Positions 1 through 64,000 of a DNA stretch of 64,000 nt are shown here, piece after piece. A model generated the notes under the pieces. That model did no database searches. It had not been told where the DNA came from and saw nothing but the letters and a program-made list of their open reading frames with translations. Within the stretch, counting starts at the first letter, position 1; each line of letters opens with the position of its first letter. The stretch is from an uncultured cyanobacterium (lineage in GTDB: Bacteria > Cyanobacteriota > Cyanobacteriia > Cyanobacteriales > CAWCAG01). The translations under genes were made by a program, and so were the position numbers. The stretch lies in assembly GCA_963793425.1 (NCBI GenBank), contig CAWCAG010000005.1:1728001-1792000 (forward strand), given 5' to 3'.

Positions 1-2
1 AA

Positions 3-650
3 ATGAAGCACAATAAAACCACATCATCAGAGTCTAAGCTATCCCTTATTTGCGGCATTATTGGTATCTTCGGTTGTTTGAGTGTAGTTGTTGCTGACAT
101 AATTGGCATCATCTTGGTAGACAAACACAATCCAATCAGGGAAACAATTAGCGCCCTAGCCATTGAAAAATATGCTTGGGTTCAAGACACTGGCTTAGAC
201 CTCTATGCTATTGCTATGATAGCTTGTGCAATTGGGCTTTACAGGTGGAATTTAGGAGGAATAAAATGGAAAATCGGCAACATTCTACTAGGCTTACTTG
301 GTATTGATATTGTCCTAATTGCTGAACATAATCAGTATGCAGGTAGACCGGGAGTAGGGGCTGCTTTACATATCTATTTTGTCTATGCCCTTGCTGTGCT
401 GTTTGCACTTTTAACCTTACTTCTAGCCTTTGGATTGCGAAAACTCGGTGAAAAGTGGTATCGCTATAGTTTGGGTACTTCCTTAGTTTGGACAGTCTTA
501 TCTCCGATTTTCTTCTTTGTTCCTACCTCAATAGATGGCGCTTATGAGCGTTTCATCGCTATGATTACCATTGCTTGGGTAATAGCCGTATCTTGGCTAC
601 TAATTCAAAGAGGACGGGGAAAAGTAGCTGTCGCCCATAGAAAACTGTGA
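3..650 (+). CDS. DUF998-like integral membrane protein
   Basis: 215 aa with several hydrophobic helices and HNPIRETISALA and GAYER motifs resembling DUF998. Confidence 0.6.
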   Translation: MKHNKTTSSESKLSLICGIIGIFGCLSVVVADIIGIILVDKHNPIRETISALAIEKYAWVQDTGLDLYAIAMIACAIGLYRWNLGGIKWKIGNILLGLLGIDIVLIAEHNQYAGRPGVGAALHIYFVYALAVLFALLTLLLAFGLRKLGEKWYRYSLGTSLVWTVLSPIFFFVPTSIDGAYERFIAMITIAWVIAVSWLLIQRGRGKVAVAHRKL

Positions 651-1216
651 ATACTCCTAGCCACTACATAATCAATCTTGCCCTTTTAGGCAAAACTATT
701 TCTCCTCAAGAAAATATCGCCATTACGATTGGTGCAATTATTCCTGATGCACCGATTTTCCTTTTTTATTTTGTTGCTAAATTCATCCAAAAATTGCCAG
801 ATAGCCAAATTTGGTCAGAAGCTTATTATCAACCTTTTTGGCAAAATATAATTTCACTCTTTCACTCTTTTCCTATCGCCTTAATCGGCTTGCTAATTTG
901 CTTAACTTGCGGCTGGAAAACCGGAGCAATTTTCTTTGCTAGTATCTTTTTACATTGCCTTGCTGATATTCCTTTGCACAACGACGACGCACACCGTCAT
1001 TTTTTCCCTTTCAGTAATTATCGCTTCATCAGCCCGGTTTCCTATTGGGACCCCCAACATTATGGTAAAATTGCCGCTTTCGCAGAATTAACCTTAGTAC
1101 TCTTAGTCACCCCTTTCGTCTTAACAATTCTCCACTCCTTACCCGCTAAAGTCATCCTAATTATCTTAGATGTGTTAGCGGCAATCGCCTATTTACGCTT
1201 CTACGTTTTCCCCTAA
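647..1216 (+). CDS. Membrane-bound metal-dependent hydrolase-like protein
   Basis: MNTPSH, IIPD, FHS and LHCLADIPLH His/Asp motifs; 4-bp overlap with the upstream gene. Confidence 0.55.
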   Translation: MNTPSHYIINLALLGKTISPQENIAITIGAIIPDAPIFLFYFVAKFIQKLPDSQIWSEAYYQPFWQNIISLFHSFPIALIGLLICLTCGWKTGAIFFASIFLHCLADIPLHNDDAHRHFFPFSNYRFISPVSYWDPQHYGKIAAFAELTLVLLVTPFVLTILHSLPAKVILIILDVLAAIAYLRFYVFP

Positions 1217-1244
1217 AAAAAAGGACAGGTAATTAACCTGCCCT
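1215..1244 (-). terminator. Intrinsic terminator of the petCA operon
   Basis: Minus strand AGGGCAGGT-loop-ACCTGTCCT followed by a T run, just after the petA stop. Confidence 0.65.
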
Positions 1245-1270
1245 CAATAAGCTTTTTGAAAAAGAATGAA

Positions 1271-2263
1271 CTAGAAATTCATTTCCGCTGCTTGAACTCT
1301 TTCGATTTGTTTCTTCTTAATAACCAAGAAGATTTGGGTTAACATAATACCACCGAAGAAAAGCATTAACCATTTAATACGAGTAGGATCTTGTAAGACA
1401 ATTTCGCTATCTTCTTGACCAAAACCACCCACATTAGGATTAGTAGTTAAAGCTTCTCCTGCTGCTACTTCCTGACCTTCAGCCACAATTAATTCTGGCC
1501 CAACAGGAATAGTTTCTACCACAGTTTCGCCATCAGGAGTTTCAACACTAACTTGATAGCCAGTCCCTTCCTCTTTAGCGATTTGAGAAATTGTACCTGC
1601 TTGAGAAGACTTATAGACGCTATTGTTGCTAGCATCGCCAGTGGGGTAAATTTGACCTCTACCACGATTTGCTCCTAAGTGGACAGAATATTTGCCAAAA
1701 TGAATATTCTTATCCTGGGCAGGATCAGGAGAAAGAACAGGGAAGACAACTTCTTGATGTTCTTCACCAGGTAAAGGCCCCACTAAAACCCAATTTTCTT
1801 GTTCTGAGTTATAGGTTTGATAATAAACTCCACTAGTTTTTTCTTGGAGTTCTTCAGATAGTCTTTCTGGAGGAGCAATTTTGAAGCCGTCAGGCAACAT
1901 CAAAACCGCACCCACATTCAAACCACCTTTAGACCCATCTCCCAAAACTTGTTGGGAACTGAGGTCATAAGGAATTTTGACTACTGCTTCAAATACAGTG
2001 TTTGGGGCCACTGCAAGGGGAAGTTCAACCTCTGCCTCTTTTTCTGCCAAATGACAGTTGGCACAAACAATTCTCCCGGTGGCTTCACGGGGAGTTTCTG
2101 GGGCGGTTTGCTGCGCCCAAAAAGGATAAGCTGCTGCTGAGTCGGGGTAAGCAAAAATACCAGTGAACAATAAAGCAAAAGCTGCAACAGCTAAAATTGT
2201 TCTGATTATGGACTGCTTACCAGTTCGCCAAATTACTGATAATGAAGGTGTTCTCATCTGCAA
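1271..2263 (-). CDS. petA: Apocytochrome f
   Basis: Signal peptide, then YPFWAQQ and the CANCH heme motif; C-terminal KKKQIERVQAAEMNF. Confidence 0.98.
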   Translation of the reverse strand: MQMRTPSLSVIWRTGKQSIIRTILAVAAFALLFTGIFAYPDSAAAYPFWAQQTAPETPREATGRIVCANCHLAEKEAEVELPLAVAPNTVFEAVVKIPYDLSSQQVLGDGSKGGLNVGAVLMLPDGFKIAPPERLSEELQEKTSGVYYQTYNSEQENWVLVGPLPGEEHQEVVFPVLSPDPAQDKNIHFGKYSVHLGANRGRGQIYPTGDASNNSVYKSSQAGTISQIAKEEGTGYQVSVETPDGETVVETIPVGPELIVAEGQEVAAGEALTTNPNVGGFGQEDSEIVLQDPTRIKWLMLFFGGIMLTQIFLVIKKKQIERVQAAEMNF

Positions 2264-2356
2264 GCAAAAAAAATCAAGAGTTAGAAAAATTAGTCAATTT
2301 TAAAAATTAATTTCAGCGATCTTATGACTAGCGATCGCAATTTTATGAGGATGATT

Positions 2357-2899
2357 TTAGGACCACCAAGGTTTCTTACCAGTACGGAAATCCTCTTCTT
2401 TCCAAGGGCTAAAGACAACTTTGTCGTCTTCAGTAACATCAGCATGGGCTAAAGCTAAGGATAAGGGGGCAGGGCCTCTAACCACTTTACCTTCAGCATT
2501 GTATTGAGAACCGTGACAAGGACAAATAAACTTGCCTTCATTACCATTCCAAGGCACAACACAACCAAGGTGAGTACAAACAGCACTAATGCCATAGTTA
2601 GTGATTGTGTTGTCTTCGCTAATCACAATGTAAGTAGGATCACCCTTTAATCCTTGGGCTAATTCCCTTTCACCAGGATTGTGGGTAGCAAGGAATTCAC
2701 TAGCAGAAACATCATCACCTACAGCGTCCTTCGCTGTAACACCGCCCCCAGCACTACCGCTTGCTGGGGGAGTAAAATATTTCACTACAGGATAAAGCGC
2801 ACCTAAAGCTACGCCTGTGGCTGACCCGAAAGTCAGAAGATTCATAAATTGCCTACGTCCCATGCCAGGGACATCGGAGGAACCAGAAAGTTGAGCCAT
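2357..2899 (-). CDS. petC: Cytochrome b6f Rieske Fe-S subunit
   Basis: Tat motif GRRQFM, CTHLGC and CPCHGS boxes; directly upstream of petA. Confidence 0.98.
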
Positions 2900-3145
2900 A
2901 ACTAAACTATAAACTATATACTTATGTAAAGAATTCTGAGTTGAGCCTCAAATATTCTTAATTTTCCTTTAACGACAAATGTACAACTAGCAAGGATCTA
3001 GCAGGATTATGATAATCTTTGTCTTTAAAAAGGTTTACATCTTCTGTATTAGATTATTACAGAAAAGTTGCCTAGATGTACTGATTAATTGAGGAATTAG
3101 CCCTTAATTTAAAGATTTAAGGAAGAATAATGAATTTACTATCAA

Positions 3146-3219
3146 CGGGTACGGTAGGACTCGAACCTACGGCAAACGGATTAGAAATCCGCTACTCTAT
3201 CCACCTGAGTTACGCACCC
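3146..3219 (-). tRNA. tRNA-Arg(TCT)
   Basis: Reverse complement folds as a cloverleaf: GGGTGCG/CGTACCC acceptor stem, GCGGA-TT-TCT-AA-TCCGT anticodon arm, GGTTCGAGTCC T-arm. Confidence 0.93.
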
Positions 3220-3522
3220 AAAGCTTTGCTTATCCCCATCAGGCATTGTATCTGTGTAGAGCAGGATAAAGCAATAGTTTCACAATTATAGTTTTAGTTT
3301 TCTCCTTTATTCTCTTCAGCTTGCCTAATGTCAAGTTAAACTAAAAACCAAACCATAACAGTTGCTTAGATAGTATAGGTTATAACATAGGGCTTGAAAC
3401 TGCTAGATTAACAATCCCAGCAGTCACGCTATGACATTTAAAAACAGAGGGTAGGTTGGTTAACTTAAACTAGGTTATCCCCTTAACCCTGTCGATCCTG
3501 TCAGGAGTCATTTGCTAGTATC

Positions 3523-4185
3523 ATGTTTATTCTTAAAAGGCAGGATGTTGAAATCTCTAGCATTCAGCACCCCAAGCGAGATCAGCAAATTCCCATTCTT
3601 AATTATCAGGGACAAACATTTCGTTTGATTAAAGCTTTCCCCGCTAGTCAAGCTGAAGAAGCGAAAAACTTCTGGCGTGACCTCACAGATAATCAAGGCA
3701 AATTCTGTGTTTTGCTTGAAGAACCAGAACGCCATAGCATCTGGGGTAAAGTTAACTTAGAGCAGTTGGGAGATGATGCTGGTGGTGCAGGGAAAGTAGT
3801 TATTCCCTTCACTCAAGCTTGTCTGCTTTTACTGCAAACTGTTTATATTGATGTTGAAGATTTGTTAGGAGGGAGACAAGCAAAACTGTTTCAGCAGGAT
3901 CTTGCCAGTGTCTTTCAACAGTGGAAATTTCCTCAAGCTGATTCTCCTAAAGCGGTAAACGACCTCTTAACGATTGATCCTTTAACCAATCTCCCCATAC
4001 CTCCTTGGGAAGAACATCACTTAATCACTCTTTTACAAGAACTTCATCGTTTAGGTAAAGAATATTTCGGTAACGATAATTTTGCTGAAGGAGTGGCAGA
4101 AATCCTAGAAGATATGCCAGATAATGAACAAACCCAGTTTATTAATTGGCTCAATCAATCCCCCCTAGGCAAACTGTGGCAATAA
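3523..4185 (+). CDS. Conserved cyanobacterial hypothetical protein
   Basis: 220-aa ORF whose N-terminus MFILKRQDVEI resembles a conserved cyanobacterial family; function not recognised. Confidence 0.7.
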   Translation: MFILKRQDVEISSIQHPKRDQQIPILNYQGQTFRLIKAFPASQAEEAKNFWRDLTDNQGKFCVLLEEPERHSIWGKVNLEQLGDDAGGAGKVVIPFTQACLLLLQTVYIDVEDLLGGRQAKLFQQDLASVFQQWKFPQADSPKAVNDLLTIDPLTNLPIPPWEEHHLITLLQELHRLGKEYFGNDNFAEGVAEILEDMPDNEQTQFINWLNQSPLGKLWQ

Positions 4186-4228
4186 TCAAACCTAGCTTTT
4201 TCCTTAATGTGCATCTTTGTGAAGTCTT

Positions 4229-5275
4229 ATGAGACGCTCTGCCAAAAAAACATCGGGGTTACAAGAACTCGCGAGCGGCCAGAATATAGTTTATGCGGGT
4301 ATTGCCTGGGCCATTTTTTCTTTATTGTTCTTTTTATTGTTTAGCACTCCCATTCCTGAGCAAGATAATCCTTTTTGGTATTTGTTTGGTACATACATTT
4401 TAGAATGTGTACCTTTTTTAGCTGCGGCCTTACTATGTTTTCGTAATTGGCGCAGTCCGCAAATTGCCAGTGGTAGAAATGTCTGGTTAGGCATAGGCTT
4501 AGCTATGGCTTGTTATTTAGTAGGGAACTTGCTCTTTGGCTGGTGGGAATTACACTGGAATCTTGATCCCGACGTTTCTCCTGCCGATTTGTTCTATATA
4601 GCTTTTTACCTCTTCATTAGTTGGGGTATGATTTTAGCTGTACTACCTCGGCGCTTAAACTTAGAAAAGTGGCAGTGGCTAACTGTAGGAGGAATTGCGG
4701 TGGTAGGTATCGCTTTTGCTGCTTTGGTTAGTTGGGATGCCCCAGCAGAAGCCACTGAGGTACATGGCTGGAGTGGTAAGGCAACCACACAATTAGTTGC
4801 ACAAGCTCAACAACCGGCCCCCTCTCCTAGTGTTTCTCCCCCTTCTCCGGCAACTCCAGCTACACCTACGGCTTCTCCTACACCAGTTATCGAGGAGGAA
4901 GCCGAGTCGGCAACCAGCGCCCCTGTTTGGGTTCAATCCCTTAATGACTCCTTAGAAAAATTATCCAAGCCAGTAAATTTATTTTATGTAGTGGCAGATG
5001 TATTTTTGTTGATTGTTGCTACGACTTTACTACTAGCTTTTTGGGGTGGTCGTTTCTCCCAGTCTTGGCGCACCATTGCAGCAGCAACTTTAGCTTTATA
5101 CATAGCTGATATGTGGTTTAAATATACTGCCACCCTACCCGATTATGAAAGTGGCAGTCTACTAGAGGTGTTTTATGTCTTTAGTGCTGTATTATTTGCT
5201 ATCGGAGCGGCCCTAGAATATGATATATCGAGCCGTTCTCGTCGGGGTGGTCGAGGTAGGCGCAAACGGGGCTAA
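4229..5275 (+). CDS. Multi-pass membrane protein with a Pro/Thr-rich loop
   Basis: About 8 hydrophobic segments, SPADLFY motif, basic C-terminal tail. Confidence 0.65.
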   Translation: MRRSAKKTSGLQELASGQNIVYAGIAWAIFSLLFFLLFSTPIPEQDNPFWYLFGTYILECVPFLAAALLCFRNWRSPQIASGRNVWLGIGLAMACYLVGNLLFGWWELHWNLDPDVSPADLFYIAFYLFISWGMILAVLPRRLNLEKWQWLTVGGIAVVGIAFAALVSWDAPAEATEVHGWSGKATTQLVAQAQQPAPSPSVSPPSPATPATPTASPTPVIEEEAESATSAPVWVQSLNDSLEKLSKPVNLFYVVADVFLLIVATTLLLAFWGGRFSQSWRTIAAATLALYIADMWFKYTATLPDYESGSLLEVFYVFSAVLFAIGAALEYDISSRSRRGGRGRRKRG

Positions 5276-5286
5276 GTGGAGATAGC

Positions 5287-6237
5287 ATGAGTCCAAGAAA
5301 ACTTACTGACACTAACAGAAACGAAATTCTCGACTTATATCGAGATACAGGAGAGACGACTTCAACCTTAGCGGAGCGCTATGGTGTAAGTAGTTCAACC
5401 ATTAGCCGTTTTCTTAAAAGTAGGCTATCAGAGTCTGAATATGAAGAGTTGATTCAGCAAAAACGCCTGAGTCGAACTCCTGGCCGAGATACTGATTCTC
5501 CCAAAACTAACGAGGAAGAAAAACCGTCCCAACTAGATAATGATGTTCCTGAAACAAATGATGAGGAAGAAAAACCACTTCAAGTCGAAAAGCTGAAGCT
5601 GAAACCTAAGCAGGAGCCTATATTAGCAGAAGAAAAAACCTCTGAAGAAAAAACGACTAGTTCTCCTCGCCGTCGGCGACGACGCTCTTCTGTAGAAGAA
5701 GAACAACCAACTCCCCAAACCCAGCTTAAATTACCTGTCTTTACTGAGGATGAAGATGAGGAAGATGAAGATGAAGATGAGGACAATAATGATGATTTAG
5801 CTGTTCTCGAAGAAATGTTGGGTGAAGACATCTCTGACGATGATGATGATGATTGGGATGAGGACGATGAAGACGATGAAGATAGCGCAGATGATAAGGC
5901 TGTTTATCAACTTCGCCCTCGTTCAACGGAGGTTAGCATATTTCCTATTTCCGAAGCTGCTTTACCAAAAACCTGTTATGTGGTTATAGATAGGGCGGCG
6001 GAATTAATTACTCGTCCTCTCAAAGAATTTAGGGATCTTGGTCAAATTCCTAAAGAGGAAGTACAACAAAGGACTTTACCTGTTTTTGATAATCACCGAG
6101 TGGCAAGGCGTTTTTCCAATCGCTCTCAACGGGTAATTAAAGTTCCCGATGGTGCTATGTTGCAAAAAACCAGTTCCTATTTACAAGCTAAAGGTATTAA
6201 TTTATTGCTTATTGATGGTCAGGTTTATAAAGTTTGA
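5287..6237 (+). CDS. HTH-domain protein with acidic linker
   Basis: N-terminal HTH (LAERYGVSSSTISRFL), D/E-rich centre, globular C-terminal domain. Confidence 0.65.
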   Translation: MSPRKLTDTNRNEILDLYRDTGETTSTLAERYGVSSSTISRFLKSRLSESEYEELIQQKRLSRTPGRDTDSPKTNEEEKPSQLDNDVPETNDEEEKPLQVEKLKLKPKQEPILAEEKTSEEKTTSSPRRRRRRSSVEEEQPTPQTQLKLPVFTEDEDEEDEDEDEDNNDDLAVLEEMLGEDISDDDDDDWDEDDEDDEDSADDKAVYQLRPRSTEVSIFPISEAALPKTCYVVIDRAAELITRPLKEFRDLGQIPKEEVQQRTLPVFDNHRVARRFSNRSQRVIKVPDGAMLQKTSSYLQAKGINLLLIDGQVYKV

Positions 6238-6611
6238 GCGAGAGGGAAAAAGCACAGACATTGACAAATGTTGAATGTCAAATGCTAAATGCTGAAGGTT
6301 ATGGTCTTGTGTTGGTAACAGCTTCTAGCCAGGAAGAAGCTGATGCCATTGCTACCTCTCTGGTTGCTAATAAGTTAGCTGCCTGCGTAAGTATAGCTCC
6401 GATTCGCTCCCTCTATATCTGGCAAGGGGAAGTTCATAATGAGCAGGAATGGCAATTAACGATTAAAACCCATTTACGGAAGTTTAAGGAAATAGAAGAA
6501 CAGGTTCGTACTATCCATTCCTACGAAGTTCCAGAAATAATTGCTATACCAATTGTGGCAGGTTCCCAACCTTACTTAAATTGGCTTGCAGAACAAACCG
6601 AATCTAACTAA
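6234..6611 (+). CDS. cutA: Divalent-cation tolerance protein CutA (true start probably a few codons downstream)
   Basis: KLAACV, SLYIWQG and HSYEVPEII motifs. Confidence 0.92.
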   Translation: MSEREKAQTLTNVECQMLNAEGYGLVLVTASSQEEADAIATSLVANKLAACVSIAPIRSLYIWQGEVHNEQEWQLTIKTHLRKFKEIEEQVRTIHSYEVPEIIAIPIVAGSQPYLNWLAEQTESN

Positions 6612-6635
6612 TTTTTCCTAGAATCCAAGCTTATA

Positions 6636-7013
6636 CTAACTGGTTCTTCTTTTTAATAGTCCTTGTAATAGTATGGGAGGGGGAGATTGGGTAGTGAAGT
6701 GGTAACTGGCGTGGGCCCCGTTGGGGTAGAGGAAAGTACAAATTACTGAAACTTCAGGATTGTATTTAATTAGCAATTCTTGTAAACCAGCTTCTTTCCA
6801 GTCGCTAATGGTTAAGGGGATGGTAGTCATCGTCTTAAATTTGAGTTGCCAGTTTTCTAAGGTTTCAAGATTTTGCTCCAATTGCCTCAGAATAATCAGA
6901 GTGCCTTTTTCTTTTGCTTCGGTGTAACCTTGATAGGCGATCGCACCGAAATAATCTGCATGGGCTTCGATGACCTTGATTTGTTGTTCTTTTGACTCTA
7001 ATGGCGTAGGCAT
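6636..7013 (-). CDS. Hypothetical protein
   Basis: 125-aa ORF with ATG start, downstream of thiO on the same strand. Confidence 0.55.
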   Translation of the reverse strand: MPTPLESKEQQIKVIEAHADYFGAIAYQGYTEAKEKGTLIILRQLEQNLETLENWQLKFKTMTTIPLTISDWKEAGLQELLIKYNPEVSVICTFLYPNGAHASYHFTTQSPPPILLQGLLKRRTS

Positions 7014-7082
7014 AATCTCGTGTATTCGGTGGATGTTGAAAAAAATTCCTCTGGAGGATGACTTTTCTCTCCATCATAGGAA

Positions 7083-8210
7083 TTAGGGAAAATCCACGCA
7101 ATCCCCAATTTCAAAACGATCCCAACGGAAGTTAGTTAGTAAAGGGTCAATTTTTTGCTCCCAAACCAAGTCAGCTATTAAACTTGCTGTAATAGGGGCA
7201 AGGAGAATACCATTGCGGTAATGTCCTGTAGCTAGGGTAAGATTCGGCCAGGGGCTAGTACCTAAAATAGGCAATTCGTCAGGGGTGGCAGGGCGATATC
7301 CCCACCAAAATTCTTGGATAGGGAAATTTTCTAGGGGGGGATAAAGGCGAATGGCTTGGGTAAGTAATTGTTGGATTCCTGATGGGGTGTTGTGAGGAGT
7401 AAAACCGACATTTTCTGAGGTGGCTCCAATGACAATTAAACCATCTCGCCGAGGGACGATATAAATTTGCTGCCCAAATAGTACTTGTTTGAGGGGGAGT
7501 TTTTCTTTTCCTGGGGGAACTTTAACCGAAAGCATTTGCCCTTTTTTAGGATAAATGGGCATGGGTAAAAGTTGTTGACTCCAAGCCCCTGTAGCGAGGA
7601 TATAATGTGAACCTTGAATCAAACCTTGGTTGGTTTTTAGGGCCACAACTTCTTTGCGGGGAGAGTTGAGAATTTCTTTAACTTCGACTCCTTCGTGCCA
7701 GTTAATCCCTAATTCTTGAGCCGCAACTCTTAGTACTTTCATTAAGGCACGACGATTATCAACCTGTCCATTTTGGGGATACCACCAACCCCCGACTACA
7801 TCTGCCCCTAAGTTGGGTTGGTGTTGACTAATTGCTTCTTGATTGAGCCATTGGCGAGAGGAAGAATCTGTTTGGAGGGTATTAACAGGCGAGTCTTCTT
7901 GATAAATAGGAGCGAGAATACCGCAATTCCAGTAACCTGTATCCAATCCGGTAATACTTTCTAACTTTCTTGTCCAATCTTTGTACATAGAAAGACTGGA
8001 ATCGCACAACTCTAACATCGGGCTAGGGGGGATTTGTTCCGCTTGGGGGGCTAGCATTCCCGCCGCAACATGACCTGTGGCTTCTTGGAAGCTGCGACTA
8101 AGGACTGTGACACCAACACCCCGCAATTTTAGTTCAATGGCGATAGAAAGCCCAATAACGCCGCCACCGACAATAATTACCTCACCCCTAGAGCTAATAC
8201 CCTTTACCAT
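7083..8210 (-). CDS. thiO: Glycine oxidase (thiamine biosynthesis)
   Basis: GGGVIG FAD motif, AAGML, GYRP and GHYRNGILLAP. Confidence 0.9.
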   Translation of the reverse strand: MVKGISSRGEVIIVGGGVIGLSIAIELKLRGVGVTVLSRSFQEATGHVAAGMLAPQAEQIPPSPMLELCDSSLSMYKDWTRKLESITGLDTGYWNCGILAPIYQEDSPVNTLQTDSSSRQWLNQEAISQHQPNLGADVVGGWWYPQNGQVDNRRALMKVLRVAAQELGINWHEGVEVKEILNSPRKEVVALKTNQGLIQGSHYILATGAWSQQLLPMPIYPKKGQMLSVKVPPGKEKLPLKQVLFGQQIYIVPRRDGLIVIGATSENVGFTPHNTPSGIQQLLTQAIRLYPPLENFPIQEFWWGYRPATPDELPILGTSPWPNLTLATGHYRNGILLAPITASLIADLVWEQKIDPLLTNFRWDRFEIGDCVDFP

Positions 8211-8341
8211 TGCTCACCAGTTATACGTAAAGATAATAGTAATCAATTGTAAGGTGCTTTGAGAATAAACAAGGTTAGGATTTTGTTCTCCTTTTTCTAC
8301 TCCTTTGGGCATACTTGACTGCCTCTTGCTACTACCTTTAC

Positions 8342-8494
8342 TTATTCTTTTCCACCTTTAACCTCATCGTTTCTCTGTTTGTGCTTTTTTACTCCTTGTT
8401 TTTTCTCTTCATGAATAATCCAGGTTAACTGGCTGCAACTAGATAAAAACACAACAAGAATGCTAGAAATAGTCAAGCATTTACCAGGTTTCAT
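8342..8494 (-). CDS. Possible small lipoprotein (about 50 aa)
   Basis: Internal ATG gives MKPGKCLTISSILVVFLSSC, a lipobox-like LSSC followed by a basic tail. Confidence 0.3.
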   Translation of the reverse strand: MKPGKCLTISSILVVFLSSCSQLTWIIHEEKKQGVKKHKQRNDEVKGGKE

Positions 8495-8597
8495 CACAGG
8501 GCTGATAGGAGCAAAGTATTTTTGTGCTTTTAAGGTTGCGTAGGCAAAGCCCATTGTGGGTATCGCACTCTTCTTAATGTTTACACCAAGCATGGGT

Positions 8598-8946
8598 TTA
8601 TAAACCATTTTTAGAAGAGTCACGTGCTAATTTAGCCAGTAATTTTCTACGGTTGTTGATAGCTAGTTCAAAGTCAGGCTCAATCTCTAATGCTTTTTCA
8701 TAGGATTTTAATGCTTCATCAAATCGTTCTAGTTTTTCTAGTGTCCAACCTCGACTATTCCAAGCTTCATAAAAATCAGTTTTAATCTCTACAGCTTTGT
8801 TCAAGGAAGCTAACGCCTCTGAGTATTTCCCTGACCTGAATAACGTCAAGCCACGATTATACCAAGCAGCATAAAAATCAGGTTTAATCTCTAAAGCTTT
8901 GTCATAAGAAGCTAATGCCTCATTATACTTCTTAAACCTGAATAAC
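8598..8946 (-). pseudogene. C-terminal TPR-repeat fragment lacking its own 5' end
   Basis: Frame reads LFRFKKYNEALASYDKALEIKPDFYAAWYNRGLTLFRSGKY..., 34-aa TPR units that begin exactly at the kinase break point. Confidence 0.75.
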
Positions 8947-9348
8947 TGGAGGTTGTTGCCCGTGTAAATAAACTAAAATTTCCAGCAATGCCTTAGCCAG
9001 TTGCTGCACTTCTTCCTCACTAAAAGTTCTGCCACTTTTCAAGCATTCTTGTAAAGATTTAGCTGGTATATAACTTTGCACCAAAGCAAAGCCTTTACCT
9101 ATTGATGTATCGATGTCAAAGTAATCTAAGTATTGAGGAATAGCTGGATGGGAAAGGCGTTGTAAAGTTTTGGCTTCTCTTTCAAAAAGCTTCCAATCTT
9201 CCCATTGACAATCTTCGCCAAAAGTTAGTAATTTAATCACTACTAATTCTTTAGTTTCTAAATCATGTGTTAAAAATGTACGCCTTCCAGAATTTTTAGC
9301 TATTTGTTTTTTAATAACATAACGTTCCTTTAGAACCCGCCGCGTCAT
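8932..9348 (-). pseudogene. Truncated Ser/Thr protein kinase (stops just before HRD)
   Basis: Paralogous to the N-terminal part of 9376-10749; ends PPVIQV* where the paralog reads PPVIHRDIKP. Confidence 0.85.
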
Positions 9349-9375
9349 TTTCGATGCTCCTCTTAATCACAATTA

Positions 9376-10749
9376 TTATTGTGTAATTGGTAAATCTAAG
9401 CATTCACTAAGTTCATTAGCAATCCAATTAACTTCCCTCTCACGAAGGTGTAAAGTAGGAATTTTTAATAAATGTAGCCCTGCCCAAATCTTAATATTGC
9501 AACGGTTATATGATCTACGTTTAGATTGCATCCAATATTTAGAAATTTCTAATTTATCAATAGCTTTCCTTGGGATAGGAAACTTGTTATTAAGCTGGAT
9601 TTTTTGTCTATCAATTCGTAATCGGGTGTATTTTGGAAAACAATCAATTACTGTTTTTCCTATCAGTAAAAAGCAACTTAATAACAAGACACCAAATATT
9701 CCCATAAATAAACTAGCAAAAAATTCTTCAATAGTAAAAAAAGCGAAGATAATGGAGGCACTGATTATCAGAAAAATTGCAAAATGAGGGAAACATAGAA
9801 TACAAAAAATAATATATTCAATTAGTTTAAAAATATTACTGTTATTATTATAAGGAGAAACAATGATTTCCAAACAATTTCGACTTTTCTTTACTTGAAT
9901 TTTGTTGTTATATGGCTTGCTTGGCAATAAAAGTGTTTCTTGACTATCTTCATGGTAAGAACTTTTCAAAATATCTAACGCTTCTTTAGCAGAACTTAAA
10001 CGCTTGTTTAAATCCGGTTCAATTAACAAGTTCAACCAATTAACAAAAGCTGTACTAAGATAAATTTTAGGTCTAAACTTAATACGTAAATCTTCCTGGG
10101 GTAACTCTGCTGGATGGGTTCTTGTTACTAAATAAACTAATGTTGCACCTAAACTATACAAATCTGAAGCCGGAACCGCCCGCCCACCAAATTGTTCCGG
10201 GGGCATATAGCCATAGGTTCCTACCACAGTAATTGTGCTACCTTCTGTGGCTGCCAAGGTTTGCACAGAACCAAAATCGACTAAGTAAACTTCTTCAATG
10301 CTATCTCCCAATAAAATATTACTGGGCTTAATATCCCGATGAATTACTGGGGGACTTTGTTGATGCAAATAAATCAAGATTTCTAGCAAAGATGTTGCTA
10401 ATTGCTGTATCTTTTCTTCATTAAAAATACGTCTCTCCTCTACCCATTCAGCTAAAGATTTCGCTGGTATATAACTTTGTACTAAAGCGAAGCCTTTAGT
10501 TTTACGGGTTTGAAACTCAAAGTAATCTAAGTAACGGGGAATAGCAGGATGAGAAAGAGATTGTAACGCTTCTGCTTCCCTCTCAAATAGCTTAAGATCC
10601 TGCCATTGCAAATCGGCATTAAAAGTGAGGATTTTGATAGCAACTAATTCTTGGGTTTGTAAATCCTTCGCCAACAAAGTGCGCCGCCCCGCATTTCTAC
10701 CAAGTTGCTTTTGGATAGCGTAACGTTCTTTTAAGACTTTATTGGTCAT
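9376..10749 (-). CDS. Hanks-type Ser/Thr protein kinase with C-terminal transmembrane segments
   Basis: VAIK, HRDIKPSN, DFG, GTYGYMPPE and DLYSLG motifs. Confidence 0.92.
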   Translation of the reverse strand: MTNKVLKERYAIQKQLGRNAGRRTLLAKDLQTQELVAIKILTFNADLQWQDLKLFEREAEALQSLSHPAIPRYLDYFEFQTRKTKGFALVQSYIPAKSLAEWVEERRIFNEEKIQQLATSLLEILIYLHQQSPPVIHRDIKPSNILLGDSIEEVYLVDFGSVQTLAATEGSTITVVGTYGYMPPEQFGGRAVPASDLYSLGATLVYLVTRTHPAELPQEDLRIKFRPKIYLSTAFVNWLNLLIEPDLNKRLSSAKEALDILKSSYHEDSQETLLLPSKPYNNKIQVKKSRNCLEIIVSPYNNNSNIFKLIEYIIFCILCFPHFAIFLIISASIIFAFFTIEEFFASLFMGIFGVLLLSCFLLIGKTVIDCFPKYTRLRIDRQKIQLNNKFPIPRKAIDKLEISKYWMQSKRRSYNRCNIKIWAGLHLLKIPTLHLREREVNWIANELSECLDLPITQ

Positions 10750-10952
10750 ATTCCTGCTCCTAGAGCGAGGGCATATCTTCTCCTACAATAGTACCTTGGG
10801 AAATTATCTTCACAAGAATGATATTCCGAAAGACAGAGATGAGAAATAGCTAGGCTTTAAATCCCTTTTTAAACCAAGAAAATTGCCTATTTTCTCACTG
10901 ATCCTACAAGCATTGGCTATGAAAAAGTAATTCTGAATTCTAAAATTTTAGC

Positions 10953-10995
10953 GACTAGCAATTAGCAATTAGCAACTAGCTAATTGCTAATTGCA
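10953..10995. repeat. Heptamer tandem repeat (TAGCAAT/TAGCAAC) with an inverted partner
   Basis: actagcaattagcaattagcaactagctaattgctaattgc. Confidence 0.5.
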
Positions 10996-11053
10996 ATAAA
11001 GTTGGTGGAGAATAAGGTTATTATTCTCTAACTCCCTAGCTGGCGATCGCAAT

Positions 11054-12109
11054 TTAACCAAAACCTTTGCCACGACTGTTAGAAGGTACAGTCAAACAAT
11101 CTTCCAACTGTTTTCGCAAGCGATCAATATCTAAATTTTGCCCAATTAAGACAATTTGGTTGATGGGGTTTTCGATTTGTTCTTCATCTTCGATGGTGAA
11201 ACGCTTACCGCTCAAATGAAAAATATGACGATGGGGACTTTCTTGGAACCAAAGAATACCTTTAGCACGAAAAACATTCACAGGTATTTTGTTATCAAGA
11301 AAATGCTGGAATTTTCTCAAAGAAAAAGGTTGCTCACTTTCAAAAGAAAGAGAGGTGAAACCATCATTTTCTAAGTGATGAGAGTGGTGATCGTGGTCAT
11401 GATCATGATCGTGATGATTATGGTCATGTTTAGCTTCAGTTTCTTGGAGATAGTGGTCAGATTCAAAAAGACCAACACTAAGAATTAATGGTAAAGAAAC
11501 TTGAGATTTTTGAGTGCGGATAATTCTCGCATCGCTTTTAATATCTCTAATTTTTAACTCTAAAGAATCAACATCCCCTTCATCAACTAAATCCGTTTTG
11601 TTGAGGAGAATTACATCTCCATAAGCAATTTGGTTATAAGCGGCTTCGCTTTCAAATTGGTCTAGACTAAAGTTTTCCGCATCTACCATGGTAACTATAG
11701 AATCAAGGCGAGTCATATCTCGCAATTCTGTTCCCAAGAAACTAAGGGCAACAGGTAAAGGATCTGCTAATCCAGTAGTTTCGACCACGATATAATCTAT
11801 TTCTTCTTTACGTTCTAGAAGTTTATAGACAGCATCAACCAAATCATTGTTGATGGTACAGCAAACACAGCCGTTATTGAGTTCCACCATATCATCATCG
11901 GTACTGATAATTAGCTCGTTATCAATACCAATTTCACCAAATTCATTAACCAAAACCGCTGTTTTTACACCTTGCTGGTTAGTTAGGATGTGATTGAGTA
12001 AAGTGGTTTTACCGCTACCCAAAAAACCAGTGACGATGGTGACAGGTAAACTACGTTCTGGCTGAGCTAAGATTCCAGAAGAGCTAGTTTGAGTATCTAC
12101 AGAAGACAT
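11054..12109 (-). CDS. COG0523/CobW-family metallochaperone GTPase
   Basis: GFLGSGKT, NEFGE, GCVCC, ETTG and NKTD motifs; His-rich insert. Confidence 0.92.
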   Translation of the reverse strand: MSSVDTQTSSSGILAQPERSLPVTIVTGFLGSGKTTLLNHILTNQQGVKTAVLVNEFGEIGIDNELIISTDDDMVELNNGCVCCTINNDLVDAVYKLLERKEEIDYIVVETTGLADPLPVALSFLGTELRDMTRLDSIVTMVDAENFSLDQFESEAAYNQIAYGDVILLNKTDLVDEGDVDSLELKIRDIKSDARIIRTQKSQVSLPLILSVGLFESDHYLQETEAKHDHNHHDHDHDHDHHSHHLENDGFTSLSFESEQPFSLRKFQHFLDNKIPVNVFRAKGILWFQESPHRHIFHLSGKRFTIEDEEQIENPINQIVLIGQNLDIDRLRKQLEDCLTVPSNSRGKGFG

Positions 12110-12153
12110 AGGAAGTATTGAGTTAGTAAGATAGGGGCTTTAATGAGCAAAGA

Positions 12154-12834
12154 TTAATTTCCTGAAGGAATATAGACTGAAGGTAAACAAATGAGATTAT
12201 CTTCTTCTATAGCAATTAAACCTTGTTGTCGGAGTTTACCCATTAAGCGGGTTACGGTGACACGGGTAGAACCAATAGCACTACCTATTTGAGCATGGGT
12301 TAAAGGATAGGGCAAGCAGTGACCATGTGGTGTTGATTCGCCATACTCTTCTACCAAAAGGGTGATAAAGCCTAATAGTCGGTCAATAGTTCTCCTTTGT
12401 CCTAAAGTGCTTAACCACAAAAGTTTACGCTGATGTTGATAACGAAAGGCATCTAAAACTTCCCGGCGGAATTCTGGCCAGTTGTCTAAATCATGCCAAT
12501 ACATCCAAACTACTTTAGTTTGCTCAACATGGGCGTAAGCTTGCAAGGTGAAAGGAGAATGGGTAACAATTTCAAAGGGTTGGCTAATACCCACAAAACC
12601 CAAAAAGGCTTCTTCAAGCTTTTGGTTTTGTGGATTTTTACTATCACTGTCGTTAGCAGTTCCCACTAGACGAATAGCCCCCTTTTCTACTAAGTATAGT
12701 AGTCCTGGACGGGCGGGAATCTGCTCGTCTTTGTTGAAACTCCTGTCTCGGTAATGGGCCTGCGCCCAGGTAAAAATGTGTTGCCAGGTTGAAAAGTTAT
12801 GAGATGCCTCTGGTGGCTTAGTCGAAGAATGCAT
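12154..12834 (-). CDS. Crp/Fnr-family transcriptional regulator
   Basis: cNMP-like domain and HTH LTHAQIGSAIGSTRVTVTRL. Confidence 0.88.
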   Translation of the reverse strand: MHSSTKPPEASHNFSTWQHIFTWAQAHYRDRSFNKDEQIPARPGLLYLVEKGAIRLVGTANDSDSKNPQNQKLEEAFLGFVGISQPFEIVTHSPFTLQAYAHVEQTKVVWMYWHDLDNWPEFRREVLDAFRYQHQRKLLWLSTLGQRRTIDRLLGFITLLVEEYGESTPHGHCLPYPLTHAQIGSAIGSTRVTVTRLMGKLRQQGLIAIEEDNLICLPSVYIPSGN

Positions 12835-12877
12835 AAGTAGAAATTTAGTTGGAATAACAGCTTATCAGATATTTTCT

Positions 12878-13735
12878 ATGGAATATAAAGTAACAAAAAA
12901 TACTGCTTTGCGGTGTTTTCCGTTAAGGGTTGTATTAAAAAGTTGCCTTATGAAGCACTTGTTACAGGAAAAATTGTTATTAACTTTAGAACAATGGTTA
13001 CAATGGCACGACCCTACTGTGACCCTTAATTATCCCTTATCTAGACTCACACTGACAAAAATTTCTGGGCAGAGATTAAATGCTTGGGGTATTGTTTATC
13101 GTTGCGGAATCGCTTTTGGGTTGGCTAACAATAGCAATTTACCAGTTATAGAAGTGGCTTGCCAGTTGGCTCAAATTTTATCTCAAGAAATGGAGATATC
13201 TCCAAAGCAGCCTAGTTTAGAGTTTACTGTTCGAGTAATTAACCCAGGATGGCTTGATTTTTATTTAGAGGAGAGAGGATTAGCTCTGTGGTTGGATAAG
13301 TTACCTCAACTTTTACCTACCTTAAAATTAAACAAGGATCAAAAGCAAGTTAGTCTGTTCGCTCTTGAGTATGCCCATGGTCGCTGTCATTCTTTACTAA
13401 ACTTAGGAAATAGTCAGGGTTTGATTAAAATTAATTCTCATCAAGAATGGTTGGAACCTTTGCCGATTCCCTGGTTAGATACTAATGGTAATTTGAGGTT
13501 GCGAGATTTAGCGGAGCAAAAGTTGATTGAACAATTGATTACAACTGCCCATGCTGACTCTAATTGGGTTAAGTCAGCAACTCATTTAAGTGAGTCTATG
13601 CTTGATTTTCATCGCTACTGTCGTATCTGGGGAGAAGTGAAAGAAACGAACCTTCCCTTAGCCCAAGGAAGATTAGGCTTACTTTGGCTGGTACAACTAT
13701 TTCTCAAGTATTTACTAGACAATAAACCTTTGTAA
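12878..13735 (+). CDS. ArgRS-like protein with a DALR anticodon-binding domain and no catalytic core
   Basis: PGWLDF, YAHGRCHSL and FHRYCRI...GRLGL resemble ArgRS N-terminal and DALR domains; start uncertain. Confidence 0.7.
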   Translation: MEYKVTKNTALRCFPLRVVLKSCLMKHLLQEKLLLTLEQWLQWHDPTVTLNYPLSRLTLTKISGQRLNAWGIVYRCGIAFGLANNSNLPVIEVACQLAQILSQEMEISPKQPSLEFTVRVINPGWLDFYLEERGLALWLDKLPQLLPTLKLNKDQKQVSLFALEYAHGRCHSLLNLGNSQGLIKINSHQEWLEPLPIPWLDTNGNLRLRDLAEQKLIEQLITTAHADSNWVKSATHLSESMLDFHRYCRIWGEVKETNLPLAQGRLGLLWLVQLFLKYLLDNKPL

Positions 13736-13847
13736 AGCAGATATATAGCAATTCTCTTACTTGTAATATTAAATAGAAAAAACAACGCTACAGATAAATC
13801 ACTTTCGTATCGCTCATTTCTCGTCAATCCTTCTTCTAAATTTAATT

Positions 13848-15701
13848 TTAGGAAATGTCTTCCTTATATTTGGTTAGCAAATCTGGTAAATAATCATAAC
13901 CATCAACCCCAATTATGGGAATGATTTTAGAACGTTGTTGTGCTAACTTTTCAGTAAAAACTTCTTCCCCTAAATGCCCTTGTAAAATAGTCATCAACCC
14001 TGCTGCTTGTCGCCATTCTCGTGAGGAGATTTGTTCTAAAAGGTACATAGCAAGACAGCCTGTAAAAATAGCGTTTCCTGCATCTTGCAAACTATGATAG
14101 GCTTCTGCTAAATAAGTAAAATTGAGTCCTTGTAAATATAAATCTCCAGAAACTTGGGCAGATTGGATACCTTTTTCTAAATAACTAATTGCTGTGGCTG
14201 GTTTTTCTAAAACCACGTAAGCAATACCCAAACTATTAAAACAAAGGGCCTGACTTTGGCGATCGCCTAATTTTTCTGATTGTGCTAAACCCTGTTCCAA
14301 ATAATTAATTGCACTTTCATAAACTTCTGGTTCAAGACGTTCAGTTTCCCTAGCAGAAAATACTTCGCTGTAACCTAAATTCGCTAAAGCATTAGCTTCT
14401 CCTAAGCGATCCCCTGTTTGACGAGCCATGATTAAAGCCCGTTGGCTATAATTAATTGCTTCGCTATAACTTTGCTTAATTACATAGGTGCGACTAAGGT
14501 GGTTGAGGTTAGCAACTTCACAAGGACTATCTTTGGCTTGACGAGAAATTTCTAAAGCTTCTTCATAAAATTCAACTGCTTTGTCATAGCGTCCCATGGT
14601 TGCACTAGAATAGCCTAATAAAGTTAAAATGCGCGCCTTTTCTTGGGTTTTTTCTACTTGTTTCAAGGGCTGATCTAAATAGTTAATAGTTTCTTGGAGA
14701 TAACTACCCTGAAAAGAAGCAAACATCCCCCCATATAAAGGAAAATCTTCTCGTTGAGAAAAGGTACGCAAAATTTGTAACATCATTTGAAAAGAAGCAC
14801 GGGCGAAGGTAAAATCTCCGGCATAATCGAAACATTGAGATAATTGCGCCCAAACCCAAGCAAAGGTAAGAAATGTAGAAATAGATATTTTCTTACCAGC
14901 TTTCCCATCATAGGGTTGTTTATCAAACCAAGTAACTAAACCCCGTTGCACATATTGCAACATTAAAGCTAATTCTACCCAAGCAGCGAGATCCGCTTCC
15001 CTTAATTGAGGAGTTAATTCTTCCAAGGACTTTTGGTGGGCAAGGGTGGCAAACAACTTTTGGGGTAAGGGGCTAGCCACTTTCTGACTCCAAAAAGCCC
15101 AAGGGCCGCGCTGTTGAGGAAAATCTCCTAACCCCAACTGGCTACGATTTTGTTCATAAATCCAACCAATTAAATGCCCTTCTAAACTAGAAAAACTCTT
15201 TAAACCTCTTTCAATACCTGTGGCTATTTGCTGTAATTCTCTCGCGGTATCAGCTTCACCGCTAGATTCTCCTTCCTGTCGCAAACTATTAGCTAATTGC
15301 TTCAGTTGTTCTGGAGATAAAACTTGATTACGGTTAGGATCAACTACTACTAACAATTCCTGTAACCTTGTCTGGCTTTCTGCTGAGGCAATTTGCTTAA
15401 CTGCGGTGTTTACCCCTTCTTGGTCTTGATTTTCTCTTTGCCAGCGTTCCCATTGCCCTTGAATCGTCTGTAAAGCCCTCATAACGCGGGTAGCCTTTAG
15501 CTTCACTTCCAACTGGGCTTCTGTGGCTTCTAAACGTTCTTGTAAACAACGTTCAAAGATTTCCCCCGTACCGCTACTAACTCCTTTCACCAGCATTCTA
15601 TATACCTGCTCTTTGGAGCGGATTTTTCCTTGTAAGGTGGTATCAACAATATCATCGATTAGTTGTAAGTAGCGATCGCGTAAGGAAGTCGATTCTGGCA
15701 T
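13848..15701 (-). CDS. Tetratricopeptide repeat protein
   Basis: C-terminal TPRs (GDRLGEANALANLG, GDRQSQALCFNSLG). Confidence 0.8.
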   Translation of the reverse strand: MPESTSLRDRYLQLIDDIVDTTLQGKIRSKEQVYRMLVKGVSSGTGEIFERCLQERLEATEAQLEVKLKATRVMRALQTIQGQWERWQRENQDQEGVNTAVKQIASAESQTRLQELLVVVDPNRNQVLSPEQLKQLANSLRQEGESSGEADTARELQQIATGIERGLKSFSSLEGHLIGWIYEQNRSQLGLGDFPQQRGPWAFWSQKVASPLPQKLFATLAHQKSLEELTPQLREADLAAWVELALMLQYVQRGLVTWFDKQPYDGKAGKKISISTFLTFAWVWAQLSQCFDYAGDFTFARASFQMMLQILRTFSQREDFPLYGGMFASFQGSYLQETINYLDQPLKQVEKTQEKARILTLLGYSSATMGRYDKAVEFYEEALEISRQAKDSPCEVANLNHLSRTYVIKQSYSEAINYSQRALIMARQTGDRLGEANALANLGYSEVFSARETERLEPEVYESAINYLEQGLAQSEKLGDRQSQALCFNSLGIAYVVLEKPATAISYLEKGIQSAQVSGDLYLQGLNFTYLAEAYHSLQDAGNAIFTGCLAMYLLEQISSREWRQAAGLMTILQGHLGEEVFTEKLAQQRSKIIPIIGVDGYDYLPDLLTKYKEDIS

Positions 15702-15715
15702 ATTTATCAGTTAGG

Positions 15716-15745
15716 AAGGGAGTAGGGAGTAGGGAGTAGGGAGCA
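15716..15745. repeat. Heptamer tandem repeat AGGGAGT
   Basis: Four tandem copies. Confidence 0.7.
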
Positions 15746-15976
15746 GTTACAAACTCTGAATGGGTGAGTTCTTAGAATTGAATGTAATAATAGGTAACAT
15801 ATTTACTAATTTACTAACAACTTATGAGTCCTGCCAAGAAATCTACATCTCACCAGAGGACAGTTATTGTTTAGTAATCAACCTCAACGCTTTCCAGCAG
15901 AAGAACTATAACGAACCTTGTCAACTTTTCTCTACAAGGCAACATTCAGATATCCAACCGCTCATCACCTTAGCAT

Positions 15977-17422
15977 ATGCCTAACGAAGAACAACTGCAC
16001 GAGAACTCCGTTAATCAAACCGTTGAGCCAATTTTAAACCAGGTAAACACTATTACCACTGAGATTAAAACAAATCTCAATCTTATCGAAGAACCAGAAA
16101 AAGCCTCTGGAACAGTAACTGAAGACACCAAACTAAACTTCTGGCAGCTTTGGAATATGAGTTTCGGCTTCCTGGGCATTCAGTTTGGTTGGGGCTTGCA
16201 AATGGCAAATATGAGTGCCATCTTTGAACAACTTGGTGCAGAAGCACACCAAATCCCGATTCTTTGGATTGCTGGCCCCATCACCGGTTTAGTTGTCCAA
16301 CCTATTGTCGGGAGTATGAGTGATAATACTTGGGGGCCTTTGGGTAGGCGTAGACCTTATTTTTTATTCGGAGCAATTTTTAGTTCCCTGGCTTTAGTTT
16401 TAATGCCCCACTCCTCTACATTATGGATGGCTGCCGGACTACTTTGGTTATTAGATACCTCCGCTAATGTCAGTATGGAACCATTCCGGGCTTTTGTGGG
16501 GGACTTATTACCAGAAAAACAGCGTACCAAAGGCTTTGCTATGCAAAGTCTTTTTATCGGTTTAGGAACTGTTTCCGCCTCCTCTTTACCCTGGATTTTG
16601 AATCATATTTTTAAGATTTCTAGTCTTAGTAGTCCTGAAAAAGCGATTCCTTTAACCGTAGAGTTATCCTTTTATGCTGGGGCGGCAGTTTTTTTAGGAA
16701 GTGTTCTCTGGACAGTATTAACTACTAAAGAAAATCCCCCTGAAAATATACGTGCCTTCCAAAAAGAACAAAACAAACGCAACGGCTTTTTAGATACTTT
16801 CCAAGATATAATTTCCGCTTGGCAAGATATGCCCCCCAAGATGGCTCAACTCGCTTGGGTACAGTGCTTTACTTGGTTGGGGATGTATTGCTTTTTCCTC
16901 TATTTCCCCCCTGCTGTAGCCCGTAATATCTTCGCAGCAGCTAGCCAAGCTGATGCCCTTTATGCTGAGGGAATTGAATGGGCAGGAATTTGTATTGCTG
17001 CTTATAACTTTGTTTGTATGGGCTGTTCTTTTCTGTTACCTCGGTTAGCAAAGGTAACAGATCGTAAGGTAACTCACGGCATTTGTTTAATGTGTGGTTC
17101 GGTGGGTTTAATCTCCTTAGCTTTTATTGATAATCAATATTGGTTATTATTACCAATGGTTGGGGTTGGTATTGCTTGGTCAAGTATTTTAGCGATGCCC
17201 TATGCTATGTTAGTTGGTTGTTTGCCCCCAGAACGTAGCGGCATTTATATGGGGATTTTCAACTTTTTTATTGTTTTGCCAGAAATCTTAGTTTCTTTAG
17301 GTTTCGGTTGGGTAATGGAAAATGTCCTCCATGATAATCGCCTTATTGCAGTGGTTATTGGGGGAGGGTTTCTCTTTATTGCAGCTTTGTTAACTCAGCG
17401 AGTAGAAACTACTAATGGCTAA
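15977..17422 (+). CDS. MFS sugar (maltose/sucrose-type) transporter
   Basis: GFLGIQFGWGLQ, QPIVGSMSD...GRRRPY and EPFRAFVGD motifs; 12-helix pattern. Confidence 0.85.
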   Translation: MPNEEQLHENSVNQTVEPILNQVNTITTEIKTNLNLIEEPEKASGTVTEDTKLNFWQLWNMSFGFLGIQFGWGLQMANMSAIFEQLGAEAHQIPILWIAGPITGLVVQPIVGSMSDNTWGPLGRRRPYFLFGAIFSSLALVLMPHSSTLWMAAGLLWLLDTSANVSMEPFRAFVGDLLPEKQRTKGFAMQSLFIGLGTVSASSLPWILNHIFKISSLSSPEKAIPLTVELSFYAGAAVFLGSVLWTVLTTKENPPENIRAFQKEQNKRNGFLDTFQDIISAWQDMPPKMAQLAWVQCFTWLGMYCFFLYFPPAVARNIFAAASQADALYAEGIEWAGICIAAYNFVCMGCSFLLPRLAKVTDRKVTHGICLMCGSVGLISLAFIDNQYWLLLPMVGVGIAWSSILAMPYAMLVGCLPPERSGIYMGIFNFFIVLPEILVSLGFGWVMENVLHDNRLIAVVIGGGFLFIAALLTQRVETTNG

Positions 17423-17473
17423 GAAGAATAAGTTAGGTTCTAACTTAGGAATTAACGCGATGTGCAACTAAAT

Positions 17474-19015
17474 TTAATCACGAATAATGCCAGCAAACTG
17501 TTCCGGTAAACCAACTTCTTTGGGCTTAACAATTTCCCCATTAAAACCCATTGCTTGATTTTCTCCTACTGTTCTTGCTTTAGCTACGGCTGTCCGGAGT
17601 TTGGCATAATCTAATTCATCTTCTATTCCTGCTACCAGATAAATAATTAATTTACTAGCTAAATCCTTACCAGAAATTTGAATTCGCTTCTTTTGAGGAT
17701 CATACAAAACCCCATACCAAGGAGAGGAGGGAAATTCCATACCGCTAAATCTGCCTTGTTTGTCGTATTGACGCAGTTTGCTGAAAATAGTTTTCAGTTT
17801 TAACTTCTTTTTGGTAACTAAAATTCCTAACGCCTGTACTAAAGCAATTTGCCCTACCGGGCGAAAGAGGATGTTCGCTTCTCCTTTTCCCTGTTCATGA
17901 CTAAAACGGCGTAGTTGAGGCGTGTCTGCGCCTTTTTCTAATTTTTTATAGCTGGGTAGGGTGGCGAGGTTATCGAAAAGCTTAGCTAACTCTTGAGATC
18001 CTAACTCTAACTCTTCATCTTCAGGACGTAGGGGAATTAAACCTTTTTCTAGCGGTTGCCAGTGGGGAAATTTTGGTTTTAAGTAAGCCTCCGCCATATC
18101 TTTCAGGGCTTGGAGGGTGGTTAACACTGTGGCTTTGGCTGCAACGGTGGCACTATCCCAATTAACACGGGGATTGCGCCCTTCTTCTTCCCTAAATAGG
18201 GGATGGGTGACAGCAATGTTCCTCGCAACAATGGAAAAGCCATCATCTTCATTTAATAAAGCAAGTTGCCCTTTGCTGAGGTTAATAGACATGAGATTGA
18301 CATGGACGAAAATGGAACGCACTCTTCGTCTTGCTTCTTCCCTCGTTTCCCCTTTAACTACAGCCGGGATAAATTCAATACCAATGTTTTCCTGTGCCAG
18401 GTTTTGTAAGTAAGCAGGATCAAGGTTATATTCTTTACTTAAGTTAGCGATGGTAAGAACTGTTCCTGTAGGTTTTTTGTACTTATTATATTTGGTCAAC
18501 TGTCCGGTTTTCAGCAACTCCATCAACCCTTGAATGCCCATGAGTCTGTGTTGCCCATCAAGGGCAAAGATGGCGATGTTTGCAGAAATATCCAGAAATC
18601 CTAGCTGACCTTTTTCATCTAAAGCTGTGAAGTTAGCGGCTGAATGCAAAGCCCTTTGTTGCTGCCAAGTTTCCGCTTCAGGATCATCTACCCAAGGTGG
18701 GCTGAGAACAACCAGGAGGGCAGGAAATTTGTGATGTTTGCGTACTGCTAAATACTGTGCCAATAAAGCTTGTCGCGACCAATCCAAAGGACGCTGTTGC
18801 AATTGTTCGATGGTGGTAGCATCCCGAATTATATTGTTGGTTTTTGGGTCAAATTTGCTTTGGAATAAGGGCAGTTGTGCAGCGAAGCGAAGGCGACTAG
18901 CCACCCATTCTAAGGTGACTGTACCCAGATAAGCTTCTGTTGTACCCATCTGAGTTTTTTGGACGAAAATTTCTTCTTGTGAGGAGAGGTTGAGGAGTTT
19001 TTCGCGAAAATCCAT
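17474..19015 (-). CDS. DGQHR-domain (DndB-like, ParB-fold) protein
   Basis: QQRPLDWSR, ALDGQHRL and IFVHVN motifs; near dndCD. Confidence 0.85.
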   Translation of the reverse strand: MDFREKLLNLSSQEEIFVQKTQMGTTEAYLGTVTLEWVASRLRFAAQLPLFQSKFDPKTNNIIRDATTIEQLQQRPLDWSRQALLAQYLAVRKHHKFPALLVVLSPPWVDDPEAETWQQQRALHSAANFTALDEKGQLGFLDISANIAIFALDGQHRLMGIQGLMELLKTGQLTKYNKYKKPTGTVLTIANLSKEYNLDPAYLQNLAQENIGIEFIPAVVKGETREEARRRVRSIFVHVNLMSINLSKGQLALLNEDDGFSIVARNIAVTHPLFREEEGRNPRVNWDSATVAAKATVLTTLQALKDMAEAYLKPKFPHWQPLEKGLIPLRPEDEELELGSQELAKLFDNLATLPSYKKLEKGADTPQLRRFSHEQGKGEANILFRPVGQIALVQALGILVTKKKLKLKTIFSKLRQYDKQGRFSGMEFPSSPWYGVLYDPQKKRIQISGKDLASKLIIYLVAGIEDELDYAKLRTAVAKARTVGENQAMGFNGEIVKPKEVGLPEQFAGIIRD

Positions 19016-19116
19016 GAAGACTAGGTTTAAGAGTTGGCTTCTCCATCAAAGGACAAACTATACCCCCAAAAACAAAAACTCAATAAAAGTTTTTAAAAAC
19101 CAATGCCGGGTTTTAA

Positions 19117-21265
19117 AATGATTATTTCATCCTTGACTTCCCAGATGAGCGCCGTTCCCAAAGACCGAATCTGCTAGCGTTGTTTGCTAAGTATAAACCA
19201 GAATTAGTTGTCTCTGAAAAGGAAAAGGAGATTATCCGCAAAACATCGGATCTCAGTTTTGTCGGTAGAGAAGGGGCGATCGCAGATTTAGATAGGTTAG
19301 TTAAACAAGGTGCGAAGGTTATTTTAATTTATGCTGGGGGTGGTGTTGGCAAAACTACTTTAGCCAGAAGATATCTTCAGCAAAGGTTTAGCCATTTTAT
19401 TGAGTTTGCTATTGCCAAAGAGACTCAAAATATCACCTCAGTAGAAAGCTTGTTGGAGGAGAAGTTAAAGCAATTAGGGGAAGAACCGGGTAGAGAGTTT
19501 GGTGTATCTTTAGAGAGGTTGAAACAGAAGCTTAAACGAGAAAAAATTGGCTTATTGATTGACAACCTCGAACCTGCTTTAGATGAAAAAGGCAAGTTTG
19601 TTACACCTCATCGCTGTTATGTAGAGTTGTTGAGGATTCTAACTGCCCCTCAGTTGCAATCTATTACTCTAATTACCAGCCGCGATCGCATAAGAGAATC
19701 TGCCTTAATTCTTTTTGCTATCACTTGTCAGGTTTAGAAGTGCAGCATGGCAAGAGTTTTTTATTCGTCGTCTTAATGTTATCTCTGCTGTTGAAAAAAT
19801 TGATGTAAACACTTTGCAAGCCATACACAAATACTATGGTGGCAACGCTAAAGCTATGGAAATTCTTAGCAGTGCTATTCAACAGGATTATGACAGCGAC
19901 ATTAAGGCTTATTGGCAAGCTAATCAAAAATATTTACCTAGCGAAGGAGAGTTAGAAGATTTAGTTAACTGTCAGTTTCAGCGTTTAGCAAAGCAAAACT
20001 TAGCTGCTTATAATCTCCTGTGTCGTTTGGGATGTTATCGCTATCAAGATGTTGCTACTGTTCCTTTAGAAGGCATTTTTTCTTTGCTTTGGGATGTGCC
20101 AGAAAGGGAACAGATGAAAACAGTTAATATTTTGCGCGATCGCTCTTTGATTGAATTTTCCAAGGGTGAATATTGGCTACATCCAGTTATTCGTGCGGAG
20201 GCAGTTAGTAAATTAAAGAAGAGTGATGACTGGGAGAAAGCTAATCGTCAAGCAGCACAGTTTTGGACAGAAAGTGTTGAAACAATTAAAAATGAAGAAG
20301 ATGCTTTCCAAGCTTTTGAAGCTTATCACCATTATTTAGAAGTTAATGATATTGATGCAGCTAGTTTGGTGATTACAAATAATAGAGAAAATTCTTGGGA
20401 TGAAGACGAAACACTTGGTACATCTTTCTATAGGTTAGGTTTATTGCAAAAAATGATTTTAGCAATCAATTCATTAGTTACTAAAATAAGTTGTCAAGAT
20501 ACTCTAATGAAAATAACTAATATACTAGGAGATATATACTGGCTAATAGGAGATTTAAAGCAAGGTATAAAGTACCATCAATTATCTGGAGAAGTTGCTC
20601 ACAAAGTTAACAAGAAACGATACGAGGCCTTTTCAACATATAATCAAGGTTTATGCTACATAGATTACTTTGAATTAAATATAGCAGTAGATTGTTTTAA
20701 ACAAACCATCTTACTTACTCAAGGTGATAAAGATATTGAAAAATTTTATATGTTTGAGTGTTCGTTTTGCTTAAGTTTTTTGAAATCTAGTTTAGGTCTT
20801 CAAGAAGAAGCAAGAGCGTTACTATCTCAATATTGGCATCTTGTAGGGAAAGTAAAAGCAAGTTCTTGGAATCAAGGTTATAGTTTATTGTTTATAGGTC
20901 AAACCTATAAAAACTTAGGACAGCTCACAGAAGCATTTGAAATATATCATAGAGCGATTAAATATGCAGAAGAAAGTAACTATACTCAAGTCAAAGCTAA
21001 ATCTCTAACAGGACTTGCAGAACTTTATCGCCTTCAAAAAGAATTTACAACAGCCCTCTCTCATCATACAGAATCCATAGAAATGCTCGATAAAATCGGT
21101 GCTAAATGTGACCTTGCAGAAGCTTACTTTCAATTAGCTTTAACCTATCAAGATATGGAAGAAATAGCCAAAAGCAGAGAAAACTTTGAGCAAGCTATTC
21201 AATTATTCAAGAATATACCAGCACCTAAACAAATAGAAAGAGTGCAACAAGCGATAAAACGATAG
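19117..21265 (+). pseudogene. STAND/NB-ARC-like NTPase-TPR gene, disrupted at its 5' end and frameshifted near 19710-19745
   Basis: FVGRE, Walker A GGGVGKTT, LLIDNLE, ITSR, LHPVIR and C-terminal TPRs are split over ORFs 19180-19737 and 19715-21265. Confidence 0.8.
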
Positions 21266-21364
21266 TAGCATAAAAACCAAGTTTTCCTGAAGCTAATTTG
21301 AAATAGTTCAATGTTTGCTACAAATACTTCTGCGTAAGAGATTTTGATTCCATCTTGGGTTTTT

Positions 21365-21431
21365 GTTGGGTTACGGCAACTCAAAGATTATGATAGTTTC
21401 TCTCAATGATTTTAAGCCTAACCCAACCTAC
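21365..21431. repeat. Half of a GTAG-type REP-like element
   Basis: GTTGGGTTA...TAACCCAACCTAC; same family as 36457-36532. Confidence 0.55.
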
Positions 21432-21464
21432 GTTAATAAAGCTTTGGGAAATTGATTTTTAAGA

Positions 21465-21507
21465 GCGCACCTTTTCCACCATATACATAATATCATGTCA
21501 AGGAAGA
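21465..21507 (+). repeat. Dispersed 43-bp repeat, copy 1
   Basis: GCGCACCTTTTCCACCATATACATAATATCATGTCAAGGAAGA, identical to 53945-53987; near-identical inverted copy at about 49757-49800. Confidence 0.85.
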
Positions 21508-21603
21508 AAAATACAACACTACTTTTGAATGTTCCAAATAGAGCTAAAAAAGTTCAATAATCTCTTATGCTCAAATATATGGTAATAGTTTTGAAGGGAG
21601 ACA

Positions 21604-23163
21604 ATGGTTAACTCAACAAAAGCCAACCAAAAGCCGAGTAAGCGAACTGTTCCAGAGTTTGTAGAAGATATCAAGGCGCTAACTACTGAAATACAGGAGT
21701 TATATTCCCTAGACTCAATACCTTGGATTGTCGGTGTATCTGGAGGCAAAGATAGCACTACAGTATTGCAATTAATTTGGAATGCGATCGCCGAGTTGCC
21801 ACCCGAAAAGCGAACTAAGACTATTCATGTTATTACTAACGATACATTAGTAGAAAATCCGGTAGTTTCTGCTTGGGTACGCAAGTCTCTAGAAAAGATG
21901 GAAACGGCGGCCCAACAACAAGGAATGCCTATAGAAACTCATCTAACTTATCCTGAAGTTAGGAATACGTTTTGGGCTTGCTTAATTGGTAAAGGTTATC
22001 CTGCCCCTAGAAATCACTTTCGTTGGTGTACAGAAAGACTCAAAATAAAACCGGCTAATCGTTTTATCCGAGAAGTAGTTAGGGAGCATGGAGAAACGAT
22101 TTTAGCTTTGGGTACACGCAAAGCAGAAAGTGCTAAACGAGCAGCAACAATGGAGAAACACGAAGCAAAAAGATTGCGGGATCATCTTAGCCCTCATGGC
22201 AGTTTACCTAACTCCTTGATTTATTCTCCCATTGAAGATTGGCGTACTGATGAAGTTTGGCTTTATCTTAATCAGTGGCAGAATCCTTGGGGAGTTGATA
22301 ATAAAGACTTGTTCGCTATGTATCGGGGGGCAACAGCAGATAATGAATGTCCTTTAGTAGTAGATACTTCTACCCCTAGTTGTGGTAGTTCCCGTTTTGG
22401 TTGTTGGGTTTGTACATTAGTTAATAAAGATAAATCTATGGAGGCAATGATCCAAAATGATCAGGAAAAAGAATGGATGCAACCTCTTTTGGATATTAGG
22501 AATGAGTTAGATGTAGAAAATGATCGCGATCGCAGAGATTTTCGTCGTATCTTTGGCAAGGTTCAACTCTTTGAAAAAGAGAAAGATGGCAAAACTTCTG
22601 TAGAGAATATCCCCGGTCCTTATACGAGATATTGGCGAGAATATTGGTTAACAAAAGTGCTGGAGGCACAAACTACAGTTCGCAAAACTGCACCAACAGA
22701 CATGGGAGATATAACCTTAATTACTCCGGAAGAGTTGAGTGAAATACGCCGCATTTGGTTAGAAGAGAAGCATGAGTTTGATGATAGCTTGCCTCGTATT
22801 TATGAAGAAGTGACAGGAGAAAAGTTTATTGATACTCGCCCTGGATCTGATAGTAGCTTATTGGGTGCAGAAGAATGGCATACTTTAACAGAAATTTGTG
22901 ATGATGCTATGCACCTAGAGTTGATGGCGAAACTAATAGATACTGAACGACAATATTATACTAAAGCAACGCGAAGTGGTATTTATCAAGCCTTGGAAGA
23001 ATGTTTTGTAACTAGTTCCCGTTCTCAAGATGAAGCAATGAAAAATGCCCACTTCAAAAGGAATGTTAAGAATGCTGCGACAGCAGGAGATGTTAATACT
23101 TTAAAAAGTGAATTAGAATCTCAACAATTAAGTTGGGGAAATGTGAAATTTCCTAACTCTTGA
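21604..23163 (+). CDS. dndC: DNA phosphorothioation sulfurtransferase DndC
   Basis: SGGKDST PP-loop, DTLVENP, GYPAP..FRWCT, ECPLVVD..SCGSSRFGCWVCT. Confidence 0.95.
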   Translation: MVNSTKANQKPSKRTVPEFVEDIKALTTEIQELYSLDSIPWIVGVSGGKDSTTVLQLIWNAIAELPPEKRTKTIHVITNDTLVENPVVSAWVRKSLEKMETAAQQQGMPIETHLTYPEVRNTFWACLIGKGYPAPRNHFRWCTERLKIKPANRFIREVVREHGETILALGTRKAESAKRAATMEKHEAKRLRDHLSPHGSLPNSLIYSPIEDWRTDEVWLYLNQWQNPWGVDNKDLFAMYRGATADNECPLVVDTSTPSCGSSRFGCWVCTLVNKDKSMEAMIQNDQEKEWMQPLLDIRNELDVENDRDRRDFRRIFGKVQLFEKEKDGKTSVENIPGPYTRYWREYWLTKVLEAQTTVRKTAPTDMGDITLITPEELSEIRRIWLEEKHEFDDSLPRIYEEVTGEKFIDTRPGSDSSLLGAEEWHTLTEICDDAMHLELMAKLIDTERQYYTKATRSGIYQALEECFVTSSRSQDEAMKNAHFKRNVKNAATAGDVNTLKSELESQQLSWGNVKFPNS

Positions 23164-23248
23164 AAAAAAATACTTTGAGAGTAATCTTGCTGTTGTTAAC
23201 CTAATAGTGATAGTATTTTGCACTTGTTGGCACTTCCCAGGTAAATGA

Positions 23249-25234
23249 GTGAGATTCTGCGAACTAGTTTTACAAAATTTTGGCCCTTATAAGGGGCGTA
23301 ATGTTCTGAATTTCCAACTTCCGGTTGAGGAAGAGGATACAAGCCCGATTATCTTGTTAGGAGGAATGAATGGTGGCGGCAAAACTACTCTTATGGATGC
23401 CATACGGCTGGCTTTTTATGGTAGTCGCGCCCAATGTTCTACCCGTGGTAACTTAAGCTATGGAGATTTTCTTACCCAATCGGTACACAAGTTAGCTAAG
23501 GCAACAGAAGAGGCTTGTATTGAGTTGGCTTTTGAACATATTTATAATAGCCAACAGGCAGTTTTTCGGATTAGAAGGAGTTGGTTAAGGAATCCGAGAA
23601 ATGGTAAGGATACTTTAAGTATTGCTGTTGATAAATGGTTTGATGATGCTTTAACTAAAACTTGGGATGAGAGAATAGAAGATATTTTCCCTTTAGGTAT
23701 TTCTAATCTTTTCCTTTTTGATGGAGAACAGGTAAAAGAGTTAGCAGAGTTAGAGACTCCGCCAGCTATAGTTATTGAAGCAATTCAATCTCTTTTAGGA
23801 TTAGAATTAGCAGAAAAATTGAGCGTGGATTTAGATATTTTAGTTAATCGTAAAAGGAAAACTTTAGCGACGGCAAAGCAGCGTCTTAATATTGAAGGGA
23901 TTGAGAAAAAAATTAAGCAACAAAAAGATAGTTTGGCAATTGCGAAGCGAGAATTAACTGAATTACAAACTAAATTAGCTGGAGCGCAGGAAAGACAGCA
24001 AATAGCCACAAGTAATTTTATTGTGGAAGGAGGAAAGATTGCCGCAAAGCGTTCTCAATTAGAAGCAGGAATTACCCAATTAACAATAGAAAAAGAGGAA
24101 CAGTATCAAAGTTTAAAAGACGTTGCCGGGGATGTTCTGCCTTTAGGATTAATTATACCTTTGTTAACAGCAACTCACCAACAAGGAGAGGTGGAAGTTA
24201 AAAGAGAACAGGCACAAATTGCTAGGGAGGTATTAATAGAAAGAGATGAACATTTGCTAGAATATATACAATCTATTTCTTTAGCTAAAATTAAATTAAA
24301 GCAAATCGAAGCTTTCTTGGCAGCAGAGAATCAATCCTTAGCCACAGAAATTGAAGCAGAAGAGGACGCTTATTTAAAGTGTGGTAGCGAGGCTATTAAG
24401 CAATTAAATCAACTTCTAGAAACGGAACTGCCCAGGCAAATTACTATCACTCAAGAAAAGTTAGAGAAATTGCAGCAAATAGAAGTAGAAATAAATTCTC
24501 AAGAACGCCAATTAGCAATGGCGGCCCCCCCAGAAGCCTATGAAAAATTAGAAAAAGCCTTAGAGAAAGCACAACAAGAATTAGGTAAAGTACAGGCTGA
24601 ATATGAAGTAAGCAGGAAAAACTGTGGGGAAATAGAACGGAGAATTATTGAAACGAAAAAAGAGTTACAAAAGTATGGGGAAGAACATATTGATCGTAGT
24701 AACGACGAACATATTATTAAATCAGCAGCTAAGGTACAACAAACTCTCCAACTATTTCGAGACAAGCTAACCCTAAAAAAACTCAATCGTTTGGAAGTGG
24801 AAGTAACAGAATGTTTTCGCTATCTCATTCATAAAGAGGATTTTGTTCATCGTATTACTATTGATAGTGAAAGTTTTCGCCTTTCTCTTTACGATTTTCA
24901 AGGAGAATCTTTACCTAAACACCGACTTTCTGCCGGAGAAAAACAACTTTTAGCCATTGCTTTTCTCTGGGGGCTAGCGAGAGTTTCAGGACGCAATTTA
25001 CCCGTAGCCATTGACACTCCTTTAGGAAGATTAGATTCAGAACACCGCCACAATTTAGTTGAGCGATATTTTCCTGCGGCTTCTCACCAAGTTATTCTCC
25101 TTTCTACGGATACAGAAATAGGTAAAACCGAAATAGAACAGTTAAGAAAATCCGAAGCGATCGCACTTGAATATTTATTAAAATACAACCACAAAAATCA
25201 ACAAACTACCATAGAAGAAGGCTATTTCTGGTAA
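23249..25234 (+). CDS. dndD: DNA sulfur modification SMC-like ATPase DndD
   Basis: GMNGGGKTT, FLFDGE, coiled coil, LSAGEKQ, IDTPLGRLD and LLSTDTE; follows dndC. Confidence 0.95.
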   Translation: MRFCELVLQNFGPYKGRNVLNFQLPVEEEDTSPIILLGGMNGGGKTTLMDAIRLAFYGSRAQCSTRGNLSYGDFLTQSVHKLAKATEEACIELAFEHIYNSQQAVFRIRRSWLRNPRNGKDTLSIAVDKWFDDALTKTWDERIEDIFPLGISNLFLFDGEQVKELAELETPPAIVIEAIQSLLGLELAEKLSVDLDILVNRKRKTLATAKQRLNIEGIEKKIKQQKDSLAIAKRELTELQTKLAGAQERQQIATSNFIVEGGKIAAKRSQLEAGITQLTIEKEEQYQSLKDVAGDVLPLGLIIPLLTATHQQGEVEVKREQAQIAREVLIERDEHLLEYIQSISLAKIKLKQIEAFLAAENQSLATEIEAEEDAYLKCGSEAIKQLNQLLETELPRQITITQEKLEKLQQIEVEINSQERQLAMAAPPEAYEKLEKALEKAQQELGKVQAEYEVSRKNCGEIERRIIETKKELQKYGEEHIDRSNDEHIIKSAAKVQQTLQLFRDKLTLKKLNRLEVEVTECFRYLIHKEDFVHRITIDSESFRLSLYDFQGESLPKHRLSAGEKQLLAIAFLWGLARVSGRNLPVAIDTPLGRLDSEHRHNLVERYFPAASHQVILLSTDTEIGKTEIEQLRKSEAIALEYLLKYNHKNQQTTIEEGYFW

Positions 25235-25360
25235 TAGGATATCCTACCCTTGTGGCATGACTTATCTGTAAGGGTAGGGAGTAGGGAGTAGGGAGTAGGG
25301 TTTGAGAAGTTCATTCGGTAGATTTTATCTAGGGTACTTCAGTACCCTGATTTGCTATTA
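25232..25360. mobile_element. MITE-like element with internal AGGGAGT repeats
   Basis: Imperfect terminal inverted repeats TAATAGGATATC / GATTTGCTATTA; homologous copy at about 57612-57737. Confidence 0.6.
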
Positions 25361-27013
25361 TTCTGGAAAGAAAACAATCGAATCATCCAGGGGTTTAATT
25401 TCTGTATTAGGGTAGTAGAAATCTAGAATTTTCTGGGAAGACCAACCAAGATTAGCTAGATTATAAGAACCATATTGACTCATACCAACTCCGTGACCAA
25501 AACCACCGCCGATAAATTTGTAGGCTGTTAAGTTTTGGTTTGCCCCGTAAACGGGTTCAAGATAAAATAGGGTACTACGAGGGGGACCAAAAGCGCTACG
25601 GGCTTCGTTTTTATGCAGTTCCACCAAACCTTTGTCGGTTTCCGCCGTTAAAGTAAGTACCCTTCCCGAAGGCGATCGCTCGGTAATCTCCATCTTATTG
25701 ATGGTGGTGAAGCCTGCTAAGGGGCTTTTTGTGTTGGTAAGGTAGCGTTGTAAGTCTTTGGTTAACTGCTCAATACTACTTTGTTTATTCCAGCGAAAAG
25801 CATCAACATCACTTTCATTAAAACCAGCCTTAGAAGCAATAAATTGACGAAAATTGGCCTCATTTTCCAGAGGTTTTTGGGATAAATCCCACATGGGGTT
25901 AGGAGAGTCAATGACAGGCTGGAGATAGGGACGTTTTTCACCATCCCAAATATCCCCAAAAGAGGCTGTAACTCCTCCTGTAGCAGCAGAATAGAGGGCA
26001 TCTACCAGTTCATTTTCATAGGTTAAAACTAGTCCTGTTGTAGCCGCGATCGCCTTATCCGCAGAAGCGCTAGTTCCGCTTAAACCGCGATAAACTTGAC
26101 AATGAACTGTGGCACAAAGTTGGTAATCATCAGCCTTGAAGCGTCGTAGGTTTCTCAGGGCGTAGGTACGGGCGATAATAGTTTGAGCTTCCACAGCATT
26201 GTAGGGGGCATTGGGACCAATTTCGTGGGGAACTACCCCCCGTAAATAGGTTTCCAGGGGAACATGGTTAACCAAACTGAAGTCGTCGTAAGCATTGGGT
26301 TGAAATTCTAAATACCCAGAGTATAAATAGGGGCTACGTTTGTCTTCTTGATCAAGAACTTGAATCAACTCATTATCTGCGGTGATAGTTAATTTTTGGC
26401 GATTATAGCGATAACCTCCTACGGTAAAAGCAATTTTCTTTTCTGTTTCTAAAACCTCTGTTTCTAAATAGGTATCCTGATAACCTTGAGCCTGTAAAGT
26501 CTCTAAAAGCAAACGTCGCAATAAAGGGGTTTGGTAAACATCTCTTTTCGCCCAAACTTGCCAGCGCCCTGGTTGGGTAACTTCTGTTGCTACCCCCAAC
26601 TCTTCCCAGCCAAGGGAACTATCTTCGGCCGTTTCAAAGGTAGAGCGATCACTAAGAATAACTTTTTCGACTACTTTTGGTTCAGCTAAGGGAGTACTGC
26701 TGAGTTGTACCTTAACTTCCTGCACTTCTACAGTCGTTGAACTCATATCTCCAGCGAGGAATTGCAGAGTTAGTTTCCCTCCTCCGGTAGCAGAAATAGT
26801 CAGTTCATCTGTGGATTCTTCACCAAAACGCTGAACAACCCCAACTTCCAAGATTACATCTGTGTTTTCCTTCTGTTTTGTCTCTTCTTCTTTAGGGGCA
26901 AAAGCAACTGCTAGTCCGGCAATACAGATAAAGGAAATCATTGCCCCTAATCCACGAAAAATGAGCTTCTTTTTGCTACCCTGAGATTTTCGTTCAACCA
27001 TCATCTCCCCCAT
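25358..27013 (-). CDS. SpoIID/LytB-domain protein
   Basis: LETYLRGVVPHEI, AQTIIARTYA, CQVY and GHGVGMSQYG motifs. Confidence 0.9.
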   Translation of the reverse strand: MGEMMVERKSQGSKKKLIFRGLGAMISFICIAGLAVAFAPKEEETKQKENTDVILEVGVVQRFGEESTDELTISATGGGKLTLQFLAGDMSSTTVEVQEVKVQLSSTPLAEPKVVEKVILSDRSTFETAEDSSLGWEELGVATEVTQPGRWQVWAKRDVYQTPLLRRLLLETLQAQGYQDTYLETEVLETEKKIAFTVGGYRYNRQKLTITADNELIQVLDQEDKRSPYLYSGYLEFQPNAYDDFSLVNHVPLETYLRGVVPHEIGPNAPYNAVEAQTIIARTYALRNLRRFKADDYQLCATVHCQVYRGLSGTSASADKAIAATTGLVLTYENELVDALYSAATGGVTASFGDIWDGEKRPYLQPVIDSPNPMWDLSQKPLENEANFRQFIASKAGFNESDVDAFRWNKQSSIEQLTKDLQRYLTNTKSPLAGFTTINKMEITERSPSGRVLTLTAETDKGLVELHKNEARSAFGPPRSTLFYLEPVYGANQNLTAYKFIGGGFGHGVGMSQYGSYNLANLGWSSQKILDFYYPNTEIKPLDDSIVFFPE

Positions 27014-27144
27014 TTGAGTTTAACTGTGCCACAATAACAGTCTTCTTAGCCTAGAACCAGTAATCAGCATCCAGGGTTAAGGTTAGTATTAAATATGACT
27101 GTTAGAACAATTTTCTTGATTTAGATAGTTTTAATTTTTAATTT

Positions 27145-30100
27145 TCAAGCCTCAGTACTACTTTCAGTTAATATCTCTCCCGCCAGTAACTTTTTCGCTG
27201 CATTGAGTAAAGTTGCTTCTACATAGGGCTTCGTAAAATAGGCCTTTGCTCCTCGTTCTGCGGCTATTTGACGATGTTTTTGCGCTCCACGAGAAGTTAA
27301 CATAGCCACTGGCAGTTTGCTTAGTTCTTCGTCTTGCTGGAGCTTGGTGAGTAAGTCTAAACCATTCATCCTCGGCATTTCAATATCACAGAAAGCCAGA
27401 TCGCACATTAACCCATCTTGAAGTTTTTCCCAAGCTTCTTGCCCATCCCTAGCTTGTTCAACGCTATAACCAGCTTTGATAAAGGTTTCTGAAAGTAGTT
27501 CCCGTACCACAATAGAGTCGTCAATAATTAATACTAAAGGTTCTTGTTGGCTAATTGTTTCTACTGGTGCTGGTGTTTCTGGTTGAATTATAGGTTGAGT
27601 TGGGGTTTTGAGGGCTTTTGCCAGGGCTTGGGGTTCATGAACACGGCTAACGCGGGTACTACCTTCGAGTAAGACTTCTCCTTGCATCATTCTCTGGGCC
27701 CCATCAAGGAGATTTTCTTCCAAATAGGGTTTAGTGAAGTAACCATTCGCCCCCAATTCAGCAGCAGCCTCTTTATGTCTTGCTGCACCACGGGAGGTAA
27801 GCATAGCAATAGGTAGGTTTTTGAGTTGTTCGTCTTTTTGTAAGCGACCCAATAGCTCTAAGCCATTCATCCGGGGCATTTCAATGTCGCAGAAAACAAT
27901 ATTGCAAGGCAGCCCAGAACGCAGTTTTTCCCAAGCTTCTTGACCATCTCTAGCTTGTTCAACGCGATAGCCGGCTTTATTAAAGGTGATGGAAAGTAGT
28001 TCCCTAACAGTGATAGAGTCGTCTACTATTAGCACCATAGGTTCACTTTGGCTAATTTCTGGGGTTGATTTAGCTGGAACATTGTTCTCTTGCCAAGTAC
28101 CACCAGAGTTGCTACGACCATGAAACAGATCCATTAGTTCCAAAACATCGGCGATGGGCATTACTCTACCATCTCCCAATACTGTAGCCCCAGCAATACC
28201 CAATGGTTTGGGTACAGGGCCAGTTAGTTGTTTGATGACAATTTCTTGTTCTTCTAGAACTTGATCTACTTCTACAGCAATAAAGTTACCGGCACTACGC
28301 AGGACAAGAATAGAATTTAATTCATCTTGTCTCTTACCGCGATACATTTTTCTTCTTCCCAAGCGGCGATTATAGCTTAGCAATTCGGTGATGGGTTTAA
28401 AGGGGAGTAGATTATCTCGCCAATGGATGCAGGTTTCTCCTTGGGCGTTAGTTTGTATTTGGCTGGCTGAAACATCAATGACATCTTCCACTCCATCCAT
28501 GGGGAAGGCAATACTGGTATTTTCCACCCGGCAACAAAGGGCAGGGGAAATGCTGAGGTTCAAAGGTAGCCGAATGGTAAAGGTTGTTCCTTTGCCTAAA
28601 TCTGAGTCTATGGCAACAGTACCGCGAATTTCCATGATACTGTTGCGTACCACATCCATACCGACACCTCGCCCCGCAAAGTTGTCAGCTTGGTCGTTGG
28701 TACTAAAACCCGGTTGGAATAGTAAACCATAAACTTCTTGGTCGGAGATTTGTTGGGCTTCTACTGAAGAAATTAAACCTTTGTCTACGGCTTTGCGCTT
28801 GACCACATCTACTGGAATTCCGCCCCCATCATCAGCAACGGTAATGATGGTTTGGTTGCCTTGGTGGAAGGCGGAAACGGTTATTTTGCCTGCTGGGGTC
28901 TTCCCGGCTTTTAGGCGAACTTCCGCAGGCTCAATGCCATGGTAGAGGGCATTGTTAACTAAGTGAGTGAGGGGGTCAGAAAGATGTTCTAAAATCATCT
29001 TATCAATGAGAGTTTCTCGCCCTTCAAGTTGGATTTGGGCTTGTTTGTTTAATTCTTGAGAAACTCGCTTGACAGCAATGGGTAAGCGACTGGCGGTTCT
29101 GTCAAAGGGAACCATGCGGGCTTTGGTTAAACCTTCTTGCATTTGACCTGTGACATGGCGCAGGTTTCTGGCCACTTGGTCAACTTCTTCAACAATTAAG
29201 CCAATATCCGAAGCTGATTCCCTCACCCTCACCACTAGTTCGATCATTTCTTGGGAGAGGAGGTGGAAGCCAGAGAAGCGATCCATTTCGAGGGGATCGT
29301 AACTTTGGTCGCCAGAGCCACCATTCCGACTAGGGCCTATGTCTATACCCACTGTGGCTCGATTATGTCTTTGACGGCTGGCTAAGAGGGAACTTTCTAG
29401 GAGCGATCGCTCATATAAGTCTTGCATTCTCGACCCCACATCGCTTAAATTACCTGCTTGTTGCAAGAGGCTATCTAAGGACTGACGCAGCATTTCTTGG
29501 TCTTTTTCTAAGCCGTTGCGGTTAACAACTAATTCCCCCATCAGGTTAATGAGGTTGTCGAGTTGTTTGACAGGAACTTTGAGAGTCTGCTCAAAAATAC
29601 TGACTTTCTTTTGGGAATTTCCAGAGGTAGGACGCTGTTGTCCTGAACGGGGTACAACACTTGGTGTTCCCCCAACCTGGCTTTCAATATCTTTAAGCAA
29701 GTCCTCTAAGTCGCTAAATTCGTCTTCTAAGCTATTACTATCTACTTGAGAGGGGTTTGCTGAACTGGAGAGTTGAATATTTTGTTCTTGAGGTGAATCT
29801 GCACCAACTGAGTTTTGGAGTAAGTTTTCTAACTGCTCAAAAGCCCCAATGCCATTTAATTCAGCTAAAACTTTGGCTGTGGAGTCTTCTTTGATTAAGG
29901 CTTCTAATTCTTGAAAGGATGTGTAGTATTCTAAGGTTTCTTCCTTTGCTGGTTGAGAAGAAGTTTCTGCTGGTTCAGTAACAGAATCCTCTGCATCCCA
30001 ATCAAAGAGAGATTCTAAAGATTGAGCTTCTTCTGCTTCTGTATCTATTTCTAGGCTTTGAGAATCATCTAAGAGGGCATCCAAGTCATCTAAGGATACT

Positions 30101-32475
30101 TCTTCTTCAGCAACTTCTAAATTGCTATGGGGACTATCTCCTTCAAGGAAACTAAAATCAAGACTTAAATCATCGTCTTCAACGTTTTCTAAAGATGTAT
30201 CTAAGTCTAGGCTTAAATCTTCTTGCCCATTTTCTTCTGAATCAGCAAGCTCAAGGCTCACATCTTCTAAGGAACTATTGGTGTCAAAATCAAAATCAAA
30301 ATTATCTTCTGAAGCACCATTGAATGGAGAAGATTGGTTGCTCAAATCTAAGGTATCTGCTGTGAAATCTTCTTCAACAGCTTCTGGAAAGGTACTAGGC
30401 AAATCAGCCAATTCCTCGACTGCTAAATCTTGTTCTGGAGTATCAAGATCAAAGGAGAAATGATTATTTTCTGTGGGTTCTGAGAAAGTATTATCTAGTT
30501 CAGAAGATTCGCGAGCTATTTCTTCTTCAAATAAATCATTTAGCTCAGTAAAGTCAGAACCTTCTTGGGAATCAGCAAAAGCGTCTAGATCAAGAGATTC
30601 TATTGCTGATTTAGGTAAGTCAATTTCTGCGTCTGCGTCTGCTTTTATTGCTTGGGTACTTTCTGAGTCTAATAGTTCACCAAAACCCAATTCCCCAGTG
30701 GGTATATCATCACTTTGGTCATCTGCTAATTCTTGAGGATCATCTGCCCCAATCGCGAGGAGATCGTCGAAGCTTTCTAATGCTTCGGCCGTTTCTTCTG
30801 AAGAGTCGGAACCGATGACTAAAAGGTCATCAAAAGCTGCTGTTCCCTCAAAACCTAAAGCATCACTCTCTTCACTCTCTTCTTGATTTGATGTTTCTTC
30901 ATTAGAGTTGCTGGTTTGCGTTTCACTTTCATCGGGTTCAAATAGAGTATCTAAATCATTGAAAGCTTGTGTTTCCTCTTCTTCGTCTTGATTTTCGTTT
31001 TCGTCGGTGAAGGCAAAATCTAAATCCAACTCTTCCTCTAAGTCACCGAAAGCTGTTGCTAAATCCGACTCCTCTTCAACTGTACCGACGGTTGGTAAAT
31101 CTTTTTCTCCTAAAATACTTTCTTCTTCAGTATCTGCAAACAAAGCATTCAAATCATCCCCAGAGTCTTCTTCTTCCTCCCTCTCAGCAAAACTGGGTGC
31201 TACGGCTTCTTCATTTTCAGTTAATGATTCAGTTTCCCAAGAAAAATCTTCAGTATCTGAATCTGAAGCAAAACCACTACTAGACAGGAGATCAGCCACT
31301 TCATCTAATCTTTCTGAAGGATCTACTTTACCATTAGCAAGGGTTGAAGAACTAGAAGTTGTTTCTTCTTCTTGTTCAAAATCCTCTTCAAAAAGATTAA
31401 CCAAATTTTCAGCGCTGGAAATTTCATCTTCTTCATCCATATCGAGGAAAAGCTCATCAAAATCTCTTTCTTGCTCGTTTTCTTCTTCCTCAAAGAAAGT
31501 ATCTTGAGAACTAAATTCGGCTTCGGAAGTTTCTTTTTCAATCACTTCTTCCACTTGCCAAGTATTTTCTAAGTCAGGGGCTTCCTCTTCTTCAAATAAG
31601 TCGGCGAGGCTATTGATGGCAGCCATGCCTACTTCTGGGGCGCGATTATGAGTTTTGGGTTCAGGTAACAATGCTTGTAATTGCTGGCTGATGGCAATTT
31701 CTTGAGTCTTACCGGCAACAATTTTTTCCCTCGCCCCTTTAATTTCTTTAATAACTACACCAGCACAACTACGATAGGCATTTTCTGGATTAGCGATCGC
31801 AGCTTCTGTTGCTTCGAGTAGGAGAACCCAAGGGGCAAGATTTCTTTCCCTGCCCAAATCGGCTAAGCCATGACAATATTCTTGCCATTTGCAACGATTT
31901 TCTGAAGAGTCTGGCTGTTTGTAGAGACTCAACATTTCTTTTAAGCGGAGGAGAACTTGCTTATGGAAACTTTGATCTACGGTTGGTGGTTTTTTCTGCT
32001 GGCTAGAGGTCATAGGCGATGTTTCTCCGTCTTCCTCTACTGTAGCTTCTGGAACAGTAATTAAATTATTGAGGTGAGTTTCTAGCTGCTTGAATACTGG
32101 CTCAACTTTGGCAAGAGAGTTCTGAGCAAATTCTGGAGTTAAACCCCCTTGAGCCGATAGTTTCTCGATTAGTTCTTGTAGAGTGATGAATAAACTCAGA
32201 AAATAGGCTGCTAGTTTTTGGTCTGGCTCGAAGGAAGAATCTTGGAAAATGTTGAAGTAGTTTTCTAAGCGATGAGAGATTGCCTGAATACTCGTTAAGC
32301 CTAACATTGCTGCTCCACCCTTAATTGAATGAGCAGCCCGAAATAGCTCGTCTACTATCTCTTGGTTTTGCAAAGTGTCAGCTAAATTCAGCAAACCATG
32401 CTCTATGGTTTGAAGATGCTCTTGGGACTCCAAGATGAAGTAATGTGTTATTTTTCGGTGTTGTTCAGGTTGCAT
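27145..32475 (-). CDS. CheA-like hybrid kinase (PilL/HmpE type): Hpt, long acidic linker, HATPase, CheW and two receiver domains
   Basis: FRAAHSIKG, HLVNNALYHGIE, GRGVGMDVV, GATVLGDG and two DDS...CDIEMP...KP receivers; ATG at 32475 preferred over the TTG at 32502. Confidence 0.9.
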   Translation of the reverse strand: MQPEQHRKITHYFILESQEHLQTIEHGLLNLADTLQNQEIVDELFRAAHSIKGGAAMLGLTSIQAISHRLENYFNIFQDSSFEPDQKLAAYFLSLFITLQELIEKLSAQGGLTPEFAQNSLAKVEPVFKQLETHLNNLITVPEATVEEDGETSPMTSSQQKKPPTVDQSFHKQVLLRLKEMLSLYKQPDSSENRCKWQEYCHGLADLGRERNLAPWVLLLEATEAAIANPENAYRSCAGVVIKEIKGAREKIVAGKTQEIAISQQLQALLPEPKTHNRAPEVGMAAINSLADLFEEEEAPDLENTWQVEEVIEKETSEAEFSSQDTFFEEEENEQERDFDELFLDMDEEDEISSAENLVNLFEEDFEQEEETTSSSSTLANGKVDPSERLDEVADLLSSSGFASDSDTEDFSWETESLTENEEAVAPSFAEREEEEDSGDDLNALFADTEEESILGEKDLPTVGTVEEESDLATAFGDLEEELDLDFAFTDENENQDEEEETQAFNDLDTLFEPDESETQTSNSNEETSNQEESEESDALGFEGTAAFDDLLVIGSDSSEETAEALESFDDLLAIGADDPQELADDQSDDIPTGELGFGELLDSESTQAIKADADAEIDLPKSAIESLDLDAFADSQEGSDFTELNDLFEEEIARESSELDNTFSEPTENNHFSFDLDTPEQDLAVEELADLPSTFPEAVEEDFTADTLDLSNQSSPFNGASEDNFDFDFDTNSSLEDVSLELADSEENGQEDLSLDLDTSLENVEDDDLSLDFSFLEGDSPHSNLEVAEEEVSLDDLDALLDDSQSLEIDTEAEEAQSLESLFDWDAEDSVTEPAETSSQPAKEETLEYYTSFQELEALIKEDSTAKVLAELNGIGAFEQLENLLQNSVGADSPQEQNIQLSSSANPSQVDSNSLEDEFSDLEDLLKDIESQVGGTPSVVPRSGQQRPTSGNSQKKVSIFEQTLKVPVKQLDNLINLMGELVVNRNGLEKDQEMLRQSLDSLLQQAGNLSDVGSRMQDLYERSLLESSLLASRQRHNRATVGIDIGPSRNGGSGDQSYDPLEMDRFSGFHLLSQEMIELVVRVRESASDIGLIVEEVDQVARNLRHVTGQMQEGLTKARMVPFDRTASRLPIAVKRVSQELNKQAQIQLEGRETLIDKMILEHLSDPLTHLVNNALYHGIEPAEVRLKAGKTPAGKITVSAFHQGNQTIITVADDGGGIPVDVVKRKAVDKGLISSVEAQQISDQEVYGLLFQPGFSTNDQADNFAGRGVGMDVVRNSIMEIRGTVAIDSDLGKGTTFTIRLPLNLSISPALCCRVENTSIAFPMDGVEDVIDVSASQIQTNAQGETCIHWRDNLLPFKPITELLSYNRRLGRRKMYRGKRQDELNSILVLRSAGNFIAVEVDQVLEEQEIVIKQLTGPVPKPLGIAGATVLGDGRVMPIADVLELMDLFHGRSNSGGTWQENNVPAKSTPEISQSEPMVLIVDDSITVRELLSITFNKAGYRVEQARDGQEAWEKLRSGLPCNIVFCDIEMPRMNGLELLGRLQKDEQLKNLPIAMLTSRGAARHKEAAAELGANGYFTKPYLEENLLDGAQRMMQGEVLLEGSTRVSRVHEPQALAKALKTPTQPIIQPETPAPVETISQQEPLVLIIDDSIVVRELLSETFIKAGYSVEQARDGQEAWEKLQDGLMCDLAFCDIEMPRMNGLDLLTKLQQDEELSKLPVAMLTSRGAQKHRQIAAERGAKAYFTKPYVEATLLNAAKKLLAGEILTESSTEA

Positions 32476-32810
32476 AACCGCCCCTTCTTCCCTACATAGC
32501 AAGTAGTTTGCTGAATATTGAGTTTTTTTGTGACCGTAGTGATTTTAAAGATAAATTACGGTTCTTTCCCCGACCTTAAGCCTAGCTATTTATCAGCTTA
32601 GATTCAATTGCTCTTGGACAAGTTTCTTTATAACTAGCCATTTTAAGTTATTACTTTACCCGGAGGTAATCATGGTAATATTAATAGGATTATTTAACCT
32701 TAAGATAAATTGCCTGTAATCCACCTATAGCTTAAATCTTCTCGGCACAGAAGCAATTGAAGAGACTTCTCTCAAAATAAGTTTCCTGAATTTGATTTAA
32801 GTGATACTTT

Positions 32811-33752
32811 TTATTCTTCCACCCGATAACCAAACTCAGTTAAACGCATTCTCGATTGTCGCCATTTTGGTTGTACCTTAACAAACAACTCTAAATAAAC
32901 TTTGCCAGTAATTAGCTTTTGGATTTGTTGTCTGGCGGCTGAACCAATTTGTTTAAGCATAGTTCCCTGCTTACCTATTAAAATTCCTTTCTGGGAACTG
33001 CGTTCAACATTAATAATAGCAAAAACACGGGTTAGTTGCGGCTGTTCTTCCACTTTCTCGATCACTATTGCCACAGAATGAGGAACTTCTTGGCGGGTTA
33101 GCAACAGAATTTGTTCACGGATTAATTCTCCCATGATAAATCTTTCTGGTTGGTCTGTAACCAAATCAGGAGGATAATAATAAGGCCCAGGTTCTAAATA
33201 ATCAACTAAGAGCTTTTGTAATTCTTTTAATCCTGTTCCTGTTAAAGCAGAAAACTTAACTAAAGGAATGTCTTTTTCTGTAATTAACTGGCTGTAACTA
33301 TCATCAAGGAGTTGGATATTATCAGACTGAAGGTCTGTTTTATTTAAACCTAAAACAACTGGAGTTTTCGTTTTTTCTAATAGTTCAAAAATGAAGCGAT
33401 CGCCTCCCCCAGCTTCTACAGAACTATCAACTAAAAAGAGAATTAAATCTACTGAATTTATAGCTACTTGAGCATTCTTAACTAATACTTTACCTAATTG
33501 GTGATGCGGTTTATGAATGCCGGGGGTATCAACAAAAATTATTTGCGCTTCTGAGGTGGTTAAAATACCTCGTAAGCGATTACGAGTTGTTTGGGATACC
33601 GGGGAAGTAATGGCTATTTTTTGTCCTACCAAATAATTCATTAAAGTAGATTTGCCTACATTTGGTCTACCGATGATAGCGACAAATCCTGATTTGAATC
33701 CTTCCGGTGCTTGGGGAATTAGATTGAGTTGTGGTGGTGGTTCGTTAGGCAT
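32811..33752 (-). CDS. era: GTPase Era
   Basis: GRPNVGKST, QTTR, DTPG, NKTD and KH-domain GILIGKQG. Confidence 0.96.
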   Translation of the reverse strand: MPNEPPPQLNLIPQAPEGFKSGFVAIIGRPNVGKSTLMNYLVGQKIAITSPVSQTTRNRLRGILTTSEAQIIFVDTPGIHKPHHQLGKVLVKNAQVAINSVDLILFLVDSSVEAGGGDRFIFELLEKTKTPVVLGLNKTDLQSDNIQLLDDSYSQLITEKDIPLVKFSALTGTGLKELQKLLVDYLEPGPYYYPPDLVTDQPERFIMGELIREQILLLTRQEVPHSVAIVIEKVEEQPQLTRVFAIINVERSSQKGILIGKQGTMLKQIGSAARQQIQKLITGKVYLELFVKVQPKWRQSRMRLTEFGYRVEE

Positions 33753-33770
33753 TTTATTAAGTAATAAGTT

Positions 33771-33982
33771 AAGTCCGATATGAAATCAATTTTATGTCTC
33801 AAACTCCAAGTCCGATATGAAATTAATTTTGCGTCTCGAACCCCAAGCCCGATATGAAATTAATTTTGCGTCTCGAACCCCAAGCCCGCCATGAAATCAA
33901 TTTCATGTCTCAAACGCCAAGTCGGTTTAAACCGACTTAATATATTAGACAGAGAATTTATTCTCTGGCTCTCTGGCTCTGG
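33771..33982 (+). repeat. Four 37-bp tandem units ending in a three-hairpin REP-like element (left flank of tnpA)
   Basis: Units start at 33771, 33808, 33845 and 33882; palindrome AAGTCGGTTTAAACCGACTT at 33919-33938; CAGAGAATTTATTCTCTG at 33950-33967. Confidence 0.9.
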
Positions 33983-34005
33983 TTAACTCTCTAGGCAAAA
34001 TTGAT

Positions 34006-34449
34006 ATGGCTTTTTGGCGTTTGTATTATCATTTGGTTTGGGCGACGAAAAACCGACAACCGCTAATTGACAATCAACGCGAAGCCAGACTTTATCCTTA
34101 TATTGTGAGTAAAGCTGATTCTGTGAATTGTATTATTCATGCCCTTAACGGTACACCAGATCATATTCATCTCATTGTTTCTATCCCTCCTAAAATAGCA
34201 GTCGCAGAATTTGTCAAACGCATCAAGGGTAGTAGCTCCCACTACTTAAATCAAACTTTCCCCGCTCCTCCTCAATTTGCTTGGCAAGAGGGTTACGGAG
34301 TATTTTCATTAGGTAGCAAACAATTAGATACTGGAATCGCCTATGTTGGAAATCAAAAAATACATCACCAACAAAGTACAACTATTTCTATGTTAGAAAT
34401 AAGCGACCACAACAATGATCCGCCTCAAAAACATAAAAGATCAGACTAA
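34006..34449 (+). CDS. tnpA: Y1/HUH transposase (IS200/IS605 TnpA-like, possibly REP-associated)
   Basis: YYHLVWATKNR, HUH motif DHIH, IKGSSS, WQEGYGVFS and the catalytic Tyr in AYVGNQ; no tnpB. Confidence 0.92.
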   Translation: MAFWRLYYHLVWATKNRQPLIDNQREARLYPYIVSKADSVNCIIHALNGTPDHIHLIVSIPPKIAVAEFVKRIKGSSSHYLNQTFPAPPQFAWQEGYGVFSLGSKQLDTGIAYVGNQKIHHQQSTTISMLEISDHNNDPPQKHKRSD

Positions 34450-34478
34450 TCACTATAAGAAAGCGATCACAACATTAC

Positions 34479-34940
34479 CATCAAATCAATGTTGCGTCTC
34501 GAACTCCAAGCTCGACATGAAATCAATTTCACGTCTCAAACTCCAAGTCCGCCATGAAACCAATTTTGTGTTTCAAACTCCAAGTCCGCCATGAAACCAA
34601 TTTTGTGTTTCAAACCCCAAGCCCGCCATGAAACCAATTTTGTGTCTCGAACCTCAAGCCCGCCATGAAACCAATTTTGTGTCTCAAACTCCAAGTCCGA
34701 CATGAAATCAATTTCATGTCTCAAACTCCAAGTCGGTTTAAACCGACTTAATATATTAGACGGAGAATTTATTCTCTGGCTCTCTGGCTCAAACCCCAAG
34801 CCCGACATGAAATCAATTTCATGTCTCAAACTCCAAGTCGGTTTAAACCGACTTAATATATTAGACGGAGAATTTATTCTCCGGCTCTGACGGGCTGACG
34901 GGCTAACGGACTGACTGGCGGACTGGCGGACTGACTGCCT
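34479..34940 (+). repeat. 37-bp tandem array plus two three-hairpin elements and a microsatellite tail (right flank of tnpA)
   Basis: Units at 34508, 34545, 34582, 34619, 34656, 34693 and 34798; palindromes at 34730-34749 and 34835-34854; CTGACGGG/CTGGCGGA tail. Confidence 0.9.
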
Positions 34941-35225
34941 CTATCGGCTCTCTGCCTCTCTCTAGCTCTCCACAATTCCACCTCAGAGCTTCAAAGATCA
35001 TGCTCAACAACGAAAATCTTCTAGCTTTTTGCTCAATCACTGCTGCTCCAAGCTCCAAACTCCGAGGTGCGATCGCAATCGCTCACTCTACCTACCCAAA
35101 CTTTCCAGAAAATTGCTCCACATTTCCAGAAACCTAACTCGATATTTCCAGAAAATCACTCGAAACTTCCCCCTCAACACTCCACCACCAACATCATCAA
35201 CCAAATCATCCCACCTCATAACTCC

Positions 35226-35687
35226 TTACTCAATCTCCTTCCCACGGGCCTTACGGGCGAAGCGCTTACCCAACTCATCCAAAGCCTGATCCAGACCCCC
35301 TACAGAGTTATTCATCTTGGCGAAGTTATAAACTAACAGGGCTGCCGTGTAAGCTTCGCTACCCACCGCCATATAGGTATCATCTACCAGTTCGTGTAAT
35401 TGAGTCAGGGCCAAAAGAATAGGAAAAAGCTCTTCGGAAAGCTGCACATCCTTCGCCATCTCCTCAATGTCAAATGCTCTAGGTAAAATTCCTTCATTTT
35501 GTTGAGCAACTTCTGCCGCTTTTTTAACAAAGGCGCGGCTTTTATCTCCCATCTTGGGCAGGCTGCGGCGCTCCTCCGGCTCAAGATTAACCAAGAAAGG
35601 GAGCTTTTCCCGAATGGTCTTGATGGCATCCATGACAGCTTGTTTGTCTTCTGGGGTCAGGGTTGCACTAATACGGTTGTCGAGCAT
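35226..35687 (-). CDS. Helical hypothetical protein, probably a conserved family
   Basis: 153 aa; LPFLVNL...LPKMGDKSRAFV...DDTYMAVGSEAY resembles an uncharacterised family I recall but cannot name. Confidence 0.7.
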   Translation of the reverse strand: MLDNRISATLTPEDKQAVMDAIKTIREKLPFLVNLEPEERRSLPKMGDKSRAFVKKAAEVAQQNEGILPRAFDIEEMAKDVQLSEELFPILLALTQLHELVDDTYMAVGSEAYTAALLVYNFAKMNNSVGGLDQALDELGKRFARKARGKEIE

Positions 35688-35807
35688 GGTCTTTTCAATA
35701 TTAGTTGTAGGAAAGAAAGCGGATAAGTTCGCTTATTTAAAATCTTAGTTCTTATATAGCAAATCTAGCCAATGAGATTGTGTAGAGTAACTTCAGATTA
35801 AAAGTTC

Positions 35808-35835
35808 TTGACAGATGCTAAATTTTAAATATAAG
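35808..35835 (+). promoter_or_regulatory. Possible sigma70-type promoter
   Basis: TTGACA-N16-TATAAG, 14 bp before the GTG at 35850. Confidence 0.35.
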
Positions 35836-35849
35836 TCTAGGGTGAAATA

Positions 35850-36071
35850 GTGGAAAAACCAGAGGATAAACCAGCATCTAAGTTTAGGGATTTCTTAGTT
35901 CCCAACTTGCAAAACACATTGCAATCTGCGAGTTTTCAGCACAAGATAGGTAACTATCAACAAACAAAGCGTTTTCTTGATGCTGCTACTGAAGGATTGA
36001 AAAAATGCTACGAACAAAATGCTTTTGATGAAGCTGTTGCTGAGGAAGACCAAGAAAATGAAAAGAATTGA
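35850..36071 (+). CDS. Small hypothetical protein with an acidic tail
   Basis: 73-aa ORF following the promoter-like motif and overlapping the next ORF. Confidence 0.45.
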   Translation: MEKPEDKPASKFRDFLVPNLQNTLQSASFQHKIGNYQQTKRFLDAATEGLKKCYEQNAFDEAVAEEDQENEKN

Positions 36072-36342
36072 TAGCTTTACGATTAGCCCTTGGACAGACT
36101 GGATTTATGGTGTCATCACCCAATCAAAAATCCAAGGAGAATTGTTAGAAGATTTTCTCACTCTTGTTTATAAACACTATGGGAAAGTTGTGGTAATTTG
36201 TCAGCCTCTAGAAAATGGCTATGCTTATACCTTTGCCCAAAAACAGAAAATAGTTACCCTTGACAGTCTATTGCAAATACTTTCGCGGCAAGAATTTGGT
36301 TGGACTGTTTCTAATGGGAATTCTTCATTCCCCACGCCCTAG
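36058..36342 (+). CDS. Small hypothetical protein
   Basis: ATG at 36058 overlaps the end of the previous ORF; 94 aa. Confidence 0.45.
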   Translation: MKRIDSFTISPWTDWIYGVITQSKIQGELLEDFLTLVYKHYGKVVVICQPLENGYAYTFAQKQKIVTLDSLLQILSRQEFGWTVSNGNSSFPTP

Positions 36343-36456
36343 CAAACTTAGTCTAGATTCCTTGGAAGCAGCAATTGTAGCAGCACGGAGTAAAACACTT
36401 GTTTCTCAAAAAGAGGGAACTGGAAACAGGGAATAGAGGTAACAAAACATACTCCC

Positions 36457-36532
36457 GTAGGTTGGGTTGAAGTCATGAAACCCAACACCATTAAGCTTTT
36501 CGTTGGGTTGCACTTTGTTTAACCCAACCTAC
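36457..36532. repeat. GTAG-type REP/REPIN-like palindromic element
   Basis: GTAGGTTGGGTT...AACCCAAC...GTTGGGTT...AACCCAACCTAC. Confidence 0.8.
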
Positions 36533-36558
36533 CTTTGATACCAAGCCTATTCACTCAG

Positions 36559-36823
36559 CCCGCCAAGCCCGCCAAGCCCGCCAAGCCCGCCAAGCCCGCC
36601 AAGCCCGCCAAGCCCGCCAAGCCCGCCAAGCCCGCCAAGCCCGCCAAGCCCGCCAAGCCCGCCAAGGATTAAAATCCCTGGCTAATAGCTTAAGTCATCT
36701 TGAAGATGACTACCAACTGCTGGGATTGTTCAAAGAAAAATTGTTACCAGATTTCCAAAAACTAATCTTCTAGTCATGTTTAGATGACTTGTGCTGTGAG
36801 CATCAGAATTTATTCACGAGCGG
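36559..36823. repeat. Twelve CCCGCCAAG copies followed by a four-hairpin REPIN-like element
   Basis: 108-bp 9-mer array, then GCCAAGGATTAAAATCCCTGGC, AGTCATCTTGAAGATGACT, a spacer, AGTCATGTTTAGATGACT and a degenerate GAATTTATTC. Confidence 0.8.
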
Positions 36824-36886
36824 TTTATGCTTACTAGCACCGAAATAACTCTGATACCATAAGAGCAAAAACTAGGTATAAGCTGC

Positions 36887-39800
36887 ATGGAAAGAGAGGA
36901 GTTGCTACGGGTAATTGAAGAGGCGGCTAGGACGGGAGCTAAGGAGTTGGATCTGGCGGGGCATGACCTGACGGAGTTGCCACCGGAGATTGGGCAGTTG
37001 ACCCAGTTGGAAAGTTTGGTACTGGGTAAAGTTGATCATGAAAGGAGAAAAATTCTTGGCAACAAGATTAAGAGCTTCCCTCCTGAAATAGTCCAACTCA
37101 CCAATCTCACCTCCCTTAACCTGAGTCGATAACCAGTTAACGGCACTACCAGCAGAAATAGTCCAACTCACCAACCTCACCGCGCTTTAACCTGAGTGGT
37201 AACCAGCTAACGGCACTACCAGCAGAAATAATCCAACTCACCAACCTCACCGAGCTTTACCTGGGTGGTAACCAGCTAACGGCACTACCAGCAGAAATAA
37301 TCCAACTCACCAACCTCACCTCCCTTTACCTGATTCGTAACCAGCTAACGGCACTACCAGCAGAAATAGTCCAACTCACCAACCTCACCTCCCTTAACCT
37401 GAGTAGTAACCAGCTAACGGCACTACCAGCAGAAATAGTCCAACTCACCAACCTCACCTCCCTTTACCTGATTCGTAACCAGCTAACGGCACTACCAGCA
37501 GAAATAGTCCAACTCACCAACCTCACCTCCCTTCACCTGGGTGGTAACCAGCTAACGGCACTACCAGCAGAAATAGTCCAACTCACCAACCTCACCTCCC
37601 TTGACCTGGGTCGTAACCAGCTAACGGCACTACCAGCAGAAATAGTCCAACTCACCAACCTCACCTCCCTTGACCTGAGGGGTAACCAGCTAACGGCACT
37701 ACCAGCAGAAATAGTCCAACTCACCAACCTCACCTCCCTTGACCTGAGTGGTAACCAGCTAACGGCACTACCAGCAGAAATAGTCCAACTCACCAACCTC
37801 ACTTCCCTTTACCTGAGTCGTAACCAGCTAACGGCACTACCAGCAGAAATAGTCCAACTCACTAACCTCACTTCCCTTAACCTGAGTGATAACCAGCTAT
37901 CGTCACTACCAGCAGAGATAGCCCAACTCACCAACCTCACCTCCCTTGACCTCCGAGGCAATCCCCTCCCCATTTCCCCAGAAATACTTGGCCCTAAAAG
38001 CCTTTTCGAGAAACCTGGGGATATCAACACCATCCTTAACTTCTACTTCGCCACCCAAGACCCCAACGCCACAGAAAAACTCTACGAAGCTAAATTCCTC
38101 ATCGTCGGTGAAGGGGGTGCAGGAAAAACTTCCCTCGCCAAAAAGATCCAAAACCCCAACTACGAACTCGACCCCGAAGAAGAATCCACCCACGGAATAG
38201 AAGTTATTCAATGGCGCTTCCCTTTGGATAATGGGCAAGAATTTCGCGCCAATCTCTGGGACTTCGGAGGACAGGAAATTTACCACCAAACCCACCAATT
38301 CTTCCTCACCGAACGCTCCCTCTACGCCCTGGTGGCCGATACTCGCCAAGAAAACACCGACTTTCCCTACTGGCTTAACTCCATCGAACTGTTCGGAGGA
38401 GATAGCCCCGTGTTGTTAATTAAAAATGAGAAGAATGACCGCCCCTGCAACGTTAATGAAGCAAGACTGAAAAGGGACTTTCATTACATCAAAGAAATCT
38501 TACCCACCAATCTCAAAGATGGTCGGGGCTTAGAAGAAATTAAAAATGCCATCCGCTACCACATTAGCCGCTTAGAATATGTGGGCTATCCCATACTGAA
38601 AAAATGGGTGCGAGTGCGCTATGCCTTAGAAAACGATAGCCGCAACTACATCGACCAACGGGACTACTTCGCCCTCTGTAAAGGAAACGGAGTCAATGAA
38701 CGCTCAGAAATGCTGCGGATTAGCGACTTCCTCCATAAATTAGGTATCTGTCTTCACTTTCAAGAAGACTCCACCCTCAAACATATTGTTATCCTCCGCC
38801 CCGAATGGGCTACTAACGCAGTTTATGCAGTATTAAAAAACCAGAAAGTTGCGGCGGCTAAAGGTTTGTTTACTCGCTCTGACGTCAAGGAATATTTGGC
38901 AGGAAAGGCAATATGCCTACATGGAAGATGAGCTACTGCGGCTAATGAAGAATTTCAAACTCTGCTACCCCATTCCCGGTTTAAAAGAGCATTACATTGC
39001 TCCTCAATTGCTAGAGTTTGAGCCACCGGATTATGAGTTTGCAGAGAATGATAATTTAATGCTGCGCTACGAATATGAATTTATGCCCAAGGGAATTATT
39101 ACCCAGCTTATTGTGCGGCTTTATCGTTGGATTGAACAACAGCAACTGGTCTGGCGTAGTGGTGTGGTTTTTAATAATGGTCGCGCCCGTGCTGAAGTTA
39201 TCGAAACCTATCGTCCCTATAAAGGAGAAATCTGTGTTCAGGTTTCCGGCATCCACAGTAAAGAGCTTCTCAGCGTGGTTACTAATGAGATTGACCAAAT
39301 TAATAGTTCTTTTGAAAGAATAGATGTTAAGAAAAAGATTCCCTGCAACTGTAAAGAATGTCAAAATGATCCTGAACCCTATTATTTTGATTTGGAAACT
39401 CTCTATCGCGCCCTTAATAAAAGGCGTTATGAAATTGATTGCCACAAAAGTTTTGAAGATGTCAATGTTCGTAATTTGACGGCTGTGGTAGAAAACAATT
39501 TCTTTTCAGGGGAAGATAAAAAACGAATTGAGCAAGAAGAGTTTGAACGCTTAAAAGAGCGGCATACTGAATATTATCAACCTAATTCTAAGACCATGAG
39601 TTCTAAATTCCACATCAGCGCCGAGAATGTGCAAATTGTTGAAAGTGTTGCTCAAGGGGATGCGGTTATTCACAAATACGCTGACAACCCCGAAGTAAAG
39701 ACAGCCCTCGATGAGTTGTTAATCTTCCTCAAAGATTTACAAGGGAAGCACCCCGACGCTAAACCAGAAGAAGCAGGAGAGATTCTCAAGGCTGAAATTG

Positions 39801-40003
39801 TGGAGATGAAGCAAACTCAACCCCAAGGTTGGCAGAAGTTTGTACAACAGCTTCGCAGCTTGCCCCAGGATATAAGAAGTCCTGAACGTATAATGCAAGC
39901 TAGCAAGTCTGCCCTAGTGCAAGTGACTACAGATTTAACGGATAATGTTTTTCTCAATGCTGGGGTAGCTTTTCTTGATGGTTTAAGTGGGGAACCAGAA
40001 TAA
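36887..40003 (+). CDS. LRR-Roc-COR (Roco) GTPase of about 1040 aa; three +1 frameshifts as assembled (about 37128, 37188 and 38890)
   Basis: N-cap ELDLAGHDLTELPPEIGQL, 23-aa LRRs, VGEGGAGKTS, STHGI, WDFGGQE and a COR region (LRPEW, FMPKGI, WRSGVV, CNCKEC). Confidence 0.88.
37081..37965 (+). repeat. 69-bp intragenic tandem repeat encoding 13 LRR motifs
   Basis: AACCAGCTAACGGCACTACCAGCAGAAATAGTCCAACTCACCAACCTCACCTCCCTT-NAC-CTG-NNN-NNN repeated. Confidence 0.95.
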
Positions 40004-40014
40004 TGAAATCACCA

Positions 40015-40232
40015 ACCAATCTCATCTCTCAAACCCCAAGTCCGACACGAAATCAATTTCATCTCTCAAACCCCAAGTCGGTTTAAACCGACTTAACATA
40101 TTAGACAGAGAATTTATTCTCTGGCTGGCTCTGGCTGGCTCTGGCTGGCTCTGGCTGGCTCTGGCGGACTGGCGGACTGCTGGCTGGCTCTGGCCTGGCT
40201 GACTGGCGGACTGGCGGACTGGCGGACTGGCT
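40015..40232 (+). repeat. Fourth copy of the tnpA-flanking three-hairpin element, with a 37-bp unit and CTGGCTGGCT/CTGGCGGA tail
   Basis: AAGTCGGTTTAAACCGACTT at 40075-40094 and CAGAGAATTTATTCTCTG at 40106-40123. Confidence 0.9.
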
Positions 40233-40250
40233 CAAAGGAGAACTTCCAAC

Positions 40251-40850
40251 ATGATTGCCCTCAAAGATAATCAATCCCTACCCCCAGAAAAATACCTCCA
40301 ACTCGAAGCGGAAAGCAAAGTCAAACACGAATACATTGATGGTGAAGTTTATGCCATGGCAGGAACTACCGATACCCATAATACCATTGCTGGAAACTTC
40401 TTTATCCTCATTAGTAACCACCTAAGAGGAACAAACTGTCGCGTTTACTTCGCCGATATTAAAGTTCGTCTCGAACAAGTAAACTGCTTTTACTATCCTG
40501 ATCTCCTTGTTACCTGCAAACCCCAAGACAGAGAAACGTCAATCTATAAACGCTTTCCTAAACTAATTGTTGAGGTGCTTTCTGATAGTACAGAATCTTT
40601 TGACAGAGGTGATAAGTTTAACCACTACCAAACCTTAGAAAGCTTAGAAGAATATGTTTTAGTTAATACTAAACAACAAAGAGTAGAAAGTTTTCAACGT
40701 CAAAAACAAAACTCCTGGCTATTTCAAACCTATACACCTACTCAAACATCTTTGACTCTACAAAGTCTGAACTTGACTATATCTTTGAGCGAACTATACG
40801 AAAGTGTGAACCTCGAAACAACCTCCAATCAATCACTCATTACTGAGTAA
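40251..40850 (+). CDS. Uma2-family (DUF820) PD-(D/E)XK endonuclease-like protein
   Basis: HEYIDGEVYAMAG, YYPDLLV, IVEVLSDST..DRGDK and EYVLV motifs; AGGAG ribosome-binding site. Confidence 0.9.
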   Translation: MIALKDNQSLPPEKYLQLEAESKVKHEYIDGEVYAMAGTTDTHNTIAGNFFILISNHLRGTNCRVYFADIKVRLEQVNCFYYPDLLVTCKPQDRETSIYKRFPKLIVEVLSDSTESFDRGDKFNHYQTLESLEEYVLVNTKQQRVESFQRQKQNSWLFQTYTPTQTSLTLQSLNLTISLSELYESVNLETTSNQSLITE

Positions 40851-40974
40851 TTTATAGAACAAGATATAGCCTTACTCAAAAAGGTTAAGATATTTTAGAA
40901 TACCCTGAATGTAGAAGCAGTATACTGTTGCAAGAGTACTATAGTTTAGCGATCCGCTTTTGTAAACTAATTAG

Positions 40975-41169
40975 AAATCAATAGCTAATGTTATACAAGC
41001 TAATTTCAAGAAAGCTAGTTTGAAAAGAGCTAATTTGATTGGTGCAAACATTTACGCAGCCAACTTTGAAGGAGCCAATTTAACTGGCGCAAGGATGCCT
41101 GACGGAGAAATTTATAGTGCTTCGCTCAACCTAAATAATCAGATTAACAACACTCTTGAACAGAAATAG
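40975..41169 (+). pseudogene. Pentapeptide-repeat protein 3' fragment
   Basis: Frame reads ANVIQANFKKASLKRANLIGANIYAANFEGANLTGARMPDG; in-frame stop upstream and no start codon. Confidence 0.7.
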
Positions 41170-41190
41170 CTGGAAGTTTGGAAAAGCCAA

Positions 41191-42315
41191 TCAATCACTC
41201 ATTATTGATAAAACATATTCTCCTTGATTAACAGCTTGGTTAGTAGCTAAATCAAAAACTAAGCCGTTATTCTCGGCGTGAACGCTAATTTTGTGGGGAA
41301 GTTCATTAGATGCAGGAAAGGATAAAACTTGGTAGAGCAAATCTCCTTTTTGAACTTTAGTACCTAATTCCACCCTGTTTTGGATCATGCCACCAACTGA
41401 AGCATAATACTTTTTGATAGCACTTTTTTGAACTAATTTAATAGCGGTTTGTTCTACTTCATTTAAAGATAAAACTTTTTTGTAAGTAAGATAATTGATG
41501 ATACCGCGAACTCCTTTGGTAACAGAATCAGGTTCAATTACTAAACCAGAACCTAGTTCTAAAGTCCAAGACTCTACATCGAAAGCAACAGTTTGACCAA
41601 CTTGAGCAAATTGTTTTTCTACCGCTAACCAAGGCTTGAGGAAAGCTTCATCGAAAGCATCGCCATCATATTCGTTCATTAAGATGCCAAGTTCTAAAAG
41701 AAAGTATTTAGCACTTTCTTCTCTACCGTGGAAACAATATAAGTAATCAATAGCTTGGTTACTGGAACTATGAATATCGATTACGTAATTAGCATCTAAA
41801 CATAAAGACTGTAAATGATAGCGATAACGTTCACTATAAGGAACACTACTAGGAGCTTTTATTCTCTCTAGTTGCTGCTGAAATGCTGTTAATATTTTCT
41901 CCAGAAAGTTCTTTTGAACCAACTCGGTTTCTAAGGTTAGTTGACTAGCAACAAAGTTACCTAAATCATTACATTCTTTTTCATAATCCCAAAATATGCG
42001 GTTCCAATCTTGACCATTATAAGGGTTAAATCTACCTGTAGAAAAGAAGTGAGTCCGTTCGTTAGTAGCCAGGGGATTGCAAAGAGGAACTAACCAAATT
42101 TCGCCTACAAGTTGCTTTTTATCTAAATCAAAAAGAAAATTTATCAGTTCGTAAATAACTTGATTACCAACAATTTCACAACCATGAAGATTGGCTTGAA
42201 TATAGGATTTCTTACCCGGTTGAGAGCCAATAAATTTATAAACTTGGATAGATAGATTGTCCCCCGAAGCAAGTTGAATGACATCAATGGTAGTAATTTG
42301 TGGTTCCATTATCAA
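41191..42315 (-). CDS. Succinylglutamate desuccinylase/aspartoacylase (M14-like) family protein
   Basis: QANLHGCE, NP, DWNR, DIHS and TLELG motifs. Confidence 0.85.
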   Translation of the reverse strand: MIMEPQITTIDVIQLASGDNLSIQVYKFIGSQPGKKSYIQANLHGCEIVGNQVIYELINFLFDLDKKQLVGEIWLVPLCNPLATNERTHFFSTGRFNPYNGQDWNRIFWDYEKECNDLGNFVASQLTLETELVQKNFLEKILTAFQQQLERIKAPSSVPYSERYRYHLQSLCLDANYVIDIHSSSNQAIDYLYCFHGREESAKYFLLELGILMNEYDGDAFDEAFLKPWLAVEKQFAQVGQTVAFDVESWTLELGSGLVIEPDSVTKGVRGIINYLTYKKVLSLNEVEQTAIKLVQKSAIKKYYASVGGMIQNRVELGTKVQKGDLLYQVLSFPASNELPHKISVHAENNGLVFDLATNQAVNQGEYVLSIMSD

Positions 42316-42336
42316 TTATCAATTATCAGTTATCAA

Positions 42337-42876
42337 CTAGCAATTAGCCATTAGCGATTGTAACTTGTACATATGATCAAACAATTGCCAACAATATTGT
42401 TCGGATAAACCACAAGTTACGGCTCCTCGCAAAACTACGTTAGAATACCAATCATTAGGAGCAATTTCTGCTGTTAGCTTATCAACAACGACATAGGTTC
42501 GTACATTCTGGTAAACAGCTTGTTTAGTTTCCACTGTCACCATTTCTTGACGATAGCCATTATTAGGAACTTCTTCCCGCTTATCAAGGAGGTTGCTTAA
42601 ACGCCAAGGCAAACGATATAATACACCTTGCACTGAAGAGTTAGGATCGCTAACTACGTCCAAGACACCACAATTACGACGAAGGGAACGGCGATAAAAT
42701 CCTAAACGATAGCCTTTCAGGGTGGCAGTGCCAATAATATAGTGATGAGTATTTTCTTGCAGCGATCGCTTCAAATCTACTGGACACATACAAGAGCCGT
42801 AGGCAAAGTAGTTAAAATAATTAGGGTCGGGTTTTGCTGAAGATTGCAGACAAAAGTCTAAAGTAGATTCGCTCAT
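42337..42876 (-). CDS. Gamma-glutamylcyclotransferase family protein
   Basis: YFAYGS, VQGVLY and LDKRE motifs. Confidence 0.85.
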   Translation of the reverse strand: MSESTLDFCLQSSAKPDPNYFNYFAYGSCMCPVDLKRSLQENTHHYIIGTATLKGYRLGFYRRSLRRNCGVLDVVSDPNSSVQGVLYRLPWRLSNLLDKREEVPNNGYRQEMVTVETKQAVYQNVRTYVVVDKLTAEIAPNDWYSNVVLRGAVTCGLSEQYCWQLFDHMYKLQSLMANC

Positions 42877-42969
42877 ACTGAACGTTTTTGCTCTCCTTCA
42901 AGGGTTTGTTACTAATAACTAAGCTAGAATACCAACTCTTTTCCTGTTGAGTAAAAGAAGACCTTTATC

Positions 42970-42988
42970 GTTACAAATTCTTTACAAC
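42970..42988. promoter_or_regulatory. Possible HLR1 (RpaB)-like direct repeat
   Basis: GTTACAAA-ttc-TTTACAAC in the divergent intergenic region; spacing is one base longer than canonical. Confidence 0.3.
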
Positions 42989-43046
42989 AAGAGGAAATTT
43001 ACGATCTTGACCCAGAAGATTGCTTTAAGCTGAAATAATTAATATC

Positions 43047-43160
43047 TATAGCAATTCTCTTAGTTGTGAGGTACTAAATTCTTGGTTTGAGGGAGCAGGG
43101 AGCAGGGAGCAGGGAGCATGAGGAAAAGCTATGTACCTCATGTGGCTTAGAATTGCTATA
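43047..43160. mobile_element. MITE with TATAGCAATTCT terminal inverted repeats
   Basis: TATAGCAATTCT...AGAATTGCTATA with inner GAGGTAC/GTACCTC and AGGGAGC repeats; second copy at 50283-50402, left-end remnant at about 13744. Confidence 0.8.
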
Positions 43161-43185
43161 TAAGCCTTAGTAAACTTCTTTGAAA

Positions 43186-44382
43186 ATGACAGTAGCACCT
43201 CCCCATCTTAAATCTAAAGCTCTTAAACCTGGTAGCCGCAAACCTGCTAAAGAATTATGTAGCGAGTGCGGTTTGTGCGATACCTATTACGTGCATTACG
43301 TCAAAGAAGCTTGTGCGTTTCTTAATCAACAAATTTCCGAGTTAGAAACCCAAGCACACGGACGCAGCCGCGACTTGGATGATGAAAATGAGTTATACTT
43401 TGGTGTGCAAGAGCAGATGATGGCAGCACGGAAGAAAGAACCTATTCCTGGGGCGCAATGGACGGGAATTGTCAGTACCATTGCTTGTGAGATGCTTAAT
43501 CAAGGCATTGTGGAAGGGGTTGTTTGTGTCCAGAATAGCGAAGAAGATCGCTTTCAACCTCTGCCTGTGGTAGCCACAACCCCAGAGGAAGTACTTGCAG
43601 CGAAGGTTAATAAACCAACCCTTTCCCCTAACCTTTCTGTTTTGGAACAGGTAGAAAAATCTGGTTTCAAACGTTTATTGGTGATTGGTGTCGGTTGTCA
43701 AATCCAAGCTTTGCGGGCGGTGCAAAAGGATTTAGGTTTAGAAAAACTCTATGTTTTGGGAACACCCTGTGTAGATAATGTTACCAGGACTGGGTTGCAG
43801 AAGTTCCTCGAAACCACTAGTAAATCTCCAGATACTGTGGTGCATTATGAGTTTATGCAAGACTTTCGCGTCCATTTTAAACACGAAGATGGTTCCACAG
43901 AAAAAGTACCTTTCTTTGGCTTAAAAACCAACCAACTTAAGGATGTCTTTGCACCTTCTTGTTTGAGTTGCTTTGACTACACCAACAGTTTGGCAGACTT
44001 GGTTGTAGGTTATATGGGAGCGCCTTTTGGTTGGCAGTGGTTGACGGTGCGTAACTCATTAGGGCAAGAAATGCTTGATTTGGTGATGGATCAGTTGCAT
44101 ACTCAAGCTGTGATGTCTCAAGGCGATCGCCACAATGCTGTGCAACAAAGCATACCTGCTTACGACAAAGGGGTTACTTTACCAATGTGGGCAGCTAAAT
44201 TGATGGGAGTGGTGATTGAAAAAATTGGCCCTAAAGGTTTAGAATACGGGCGTTTTTCCATTGATTCTCATTTTACTCGCAATTATTTGTATGTGAAACG
44301 CAACTATCCGGAAAAATTAGCTAATCATGTACCGGAGTTTGCTAAACGTATTGTGGGGCAGTATGAGTTACCCGATGAATAA
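43186..44382 (+). CDS. bciB: Ferredoxin-dependent 8-vinyl reductase (FrhB-like)
   Basis: CSECGLCD...EACAF, GAQWTGIV, GVGCQ, GTPCVDN and SCLSCFDY motifs. Confidence 0.85.
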   Translation: MTVAPPHLKSKALKPGSRKPAKELCSECGLCDTYYVHYVKEACAFLNQQISELETQAHGRSRDLDDENELYFGVQEQMMAARKKEPIPGAQWTGIVSTIACEMLNQGIVEGVVCVQNSEEDRFQPLPVVATTPEEVLAAKVNKPTLSPNLSVLEQVEKSGFKRLLVIGVGCQIQALRAVQKDLGLEKLYVLGTPCVDNVTRTGLQKFLETTSKSPDTVVHYEFMQDFRVHFKHEDGSTEKVPFFGLKTNQLKDVFAPSCLSCFDYTNSLADLVVGYMGAPFGWQWLTVRNSLGQEMLDLVMDQLHTQAVMSQGDRHNAVQQSIPAYDKGVTLPMWAAKLMGVVIEKIGPKGLEYGRFSIDSHFTRNYLYVKRNYPEKLANHVPEFAKRIVGQYELPDE

Positions 44383-45184
44383 AACTAGTAACCTCAAAGT
44401 TGTTACCATTAATATCCTTTTTGAAATGAAAGAATGGCAACAGCGTCGGGAACTTTTGGTAAAAGGTTTAGCCGCAGAAAATGCTGATTTGATTGCTTTG
44501 CAAGAGGTTAAACTGCCGGAGGATAATAGTGTTTGGTTGGCTGAAAAACTTAGTTTACCTTATATCCATTTAGTTCCCTATGAACAATCAGAAATTAAAC
44601 ATATTCCTCTCTACGGGGCAGCTATTCTCAGTCGCTATCCTTTCAGTAAAAAAGCTATTCTTGATTTAGCATCTCAAGGTAGAAAAGCTCAATATGTACA
44701 AATAGAATGGCAAGGAAAACCTTTAATATTTTGCAATGGGCATTATTATTGGCATCCTGGCCCTTCCCCCGGTAGAGTTAAACAAATAGAGTTACTCCTT
44801 GATTGGTTAGGGAGCTTACCTCAAGAAACTCCGCTCATCGCTGTGGGAGACTTCAACGGTACTCCTGATACTCCGGCGATCGCACTTATGAGAGAACAGT
44901 TTACTTCTGCCTACGCAGCTTATCATGGCCAAGAGCCAGAATACACTTGCCCTACCCCTTTGGCTTGGCATGGTTGGCAACGCAAATGGCGTTCATTTAA
45001 GCTCAATCTGCTCAAAAATCGCACTCTTAAACCTTGGCGCGGGACACTGGATTATATTTTTATTAACCAGCATCTCAAAGTAAAAGATTGCCACCTCATC
45101 CTCAATCAATCTTCACCCTACAGTCGAACTCTTTATCCTTCTGATCACTTTGGTATGGCAGCTTTGCTAACAGCAAAATGTTAA
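44375..45184 (+). CDS. Endonuclease/exonuclease/phosphatase (EEP) family protein
   Basis: TIN, LQEV, GDFN, LDYIF and SDH motifs; ATG overlaps the upstream stop. Confidence 0.88.
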   Translation: MNKTSNLKVVTINILFEMKEWQQRRELLVKGLAAENADLIALQEVKLPEDNSVWLAEKLSLPYIHLVPYEQSEIKHIPLYGAAILSRYPFSKKAILDLASQGRKAQYVQIEWQGKPLIFCNGHYYWHPGPSPGRVKQIELLLDWLGSLPQETPLIAVGDFNGTPDTPAIALMREQFTSAYAAYHGQEPEYTCPTPLAWHGWQRKWRSFKLNLLKNRTLKPWRGTLDYIFINQHLKVKDCHLILNQSSPYSRTLYPSDHFGMAALLTAKC

Positions 45185-45237
45185 ACTAATTCCCAATGGT
45201 CAATGATGCCTAACGGCAACGGCAAGCCGTACAATGA

Positions 45238-46962
45238 TCAATGATCAGGAGGTATAGGAATTTCGATAATAAACTCGGAACCTTTGCCAGGAGTTGAAAT
45301 ACACCATAGTTGTCCCCCGTGTTTTTCAACAATAATTTGATGAGAAATTGATAACCCTAAACCTGTACCTTTGCCCACAGATTTAGTGGTAAAGAAAGGA
45401 TCAAAAAGGCGAGAATGAACTTTTTCTGTCATACCTGGACCATTGTCAGCAATTCTGATTACCACTCGGTCATTTTCTTTCAATTCTGTACGGATTACAA
45501 CTTGAGGTAGAAAACAGAATGCAGCGTTTTGTTGTTGGTGATGGAAATCTTTTAAAGCATCAACGGCATTAGCGATGATGTTCATAAATACTTGGTTTAT
45601 TTGCCCAGGATGACATTTAATCCGGGGCAAATCCGTATAGTCTTTAATGATTTGAATGCCAGGAAAACTCGATTTTGCTTTGAGTTTGTTACCAAGAATC
45701 ATCAAGGTGTTATTAATGCCTTCGTGTAAGTCTGCATACTTTTTTCCCTTCTCATCTAAACGGGAGAAATTCTTAAGCGATCGCACAATTTCACAAATTC
45801 TTTCTGTACCTACTTGCATCGAAGCAAGCAATTTTGGTAAGTCTTCTTGGAGAAATTCTAAATCAATATTTTCTGCTTCCTCTTCTATTTCCGGAATTGG
45901 TTCGGTTACTTTTTCTTGATACATTTGCACCAATCTAAGGAGGTCTCCTGTGTATTCCCTCGCATGGCTTAAGTTGCCGTGAATAAAGCTAATGGGGTTA
46001 TTAATTTCATGGGCAACTCCAGCAACCATTTGTCCTAAACCAGACATCTTTTCTGTTTGAATTAGTTGCGATTGAGTATTTTGTAGTTTATCTAGAGTTT
46101 TTTGGAGGTTTAAAGCTTGGGATTCTGCTTTAGCCGCGAACTTTTGTGATTCTCTACTCCGACGGGAAAGCTGAATAAAATGGTTGAGGGAAGTGCGGGA
46201 GGCAACCATGCCAGCAATAACGGCTGAGAGCAAAATACTGATGATAATAATTTGTTTTTCTACTACTTGAGATGCCTGCCTATTTAATTCTTCTTGTTTA
46301 ACTTTTTCTTTGGCCTTTTCGAGTACGATTGCTAATTCTTGGTTAAGTTTGTCAAGATTTGCAAGTCTTTTTTCGACTTTATCGAGGTCTTCTGGTTTTT
46401 GAAGAGCAGAGTTTATTTCTTGAGAGTATAAATTTATTTGAGTGGTATAGTTACGCAGCAAATCCTGTAATCTGTCTGCCCTTTCTACTAAAACTAAAGG
46501 TCTACTAAGAGCAAACTTTTCTATCTTACTACGAGCATTATTAACTTGTCTGACATTTCCGGCTAGATAAATCTTTTTGTTGTTAAATTTCTCGGGATTA
46601 TCTACCAAAGAAATTAAGCGATAGCTATTAAACTGAGCTTCTTCAACACTAGATTTAAAATCTTCTAATAGTTCGCTTTGTTCCCTAGCATTAGCTAAGC
46701 TTTTTACTCCCTGATCTTGCTGATAATCAGCAATAAGTAAACCAATTAAAGGACCGAAAAAACCAATTCCTATAGACCAAAAATAACCATAACTAGACTT
46801 TTCAGGAAGCCTCCAAGTCCGACTTTTAAGCTGCCACCCCAGCTCCGATTCAGCTCTTTCTCCCTCTGAAGATATAGGGATGTTTGGGGTAGAACTTTGA
46901 GTTGAGGAAACTGTATCTTTCACTACTGTTTTTGGTGCAGTTATAGGCCTATGAAGTGCCAT
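45238..46962 (-). CDS. Membrane sensor histidine kinase
   Basis: Two transmembrane segments, AHEINNP H-box, NIIANA, DNGPG, FFTTK and GTGLGL. Confidence 0.92.
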   Translation of the reverse strand: MALHRPITAPKTVVKDTVSSTQSSTPNIPISSEGERAESELGWQLKSRTWRLPEKSSYGYFWSIGIGFFGPLIGLLIADYQQDQGVKSLANAREQSELLEDFKSSVEEAQFNSYRLISLVDNPEKFNNKKIYLAGNVRQVNNARSKIEKFALSRPLVLVERADRLQDLLRNYTTQINLYSQEINSALQKPEDLDKVEKRLANLDKLNQELAIVLEKAKEKVKQEELNRQASQVVEKQIIIISILLSAVIAGMVASRTSLNHFIQLSRRSRESQKFAAKAESQALNLQKTLDKLQNTQSQLIQTEKMSGLGQMVAGVAHEINNPISFIHGNLSHAREYTGDLLRLVQMYQEKVTEPIPEIEEEAENIDLEFLQEDLPKLLASMQVGTERICEIVRSLKNFSRLDEKGKKYADLHEGINNTLMILGNKLKAKSSFPGIQIIKDYTDLPRIKCHPGQINQVFMNIIANAVDALKDFHHQQQNAAFCFLPQVVIRTELKENDRVVIRIADNGPGMTEKVHSRLFDPFFTTKSVGKGTGLGLSISHQIIVEKHGGQLWCISTPGKGSEFIIEIPIPPDH

Positions 46963-47088
46963 GAGTTTAAGCTCCTGATCTGAGGAAATGAAGAGATAGA
47001 AATTCTGGACTAATGTTAAGCTGCACCACCAAATTCTTAACAGTATAAATCCTATTTAAGAGGAATTCCCAAATTTTCTCAAAAATTC

Positions 47089-47589
47089 TCACAAAAACTC
47101 ATATTTCTGCTCTAAGCCATTGAGGGTAATTTGCTCGTAATACTCAAAAGGTTGACGAATCCAAGGATTATCAGATAAATAATTAACGCAATAATCGGGA
47201 ACAAAAATAGAGCAAGCTTTATGCCAAATAACGGCTGTCCGAATTTCTTCTATATCGTCAGAATAATGTTCCTTTAACCAATTAACGCCTTCAGCAAGAC
47301 TATAACCAGAGTCAACTAAATCATCTACCAACAGCACTTTGCTACCCACTGAAGGGGTGGTCATTGCTAAATGCTTAGAGAAAGCTAATTGACCACGAAC
47401 TTTGTTATTACAACCACCGTAGGAGGAAGCAAAGAGAATAGCTAAGGGTTTGTCATAAATACGAGAAAGAAGATCCCCAACCCGTAACCCTCCCCTGGCA
47501 AGACAAACAATTTGCTCAAAATGCCAGCGATCGCGGTGAATTTTAACAGCTAGGGTTTCAATTAAGTTATGGTACATAGTTATTAACAA
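47089..47589 (-). CDS. Type I phosphoribosyltransferase, possibly 5'-truncated
   Basis: LARGG, VLLVDDLVDSG and WIRQPFE motifs. Confidence 0.8.
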   Translation of the reverse strand: MLITMYHNLIETLAVKIHRDRWHFEQIVCLARGGLRVGDLLSRIYDKPLAILFASSYGGCNNKVRGQLAFSKHLAMTTPSVGSKVLLVDDLVDSGYSLAEGVNWLKEHYSDDIEEIRTAVIWHKACSIFVPDYCVNYLSDNPWIRQPFEYYEQITLNGLEQKYEFL

Positions 47590-47600
47590 TCAACAATATA

Positions 47601-49001
47601 ATGACTACGAAAAATAAACTAAGTTTTATTAATAAAGTTGCCTACGGGGTTGGGGATCTTGGGGCTGGGGTTACTTCAACTTTAATTGTCTTTTCTTTAC
47701 TAATTTTTCTTACTGATGTTGCTGGCTTAAGACCAGAATTAGCGGCAACGGTTCTTTTGATTGGTAAAGTTTGGGACGCTATAATGGACCCGATAGTCGG
47801 GATGTTAAGCGATCGCACTCGTCTGCGTTGGGGTCGTCGCCACTCTTGGATGCTATTTGCTGCTATACCTTTTGGTGTTTCTTTTTTCCTTTATTGGATT
47901 GTCCCTAATTTTAGTAGTGATCCTGATACTAATCAGTGGCTTTTGTTTAGTTACTACGTTGTGATTGGCCTCATCTTTAACACGGCTTTCACCTGTGTTA
48001 ATATCCCCTATTCTGCCCTCACTCCAGAGTTAACAGATGATTATGACGAACGGACAAGTTTGAATAGTTTTCGCTTTGTCTTTTCTATTAGTGGTAGTCT
48101 TTTTACTTTAGCCTTTGGAGAGTTGATTTTTCAAATTATTCCTGACCCTCAACCAAGGTTTCTACTTATAGCTTCTATCTGCGCTTGTTTGGCGATTATT
48201 CCTACTTATTTATGTGTTTGGGGAACTACTGATCCTTCCGTAGAACGTAATCAAAACAGACAAGAAACGCCTACCGAATCTATCTCTTTACCAGAACAAT
48301 TAAAAATCGTTTTTAGTAACCGTCCTTTTCTGTTTGTAATTGGTATTTATCTCTGTTCTTGGTTAGCTTTCCAATTAACCGCCGCAACTATTGCTTATTA
48401 TCTAATTTATTGGATGAGGCAAGATTCTTTCTTTATTGCTGCTTTGGTAGTACAAGCTGTTGCTTTAGTTATGTTGTTGGTTTGGACTGAGGTTAGTAAA
48501 AAAGTTGGTCGTCGGGCAGTTTATTTTATGGGTATGAGCCTTTGGATTGTGGCCCAAGGGGCGCTTTTCTTCTTACCTAGAGATCAAATTGCTTTGATGT
48601 ATTTCCTGTTTGTTTTAGCAGGATTTGGTATTGCTACTGTTTATTTAGTTCCTTGGTCAATGTTACCGGATGTAACTGACTTAGATGAATATCGTAGTGG
48701 CAAAAGAAGAGAAGGTATCTTTTATGCTTTTATGATTTTGTTACAAAAGATTGGTTTAGCTTTAGGTATTTGGCTTGTTGGGCAAGGTTTATCCTTTGCT
48801 GGCTATATTGAACCCCAGGGAGGAAAACAAGTATTAGAACAACCAGAATCTGCTTTATTGGTTATTCGCCTTTTTGTTGGCCCTTTGCCGACAATTTTCC
48901 TGATCGGTGGCTTGATTCTTGCCTACTTTTATCCTCTTAGTAAGGAAGTTCATGCTGATATTATGCTGCAATTGCAAGAGAGGAGAAATGCAGATGTTTA
49001 A
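47601..49001 (+). CDS. GPH/MelB-family MFS symporter
   Basis: YGVGDLG, WDAIMDPIVGMLSDRT..WGRR, IPYSAL and ERTSLNSFR motifs. Confidence 0.88.
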   Translation: MTTKNKLSFINKVAYGVGDLGAGVTSTLIVFSLLIFLTDVAGLRPELAATVLLIGKVWDAIMDPIVGMLSDRTRLRWGRRHSWMLFAAIPFGVSFFLYWIVPNFSSDPDTNQWLLFSYYVVIGLIFNTAFTCVNIPYSALTPELTDDYDERTSLNSFRFVFSISGSLFTLAFGELIFQIIPDPQPRFLLIASICACLAIIPTYLCVWGTTDPSVERNQNRQETPTESISLPEQLKIVFSNRPFLFVIGIYLCSWLAFQLTAATIAYYLIYWMRQDSFFIAALVVQAVALVMLLVWTEVSKKVGRRAVYFMGMSLWIVAQGALFFLPRDQIALMYFLFVLAGFGIATVYLVPWSMLPDVTDLDEYRSGKRREGIFYAFMILLQKIGLALGIWLVGQGLSFAGYIEPQGGKQVLEQPESALLVIRLFVGPLPTIFLIGGLILAYFYPLSKEVHADIMLQLQERRNADV

Positions 49002-49016
49002 GTAGACACAGAGCAA

Positions 49017-49664
49017 TTATCTCACCAAAGTGACATTCAATTTATAGCCTGCAAAATCTCCACCAAAATTATCTAAAGTTACGGGACTTAATTCAGGGCC
49101 AATCCAATAATAGCTGCTTACTTCTCCCTCAGTAATTGTTTCTCTATATTCCCCATATTTCTTAGCTACTTCCTTAGCCATTTCTGCAAAAGAAAGTTCG
49201 TTTTTTAAACTAGGGTCAAAAACTAGTTGAATTGACCGAAGATTTTGAGGTTCCCCAGCATTGTTTTTGGAAAAATAAAGCTCATATTTTTGTAATCCTG
49301 GCACGTCCTCAACCCTGATTTCACTAAATCCAAATTGAGAAACTTCCTCTGCTCCTGGTAAAACTTTACTCACTTCTTCTGGGTTCATACCTCTTTTTAA
49401 ATCCTTGTCGGCAATTACTTTAGGAAGCCAGCTCTCTTGTGTCGTTCCTATAATTGCGGCAATTTGCTCTTCAGTACTTGCAGCATTGGCTGTAGAACTT
49501 GTTTCTGTTGTTTCGTCAGGAGAAGCTTCAGTAACCACAGAAGTATTTTCTTCTTGTTCTACTGATTCATTCCTGCTTAGGGTTTCGGACTTGGTACAAC
49601 TGTTAAGTATTAGAAATGAAGCTATTAACAGAAAAGCAAAATATTTTTTGTAGTTCATTGTCAA
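49017..49664 (-). CDS. Putative lipoprotein
   Basis: KK, hydrophobic stretch, LNSC lipobox, acidic linker. Confidence 0.6.
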   Translation of the reverse strand: MTMNYKKYFAFLLIASFLILNSCTKSETLSRNESVEQEENTSVVTEASPDETTETSSTANAASTEEQIAAIIGTTQESWLPKVIADKDLKRGMNPEEVSKVLPGAEEVSQFGFSEIRVEDVPGLQKYELYFSKNNAGEPQNLRSIQLVFDPSLKNELSFAEMAKEVAKKYGEYRETITEGEVSSYYWIGPELSPVTLDNFGGDFAGYKLNVTLVR

Positions 49665-49756
49665 GGTTCACTCTCTATTAGTTAAGTCCTGTGTATCGAC
49701 ACTCTACAAAGTAGTTAGAGCAAATTCCTGAAAGTTGTTTGACAAACTTGATTTTT

Positions 49757-49825
49757 CCTTTCTTGACATGGTATTATGTACATGGTGGAAAAGGTGCGCC
49801 CTGAAAAGTAGTTTTTAAAAACTTC
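49757..49825 (-). repeat. Dispersed repeat, copy 2 (inverted)
   Basis: CTTGACATGGTATTATGTACATGGTGGAAAAGGTGCGCCC..GTTTTTAAAAAC. Confidence 0.8.
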
Positions 49826-49855
49826 ATTTAGTAAGTTTCTCAAAAAAGCATTGAA

Positions 49856-50278
49856 TCATTCTTGATGCCATTGATAAACCTGTTTGAGTTGAGAGAAACT
49901 TGCTTTTCCTGCTGGGGTAGCTGTAATAGGGAAATAACCAATTTCCCTGACTTTTTGAGGATGTTGGACAACTTTTGCCCCCAAAACCCTAGCTAATAAT
50001 TGTGCTCCCAAACAGATACCTAAAAAGGGTTTTCCTGATGCGATCGCAGTCGGAATCCAGTTTGATTCTGTCTGAATATGGGGCAAGGTTTGGTCATCGT
50101 TAGCACTCATCGGACTACCAAAAATGATCACAGCTTCGTGATAATCTAAACTGACAGGAAGTTCCTGCCCCACACTAGGAATGCGAACATCAAGTTCATA
50201 TCCTGCCTGTTGCAATAACTTTCCTACTAATCCTGGATTAGATATTGTTTGGTGAACAATAACCAAAATTTGCTGCAT
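49856..50278 (-). pseudogene. 3'-truncated class I glutamine amidotransferase
   Basis: GSPMS and GICLGAQL present; ends at YQWHQE* and lacks the catalytic HxE segment. Confidence 0.75.
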
Positions 50279-50282
50279 TACT

Positions 50283-50402
50283 TATAGCAATTCTCTTAAT
50301 TGTAAGGTACTAAATTATTTGTTTGAGGGTTCGCGTAGCGTTGCCGTAGGCTACAGGGAGTATAAGGAAAAGCTATTTACCTCATGTAACTTAGAATTGT
50401 TA
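50283..50402. mobile_element. MITE, second copy of 43047-43160
   Basis: TATAGCAATTCTCTT...GGAAAAGCTAT.TACCTCATGT..CTTAGAATTGTTA. Confidence 0.75.
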
Positions 50403-50404
50403 CA

Positions 50405-50565
50405 TTACCTATTACCTATTACTTATTACCTATTACCTATTACCTATTACCTATTACCTATTACTTATTACTTATTACCTATTACTTATTACCTATTACC
50501 TATTACCTATTACCTATTACTTATTACTTATTACTTATTACTTATTACTTATTACTTATTACTTA
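50405..50565. repeat. Heptamer tandem repeat TTACCTA/TTACTTA, about 23 units
   Basis: Read directly; runs into the polA stop codon. Confidence 0.92.
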
Positions 50566-53447
50566 GCTTCCATCCAATTTTTTCCTGAATTAATTTCCAC
50601 TAATAAAGGAACACTCAACTCTACAGCATTTTCCATGGTTGTTTTAATTTGATTCTGTAAATCTGGCCACTCTTCTGGAGGAATTTCTAAGATAAGTTCA
50701 TCATGAACTTGAAGTAATAACTTAGCTTGATAATTTGCGAGGATTTTCTGCAATTTTATCATAGCGATTTTAATGATGTCGGCACTGGAACCTTGTATAG
50801 GAGAATTAGCTGCTGCCCTTAATAATTGTGCATCATATTGACCAACATTTTTAACTTTGTTGAGATCAATATCTTGAGGATCACTACCTTTTAGTTTCCG
50901 GAGGCGATCGCTTGTAAAATTAAAGTAGCGGCGGCGGTTAAAAATGGTGGTAACAAAACCCTGGGCGATGGCTTCTTTTTTCTTGTTTTCTAAATAGTCG
51001 AAAATCAGGGCATAACGCTCTTTATAGCGTTCAATGAAATCTTTACCTACCTGAGAAGTTAATCCTGATTCTCTTGCAAAACGTTGCGCCCCCATGCCAT
51101 AAATAACCCCAAAGTTAATGATTTTTCCTAAGCGTCTTTCTTCTGGGGTTATTGCTTCTTTTTCAAAGATAATTTGTGCCGTGACTGTATGGACATCTTT
51201 TTGTTCTTGATAAGCGGCAACTAAAGTTGGTTCCTGACTAAGATGGGCCAGAATTCTTAACTCAATTTGTGAATAATCTGCCGCTACAAGTAACCAACCT
51301 TCTTTGGGAATGAAAGCTTGACGAATTTGTCGAGAAAAAGCGGTGCGAATGGGAATATTTTGTAAGTTAGGATGAGAAGAAGAAAGTCTTCCAGTGGTGG
51401 TAACGGTTTGATTAAAGTTGGTATGCACTCTATTTGTATCGGGGCGAATTAAAGCAGGTAAAGCATCTACATAGGTGGATTTTAATTTAGCTAAACTACG
51501 CTGTTCTAAAATGAGATCAATTAATTCATGATCTCCTTGTAATTTTTCTAATACGGCATGGTTAGTAGAATAGCCGGTTTTGGTTTTGCGAGTTTTCCTG
51601 GTATCTAAATTCAACTTTTCAAAAAGAACTTCACTCAACTGTTTAGGAGAAGCTAAATTAAACTCTTCTCCTGCTGCTCGATAAGCTTGTTGTTCAATTC
51701 TTTGTAAATCTTGCTCTAATTGTTGAGAGAACTTTTCTAAATACTCTTTGTCAATTCTTATCCCCACATATTCCATCTCTGCTAATACGGGTTCGAGGGG
51801 TTGTTCTATGGTTGTCAATAATTCTGCTAAAACTGGTTTATTGGCTAATTTTGCTTCTAATTCTGGTTTCAAACAAAAGGTACTATAAGCATCTAAACCA
51901 CAGTATTCTGCAACAAGAGGAATATCTAAATCAGCGATGGTTTTTCCTTTAGGAAGGTCTAAGTCTTCATAACTTTTGGCTTCAATCCCTGATAAGTATT
52001 TGAGGGCTAAATCTCCTAGTTTATGGGAAGCGTTAGGGTCTAAAATATAACTTGCCAACATAGTATCAAAGATAACCCCTTTTAGCTCAATTCCTTGGGC
52101 TTTGAATACTAAGCGGTCAAATTTAGCATTTTGCAAAACTTTAGGATAGTCTGTACTTTCTAGTACGGGTTGCAAAGCATCTAAAACTTCTTTTTTGGGT
52201 AAATTAGTACCGGAATTATGAGCTGTAGGGATATAAGCAACTTCTGTTAATTCCTGGCCCCAACAACAACCAATTCCTACCAATTCAGCATCCCTTGGTT
52301 CTAAGGCTGTGGTTTCGGTATCCCAAGCAACGGATATTTTTTGATAGGTTTTAAGTTGTTCAACTAAAGCAGTTAATTTCTCGGTGGTATCAATAACTTG
52401 CGGTTGTATTTGTAGTTGATTGACTTGCTGTTTTTTCTCTGTATCTTCAGCACTAAAAAACCATAGTTCTTCATCTTCAATAACTTCTACAGTTTCTTCT
52501 GCATTTTCTAATAAAGAATCACCACCGAACTTATCCTGTAACTTGCTAATATCTTTAACAAACTTCTTCAACTCCAACTCTTCTAATAAAGCTTGTAACC
52601 TAGGAGTATCAAAACCTGTCAACTGAAACTCCTTTGCTTGCAACTCTACTCCAGGAACCTCATAAACTAACTGAGCCATATACTGAGAATGGTAAGCAAT
52701 TTCTTTCCCCTCAGCCAACCTTTTCTTCTGTACCCCTTTAAGCTTGTCCAAATTCTCATAAACCCCTGCCAAAGTTTCATACTCTCGCAATAACTTAACA
52801 GCCGTTTTATCTCCTATGCCCCTAATACCAGGAATGTTATCAGATTTATCTCCCGACAAAGCTTTATAATCAACCACCTGAGAAGGTTTAATGCCCATCT
52901 TCTCTTCTACTTCCTCTTCCCCAAACTCAATGATGCCAGAAGCACTTTTCATGGCACGAGGATCTAAATAAAGAACAGAAACATCTTTTTGATTATCAAC
53001 TAACTGAAATAAATCGCGATCGCCACTAACAATTTTCACCTGATAACCTAAATCACTTCCTTGTTTAGCTAAAGCAGCAATTACATCATCTGCTTCATAA
53101 CCAGGAGTAAAAACAATGGGTAAATTCAAAGCCGAAATTAACTCCTGGAGATTTCCTAAATCGATGCTAAAATCCTCCGGAGTTTCCTTACGATCTGCTT
53201 TATAAGTGGCATCTTTTTCATGGCGAAAAGTCTTTCCTCCCAAATCAAAAGCTACCGCTACTAACTGAGGTTGTTGAGTATCCATAACATGAAGAAGAGA
53301 GTTAAGGAAACCGAAACAAACACTAGTAGGAATACCGCTTGAGGTATATAAGCCTCCGCTACGACTTTTTGCAAAGGCATAATAGGCACGAAAAGCTAAG
53401 GAATGGCCATCAATTAATAGTAGTTTTTTAGGCGTTGAATCCGGCAT
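50559..53447 (-). CDS. polA: DNA polymerase I
   Basis: LIDGHSL 5'-exonuclease, DTETT 3'-exonuclease, DYSQIELR, NFGVIYG and QVHDEL motifs. Confidence 0.98.
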   Translation of the reverse strand: MPDSTPKKLLLIDGHSLAFRAYYAFAKSRSGGLYTSSGIPTSVCFGFLNSLLHVMDTQQPQLVAVAFDLGGKTFRHEKDATYKADRKETPEDFSIDLGNLQELISALNLPIVFTPGYEADDVIAALAKQGSDLGYQVKIVSGDRDLFQLVDNQKDVSVLYLDPRAMKSASGIIEFGEEEVEEKMGIKPSQVVDYKALSGDKSDNIPGIRGIGDKTAVKLLREYETLAGVYENLDKLKGVQKKRLAEGKEIAYHSQYMAQLVYEVPGVELQAKEFQLTGFDTPRLQALLEELELKKFVKDISKLQDKFGGDSLLENAEETVEVIEDEELWFFSAEDTEKKQQVNQLQIQPQVIDTTEKLTALVEQLKTYQKISVAWDTETTALEPRDAELVGIGCCWGQELTEVAYIPTAHNSGTNLPKKEVLDALQPVLESTDYPKVLQNAKFDRLVFKAQGIELKGVIFDTMLASYILDPNASHKLGDLALKYLSGIEAKSYEDLDLPKGKTIADLDIPLVAEYCGLDAYSTFCLKPELEAKLANKPVLAELLTTIEQPLEPVLAEMEYVGIRIDKEYLEKFSQQLEQDLQRIEQQAYRAAGEEFNLASPKQLSEVLFEKLNLDTRKTRKTKTGYSTNHAVLEKLQGDHELIDLILEQRSLAKLKSTYVDALPALIRPDTNRVHTNFNQTVTTTGRLSSSHPNLQNIPIRTAFSRQIRQAFIPKEGWLLVAADYSQIELRILAHLSQEPTLVAAYQEQKDVHTVTAQIIFEKEAITPEERRLGKIINFGVIYGMGAQRFARESGLTSQVGKDFIERYKERYALIFDYLENKKKEAIAQGFVTTIFNRRRYFNFTSDRLRKLKGSDPQDIDLNKVKNVGQYDAQLLRAAANSPIQGSSADIIKIAMIKLQKILANYQAKLLLQVHDELILEIPPEEWPDLQNQIKTTMENAVELSVPLLVEINSGKNWMEAK

Positions 53448-53597
53448 ATTTTTTTATTACTAATTTTTTAAATCAAACACCACATTATACGTAGCTAGAA
53501 CATATTTTAAACCTAAAGAAAAACAGACATTCTCCAAAATGTTCTTAGGCAAGGCTGCTTAAGCATCTACTCAATCTTCCCGGAGAAATTATAAATT

Positions 53598-53858
53598 ATG
53601 AAAGCTAACTGTTTTTCTAAGTCTATAGCTACGGCGATCGCAACTGGTTGGCTTTTATCTGGCATTGTACCTATTAATGTTAATCCTGATTCTCTGTTCA
53701 ACGCTTCAACCTCTAGGGTGAACAAAAGCCTTAGAGTCAATGTCACAAGTCTTGTTCCTTCAGCAAGTCAGCTATTAGTTAAATATCAAAAAGCGAGTAA
53801 ACCTCGTTTTGCTTCTCAGATTATGGTTTTCAACCAACAAGAAATTATTTCTAAATGA
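53598..53858 (+). CDS. Small hypothetical protein, possibly secreted
   Basis: 86 aa with a signal-like N-terminus. Confidence 0.35.
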   Translation: MKANCFSKSIATAIATGWLLSGIVPINVNPDSLFNASTSRVNKSLRVNVTSLVPSASQLLVKYQKASKPRFASQIMVFNQQEIISK

Positions 53859-53919
53859 TTTTGCTTTAATTTTGAGGCTGCTGTAAACAAATCAATTAAC
53901 TAAACAGTTGCTAAAGAGA

Positions 53920-53987
53920 TGGTTTTTAAAAACTGCTTCCATGGGCGCACCTTTTCCACCATATACATAATATCATGTCAAGGAAGA
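53920..53987 (+). repeat. Dispersed repeat, copy 3
   Basis: 43-bp identity to 21465-21507; shares a GTTTTTAAAAACT extension with copy 2. Confidence 0.85.
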
Positions 53988-54032
53988 CTTTGCTTCATGC
54001 TCAATACTAATTAATTCATTCAAAACAATTCG

Positions 54033-57000
54033 ATGAAATGGAAATTTTTCGCTGATCGCGGTGGTACATTTACTGACTTAGTTGCGATCACCCCCGACTC
54101 TCAGGTAATCATTCACAAACTACTTTCAGAAAATCCTGAACGCTATGACGATGCAGTTATTCAAGGCATTCGGGATCTCCTTAACCTTCCTGGAGATGTA
54201 CCTATCCCCTCAGAAAAAATTGAAGTGGTGAAAATGGGAACAACCGTTGCTACCAATGCCTTATTAGAAAGAAAAGGTGATCCCACTTTATTACTTATAA
54301 CTGAAGGGTTTAAAGATGCGTTGCGGATTGCTTATCAAAATCGCCCTGATATTTTCGCCCAGCAAATCATCCTACCAGAAATGCTTTACCAACAGGTAAT
54401 TGAAGTTAAAGAACGTTATAGCGCCAAGGGAGAAGAGTTGCAACCTCTCGACACAACAGAGTTACTTCCTGCATTAGAAGCTGCCTATAATAATGGCATC
54501 CGCAGTTGTGCTATTGTTCTTTTACATAGCTATCGCTATCCTCTCCATGAACAGCAACTAGCAGCCTTGGTGCAAGAAATCGGCTTTACGCAAATTTCTG
54601 TTTCTCACCAAGTAAGTCCTTTAATGAAATTAGTCAGTCGTGGAGACACAACGGTTGTCGATGCTTACCTCTCCCCAATTTTACGCCGCTATGTCAACCA
54701 AGTTAGCAGTAGCTTAGGGCAAGCAGCCACAGATTCACCTCAATTAATGTTCATGCAATCCAACGGCGGCTTAATAGCAGCTAACCAGTTTCAAGGTAAA
54801 GATAGCATTTTATCTGGTCCCGCAGGGGGCATTGTGGGAGCGGTACAAACTAGTAAACTAGCTGGCTTCAACAAGATTATCACCTTTGATATGGGAGGAA
54901 CCTCTACCGATGTTGCTCATTATCAGGGAGAATATGAAAGGCAAGGAGAAACAGAGATTGCAGGGGTAAAATTGCGGACTCCCATGCTGGCAATTCATAC
55001 TGTGGCGGCGGGGGGGAGTTCCTTAGTTAAGTTTGACGGTTTCCGCTATCGAGTCGGGCCAGAGTCTGCTGGTGCAAATCCTGGCCCCGCTTGCTATCGT
55101 CGCGGCGGTGCTTTAGCAATTACTGATTGTAATGTTTTATTGGGGAAAATTCAACCCCAGTTTTTCCCCCAAGTATTTGGTATTGAAGGTAATTTACCCT
55201 TAGATCAAGAGATTGTCCAACAGCAGTTTATAGCATTAGCTACCAAGATTAAAGATGCTACAGGAAATAAACCAACCCCAGAAGAAATAGCCTCCGGTTT
55301 CATTACCATTGCCGTAGAAAATATGGCCAATGCCATCAAAAAAATCTCCTTACAACGGGGTTACGACGTTTCTAGCTACACCCTTTGTTGTTTCGGTGGT
55401 GCAGGGGGACAACACGCTTGTCTAATCGCTGATACCTTGGGCATCAAGCAAGTATTTATTCATCCCTATGCTGGGGTCTTATCTGCCTATGGTATGGGTT
55501 TGGCAGATGTGAGGGTGATCAAGGAAAAAGCAGTAGAGGAACAGTTGCAAATAGAGTTAAATTTAGAAGAGATATTTACAGAATTAACCGCCGTAGCAAG
55601 AGCAGAAATCAACACCCCTGGAACTATTCTGCGCCGAGTAAAGCTAAAATATCAAGGTACAGACTCCACCTTGCAAATCCCTTATGCCCCCACCGTCAAA
55701 GCAATGGCAGAAGAATTCGCCTCACAACATCAACAACGTTACGGTTTTGTACAAACGGAAAAAGCTTTGATTGTGGAATCTGTGGCAGTGGAAGCAATAC
55801 AACAAATGGAAACACTGGAAGAAGCCACCATTCCTCAAAATTCCCGTAATTCTCCTCAGCCAATTGCCACAGTGCAAATGTACACAACTGGGCAATGGCA
55901 TTCTACCCCTGTGTTTAAGCGAGATGACTTGCAACGAGGAGATTGTATTGCTGGCCCAGCCATGATCATTGAAGGAACAGGAACCAACATCATTGAACTA
56001 GGTTGGCAAGCAGAATTAAATGAGTGCAACCACTTTATTTTAAAATCTTTAGAGCAAAATTTATCTCCTACTGTTCAATCCAAAGAATATGACCCGGTTA
56101 AGTTAGAAATATTCAACAATCTCTTCCGGGCGATCGCAGAACAAATGGGGGTCACGTTGCAAAACACAGCCTCTTCAGTTAACATCAAAGAACGCCTCGA
56201 CTTTTCCTGTGCCATCTTCAATCAACAAGGACAATTAATAGCCAATGCCCCCCATATACCTGTACATTTGGGTTCTATGGGGGAAAGTGTAACCGCCTTA
56301 ATTAGCGATGCCCAGATAGATTTGCAACCAGGGGATGTTTATATGCTGAACAATCCCTACAACGGTGGCACTCATTTACCTGACATCACCGTCATCACCC
56401 CTGTATTTGCTCAAAACAACCAGGAAATCATCTTCTACGTTGCTTCCCGTGGACATCAAGCCGACATTGGTGGTATAACCCCCGGTTCCATGCCTCCCCA
56501 CAGCACAACTGTCACCGAAGAAGGTATCCTCATCAATAACTTCCCCTTAGTTACTGCCGGAAAATTCAGGGAACAAGAAGTACTGCAACTCCTCACCTCT
56601 GGTAAATATCCTAGCCGCAACCCCCACCAAAACATCGCTGATCTACAAGCCCAAATTGCCGCTAATGAAAAAGGAGTGCAGGAACTGCAAAAAATGGTAG
56701 CCAACTTCGGTTTAGAAGTAGTTCAAGCTTATATGGGTTATGTTCAAGATAATGCAGAAGAATCAGTACGTTGTGCCATTGAAGTACTTAATCATGGGGA
56801 GTTTGCTTACCCAATGGATAATGGCAGTGAAATCAAAGTCACCATCACCATCAACAAAGTTAACCGGAGTGCCAAAATAGATTTCACTGGTACATCACCA
56901 CAACTCCATAGCAATTTCAACGCCCCCCAAGCAGTTTGCAAAGCGGCTGTACTTTACGTCTTCCGTACCTTAGTTAAAGATGATATTCCTCTCAACGCAG

Positions 57001-57620
57001 GTTGCCTCAACCCCCTAGAAATAGTTATCCCTGAAGGATGCCTTCTCAATCCTCGCTATCCGGCTGCTGTAGTGGCAGGTAACGTAGAAACATCCCAATG
57101 TATTGTTGATACTTTATACGGTGCATTAGGAATCATGGCAGCCTCCCAGGGGACAATGAACAACTTCACCTTCGGCAACGCTAAATATCAATATTACGAA
57201 ACTATTTGTGGCGGTTCCGGTGCAGGAAGAGACTTTCCTGGCACAGATGCGGTACATACCCACATGACCAACTCTCGCTTAACTGATCCAGAAGTGCTAG
57301 AATGGCGTTTTCCTATCCAGTTAGAAAGTTTCGCCATTCGCCAAGGAAGTGGCGGTCCAGGAAAATATCCCGGCGGCAATGGTATAATCAGACGCATCTG
57401 TTTCTTAGAACCTATGACAGCAGGCATTCTCTCTGGACATAGAATAGTACCCCCTTTTGGTATAGCTGGAGGGCAACCTGGCGCTTTAGGTAAAAATTGG
57501 TTACAACGGCAAGATGGGACTGTAGAGGAATTAAACAGTACAGCTACAGTAGAGATGTCTGTGGGAAATACCTTTGTGATTGAAACCCCTGGTGGAGGAG
57601 GGTTTGGTTCTCATACTTAA
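54033..57620 (+). CDS. Fused ATP-dependent 5-oxoprolinase/hydantoinase A-B
   Basis: [42 protein letters not shown] and ETPGGGG motifs. Confidence 0.93.
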
Positions 57621-57737
57621 TCTTGTTGAGTTGCATGACTTGTTTGTTAAGGTAGGGAGTGGGGAGTAGGGAGTAGGGTTTGAGAACTCTATTCGGTCGA
57701 TTTTATCAGGATACTAAAGTACCTGGATTTACTATTA
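57612..57737. mobile_element. MITE-like element homologous to 25232-25360
   Basis: GCATGACTT..GGTAGGGAGT(n)GGTTTGAGAA..ATTCGGT.GATTTTATC..GATTT.CTATTA. Confidence 0.6.
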
Positions 57738-57816
57738 GCGAATAGCCCCAACTTTTTCTCAAACTACCTCAAAAAGTGCGATCGCATCAACAAATTTATC
57801 TTGTTTGTAAAACTCA

Positions 57817-59109
57817 ATGGTTAAAGACAGAAGCCTGGTTCCTAGTGAACAAGCTATGGAGTTGTTTAATCGCTATAGCGGCACTTTAAATATAGTAGTA
57901 ATTAGTCACTTAAACGGAGAAATTGACGAAGCAATTCTGAGGGAAAGTTTAGATTTACTTCAAGCTACTTATCCCCGCCTTAATTGGCATATTACGGGTT
58001 CTTTTCACAATTGGAAATTTACTGATGAAGGCACTAAGAAAATTTCTTTGCGTGTCGTAAATACAGACTCTTATAATTGTTGGCAAGAAGTAGTAACAGA
58101 AGAGTTGAATCAAAAAACTCTTAGTAATGAATGTTTACTACGTTATGTACTTTGGCAAAATCCTCAACAAACTTGTTTAATTGCTACAATTCATCACGGC
58201 ATAGCCGATGGTTTATCTGCGGTACAACTACAGGTAGAACTATTAACCTATTATCAAAAAATTGCTGCTGGAAAATCTCCTACTCCTCATCATAATTTAC
58301 CCCATCTTCCTGCAATAACTGATTTATTACCCAAAGTAATGCAAGGTTATAGAGGAATTGTAAGAAGCACTTTCTTTTTACTGAAAACAAAACTAAAGAT
58401 GTTGCGGTTTAAGCCAGAATGCCTTAAAAGCGAAATAAAAGTACCTCTAGAATCTCGCAGTTGTACCATGACTCAGAGATTTTTAGCAGCAGAAGTAACT
58501 GAGAAATTAATTAGCTTAAGTAAACAAAACAAGACGACAATACAGGGAGTGTTGTGTGCAGCAATCTCCATTGCTGTAGCTAATCAAATTAGAGATGGAA
58601 AAATGAGAAATATTAATGTTTCTTGCAGTTCCTATGTGGATTTGCGCCGAAGGGCAGAACCCACAATCACCTTAAAAGCAATGGGAATTTTTGTATCTTT
58701 TATCAATACTTTCCATACCCTAACGCCACAAAAATCCTTTTGGGAATTAGCCCAAGAAGTAAGTAGAGAAATCCAGCTAGGTTTAAGTAAGCAAGATCAT
58801 TTCAAGCCTCTAAGGTTAATGAGACAAGTTGCTGCTTATTATTTAGCTAATCCTGATCAGCTTTCTCTAACAACTTCTGTGACTAACTTAGGCAAGTTGA
58901 ATATACCAACAGAATATGGAGATTTAGAGTTAAAAGAAATTAGTTTTCTTCCCTCTAATGTTGTTTTTGGCAGAACTTTAACTGTGGCAGTAACAACCTT
59001 TAAAGGTAAGATGATTCTTAATTTTCTAGTTTCTCAACCTTCAGTTAGTAAAGAGACAATGGAAAAGTTAGCGGATCAAGTTATTCAACATTTGTCATTA
59101 AAACATTGA
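57817..59109 (+). CDS. Stand-alone condensation-domain / PapA5-like acyltransferase
   Basis: HHGIADG (HHxxxDG), VDLRRR, FWELA and TNLG motifs. Confidence 0.8.
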   Translation: MVKDRSLVPSEQAMELFNRYSGTLNIVVISHLNGEIDEAILRESLDLLQATYPRLNWHITGSFHNWKFTDEGTKKISLRVVNTDSYNCWQEVVTEELNQKTLSNECLLRYVLWQNPQQTCLIATIHHGIADGLSAVQLQVELLTYYQKIAAGKSPTPHHNLPHLPAITDLLPKVMQGYRGIVRSTFFLLKTKLKMLRFKPECLKSEIKVPLESRSCTMTQRFLAAEVTEKLISLSKQNKTTIQGVLCAAISIAVANQIRDGKMRNINVSCSSYVDLRRRAEPTITLKAMGIFVSFINTFHTLTPQKSFWELAQEVSREIQLGLSKQDHFKPLRLMRQVAAYYLANPDQLSLTTSVTNLGKLNIPTEYGDLELKEISFLPSNVVFGRTLTVAVTTFKGKMILNFLVSQPSVSKETMEKLADQVIQHLSLKH

Positions 59110-59271
59110 ACATTAAACATTTATCATTTATCATTAAACATAGCCTTTCTTCGACTCATATGCACAATTTTGTATTCCTGTATTTCCACACTTCAACTAG
59201 CCACTAGCCGTTAGCAAAAGCGCAAAAACCAGAATCTAGGCTGTACCTTACTAGACTGTTGTTTTGCTGTA

Positions 59272-61521
59272 TTAATCTTTAACTCTTTGTACCGCAGCTT
59301 CTGCATTTACCAATCCGCTACCGAAGAAATACTGTTTAGCTGATTCTTGATTAGCCATTAGATCAGCTTTATAAAGAGCAATTTCCTCTTCCCTTAAACT
59401 CAATCCTTGGTAACTAGAGGTTTGTTGAAGAATTTCTACTATTTGTTCTCGGTTGAGACTTTGCGAAACATCTTCCCCCTTCATTAAAGCTATAACTCCA
59501 GCTACAGCAGGAGTTGCGAAAGAAGTTCCTAAACTCCAACGATATTTTCCTCTCGTATCAAAATTCGGTCCCCAATTCCCTGGATTATCAATACCAGTCC
59601 AAAAAGCATTTAACCAGGTTCCCCCAGTGGTAAGAATGCGGCCTAAGTTACGGGGGGCTGTGTTATCTCCTCCGGGGGCAACAACAGTTATGGTTTGGGC
59701 TAAATTCTCGTTTTCACCATAATTGCTATAGGAAGCACGATAGCCATTGAGATTCGTTGCACCAACGGCAACCACTCCTGGCACTCCAGCCGGAAAAATG
59801 ATATTGCCTTGGTTTTGATTTCCCGCAGCAGCAACAATAACTAATTGAGGATCAGCTTCTAGAAGTTCCGATATCAGTTCAACCTCCCCTTGGGAAGGCA
59901 TTTGAGAGCCAAGACTGAGGTTGATAATATCAACTTTCCTCGCCCCTGCATAAGCTAAAGCTTCTAAGTAAGCAGCATTAGAAAAACTGCCGTTCATCCC
60001 AATAACTCGTATAGGTAAAATTTGAGCTTGGGGGGCGACTCCAGTTACTCCAGCTTCTTCTTGGGGTTTGGCAGCGACAACCCCGGAAACCATAGTACCG
60101 TGGAACTCTGCGGCTACTTGATTACGGATGCGAAAACGAGCAGTGTTAGCAATTTGCGCTTCTTTGTATTTTGGGTATTGTCCGGCAATTTCGGTAAATA
60201 GTTGAGAATGTTGTTGGCGCAACTCCCCATCAGAGAGGGTAAACGCTTGACGAAATTGAGTACTAATGATTTGCAATTCTGCTGGGCTAACTCCTGTATC
60301 AGGATCATTTTCGACAAAATCCCAACCTTGCACTTCACCAGGTAAGCGATCGCTAACATTGCTAACTTTGTGGATGTTATTAATCAAGTCGGGATGTTCC
60401 CATTGAATTAAGCTATCAATTACAGCAACGGTTACCCCTTCACCACGATTACTTTGCTGCCAAGCTTCTGTCGCCCTAATATCAATGCGAGGGGAATTAA
60501 CATTTTCTTGAACCCCCATACTCTGTAAACATTTATCTAAATAACCTTCTAAACCTTCAAGATTATTAGGACGCTTCTTTAAACAACTAGTGAGGGAAGT
60601 ACTATTAAGATGCCAGTGCATAGCTAATAACTTGTTTTTTTTATCTCTATTAGCTTTGCTAAAATCAGGCTCTTCTTTTACATACTGGCTAGTAAGAGTT
60701 TGAATAAAATTAGGGTTAGCAGATTCTATATTAGGGACTTGATTAAGTTGGTTAGCAACTTGTAAAACTTCAGTACCCGAAGCTATAGTAGAACTCACCA
60801 AATAACGATTAGAGCTAAAACGTAGAGGACGAATTATTTGTAGATTATTTTCTTTAAGAATAGTTTGTTTCTCACTTTCAGATAGCCCAGAAGCAAAGTT
60901 AATTGTGATTTCGTTTGGTAAAATAATAACTTCCTTTTCCAAAGAAGTTTTTTCAGAGCGAGTCAATACTGGTAAAGTAGTTTCTACGTAATCTTTTTCT
61001 TCAATATTGCGCCTAACTGCTTTAGAAGTTTCGGTTGCGGCAGCAGAAAAACTTACCAAAGCATAATTTTCTCCTAATGACTTAACTTCTAAATTCAAAG
61101 GAGAATTGTTTTGAGCAGCACCAACCCCACTACGAGTAACTCCTCCTAAATCTTCTGCTTCTACATCTGCATCTTCTAAAACATCTTCTGGTGAATTTGG
61201 TGCTAAAACTCCTTCTTGCAAATCCTGTTGCAATTGCAGATGTAGAGGCAGATTAGAATTTTCTTGCTTCCTTTGCCCACTTATTTCTCCCCGGCTTGCC
61301 CCCCTTGTTGCCCCTACCAAACTTCTTTGCGGTTTAAAAGCAACAGCAAGTGCGTCAGAACGTAGATTCAAACTAATTTTTTGGTCAAAAAAGTTATAAT
61401 ATAGCTCATCTTCAGTAACTATTTGAGCTTTAGTAGGAGAAGTCAAGATGATTTCTGAAGCGCTGGTTGATAGTAAAAAATACCCCGCTAACAGAATTCG
61501 AGAGAAGACTGGGCTTTTCAT
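59272..61521 (-). CDS. Secreted S8 subtilisin-family peptidase
   Basis: Signal peptide; catalytic triad VAVIDS / FHGT / GTSFATP; AAAGN. Confidence 0.9.
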   Translation of the reverse strand: MKSPVFSRILLAGYFLLSTSASEIILTSPTKAQIVTEDELYYNFFDQKISLNLRSDALAVAFKPQRSLVGATRGASRGEISGQRKQENSNLPLHLQLQQDLQEGVLAPNSPEDVLEDADVEAEDLGGVTRSGVGAAQNNSPLNLEVKSLGENYALVSFSAAATETSKAVRRNIEEKDYVETTLPVLTRSEKTSLEKEVIILPNEITINFASGLSESEKQTILKENNLQIIRPLRFSSNRYLVSSTIASGTEVLQVANQLNQVPNIESANPNFIQTLTSQYVKEEPDFSKANRDKKNKLLAMHWHLNSTSLTSCLKKRPNNLEGLEGYLDKCLQSMGVQENVNSPRIDIRATEAWQQSNRGEGVTVAVIDSLIQWEHPDLINNIHKVSNVSDRLPGEVQGWDFVENDPDTGVSPAELQIISTQFRQAFTLSDGELRQQHSQLFTEIAGQYPKYKEAQIANTARFRIRNQVAAEFHGTMVSGVVAAKPQEEAGVTGVAPQAQILPIRVIGMNGSFSNAAYLEALAYAGARKVDIINLSLGSQMPSQGEVELISELLEADPQLVIVAAAGNQNQGNIIFPAGVPGVVAVGATNLNGYRASYSNYGENENLAQTITVVAPGGDNTAPRNLGRILTTGGTWLNAFWTGIDNPGNWGPNFDTRGKYRWSLGTSFATPAVAGVIALMKGEDVSQSLNREQIVEILQQTSSYQGLSLREEEIALYKADLMANQESAKQYFFGSGLVNAEAAVQRVKD

Positions 61522-61837
61522 CTTAAGGAAGGCACATAGATTTGGTTACTATTCAGTTTAAGAGAGAATTAAGCTGCAATTTGCTTTCGTTACTTTTTTG
61601 TAACTCATACCGAATAGCGGTACTTAGACAAAAATCAAGCCCAAACAAAGCCCAAACTTTCTTTATGGCGAGCAAATACGTCGCTATTGTTGTTGAGCCA
61701 AGCCACGAAACGATAAGACATACCTGTCCTAAAAGTCAACAACCGCTTGTGCAAATGTCTCCAAAGGTTTGTTAGCCCAGCACCTTCTTAAACCCCCAGT
61801 TAGCTTGTGATAAACAATAAAAGTTTTTTTACTTAGA

Positions 61838-61978
61838 GTAGGGTGGGCAAAAAGATAATTAGGTTGTCTATCAAGCTTGTTTTGTAATGTTTGCCCACCA
61901 TTACCTAGTTAATCATTTGTGGGCAACAGCAAATAAATTTTTGATGCTCATTTAACTTGCTTATCTTGCCCACCCTAC
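61838..61978. repeat. GTAG-type REPIN-like element
   Basis: GTAGGGTGGGCAA...TTGCCCACC...GTGGGCAA...TTGCCCACCCTAC. Confidence 0.8.
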
Positions 61979-62520
61979 AAAGTGCGATCGCAATAACTCA
62001 GATCAATTAAACTCTTACCATCATTGTTAAATGAAGTATGCAGCCATTCTAATAAATTTTTATCTAAAACTTCTGCTTCTTTGGCAATCTCTCTAACTGC
62101 TAGCGGATGAGAAGCAATTTCATCTTCACTCTAATTGCTCCGGCATTGCCTATTACATCATTTGCTAATTTAGGACTGTATATTATCACCTCTTTTCTGA
62201 AGAAAATTACCATAGCTAAGTACAATTCATATTTCTTAACTATAATTATAACTAATACTGATTAATCGAGATGAAGGCAAGAACTTAAACTCAGCTAATA
62301 TTCCTATTGGCTAATGGTTCAGAGGGGTTGACAAAAAACATTCTACTGCAAGAGAGATAGTCCATACCTAAAAACCAGTATAAGTAAATATTATAATTTG
62401 TCGGATTAGTAATTTCATTGCTAATGCAGGCTAAACTCTGGAGAGTTTTCTCGTAGTATCAAAAGTAATGCTTAAACAAAAAGCAACTACTGCCGTTCTG
62501 TTTAACAAGAGGAGAAACCT

Positions 62521-62820
62521 ATGGCCACTTTCAAAGTTACTTTAATAAGTGAAGAAGAAGGAATTAACGAAACTATCGAAGTTCCTGATGATGAATATAT
62601 TCTTGATGCGGCGGAAGAACAAGGTATTGACTTACCTTACTCCTGCCGTGCGGGTGCTTGTTCTACCTGTGCTGGTAAAGTAAAATCTGGTACTATCGAT
62701 CAGTCTGACCAGTCTTTCTTAGATGATGATCAAATCGAAGCAGGTTACGTTCTCACTTGCGTTGCTTATCCTACTTCTGATTGCACAATCATAACCCATC
62801 AAGAAGAAGAGCTATATTAA
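62521..62820 (+). CDS. petF: Plant-type [2Fe-2S] ferredoxin
   Basis: [13 protein letters not shown]...LTCVAYP; GAGGAG ribosome-binding site. Confidence 0.96.
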
Positions 62821-62998
62821 AAAACTGAATTTAATCTGGGGCAGTTTATGCTTAACTCCTGAGCAATTATCAGTAGTTATATTTAAATTCCCCCCAACTA
62901 AAATTCGGTAAAGTTTCTGGCAGGTATCTCGTAGGTATCTGCCTTGATTTTGGGCAAATGGCCTAAAATAGGCGCAGTAAAGCAAAAATTGTCAACAA

Positions 62999-64000
62999 AT
63001 GTACTGGAAATCAGCCTGTATTGGTTTTGTCCTCAATGGAATAGCTTTAGGCTTACCAATACCTGTTCAGGGACAAATTCCTGACGAAAATAATGTACCA
63101 CCGGGAGACTATCAGCCGGAGTATGAACAAGAACCTCCTCCAGCCAGAATAAAACCTTTGCCTCCCCAACGCATTAGGCAAGATGTCAAACCCCCAGTAA
63201 AAGACTTTCGAGTTACTGCCCTACAAAGCCATTATACTGGGGATCTTTGGGTAGGTTCATGGCTAGGTTTAGCTCGCATAGATCCTAACACCGGGGCAAT
63301 AATTAGCAGAATTAGTTTACCTAACTACAAAATTGGTGCTTTAGCACAGGATAAGGTAGGAAGAATTTGGGTGGGAACTCATCAGGGCCTACTAAGAGTA
63401 GATTCTAACTTAAACTCTGTTACCGTAGATAGCGTTGCTTTACCTTCTCAAAAAATACTGTCTCTTTTGATTGACAAAAGAGGATTTTTGTGGGTAGGAG
63501 GCGATCGCGGTTTAACTTTAGTTAGTCCTGATAAGGGATTGCAAATGACAACCCTACAGGAATTACCAGGGGTAAGTGCCAATGCTTTAACCTTAGATAA
63601 AAAAGGTCAACTTTGGGTAGGAACCCTTCAAGGATTAGTCAAAGTAAATACAGGCAGTGCTTTCCCTGTCGGACGCATTGCTGATCTACCAGGTGGTGTA
63701 GTCCAAACCATCACTACCAATCCTAAAGACGGCAAACTTTGGGTAGGAACCCCTAATAGTTTATTAGTAATTGACCCAGAAACTCAGCGCATTGAACGTT
63801 CAGTAACTCCTTTGAGAGGCCTAAACGTTACTAAAGTAAGTTTTGCTAAAGACGGTACGGTTTGGGTAGGTACAACCACTGGTCTTTTAAAGATCAAAGC
63901 TGATAGTGGTGCTTCTTTAGGAGTCGTCACTAACCTCCCTTCCGACCAAATTATGTCCTTAGCCCCAGACTCAGGTAACAAACTTTGGATCGGTACAACA
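62999..64000 (+). CDS. Secreted beta-propeller protein (LWVGT repeats); runs off the window and is absent from the ORF track
   Basis: ATG at 62999 gives MYWKSACIGFVLNGIALG..., then repeated GxLWVG(S/T)xxGL blades. Confidence 0.8.
   Translation, partial: MYWKSACIGFVLNGIALGLPIPVQGQIPDENNVPPGDYQPEYEQEPPPARIKPLPPQRIRQDVKPPVKDFRVTALQSHYTGDLWVGSWLGLARIDPNTGAIISRISLPNYKIGALAQDKVGRIWVGTHQGLLRVDSNLNSVTVDSVALPSQKILSLLIDKRGFLWVGGDRGLTLVSPDKGLQMTTLQELPGVSANALTLDKKGQLWVGTLQGLVKVNTGSAFPVGRIADLPGGVVQTITTNPKDGKLWVGTPNSLLVIDPETQRIERSVTPLRGLNVTKVSFAKDGTVWVGTTTGLLKIKADSGASLGVVTNLPSDQIMSLAPDSGNKLWIGTT

Follow-up and report, generated by a model that had tools for sequence, protein, structure and literature searches.

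A homogenised leucine-rich repeat array with three hypervariable codons in a cyanobacterial Roco gene

Introduction

Bacterial Roco proteins are prokaryotic relatives of human LRRK2, and we know of no ligand or function for them, the Roco protein of Chlorobium tepidum included. In the window (the whole stretch of 64,000 nucleotides of cyanobacterial DNA that was analysed), a Roco gene carries a tandem array of leucine-rich repeat (LRR) units that are nearly identical and differ at a few codons. This locus raises the question of whether the array is a diversifying binding surface, as a sequence-only reading had suggested, and whether the gene that carries it is still intact.

Results

Domain organization of the Roco gene

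The LRR-Roc-COR (Roco) gene spans 36887–40003 on the plus strand, with Roc, COR-A and COR-B following one another directly in that order. Its Roco identity, already assigned from the sequence, was borne out by Pfam (LRR_8, 4.5e-64; Roc, 5.6e-25; COR-A, 1.1e-30; COR-B, 1.5e-40) and by PDB sequence matches of the Roc-COR part to 6hlu_A (2.8e-70) and, at about 2e-35, to LRRK2. The features of the gene are as follows.

36887–37132, plus strand: N-terminal piece of the Roco gene in frame 1, with the ATG, the N-terminal cap, the first divergent LRRs and unit 1 (LRR_4, 6.1e-08)
37085–37983, plus strand: array of 13 tandem LRR units of 69 nt, or 23 amino acids, each (Tandem Repeats Finder, unit table)
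38092–38430, plus strand: Roc GTPase domain in frame 3 (Pfam, PDB match, motifs)
38599–39013, plus strand: COR-A domain, in frame 3 to 38901 and in frame 1 from 38912 (Pfam, 1.1e-30 and 7.4e-06)
39053–39478, plus strand: COR-B domain (Pfam, 1.5e-40)
39599–40003, plus strand: C-terminal helical module of about 130 amino acids, followed by the stop codon; no named family

The N-terminus is conserved in four relatives (P0008, P0010, P0018 and P0028), and COR-A is uninterrupted in P0001 and P0121. GTPases are recognized by the G1 P-loop GxxxxGK[ST] and the G3 motif DxxG. Both are present in Roc, where the sequence reads GEGGAGKT at 38107–38130 (P-loop) and DFGGQ at 38260–38274 (switch II). Pfam detected no NACHT or NB-ARC central switch in the Roco gene, only GTPase families of the Roc/Ras type; the gene is NLR-like in logic and lies outside the NLRs and STAND NTPases. 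The sole PADLOC match to the Roco protein was a 43-residue P-loop stretch (PDC-S73, E 0.003), in a library of 2023 that may lack Roco models. Upstream of the Roco orthologue of a congener lies a different gene, and the neighbours are not conserved.

The C-terminal module also forms the C-terminus of various proteins of conflict type, NACHT-HEAT and NB-ARC-TPR among them; among the module-bearing proteins scanned, NACHT was present in 8/37 and HEAT in 21/37. A stand-alone copy of 142 amino acids lies at G000:C5:1479501–1479911. No family name was obtained from Pfam (E up to 1), from NCBIfam or from Pfam run over all 38 members of the module alignment, and the best Z from a fold comparison with 48,161 chains was 5.4, a score that says little when the query is a helical bundle. 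Atlas placed the module with unnamed cyanobacterial clusters and with a TCAD2 cluster at 0.90, a lead without Pfam support.

Variation is concentrated in three codons

Tandem Repeats Finder delimited the repeat at 37085–37952, with a period of 69, 12.6 copies and 93% matches. According to the unit table, units start at 37085, 37155 and 37225 and then every 69 nt up to 37915. The first two units have 70 nt each, and the last (unit 13, 37915–37983) forms a degenerate C-terminal cap. Within the motif LxxLxLxxN, hypervariability is found at codons x5, x7 and x8. They are drawn from AAC/TAC/CAC/GAC at x5, AGT/GGT/ATT/AGG at x7 and GGT/CGT/AGT/GAT at x8, so that 12 codon alleles over the three sites encode 12 distinct residue states, with zero synonymous alleles. 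These codon lists had been given earlier and proved exact against the unit table. The 13 residue triplets read at the same time also stand, except in unit 2, where x5 is a four-base TAAC that corresponds to Y or N rather than to a plain N.

The claim that near-identical 69-bp units vary at three codons was confirmed most sharply in units 5–10, where 41/135 comparisons differed in the x5, x7 and x8 codons against 0/900 at the compared framework sites, and where 5/5 variable columns fell within the 9 hypervariable nucleotides (chance 1.1e-5). Over units 1–12, these 9 nucleotides held 0.275 differences per site against 0.037 in the other 60, and 6/16 variable columns (hypergeometric p = 0.0036). 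Synonymous variable columns numbered four (18, 21, 27 and 52), all confined to edge units, whereas every change in the x5, x7 and x8 codons of the window array was non-synonymous. A per-codon check for selection across units, which the sequence-only reading had called for, gave a pN/pS above 1 at the three codons (about 20, against 0.61 at the other 20 codons); unit pairs are non-independent, and these figures are descriptive. A hairpin over the three codons (TTACC-TGAGT-GGTAA) was considered by eye and rejected, as the variants lacked a compensatory pattern.

Predicted position of the variable residues

Both the tandem LxxLxLxxNxL motif and a solenoid fold with the strand on that motif were found, as expected of LRRs. 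The model of the domain (pLDDT 91.5) has 11 strands on x3–x5 or x3–x7 and a helix on x16–x20, and Foldseek returned Leptospira LRR proteins as the closest solved folds (E 1.2e-25). By register in this model, x5 and x7 are predicted to alternate with core leucines on the concave sheet, with x8 in the loop directly after the strand. The concave β-face placement proposed earlier thus agrees with the model.

Comparison with a congener, close alleles and a paralogue

Nucleotide identity within arrays was 0.93 in the window (10 units) and 0.905 in the congener, against 0.842 between the two, which is what the flanking Roc-COR DNA shows as well (84.3%). Three columns separate the arrays completely, each array having its own base there in every unit. 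Because the congener array has its own fixed framework, these data indicate that the framework is under concerted evolution, in line with the homogenisation claimed for the window array.

Close alleles and orthologues differ at the x5, x7 and x8 sites, and orthologues also in unit number, as the comparison proposed in the sequence-only reading brought out. There are 13 units in the window, 8–9 in the congener and at least 21 in P0008. In P0121, an allele of the same species from a metagenome-assembled genome (MAG), the last 365 amino acids are identical to those of the window gene, yet its last units differ at x3 and x5. The near-identical MAG alleles P0001 and P0121 differ from each other at x5, x7 or x8 in 4/12 differences, within the first 28 amino acids, a part to be read with the fact that MAG alleles start at contig ends inside the array and that their first units could be short-read chimeras.

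The Roco paralogue of the same genome, on contig C7, survives as a remnant whose Roc domain contains a TAG, and both the congener orthologue and the ENA allele P0124 carry a frameshift in Roc. No second array was found in the nine contigs of the assembly, where the sole other unit match was a 60-nt remnant of 88% identity on C7. Collapse of paralogous arrays during assembly was rejected on this result; a near-identical collapsed copy would escape the search.

The same design in related arrays

The survey covered the 120 best of 5096 related-protein matches, 75 of which had at least 5 contiguous units. Among these 120 best matches, homogenised LRRs (mean unit identity at least 0.70 in amino acids) occurred in 59/75 arrays. 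Entropy within the 59 arrays peaked at the three positions (x5, 1.48; x7, 1.59; x8, 1.63 bits), followed by x19 (1.14), x3 (1.08) and x16 (0.89), with structural positions at or below 0.3. Because 59 of the 75 related arrays share it, the homogenised-LRR design is the norm in the surveyed family and not peculiar to the window locus.

At the DNA level, 25/77 loci had at least 5 contiguous units, and 15/25 reached at least 0.80 nucleotide identity, the window and the congener among them. For the three codons vs the remaining 20, pN/pS was 2.0 vs 0.22 in the congener and 1.27 vs 0.42 in the 13 other homogenised DNA arrays. Residues at x5 were D, Y, N or H in 535/575 cases (summed counts over the surveyed arrays), which are the residues of NAY codons; part of this restriction might come from structural constraint instead of selection by ligands. 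By eye, many relatives among the same 120 best matches carry TIR (PF13676, PF01582) or CHAT (PF12770) domains.

Three frame breaks in the assembled gene

As assembled, the Roco gene does not form a single reading frame: three +1 frameshifts, unmentioned in the sequence-only reading, interrupt it, and no full-length protein is possible.

37127–37130, plus strand: first +1 break, CGAT for the x8 codon of unit 1, equal to CGT plus GAT, two codons that other units have at x8
37188–37191, plus strand: second +1 break, TAAC for the x5 codon of unit 2, equal to TAC plus AAC
38890–38893, plus strand: third +1 break, GAAT in the COR-A region, where close alleles have AAT, GAT or GAA

The extra base of the first break creates TAA at 37130–37132, where the N-terminal piece ends. 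The codon of the third break is AAT (N) in P0001, P0121 and P0122, GAT (D) in P0124 and GAA (E) in the congener and the C7 paralogue.

There is close to an even chance that the breaks are consensus artefacts, with two versions of the gene in the sequenced DNA, their alleles kept in series at three sites and the real alleles intact. The two versions would come from two genotypes in the culture, from unequal chromosome copies or from a collapsed duplicate. The form of the three breaks suits this reading: all are +1, all can be written as two alleles in series (GAAT as GAT or GAA plus AAT), and the alternative alleles occur in other units or in close relatives. Set against this are the lack of a second array copy in the assembly and the other broken gene examined in the window, a STAND-TPR gene, which has deletions, not merges; the reading also presumes that polishers can turn mixed substitutions into insertions.

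Decay of the gene in this strain, which would make the array pattern a now functionless relic of earlier selection, has a considerable but less than even probability. Three breaks fall within 3.1 kb, while long housekeeping genes elsewhere in the window are unbroken (PolA, 964 aa; oxoprolinase, 1201 aa; a CheA-like protein, 1799 aa). The Roco copy on C7 is clearly degraded, the congener orthologue and P0124 are frameshifted too, and the STAND-TPR gene (19.1–21.3 kb) has lost its frame through two 1-nt deletions, as judged against the congener. Overlapping ORF pairs across the genome, a crude test, showed no +1 excess (129 for +1 vs 149 for +2), so the assembly is not riddled with insertions; genome-wide systematic +1 insertion errors were rejected on this count, and the STAND-TPR deletions contradict the idea of +1 shifts as the sole kind of break in the window. 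However, all three breaks of the Roco gene fall on codons at which units or close alleles vary, each being the exact serial merge of two known alleles, a placement to which random insertions would give a joint chance of about 1e-3 (rough estimate). Further stops, deletions or substitutions are absent, and the stretch shared with P0121 belongs to an intact allele. Given the three breaks, the C7 remnant and the frameshifted congener orthologue and P0124, the gene may be in the course of being lost in the window lineage.

We regard it as rather improbable that the merged codons record real allelic heterogeneity in the culture, with at least two receptor versions in different cells or in polyploid chromosome copies. 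If true, the versions would differ at binding-face codons of units 1–2 and at one COR-A codon, and this would be a bacterial LRR immune-like receptor caught in the process of diversifying, perhaps with the aid of mutations biased towards these codons.

Discussion

The array is probably the ligand-sensing LRR solenoid of a cytoplasmic LRR-Roc-COR GTPase that evolves as a "high internal conservation" (HIC) repeat domain. Amino-acid differences persist at x5, x7 and x8, and less so at x3 and x19, and silent sites are homogenised too. Unequal recombination or gene conversion between units would homogenise the framework and alter unit number and order, and diversifying selection would retain point-mutation variants at three ligand-facing codons. 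Each allele would thus be a different mosaic of D/N/Y/H – S/G/I/R – G/R/S/D triplets. Binding of the ligand, probably a foreign protein such as a phage protein, would be signalled through Roc-COR to the C-terminal module, the presumed output, which is an unnamed helical domain in the window gene and TIR or CHAT in relatives.

Among the closest described systems are the bacterial LRR – AP-GTPase (Roc) – COR predicted conflict systems of Kaur, Iyer, Burroughs and Aravind (2021, eLife; PMC8195603), in which the LRRs are termed "rapidly evolving" and at least 24 C-terminal effector domains occur, TIR and caspase among them. They share with the window gene the N-terminal LRRs, Roc, COR and a variable C-terminal module. 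In contrast, section 15 of that paper describes no arrays of nearly equal units that vary at x5, x7 and x8 alone, and the C-terminal module of the window gene matches none of the effectors named in its account of these systems by Pfam or NCBIfam. A possible immune role had been proposed for the window gene, and it would fit both the TIR and CHAT ends of relatives and the prediction made for the family in PMC8195603.

In fungi, the HIC repeats of NLRs (HNWD WD40, ANK and TPR; Dyrka 2014, PMC4986451; Ament-Velasquez 2026, PMC13449251) are described as polymorphic in repeat number, with diversifying selection acting on hypervariable positions, a proposed shuffling of repeats and many pseudogenes, and PMC13449251 also reports HIC repeats, LRRs included, in ATPase-bearing bacterial proteins. 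The likeness lies in nearly identical repeats with few hypervariable positions. HIC units are at least about 70% identical, and those of the window stand at 0.93 (nucleotides, 10 units); the few hypervariable positions on the binding face, assigned by model register, show an amino-acid excess (pN/pS 20 vs 0.61). The window gene differs in its LRR repeats, its Roc GTPase in place of a NACHT or NB-ARC ATPase, its bacterial host and the absence of RIP mutagenesis.

The ROCO LRR genes of Ectocarpus (Zambounis 2012, PMC3341825) are described as proposed immune receptors with shuffled LRR units and positively selected concave-face sites. There, each LRR is an exon and exons are shuffled among many loci, whereas the window has one intron-less tandem array at a single locus plus a remnant. 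Lamprey variable lymphocyte receptors (VLRs), as cited in PMC3341825, likewise place variable residues on the concave LRR face of a constant scaffold, but they are assembled somatically from flanking cassettes, and no cassettes were found in the window assembly. The Chlorobium tepidum Roco protein (6hlu, 8r4b, 3dpu, 5il7) resembles the window gene in Roc-COR (2.8e-70) and in LRR fold (5il7, E 1.5e-15, TM 0.73). No account of variation restricted to x5, x7 and x8 in homogenised bacterial Roco LRR arrays turned up in literature searches; such proteins may be listed in the source data to Figure 6 of PMC8195603 or in the PMC13449251 supplementary figures.

A variable LRR face might instead serve self or kin recognition between filaments, or follow fast-evolving endogenous signalling partners, with no part in phage defence. 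We consider this unlikely. The closest evolutionary analogue, the fungal HIC NLR repeats, acts in allorecognition according to PMC13449251, and the window gene, whose genomic neighbours are not conserved and whose congener orthologue has a different upstream gene, is without a known defence effector; yet relatives have terminal TIR or CHAT domains, as is typical of abortive-infection effectors, and PMC8195603 predicts that the family acts against invaders.

Neutral, very recent tandem amplification would leave units alike through copying and their differences random, which suits the high unit identity and the identical adjoining units of some relatives, such as P0008, but is very improbable when the differences are non-random (p = 1.1e-5 in units 5–10), all non-synonymous and spread over four alleles per site, when 59 independent arrays likewise vary at x5, x7 and x8, and when the variable sites recur in the congener on a framework that is fixed differently.

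Dedicated machinery, either a reverse transcriptase with a template repeat as in diversity-generating retroelements (DGRs) or VLR-type copying from donor cassettes, is barely credible and was rejected: variation is limited to few codons, the x5 set NAC avoids stops under first-base mutation and the genome has 7 PF00078 reverse transcriptase matches, but the window contains 0/7 of them (the closest, on the same contig, is at a distance of about 570 kb), the assembly holds no template or donor copy of a unit besides the C7 remnant, and the variable bases are not adenine only (G/C/A at x8 base 1, G/T at x7 base 2). To our knowledge, DGR targets have so far been single variable regions, not tandem units.

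The favoured reading, a ligand-sensing HIC-type solenoid, follows a fast-evolving receptor design with precedents in immune-like genes of fungi and algae, and the window gene adds a member. The value of the window alone is modest because the gene is one ordinary, possibly inactive member of its family. Taken across the surveyed family, Roco LRR domains often share the evolutionary design of fungal allorecognition NLRs and algal ROCO receptors. Three hypervariable contact positions on a homogenised scaffold point to the concave face as a specificity-determining surface, and the module shared with NACHT-HEAT proteins offers a lead to the output side of such sensors. Positions x5, x7 and x8 provide a simple testable rule for residue swaps in ligand or phage-challenge work.

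Organisation of the Roco gene and its LRR array

The domain matches indicate that the gene at 36887-40003 encodes an LRR-Roc-COR (Roco) GTPase extended by about 175 C-terminal residues. Pieces of the gene matched the Pfam models LRR_8 (4.5e-64), Roc (5.6e-25), COR-A (1.1e-30, with the final 35 model positions falling in the next piece) and COR-B (1.5e-40), and the intact close allele P0121 matched both the Chlorobium tepidum Roco structure 6hlu_A (2.8e-70) and human LRRK2 (about 2e-35), in support of this assignment. Tandem Repeats Finder placed 12.6 copies of a 69-nt period, with 93% matches, at 37085-37952. The main features are as follows.

36887-40003, + strand: Roco gene, from ATG 36887 to the stop codon at 40001-40003
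37085-37983, + strand: LRR array within the gene, 13 units when cut at the unit boundary
39599-39997, + strand: unnamed helical C-terminal module, about the last 130 aa of the gene

The first two units measure 70 nt and the next ten 69 nt, and the array closes with a degenerate cap, unit 13. Each unit product reads EIVQLTN-LTSL-x5-L-x7-x8-NQLTALPA, where x5, x7 and x8 are hypervariable and the other positions form the framework.

Variation is concentrated at three codons on or next to the predicted concave face

The sequence-only reading had described near-identical units that vary at three codons, and this was borne out: across units 1-12, pairwise differences per site were 0.275 in the 9 nt of x5, x7 and x8 versus 0.037 in the other 60 nt, and in units 5-10, 41/135 comparisons differed in the former versus 0/900 in the latter. 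The codon sets that it listed for these sites were exact in the per-unit table. All five variable columns of units 5-10 lie inside the nine hypervariable nucleotides (chance 1.1e-5). The twelve codon alleles across the three sites specify twelve distinct residue states, and synonymous variation in the array is limited to four columns, all in edge units. A Nei-Gojobori-type count gave pN 0.364 and pS 0.018 at x5, x7 and x8, and pN 0.030 and pS 0.050 in the other twenty codons, values that are descriptive because unit pairs are non-independent.

In established LRR geometry, L4 and L6 make up the core. The AlphaFold2 model of units 2-13 was confident (pLDDT 91.5, pTM 0.88); when L6 of unit 2 is counted as residue 1, the model's eleven strands span x3-L4-x5 or x3-L4-x5-L6-x7, and short helices span x16-x20. 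Given this register and the core position of L4 and L6, also stated in PMC3341825, x3, x5 and x7 would face outward from the concave sheet and x8 would open the following loop. Among solved folds, Leptospira LRR proteins came closest, and there was also a match to the LRR of the C. tepidum Roco protein.

Homogenised arrays in the congener and in the wider family

A Roco orthologue with 82% identity in Roc-COR is present in the same-genus genome G001. There the array comprises 8-9 units built on the framework NQLGELPAEI[V/G]QLTNLTSL (window counterpart, NQLTALPAEIVQLTNLTSL), and variation is again carried by x5, x7 and x8. Nucleotide identity among units was 0.93 inside the window array and 0.905 inside the G001 array, versus 0.842 between the two, equal to that of the flanking Roc-COR DNA (84.3%), and three columns have a different fixed state in every unit of each array. 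The higher identity within than between arrays, together with these three columns, indicates that the units were homogenised after the two species split.

P0001 and P0121, both MAG proteins labelled 'Spirulinaceae cyanobacterium', share about 95% identity with the window protein in Roc-COR-A. P0121 matches the window protein exactly over the final 365 residues and yet departs from it at x3 and x5 of the last units, by 9 changes in the LRR-Roc linker and at three residues that follow the P-loop. Between P0001 and P0121, 4/12 differences fall on x5, x7 or x8 inside the first 28 residues, although these first units may be assembly chimeras since both proteins are cut off at their start, within the array, by the end of a contig.

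A Roc-COR-A query recovered 5096 proteins at an E of 1e-40 or lower among 8000 scored. At least five contiguous 23-residue units occurred in 75 of the best 120 of these 5096 relatives, and mean unit identity was 0.70 or more in 59 of the 75 arrays.

Mean within-array entropy by unit position in the 59 arrays
x8: 1.63 bits
x7: 1.59 bits
x5: 1.48 bits
x19: 1.14 bits
x3: 1.08 bits
x16: 0.89 bits
leucines, N9 and P15: 0.16 bits or less

At x5, the residues of the NAY codon set (D 209, Y 145, N 120, H 61) accounted for 535/575 in these 59 arrays. At the DNA level, 25 of 77 loci (the window, G001 and 75 GenBank loci) had five or more contiguous units, 15 of them at 0.80 or higher nucleotide identity; in the 13 arrays besides the window and G001, pN/pS was 1.27 at x5, x7 and x8 versus 0.42 elsewhere. 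The homogenised-array design is thus the norm among the Roco relatives of the window gene. It also extends beyond cyanobacteria, as one of the 13 arrays belongs to the Roco locus L100, on a deltaproteobacterial MAG contig (7 units, 0.86 nucleotide identity).

No support for a dedicated diversification system

No other copy of the unit was found in the nine contigs of the genome except a 60-nt stretch (88% identity) in a Roco remnant on contig C7, none of the seven reverse-transcriptase matches in the genome lies inside the window, and the variable bases are not restricted to adenine. DGR-type and cassette-type diversification are therefore unsupported. To explain the array, it is enough to invoke ordinary point mutation, recombination or conversion within the gene, and selection.

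The C7 remnant (G000:C7:282156-284000) is 88% identical to the window gene in Roc-COR; only about 1.5 of its LRR units are left, a TAG falls within its DFGG-Q motif, and the C-terminal module is mostly missing.

Frame breaks: merged alleles or decay

As assembled, the Roco frame is interrupted three times, by one extra base each.

37127-37130, + strand: CGAT, +1 break at x8 of unit 1
37188-37191, + strand: TAAC, +1 break at x5 of unit 2
38890-38893, + strand: GAAT, +1 break in COR-A

All three 4-mers are a serial merge of two alleles known at that codon: CGT and GAT each occur at x8 in other units, TAC and AAC each occur at x5, and the COR-A codon encodes N in the MAG alleles, D in the ENA allele P0124, and E in G001 and the C7 paralogue. 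Such merges would be rare for random insertions (joint chance roughly estimated at about 0.13 x 0.13 x 0.07). Long-read polishers may write both alleles of a roughly even mix in series, and the breaks could be a consensus artefact of this kind. However, several observations speak against an artefact alone: no general +1 excess is seen in the assembly (129 +1 versus 149 +2 overlapping ORF pairs), housekeeping genes in the window are intact, two deletions disrupt a neighbouring STAND-TPR gene, the TAG marks the C7 paralogue as a true remnant, and the G001 orthologue and P0124 have Roc frameshifts of their own. Alternatively, the breaks may reflect real decay of the Roco gene.

An unnamed C-terminal module shared with NLR-like proteins

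The C-terminal region had no match among Pfam or NCBIfam models. A full HMMER pass with the module gave 85 cluster representatives with E values no higher than 1e-3; among the matches examined, each stops at, or a few residues before, the protein C-terminus. Among 37 scanned representatives, partner domains were HEAT repeats (21), NACHT (8), COR (2) and, once each, NB-ARC with TPR, trypsin, FGE-sulfatase, SPFH and EAD8, with no family in 9. Proteins of the NACHT-HEAT, NB-ARC-TPR, trypsin-HEAT, FGE-sulfatase, SPFH and EAD8 types end in this module, which exists in addition as small stand-alone proteins, one being a 142-aa ORF in the same genome (G000:C5:1479501-1479911). The region was modelled as a helical bundle (pLDDT 73.9), and a fold search with the module model gave no informative match (best Z 5.4). 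Since the module is common to NLR-like proteins and a stand-alone ORF, a role as homotypic adaptor or effector is plausible.

Many of the best 120 of the 5096 relatives carry precomputed TIR (PF13676, PF01582) or CHAT (PF12770) families, judged by eye. For bacterial LRR-Roc-COR proteins, Kaur et al. (PMC8195603) describe the LRRs as rapidly evolving, report at least 24 alternative C-terminal domains and predict a counter-invader role for them. PADLOC models returned nothing usable for the Roco gene.

Neighbourhood of the Roco gene

At 36557-36666, about 220 nt upstream of the start codon, AGCCCGCCA is repeated perfectly in tandem (9-nt period, 12.2 copies); at the same relative place, the G001 orthologue carries another array, of 7-nt period and 13 copies (L002 559-649). 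Such an array could serve as a promoter element whose length varies. A repeat of about 120-150 nt has copies at 33871-33978, 34669-34933 and 40014-40179 (82-92% identical), which flank the Roco gene on both sides and surround an IS200-like Y1 transposase gene (34006-34449), with short 8-10-nt tandem repeats next (40119-40231). Downstream, a Uma2-family endonuclease gene (40251-40850) matched the PADLOC candidate family PDC-S03 (3.7e-33).

A Dnd-like gene set at 17477-25231 comprises DndB (17477-19045), a PAPS-reductase-type gene (21595-23160) and an AAA_23/SMC-type gene (23249-25231). Within it, the STAND ATPase-TPR gene (19117-21262) is disrupted by two 1-nt deletions when compared with the congener and is intact in two relatives (805 and 837 aa). 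On the minus strand, 8601-9366 holds a truncated protein kinase (Pkinase positions 15-117 of 263) followed by TPR repeats in another frame, probably another broken multidomain signalling gene.

Relation to described repeat systems

Earlier work has already described repeats of high internal conservation that carry hypervariable sites (PMC4986451, PMC13449251), their occurrence, LRRs included, in ATPase-bearing bacterial proteins (survey PMC13449251) and algal ROCO LRRs (PMC3341825), and the window array resembles them. Literature searches covering main texts found no claim that bacterial Roco proteins typically have homogenised LRR arrays whose variation is restricted to x5, x7 and x8. The locus offers its most useful leads in the frame breaks with merged alleles and in the unnamed helical module at the C-terminus.
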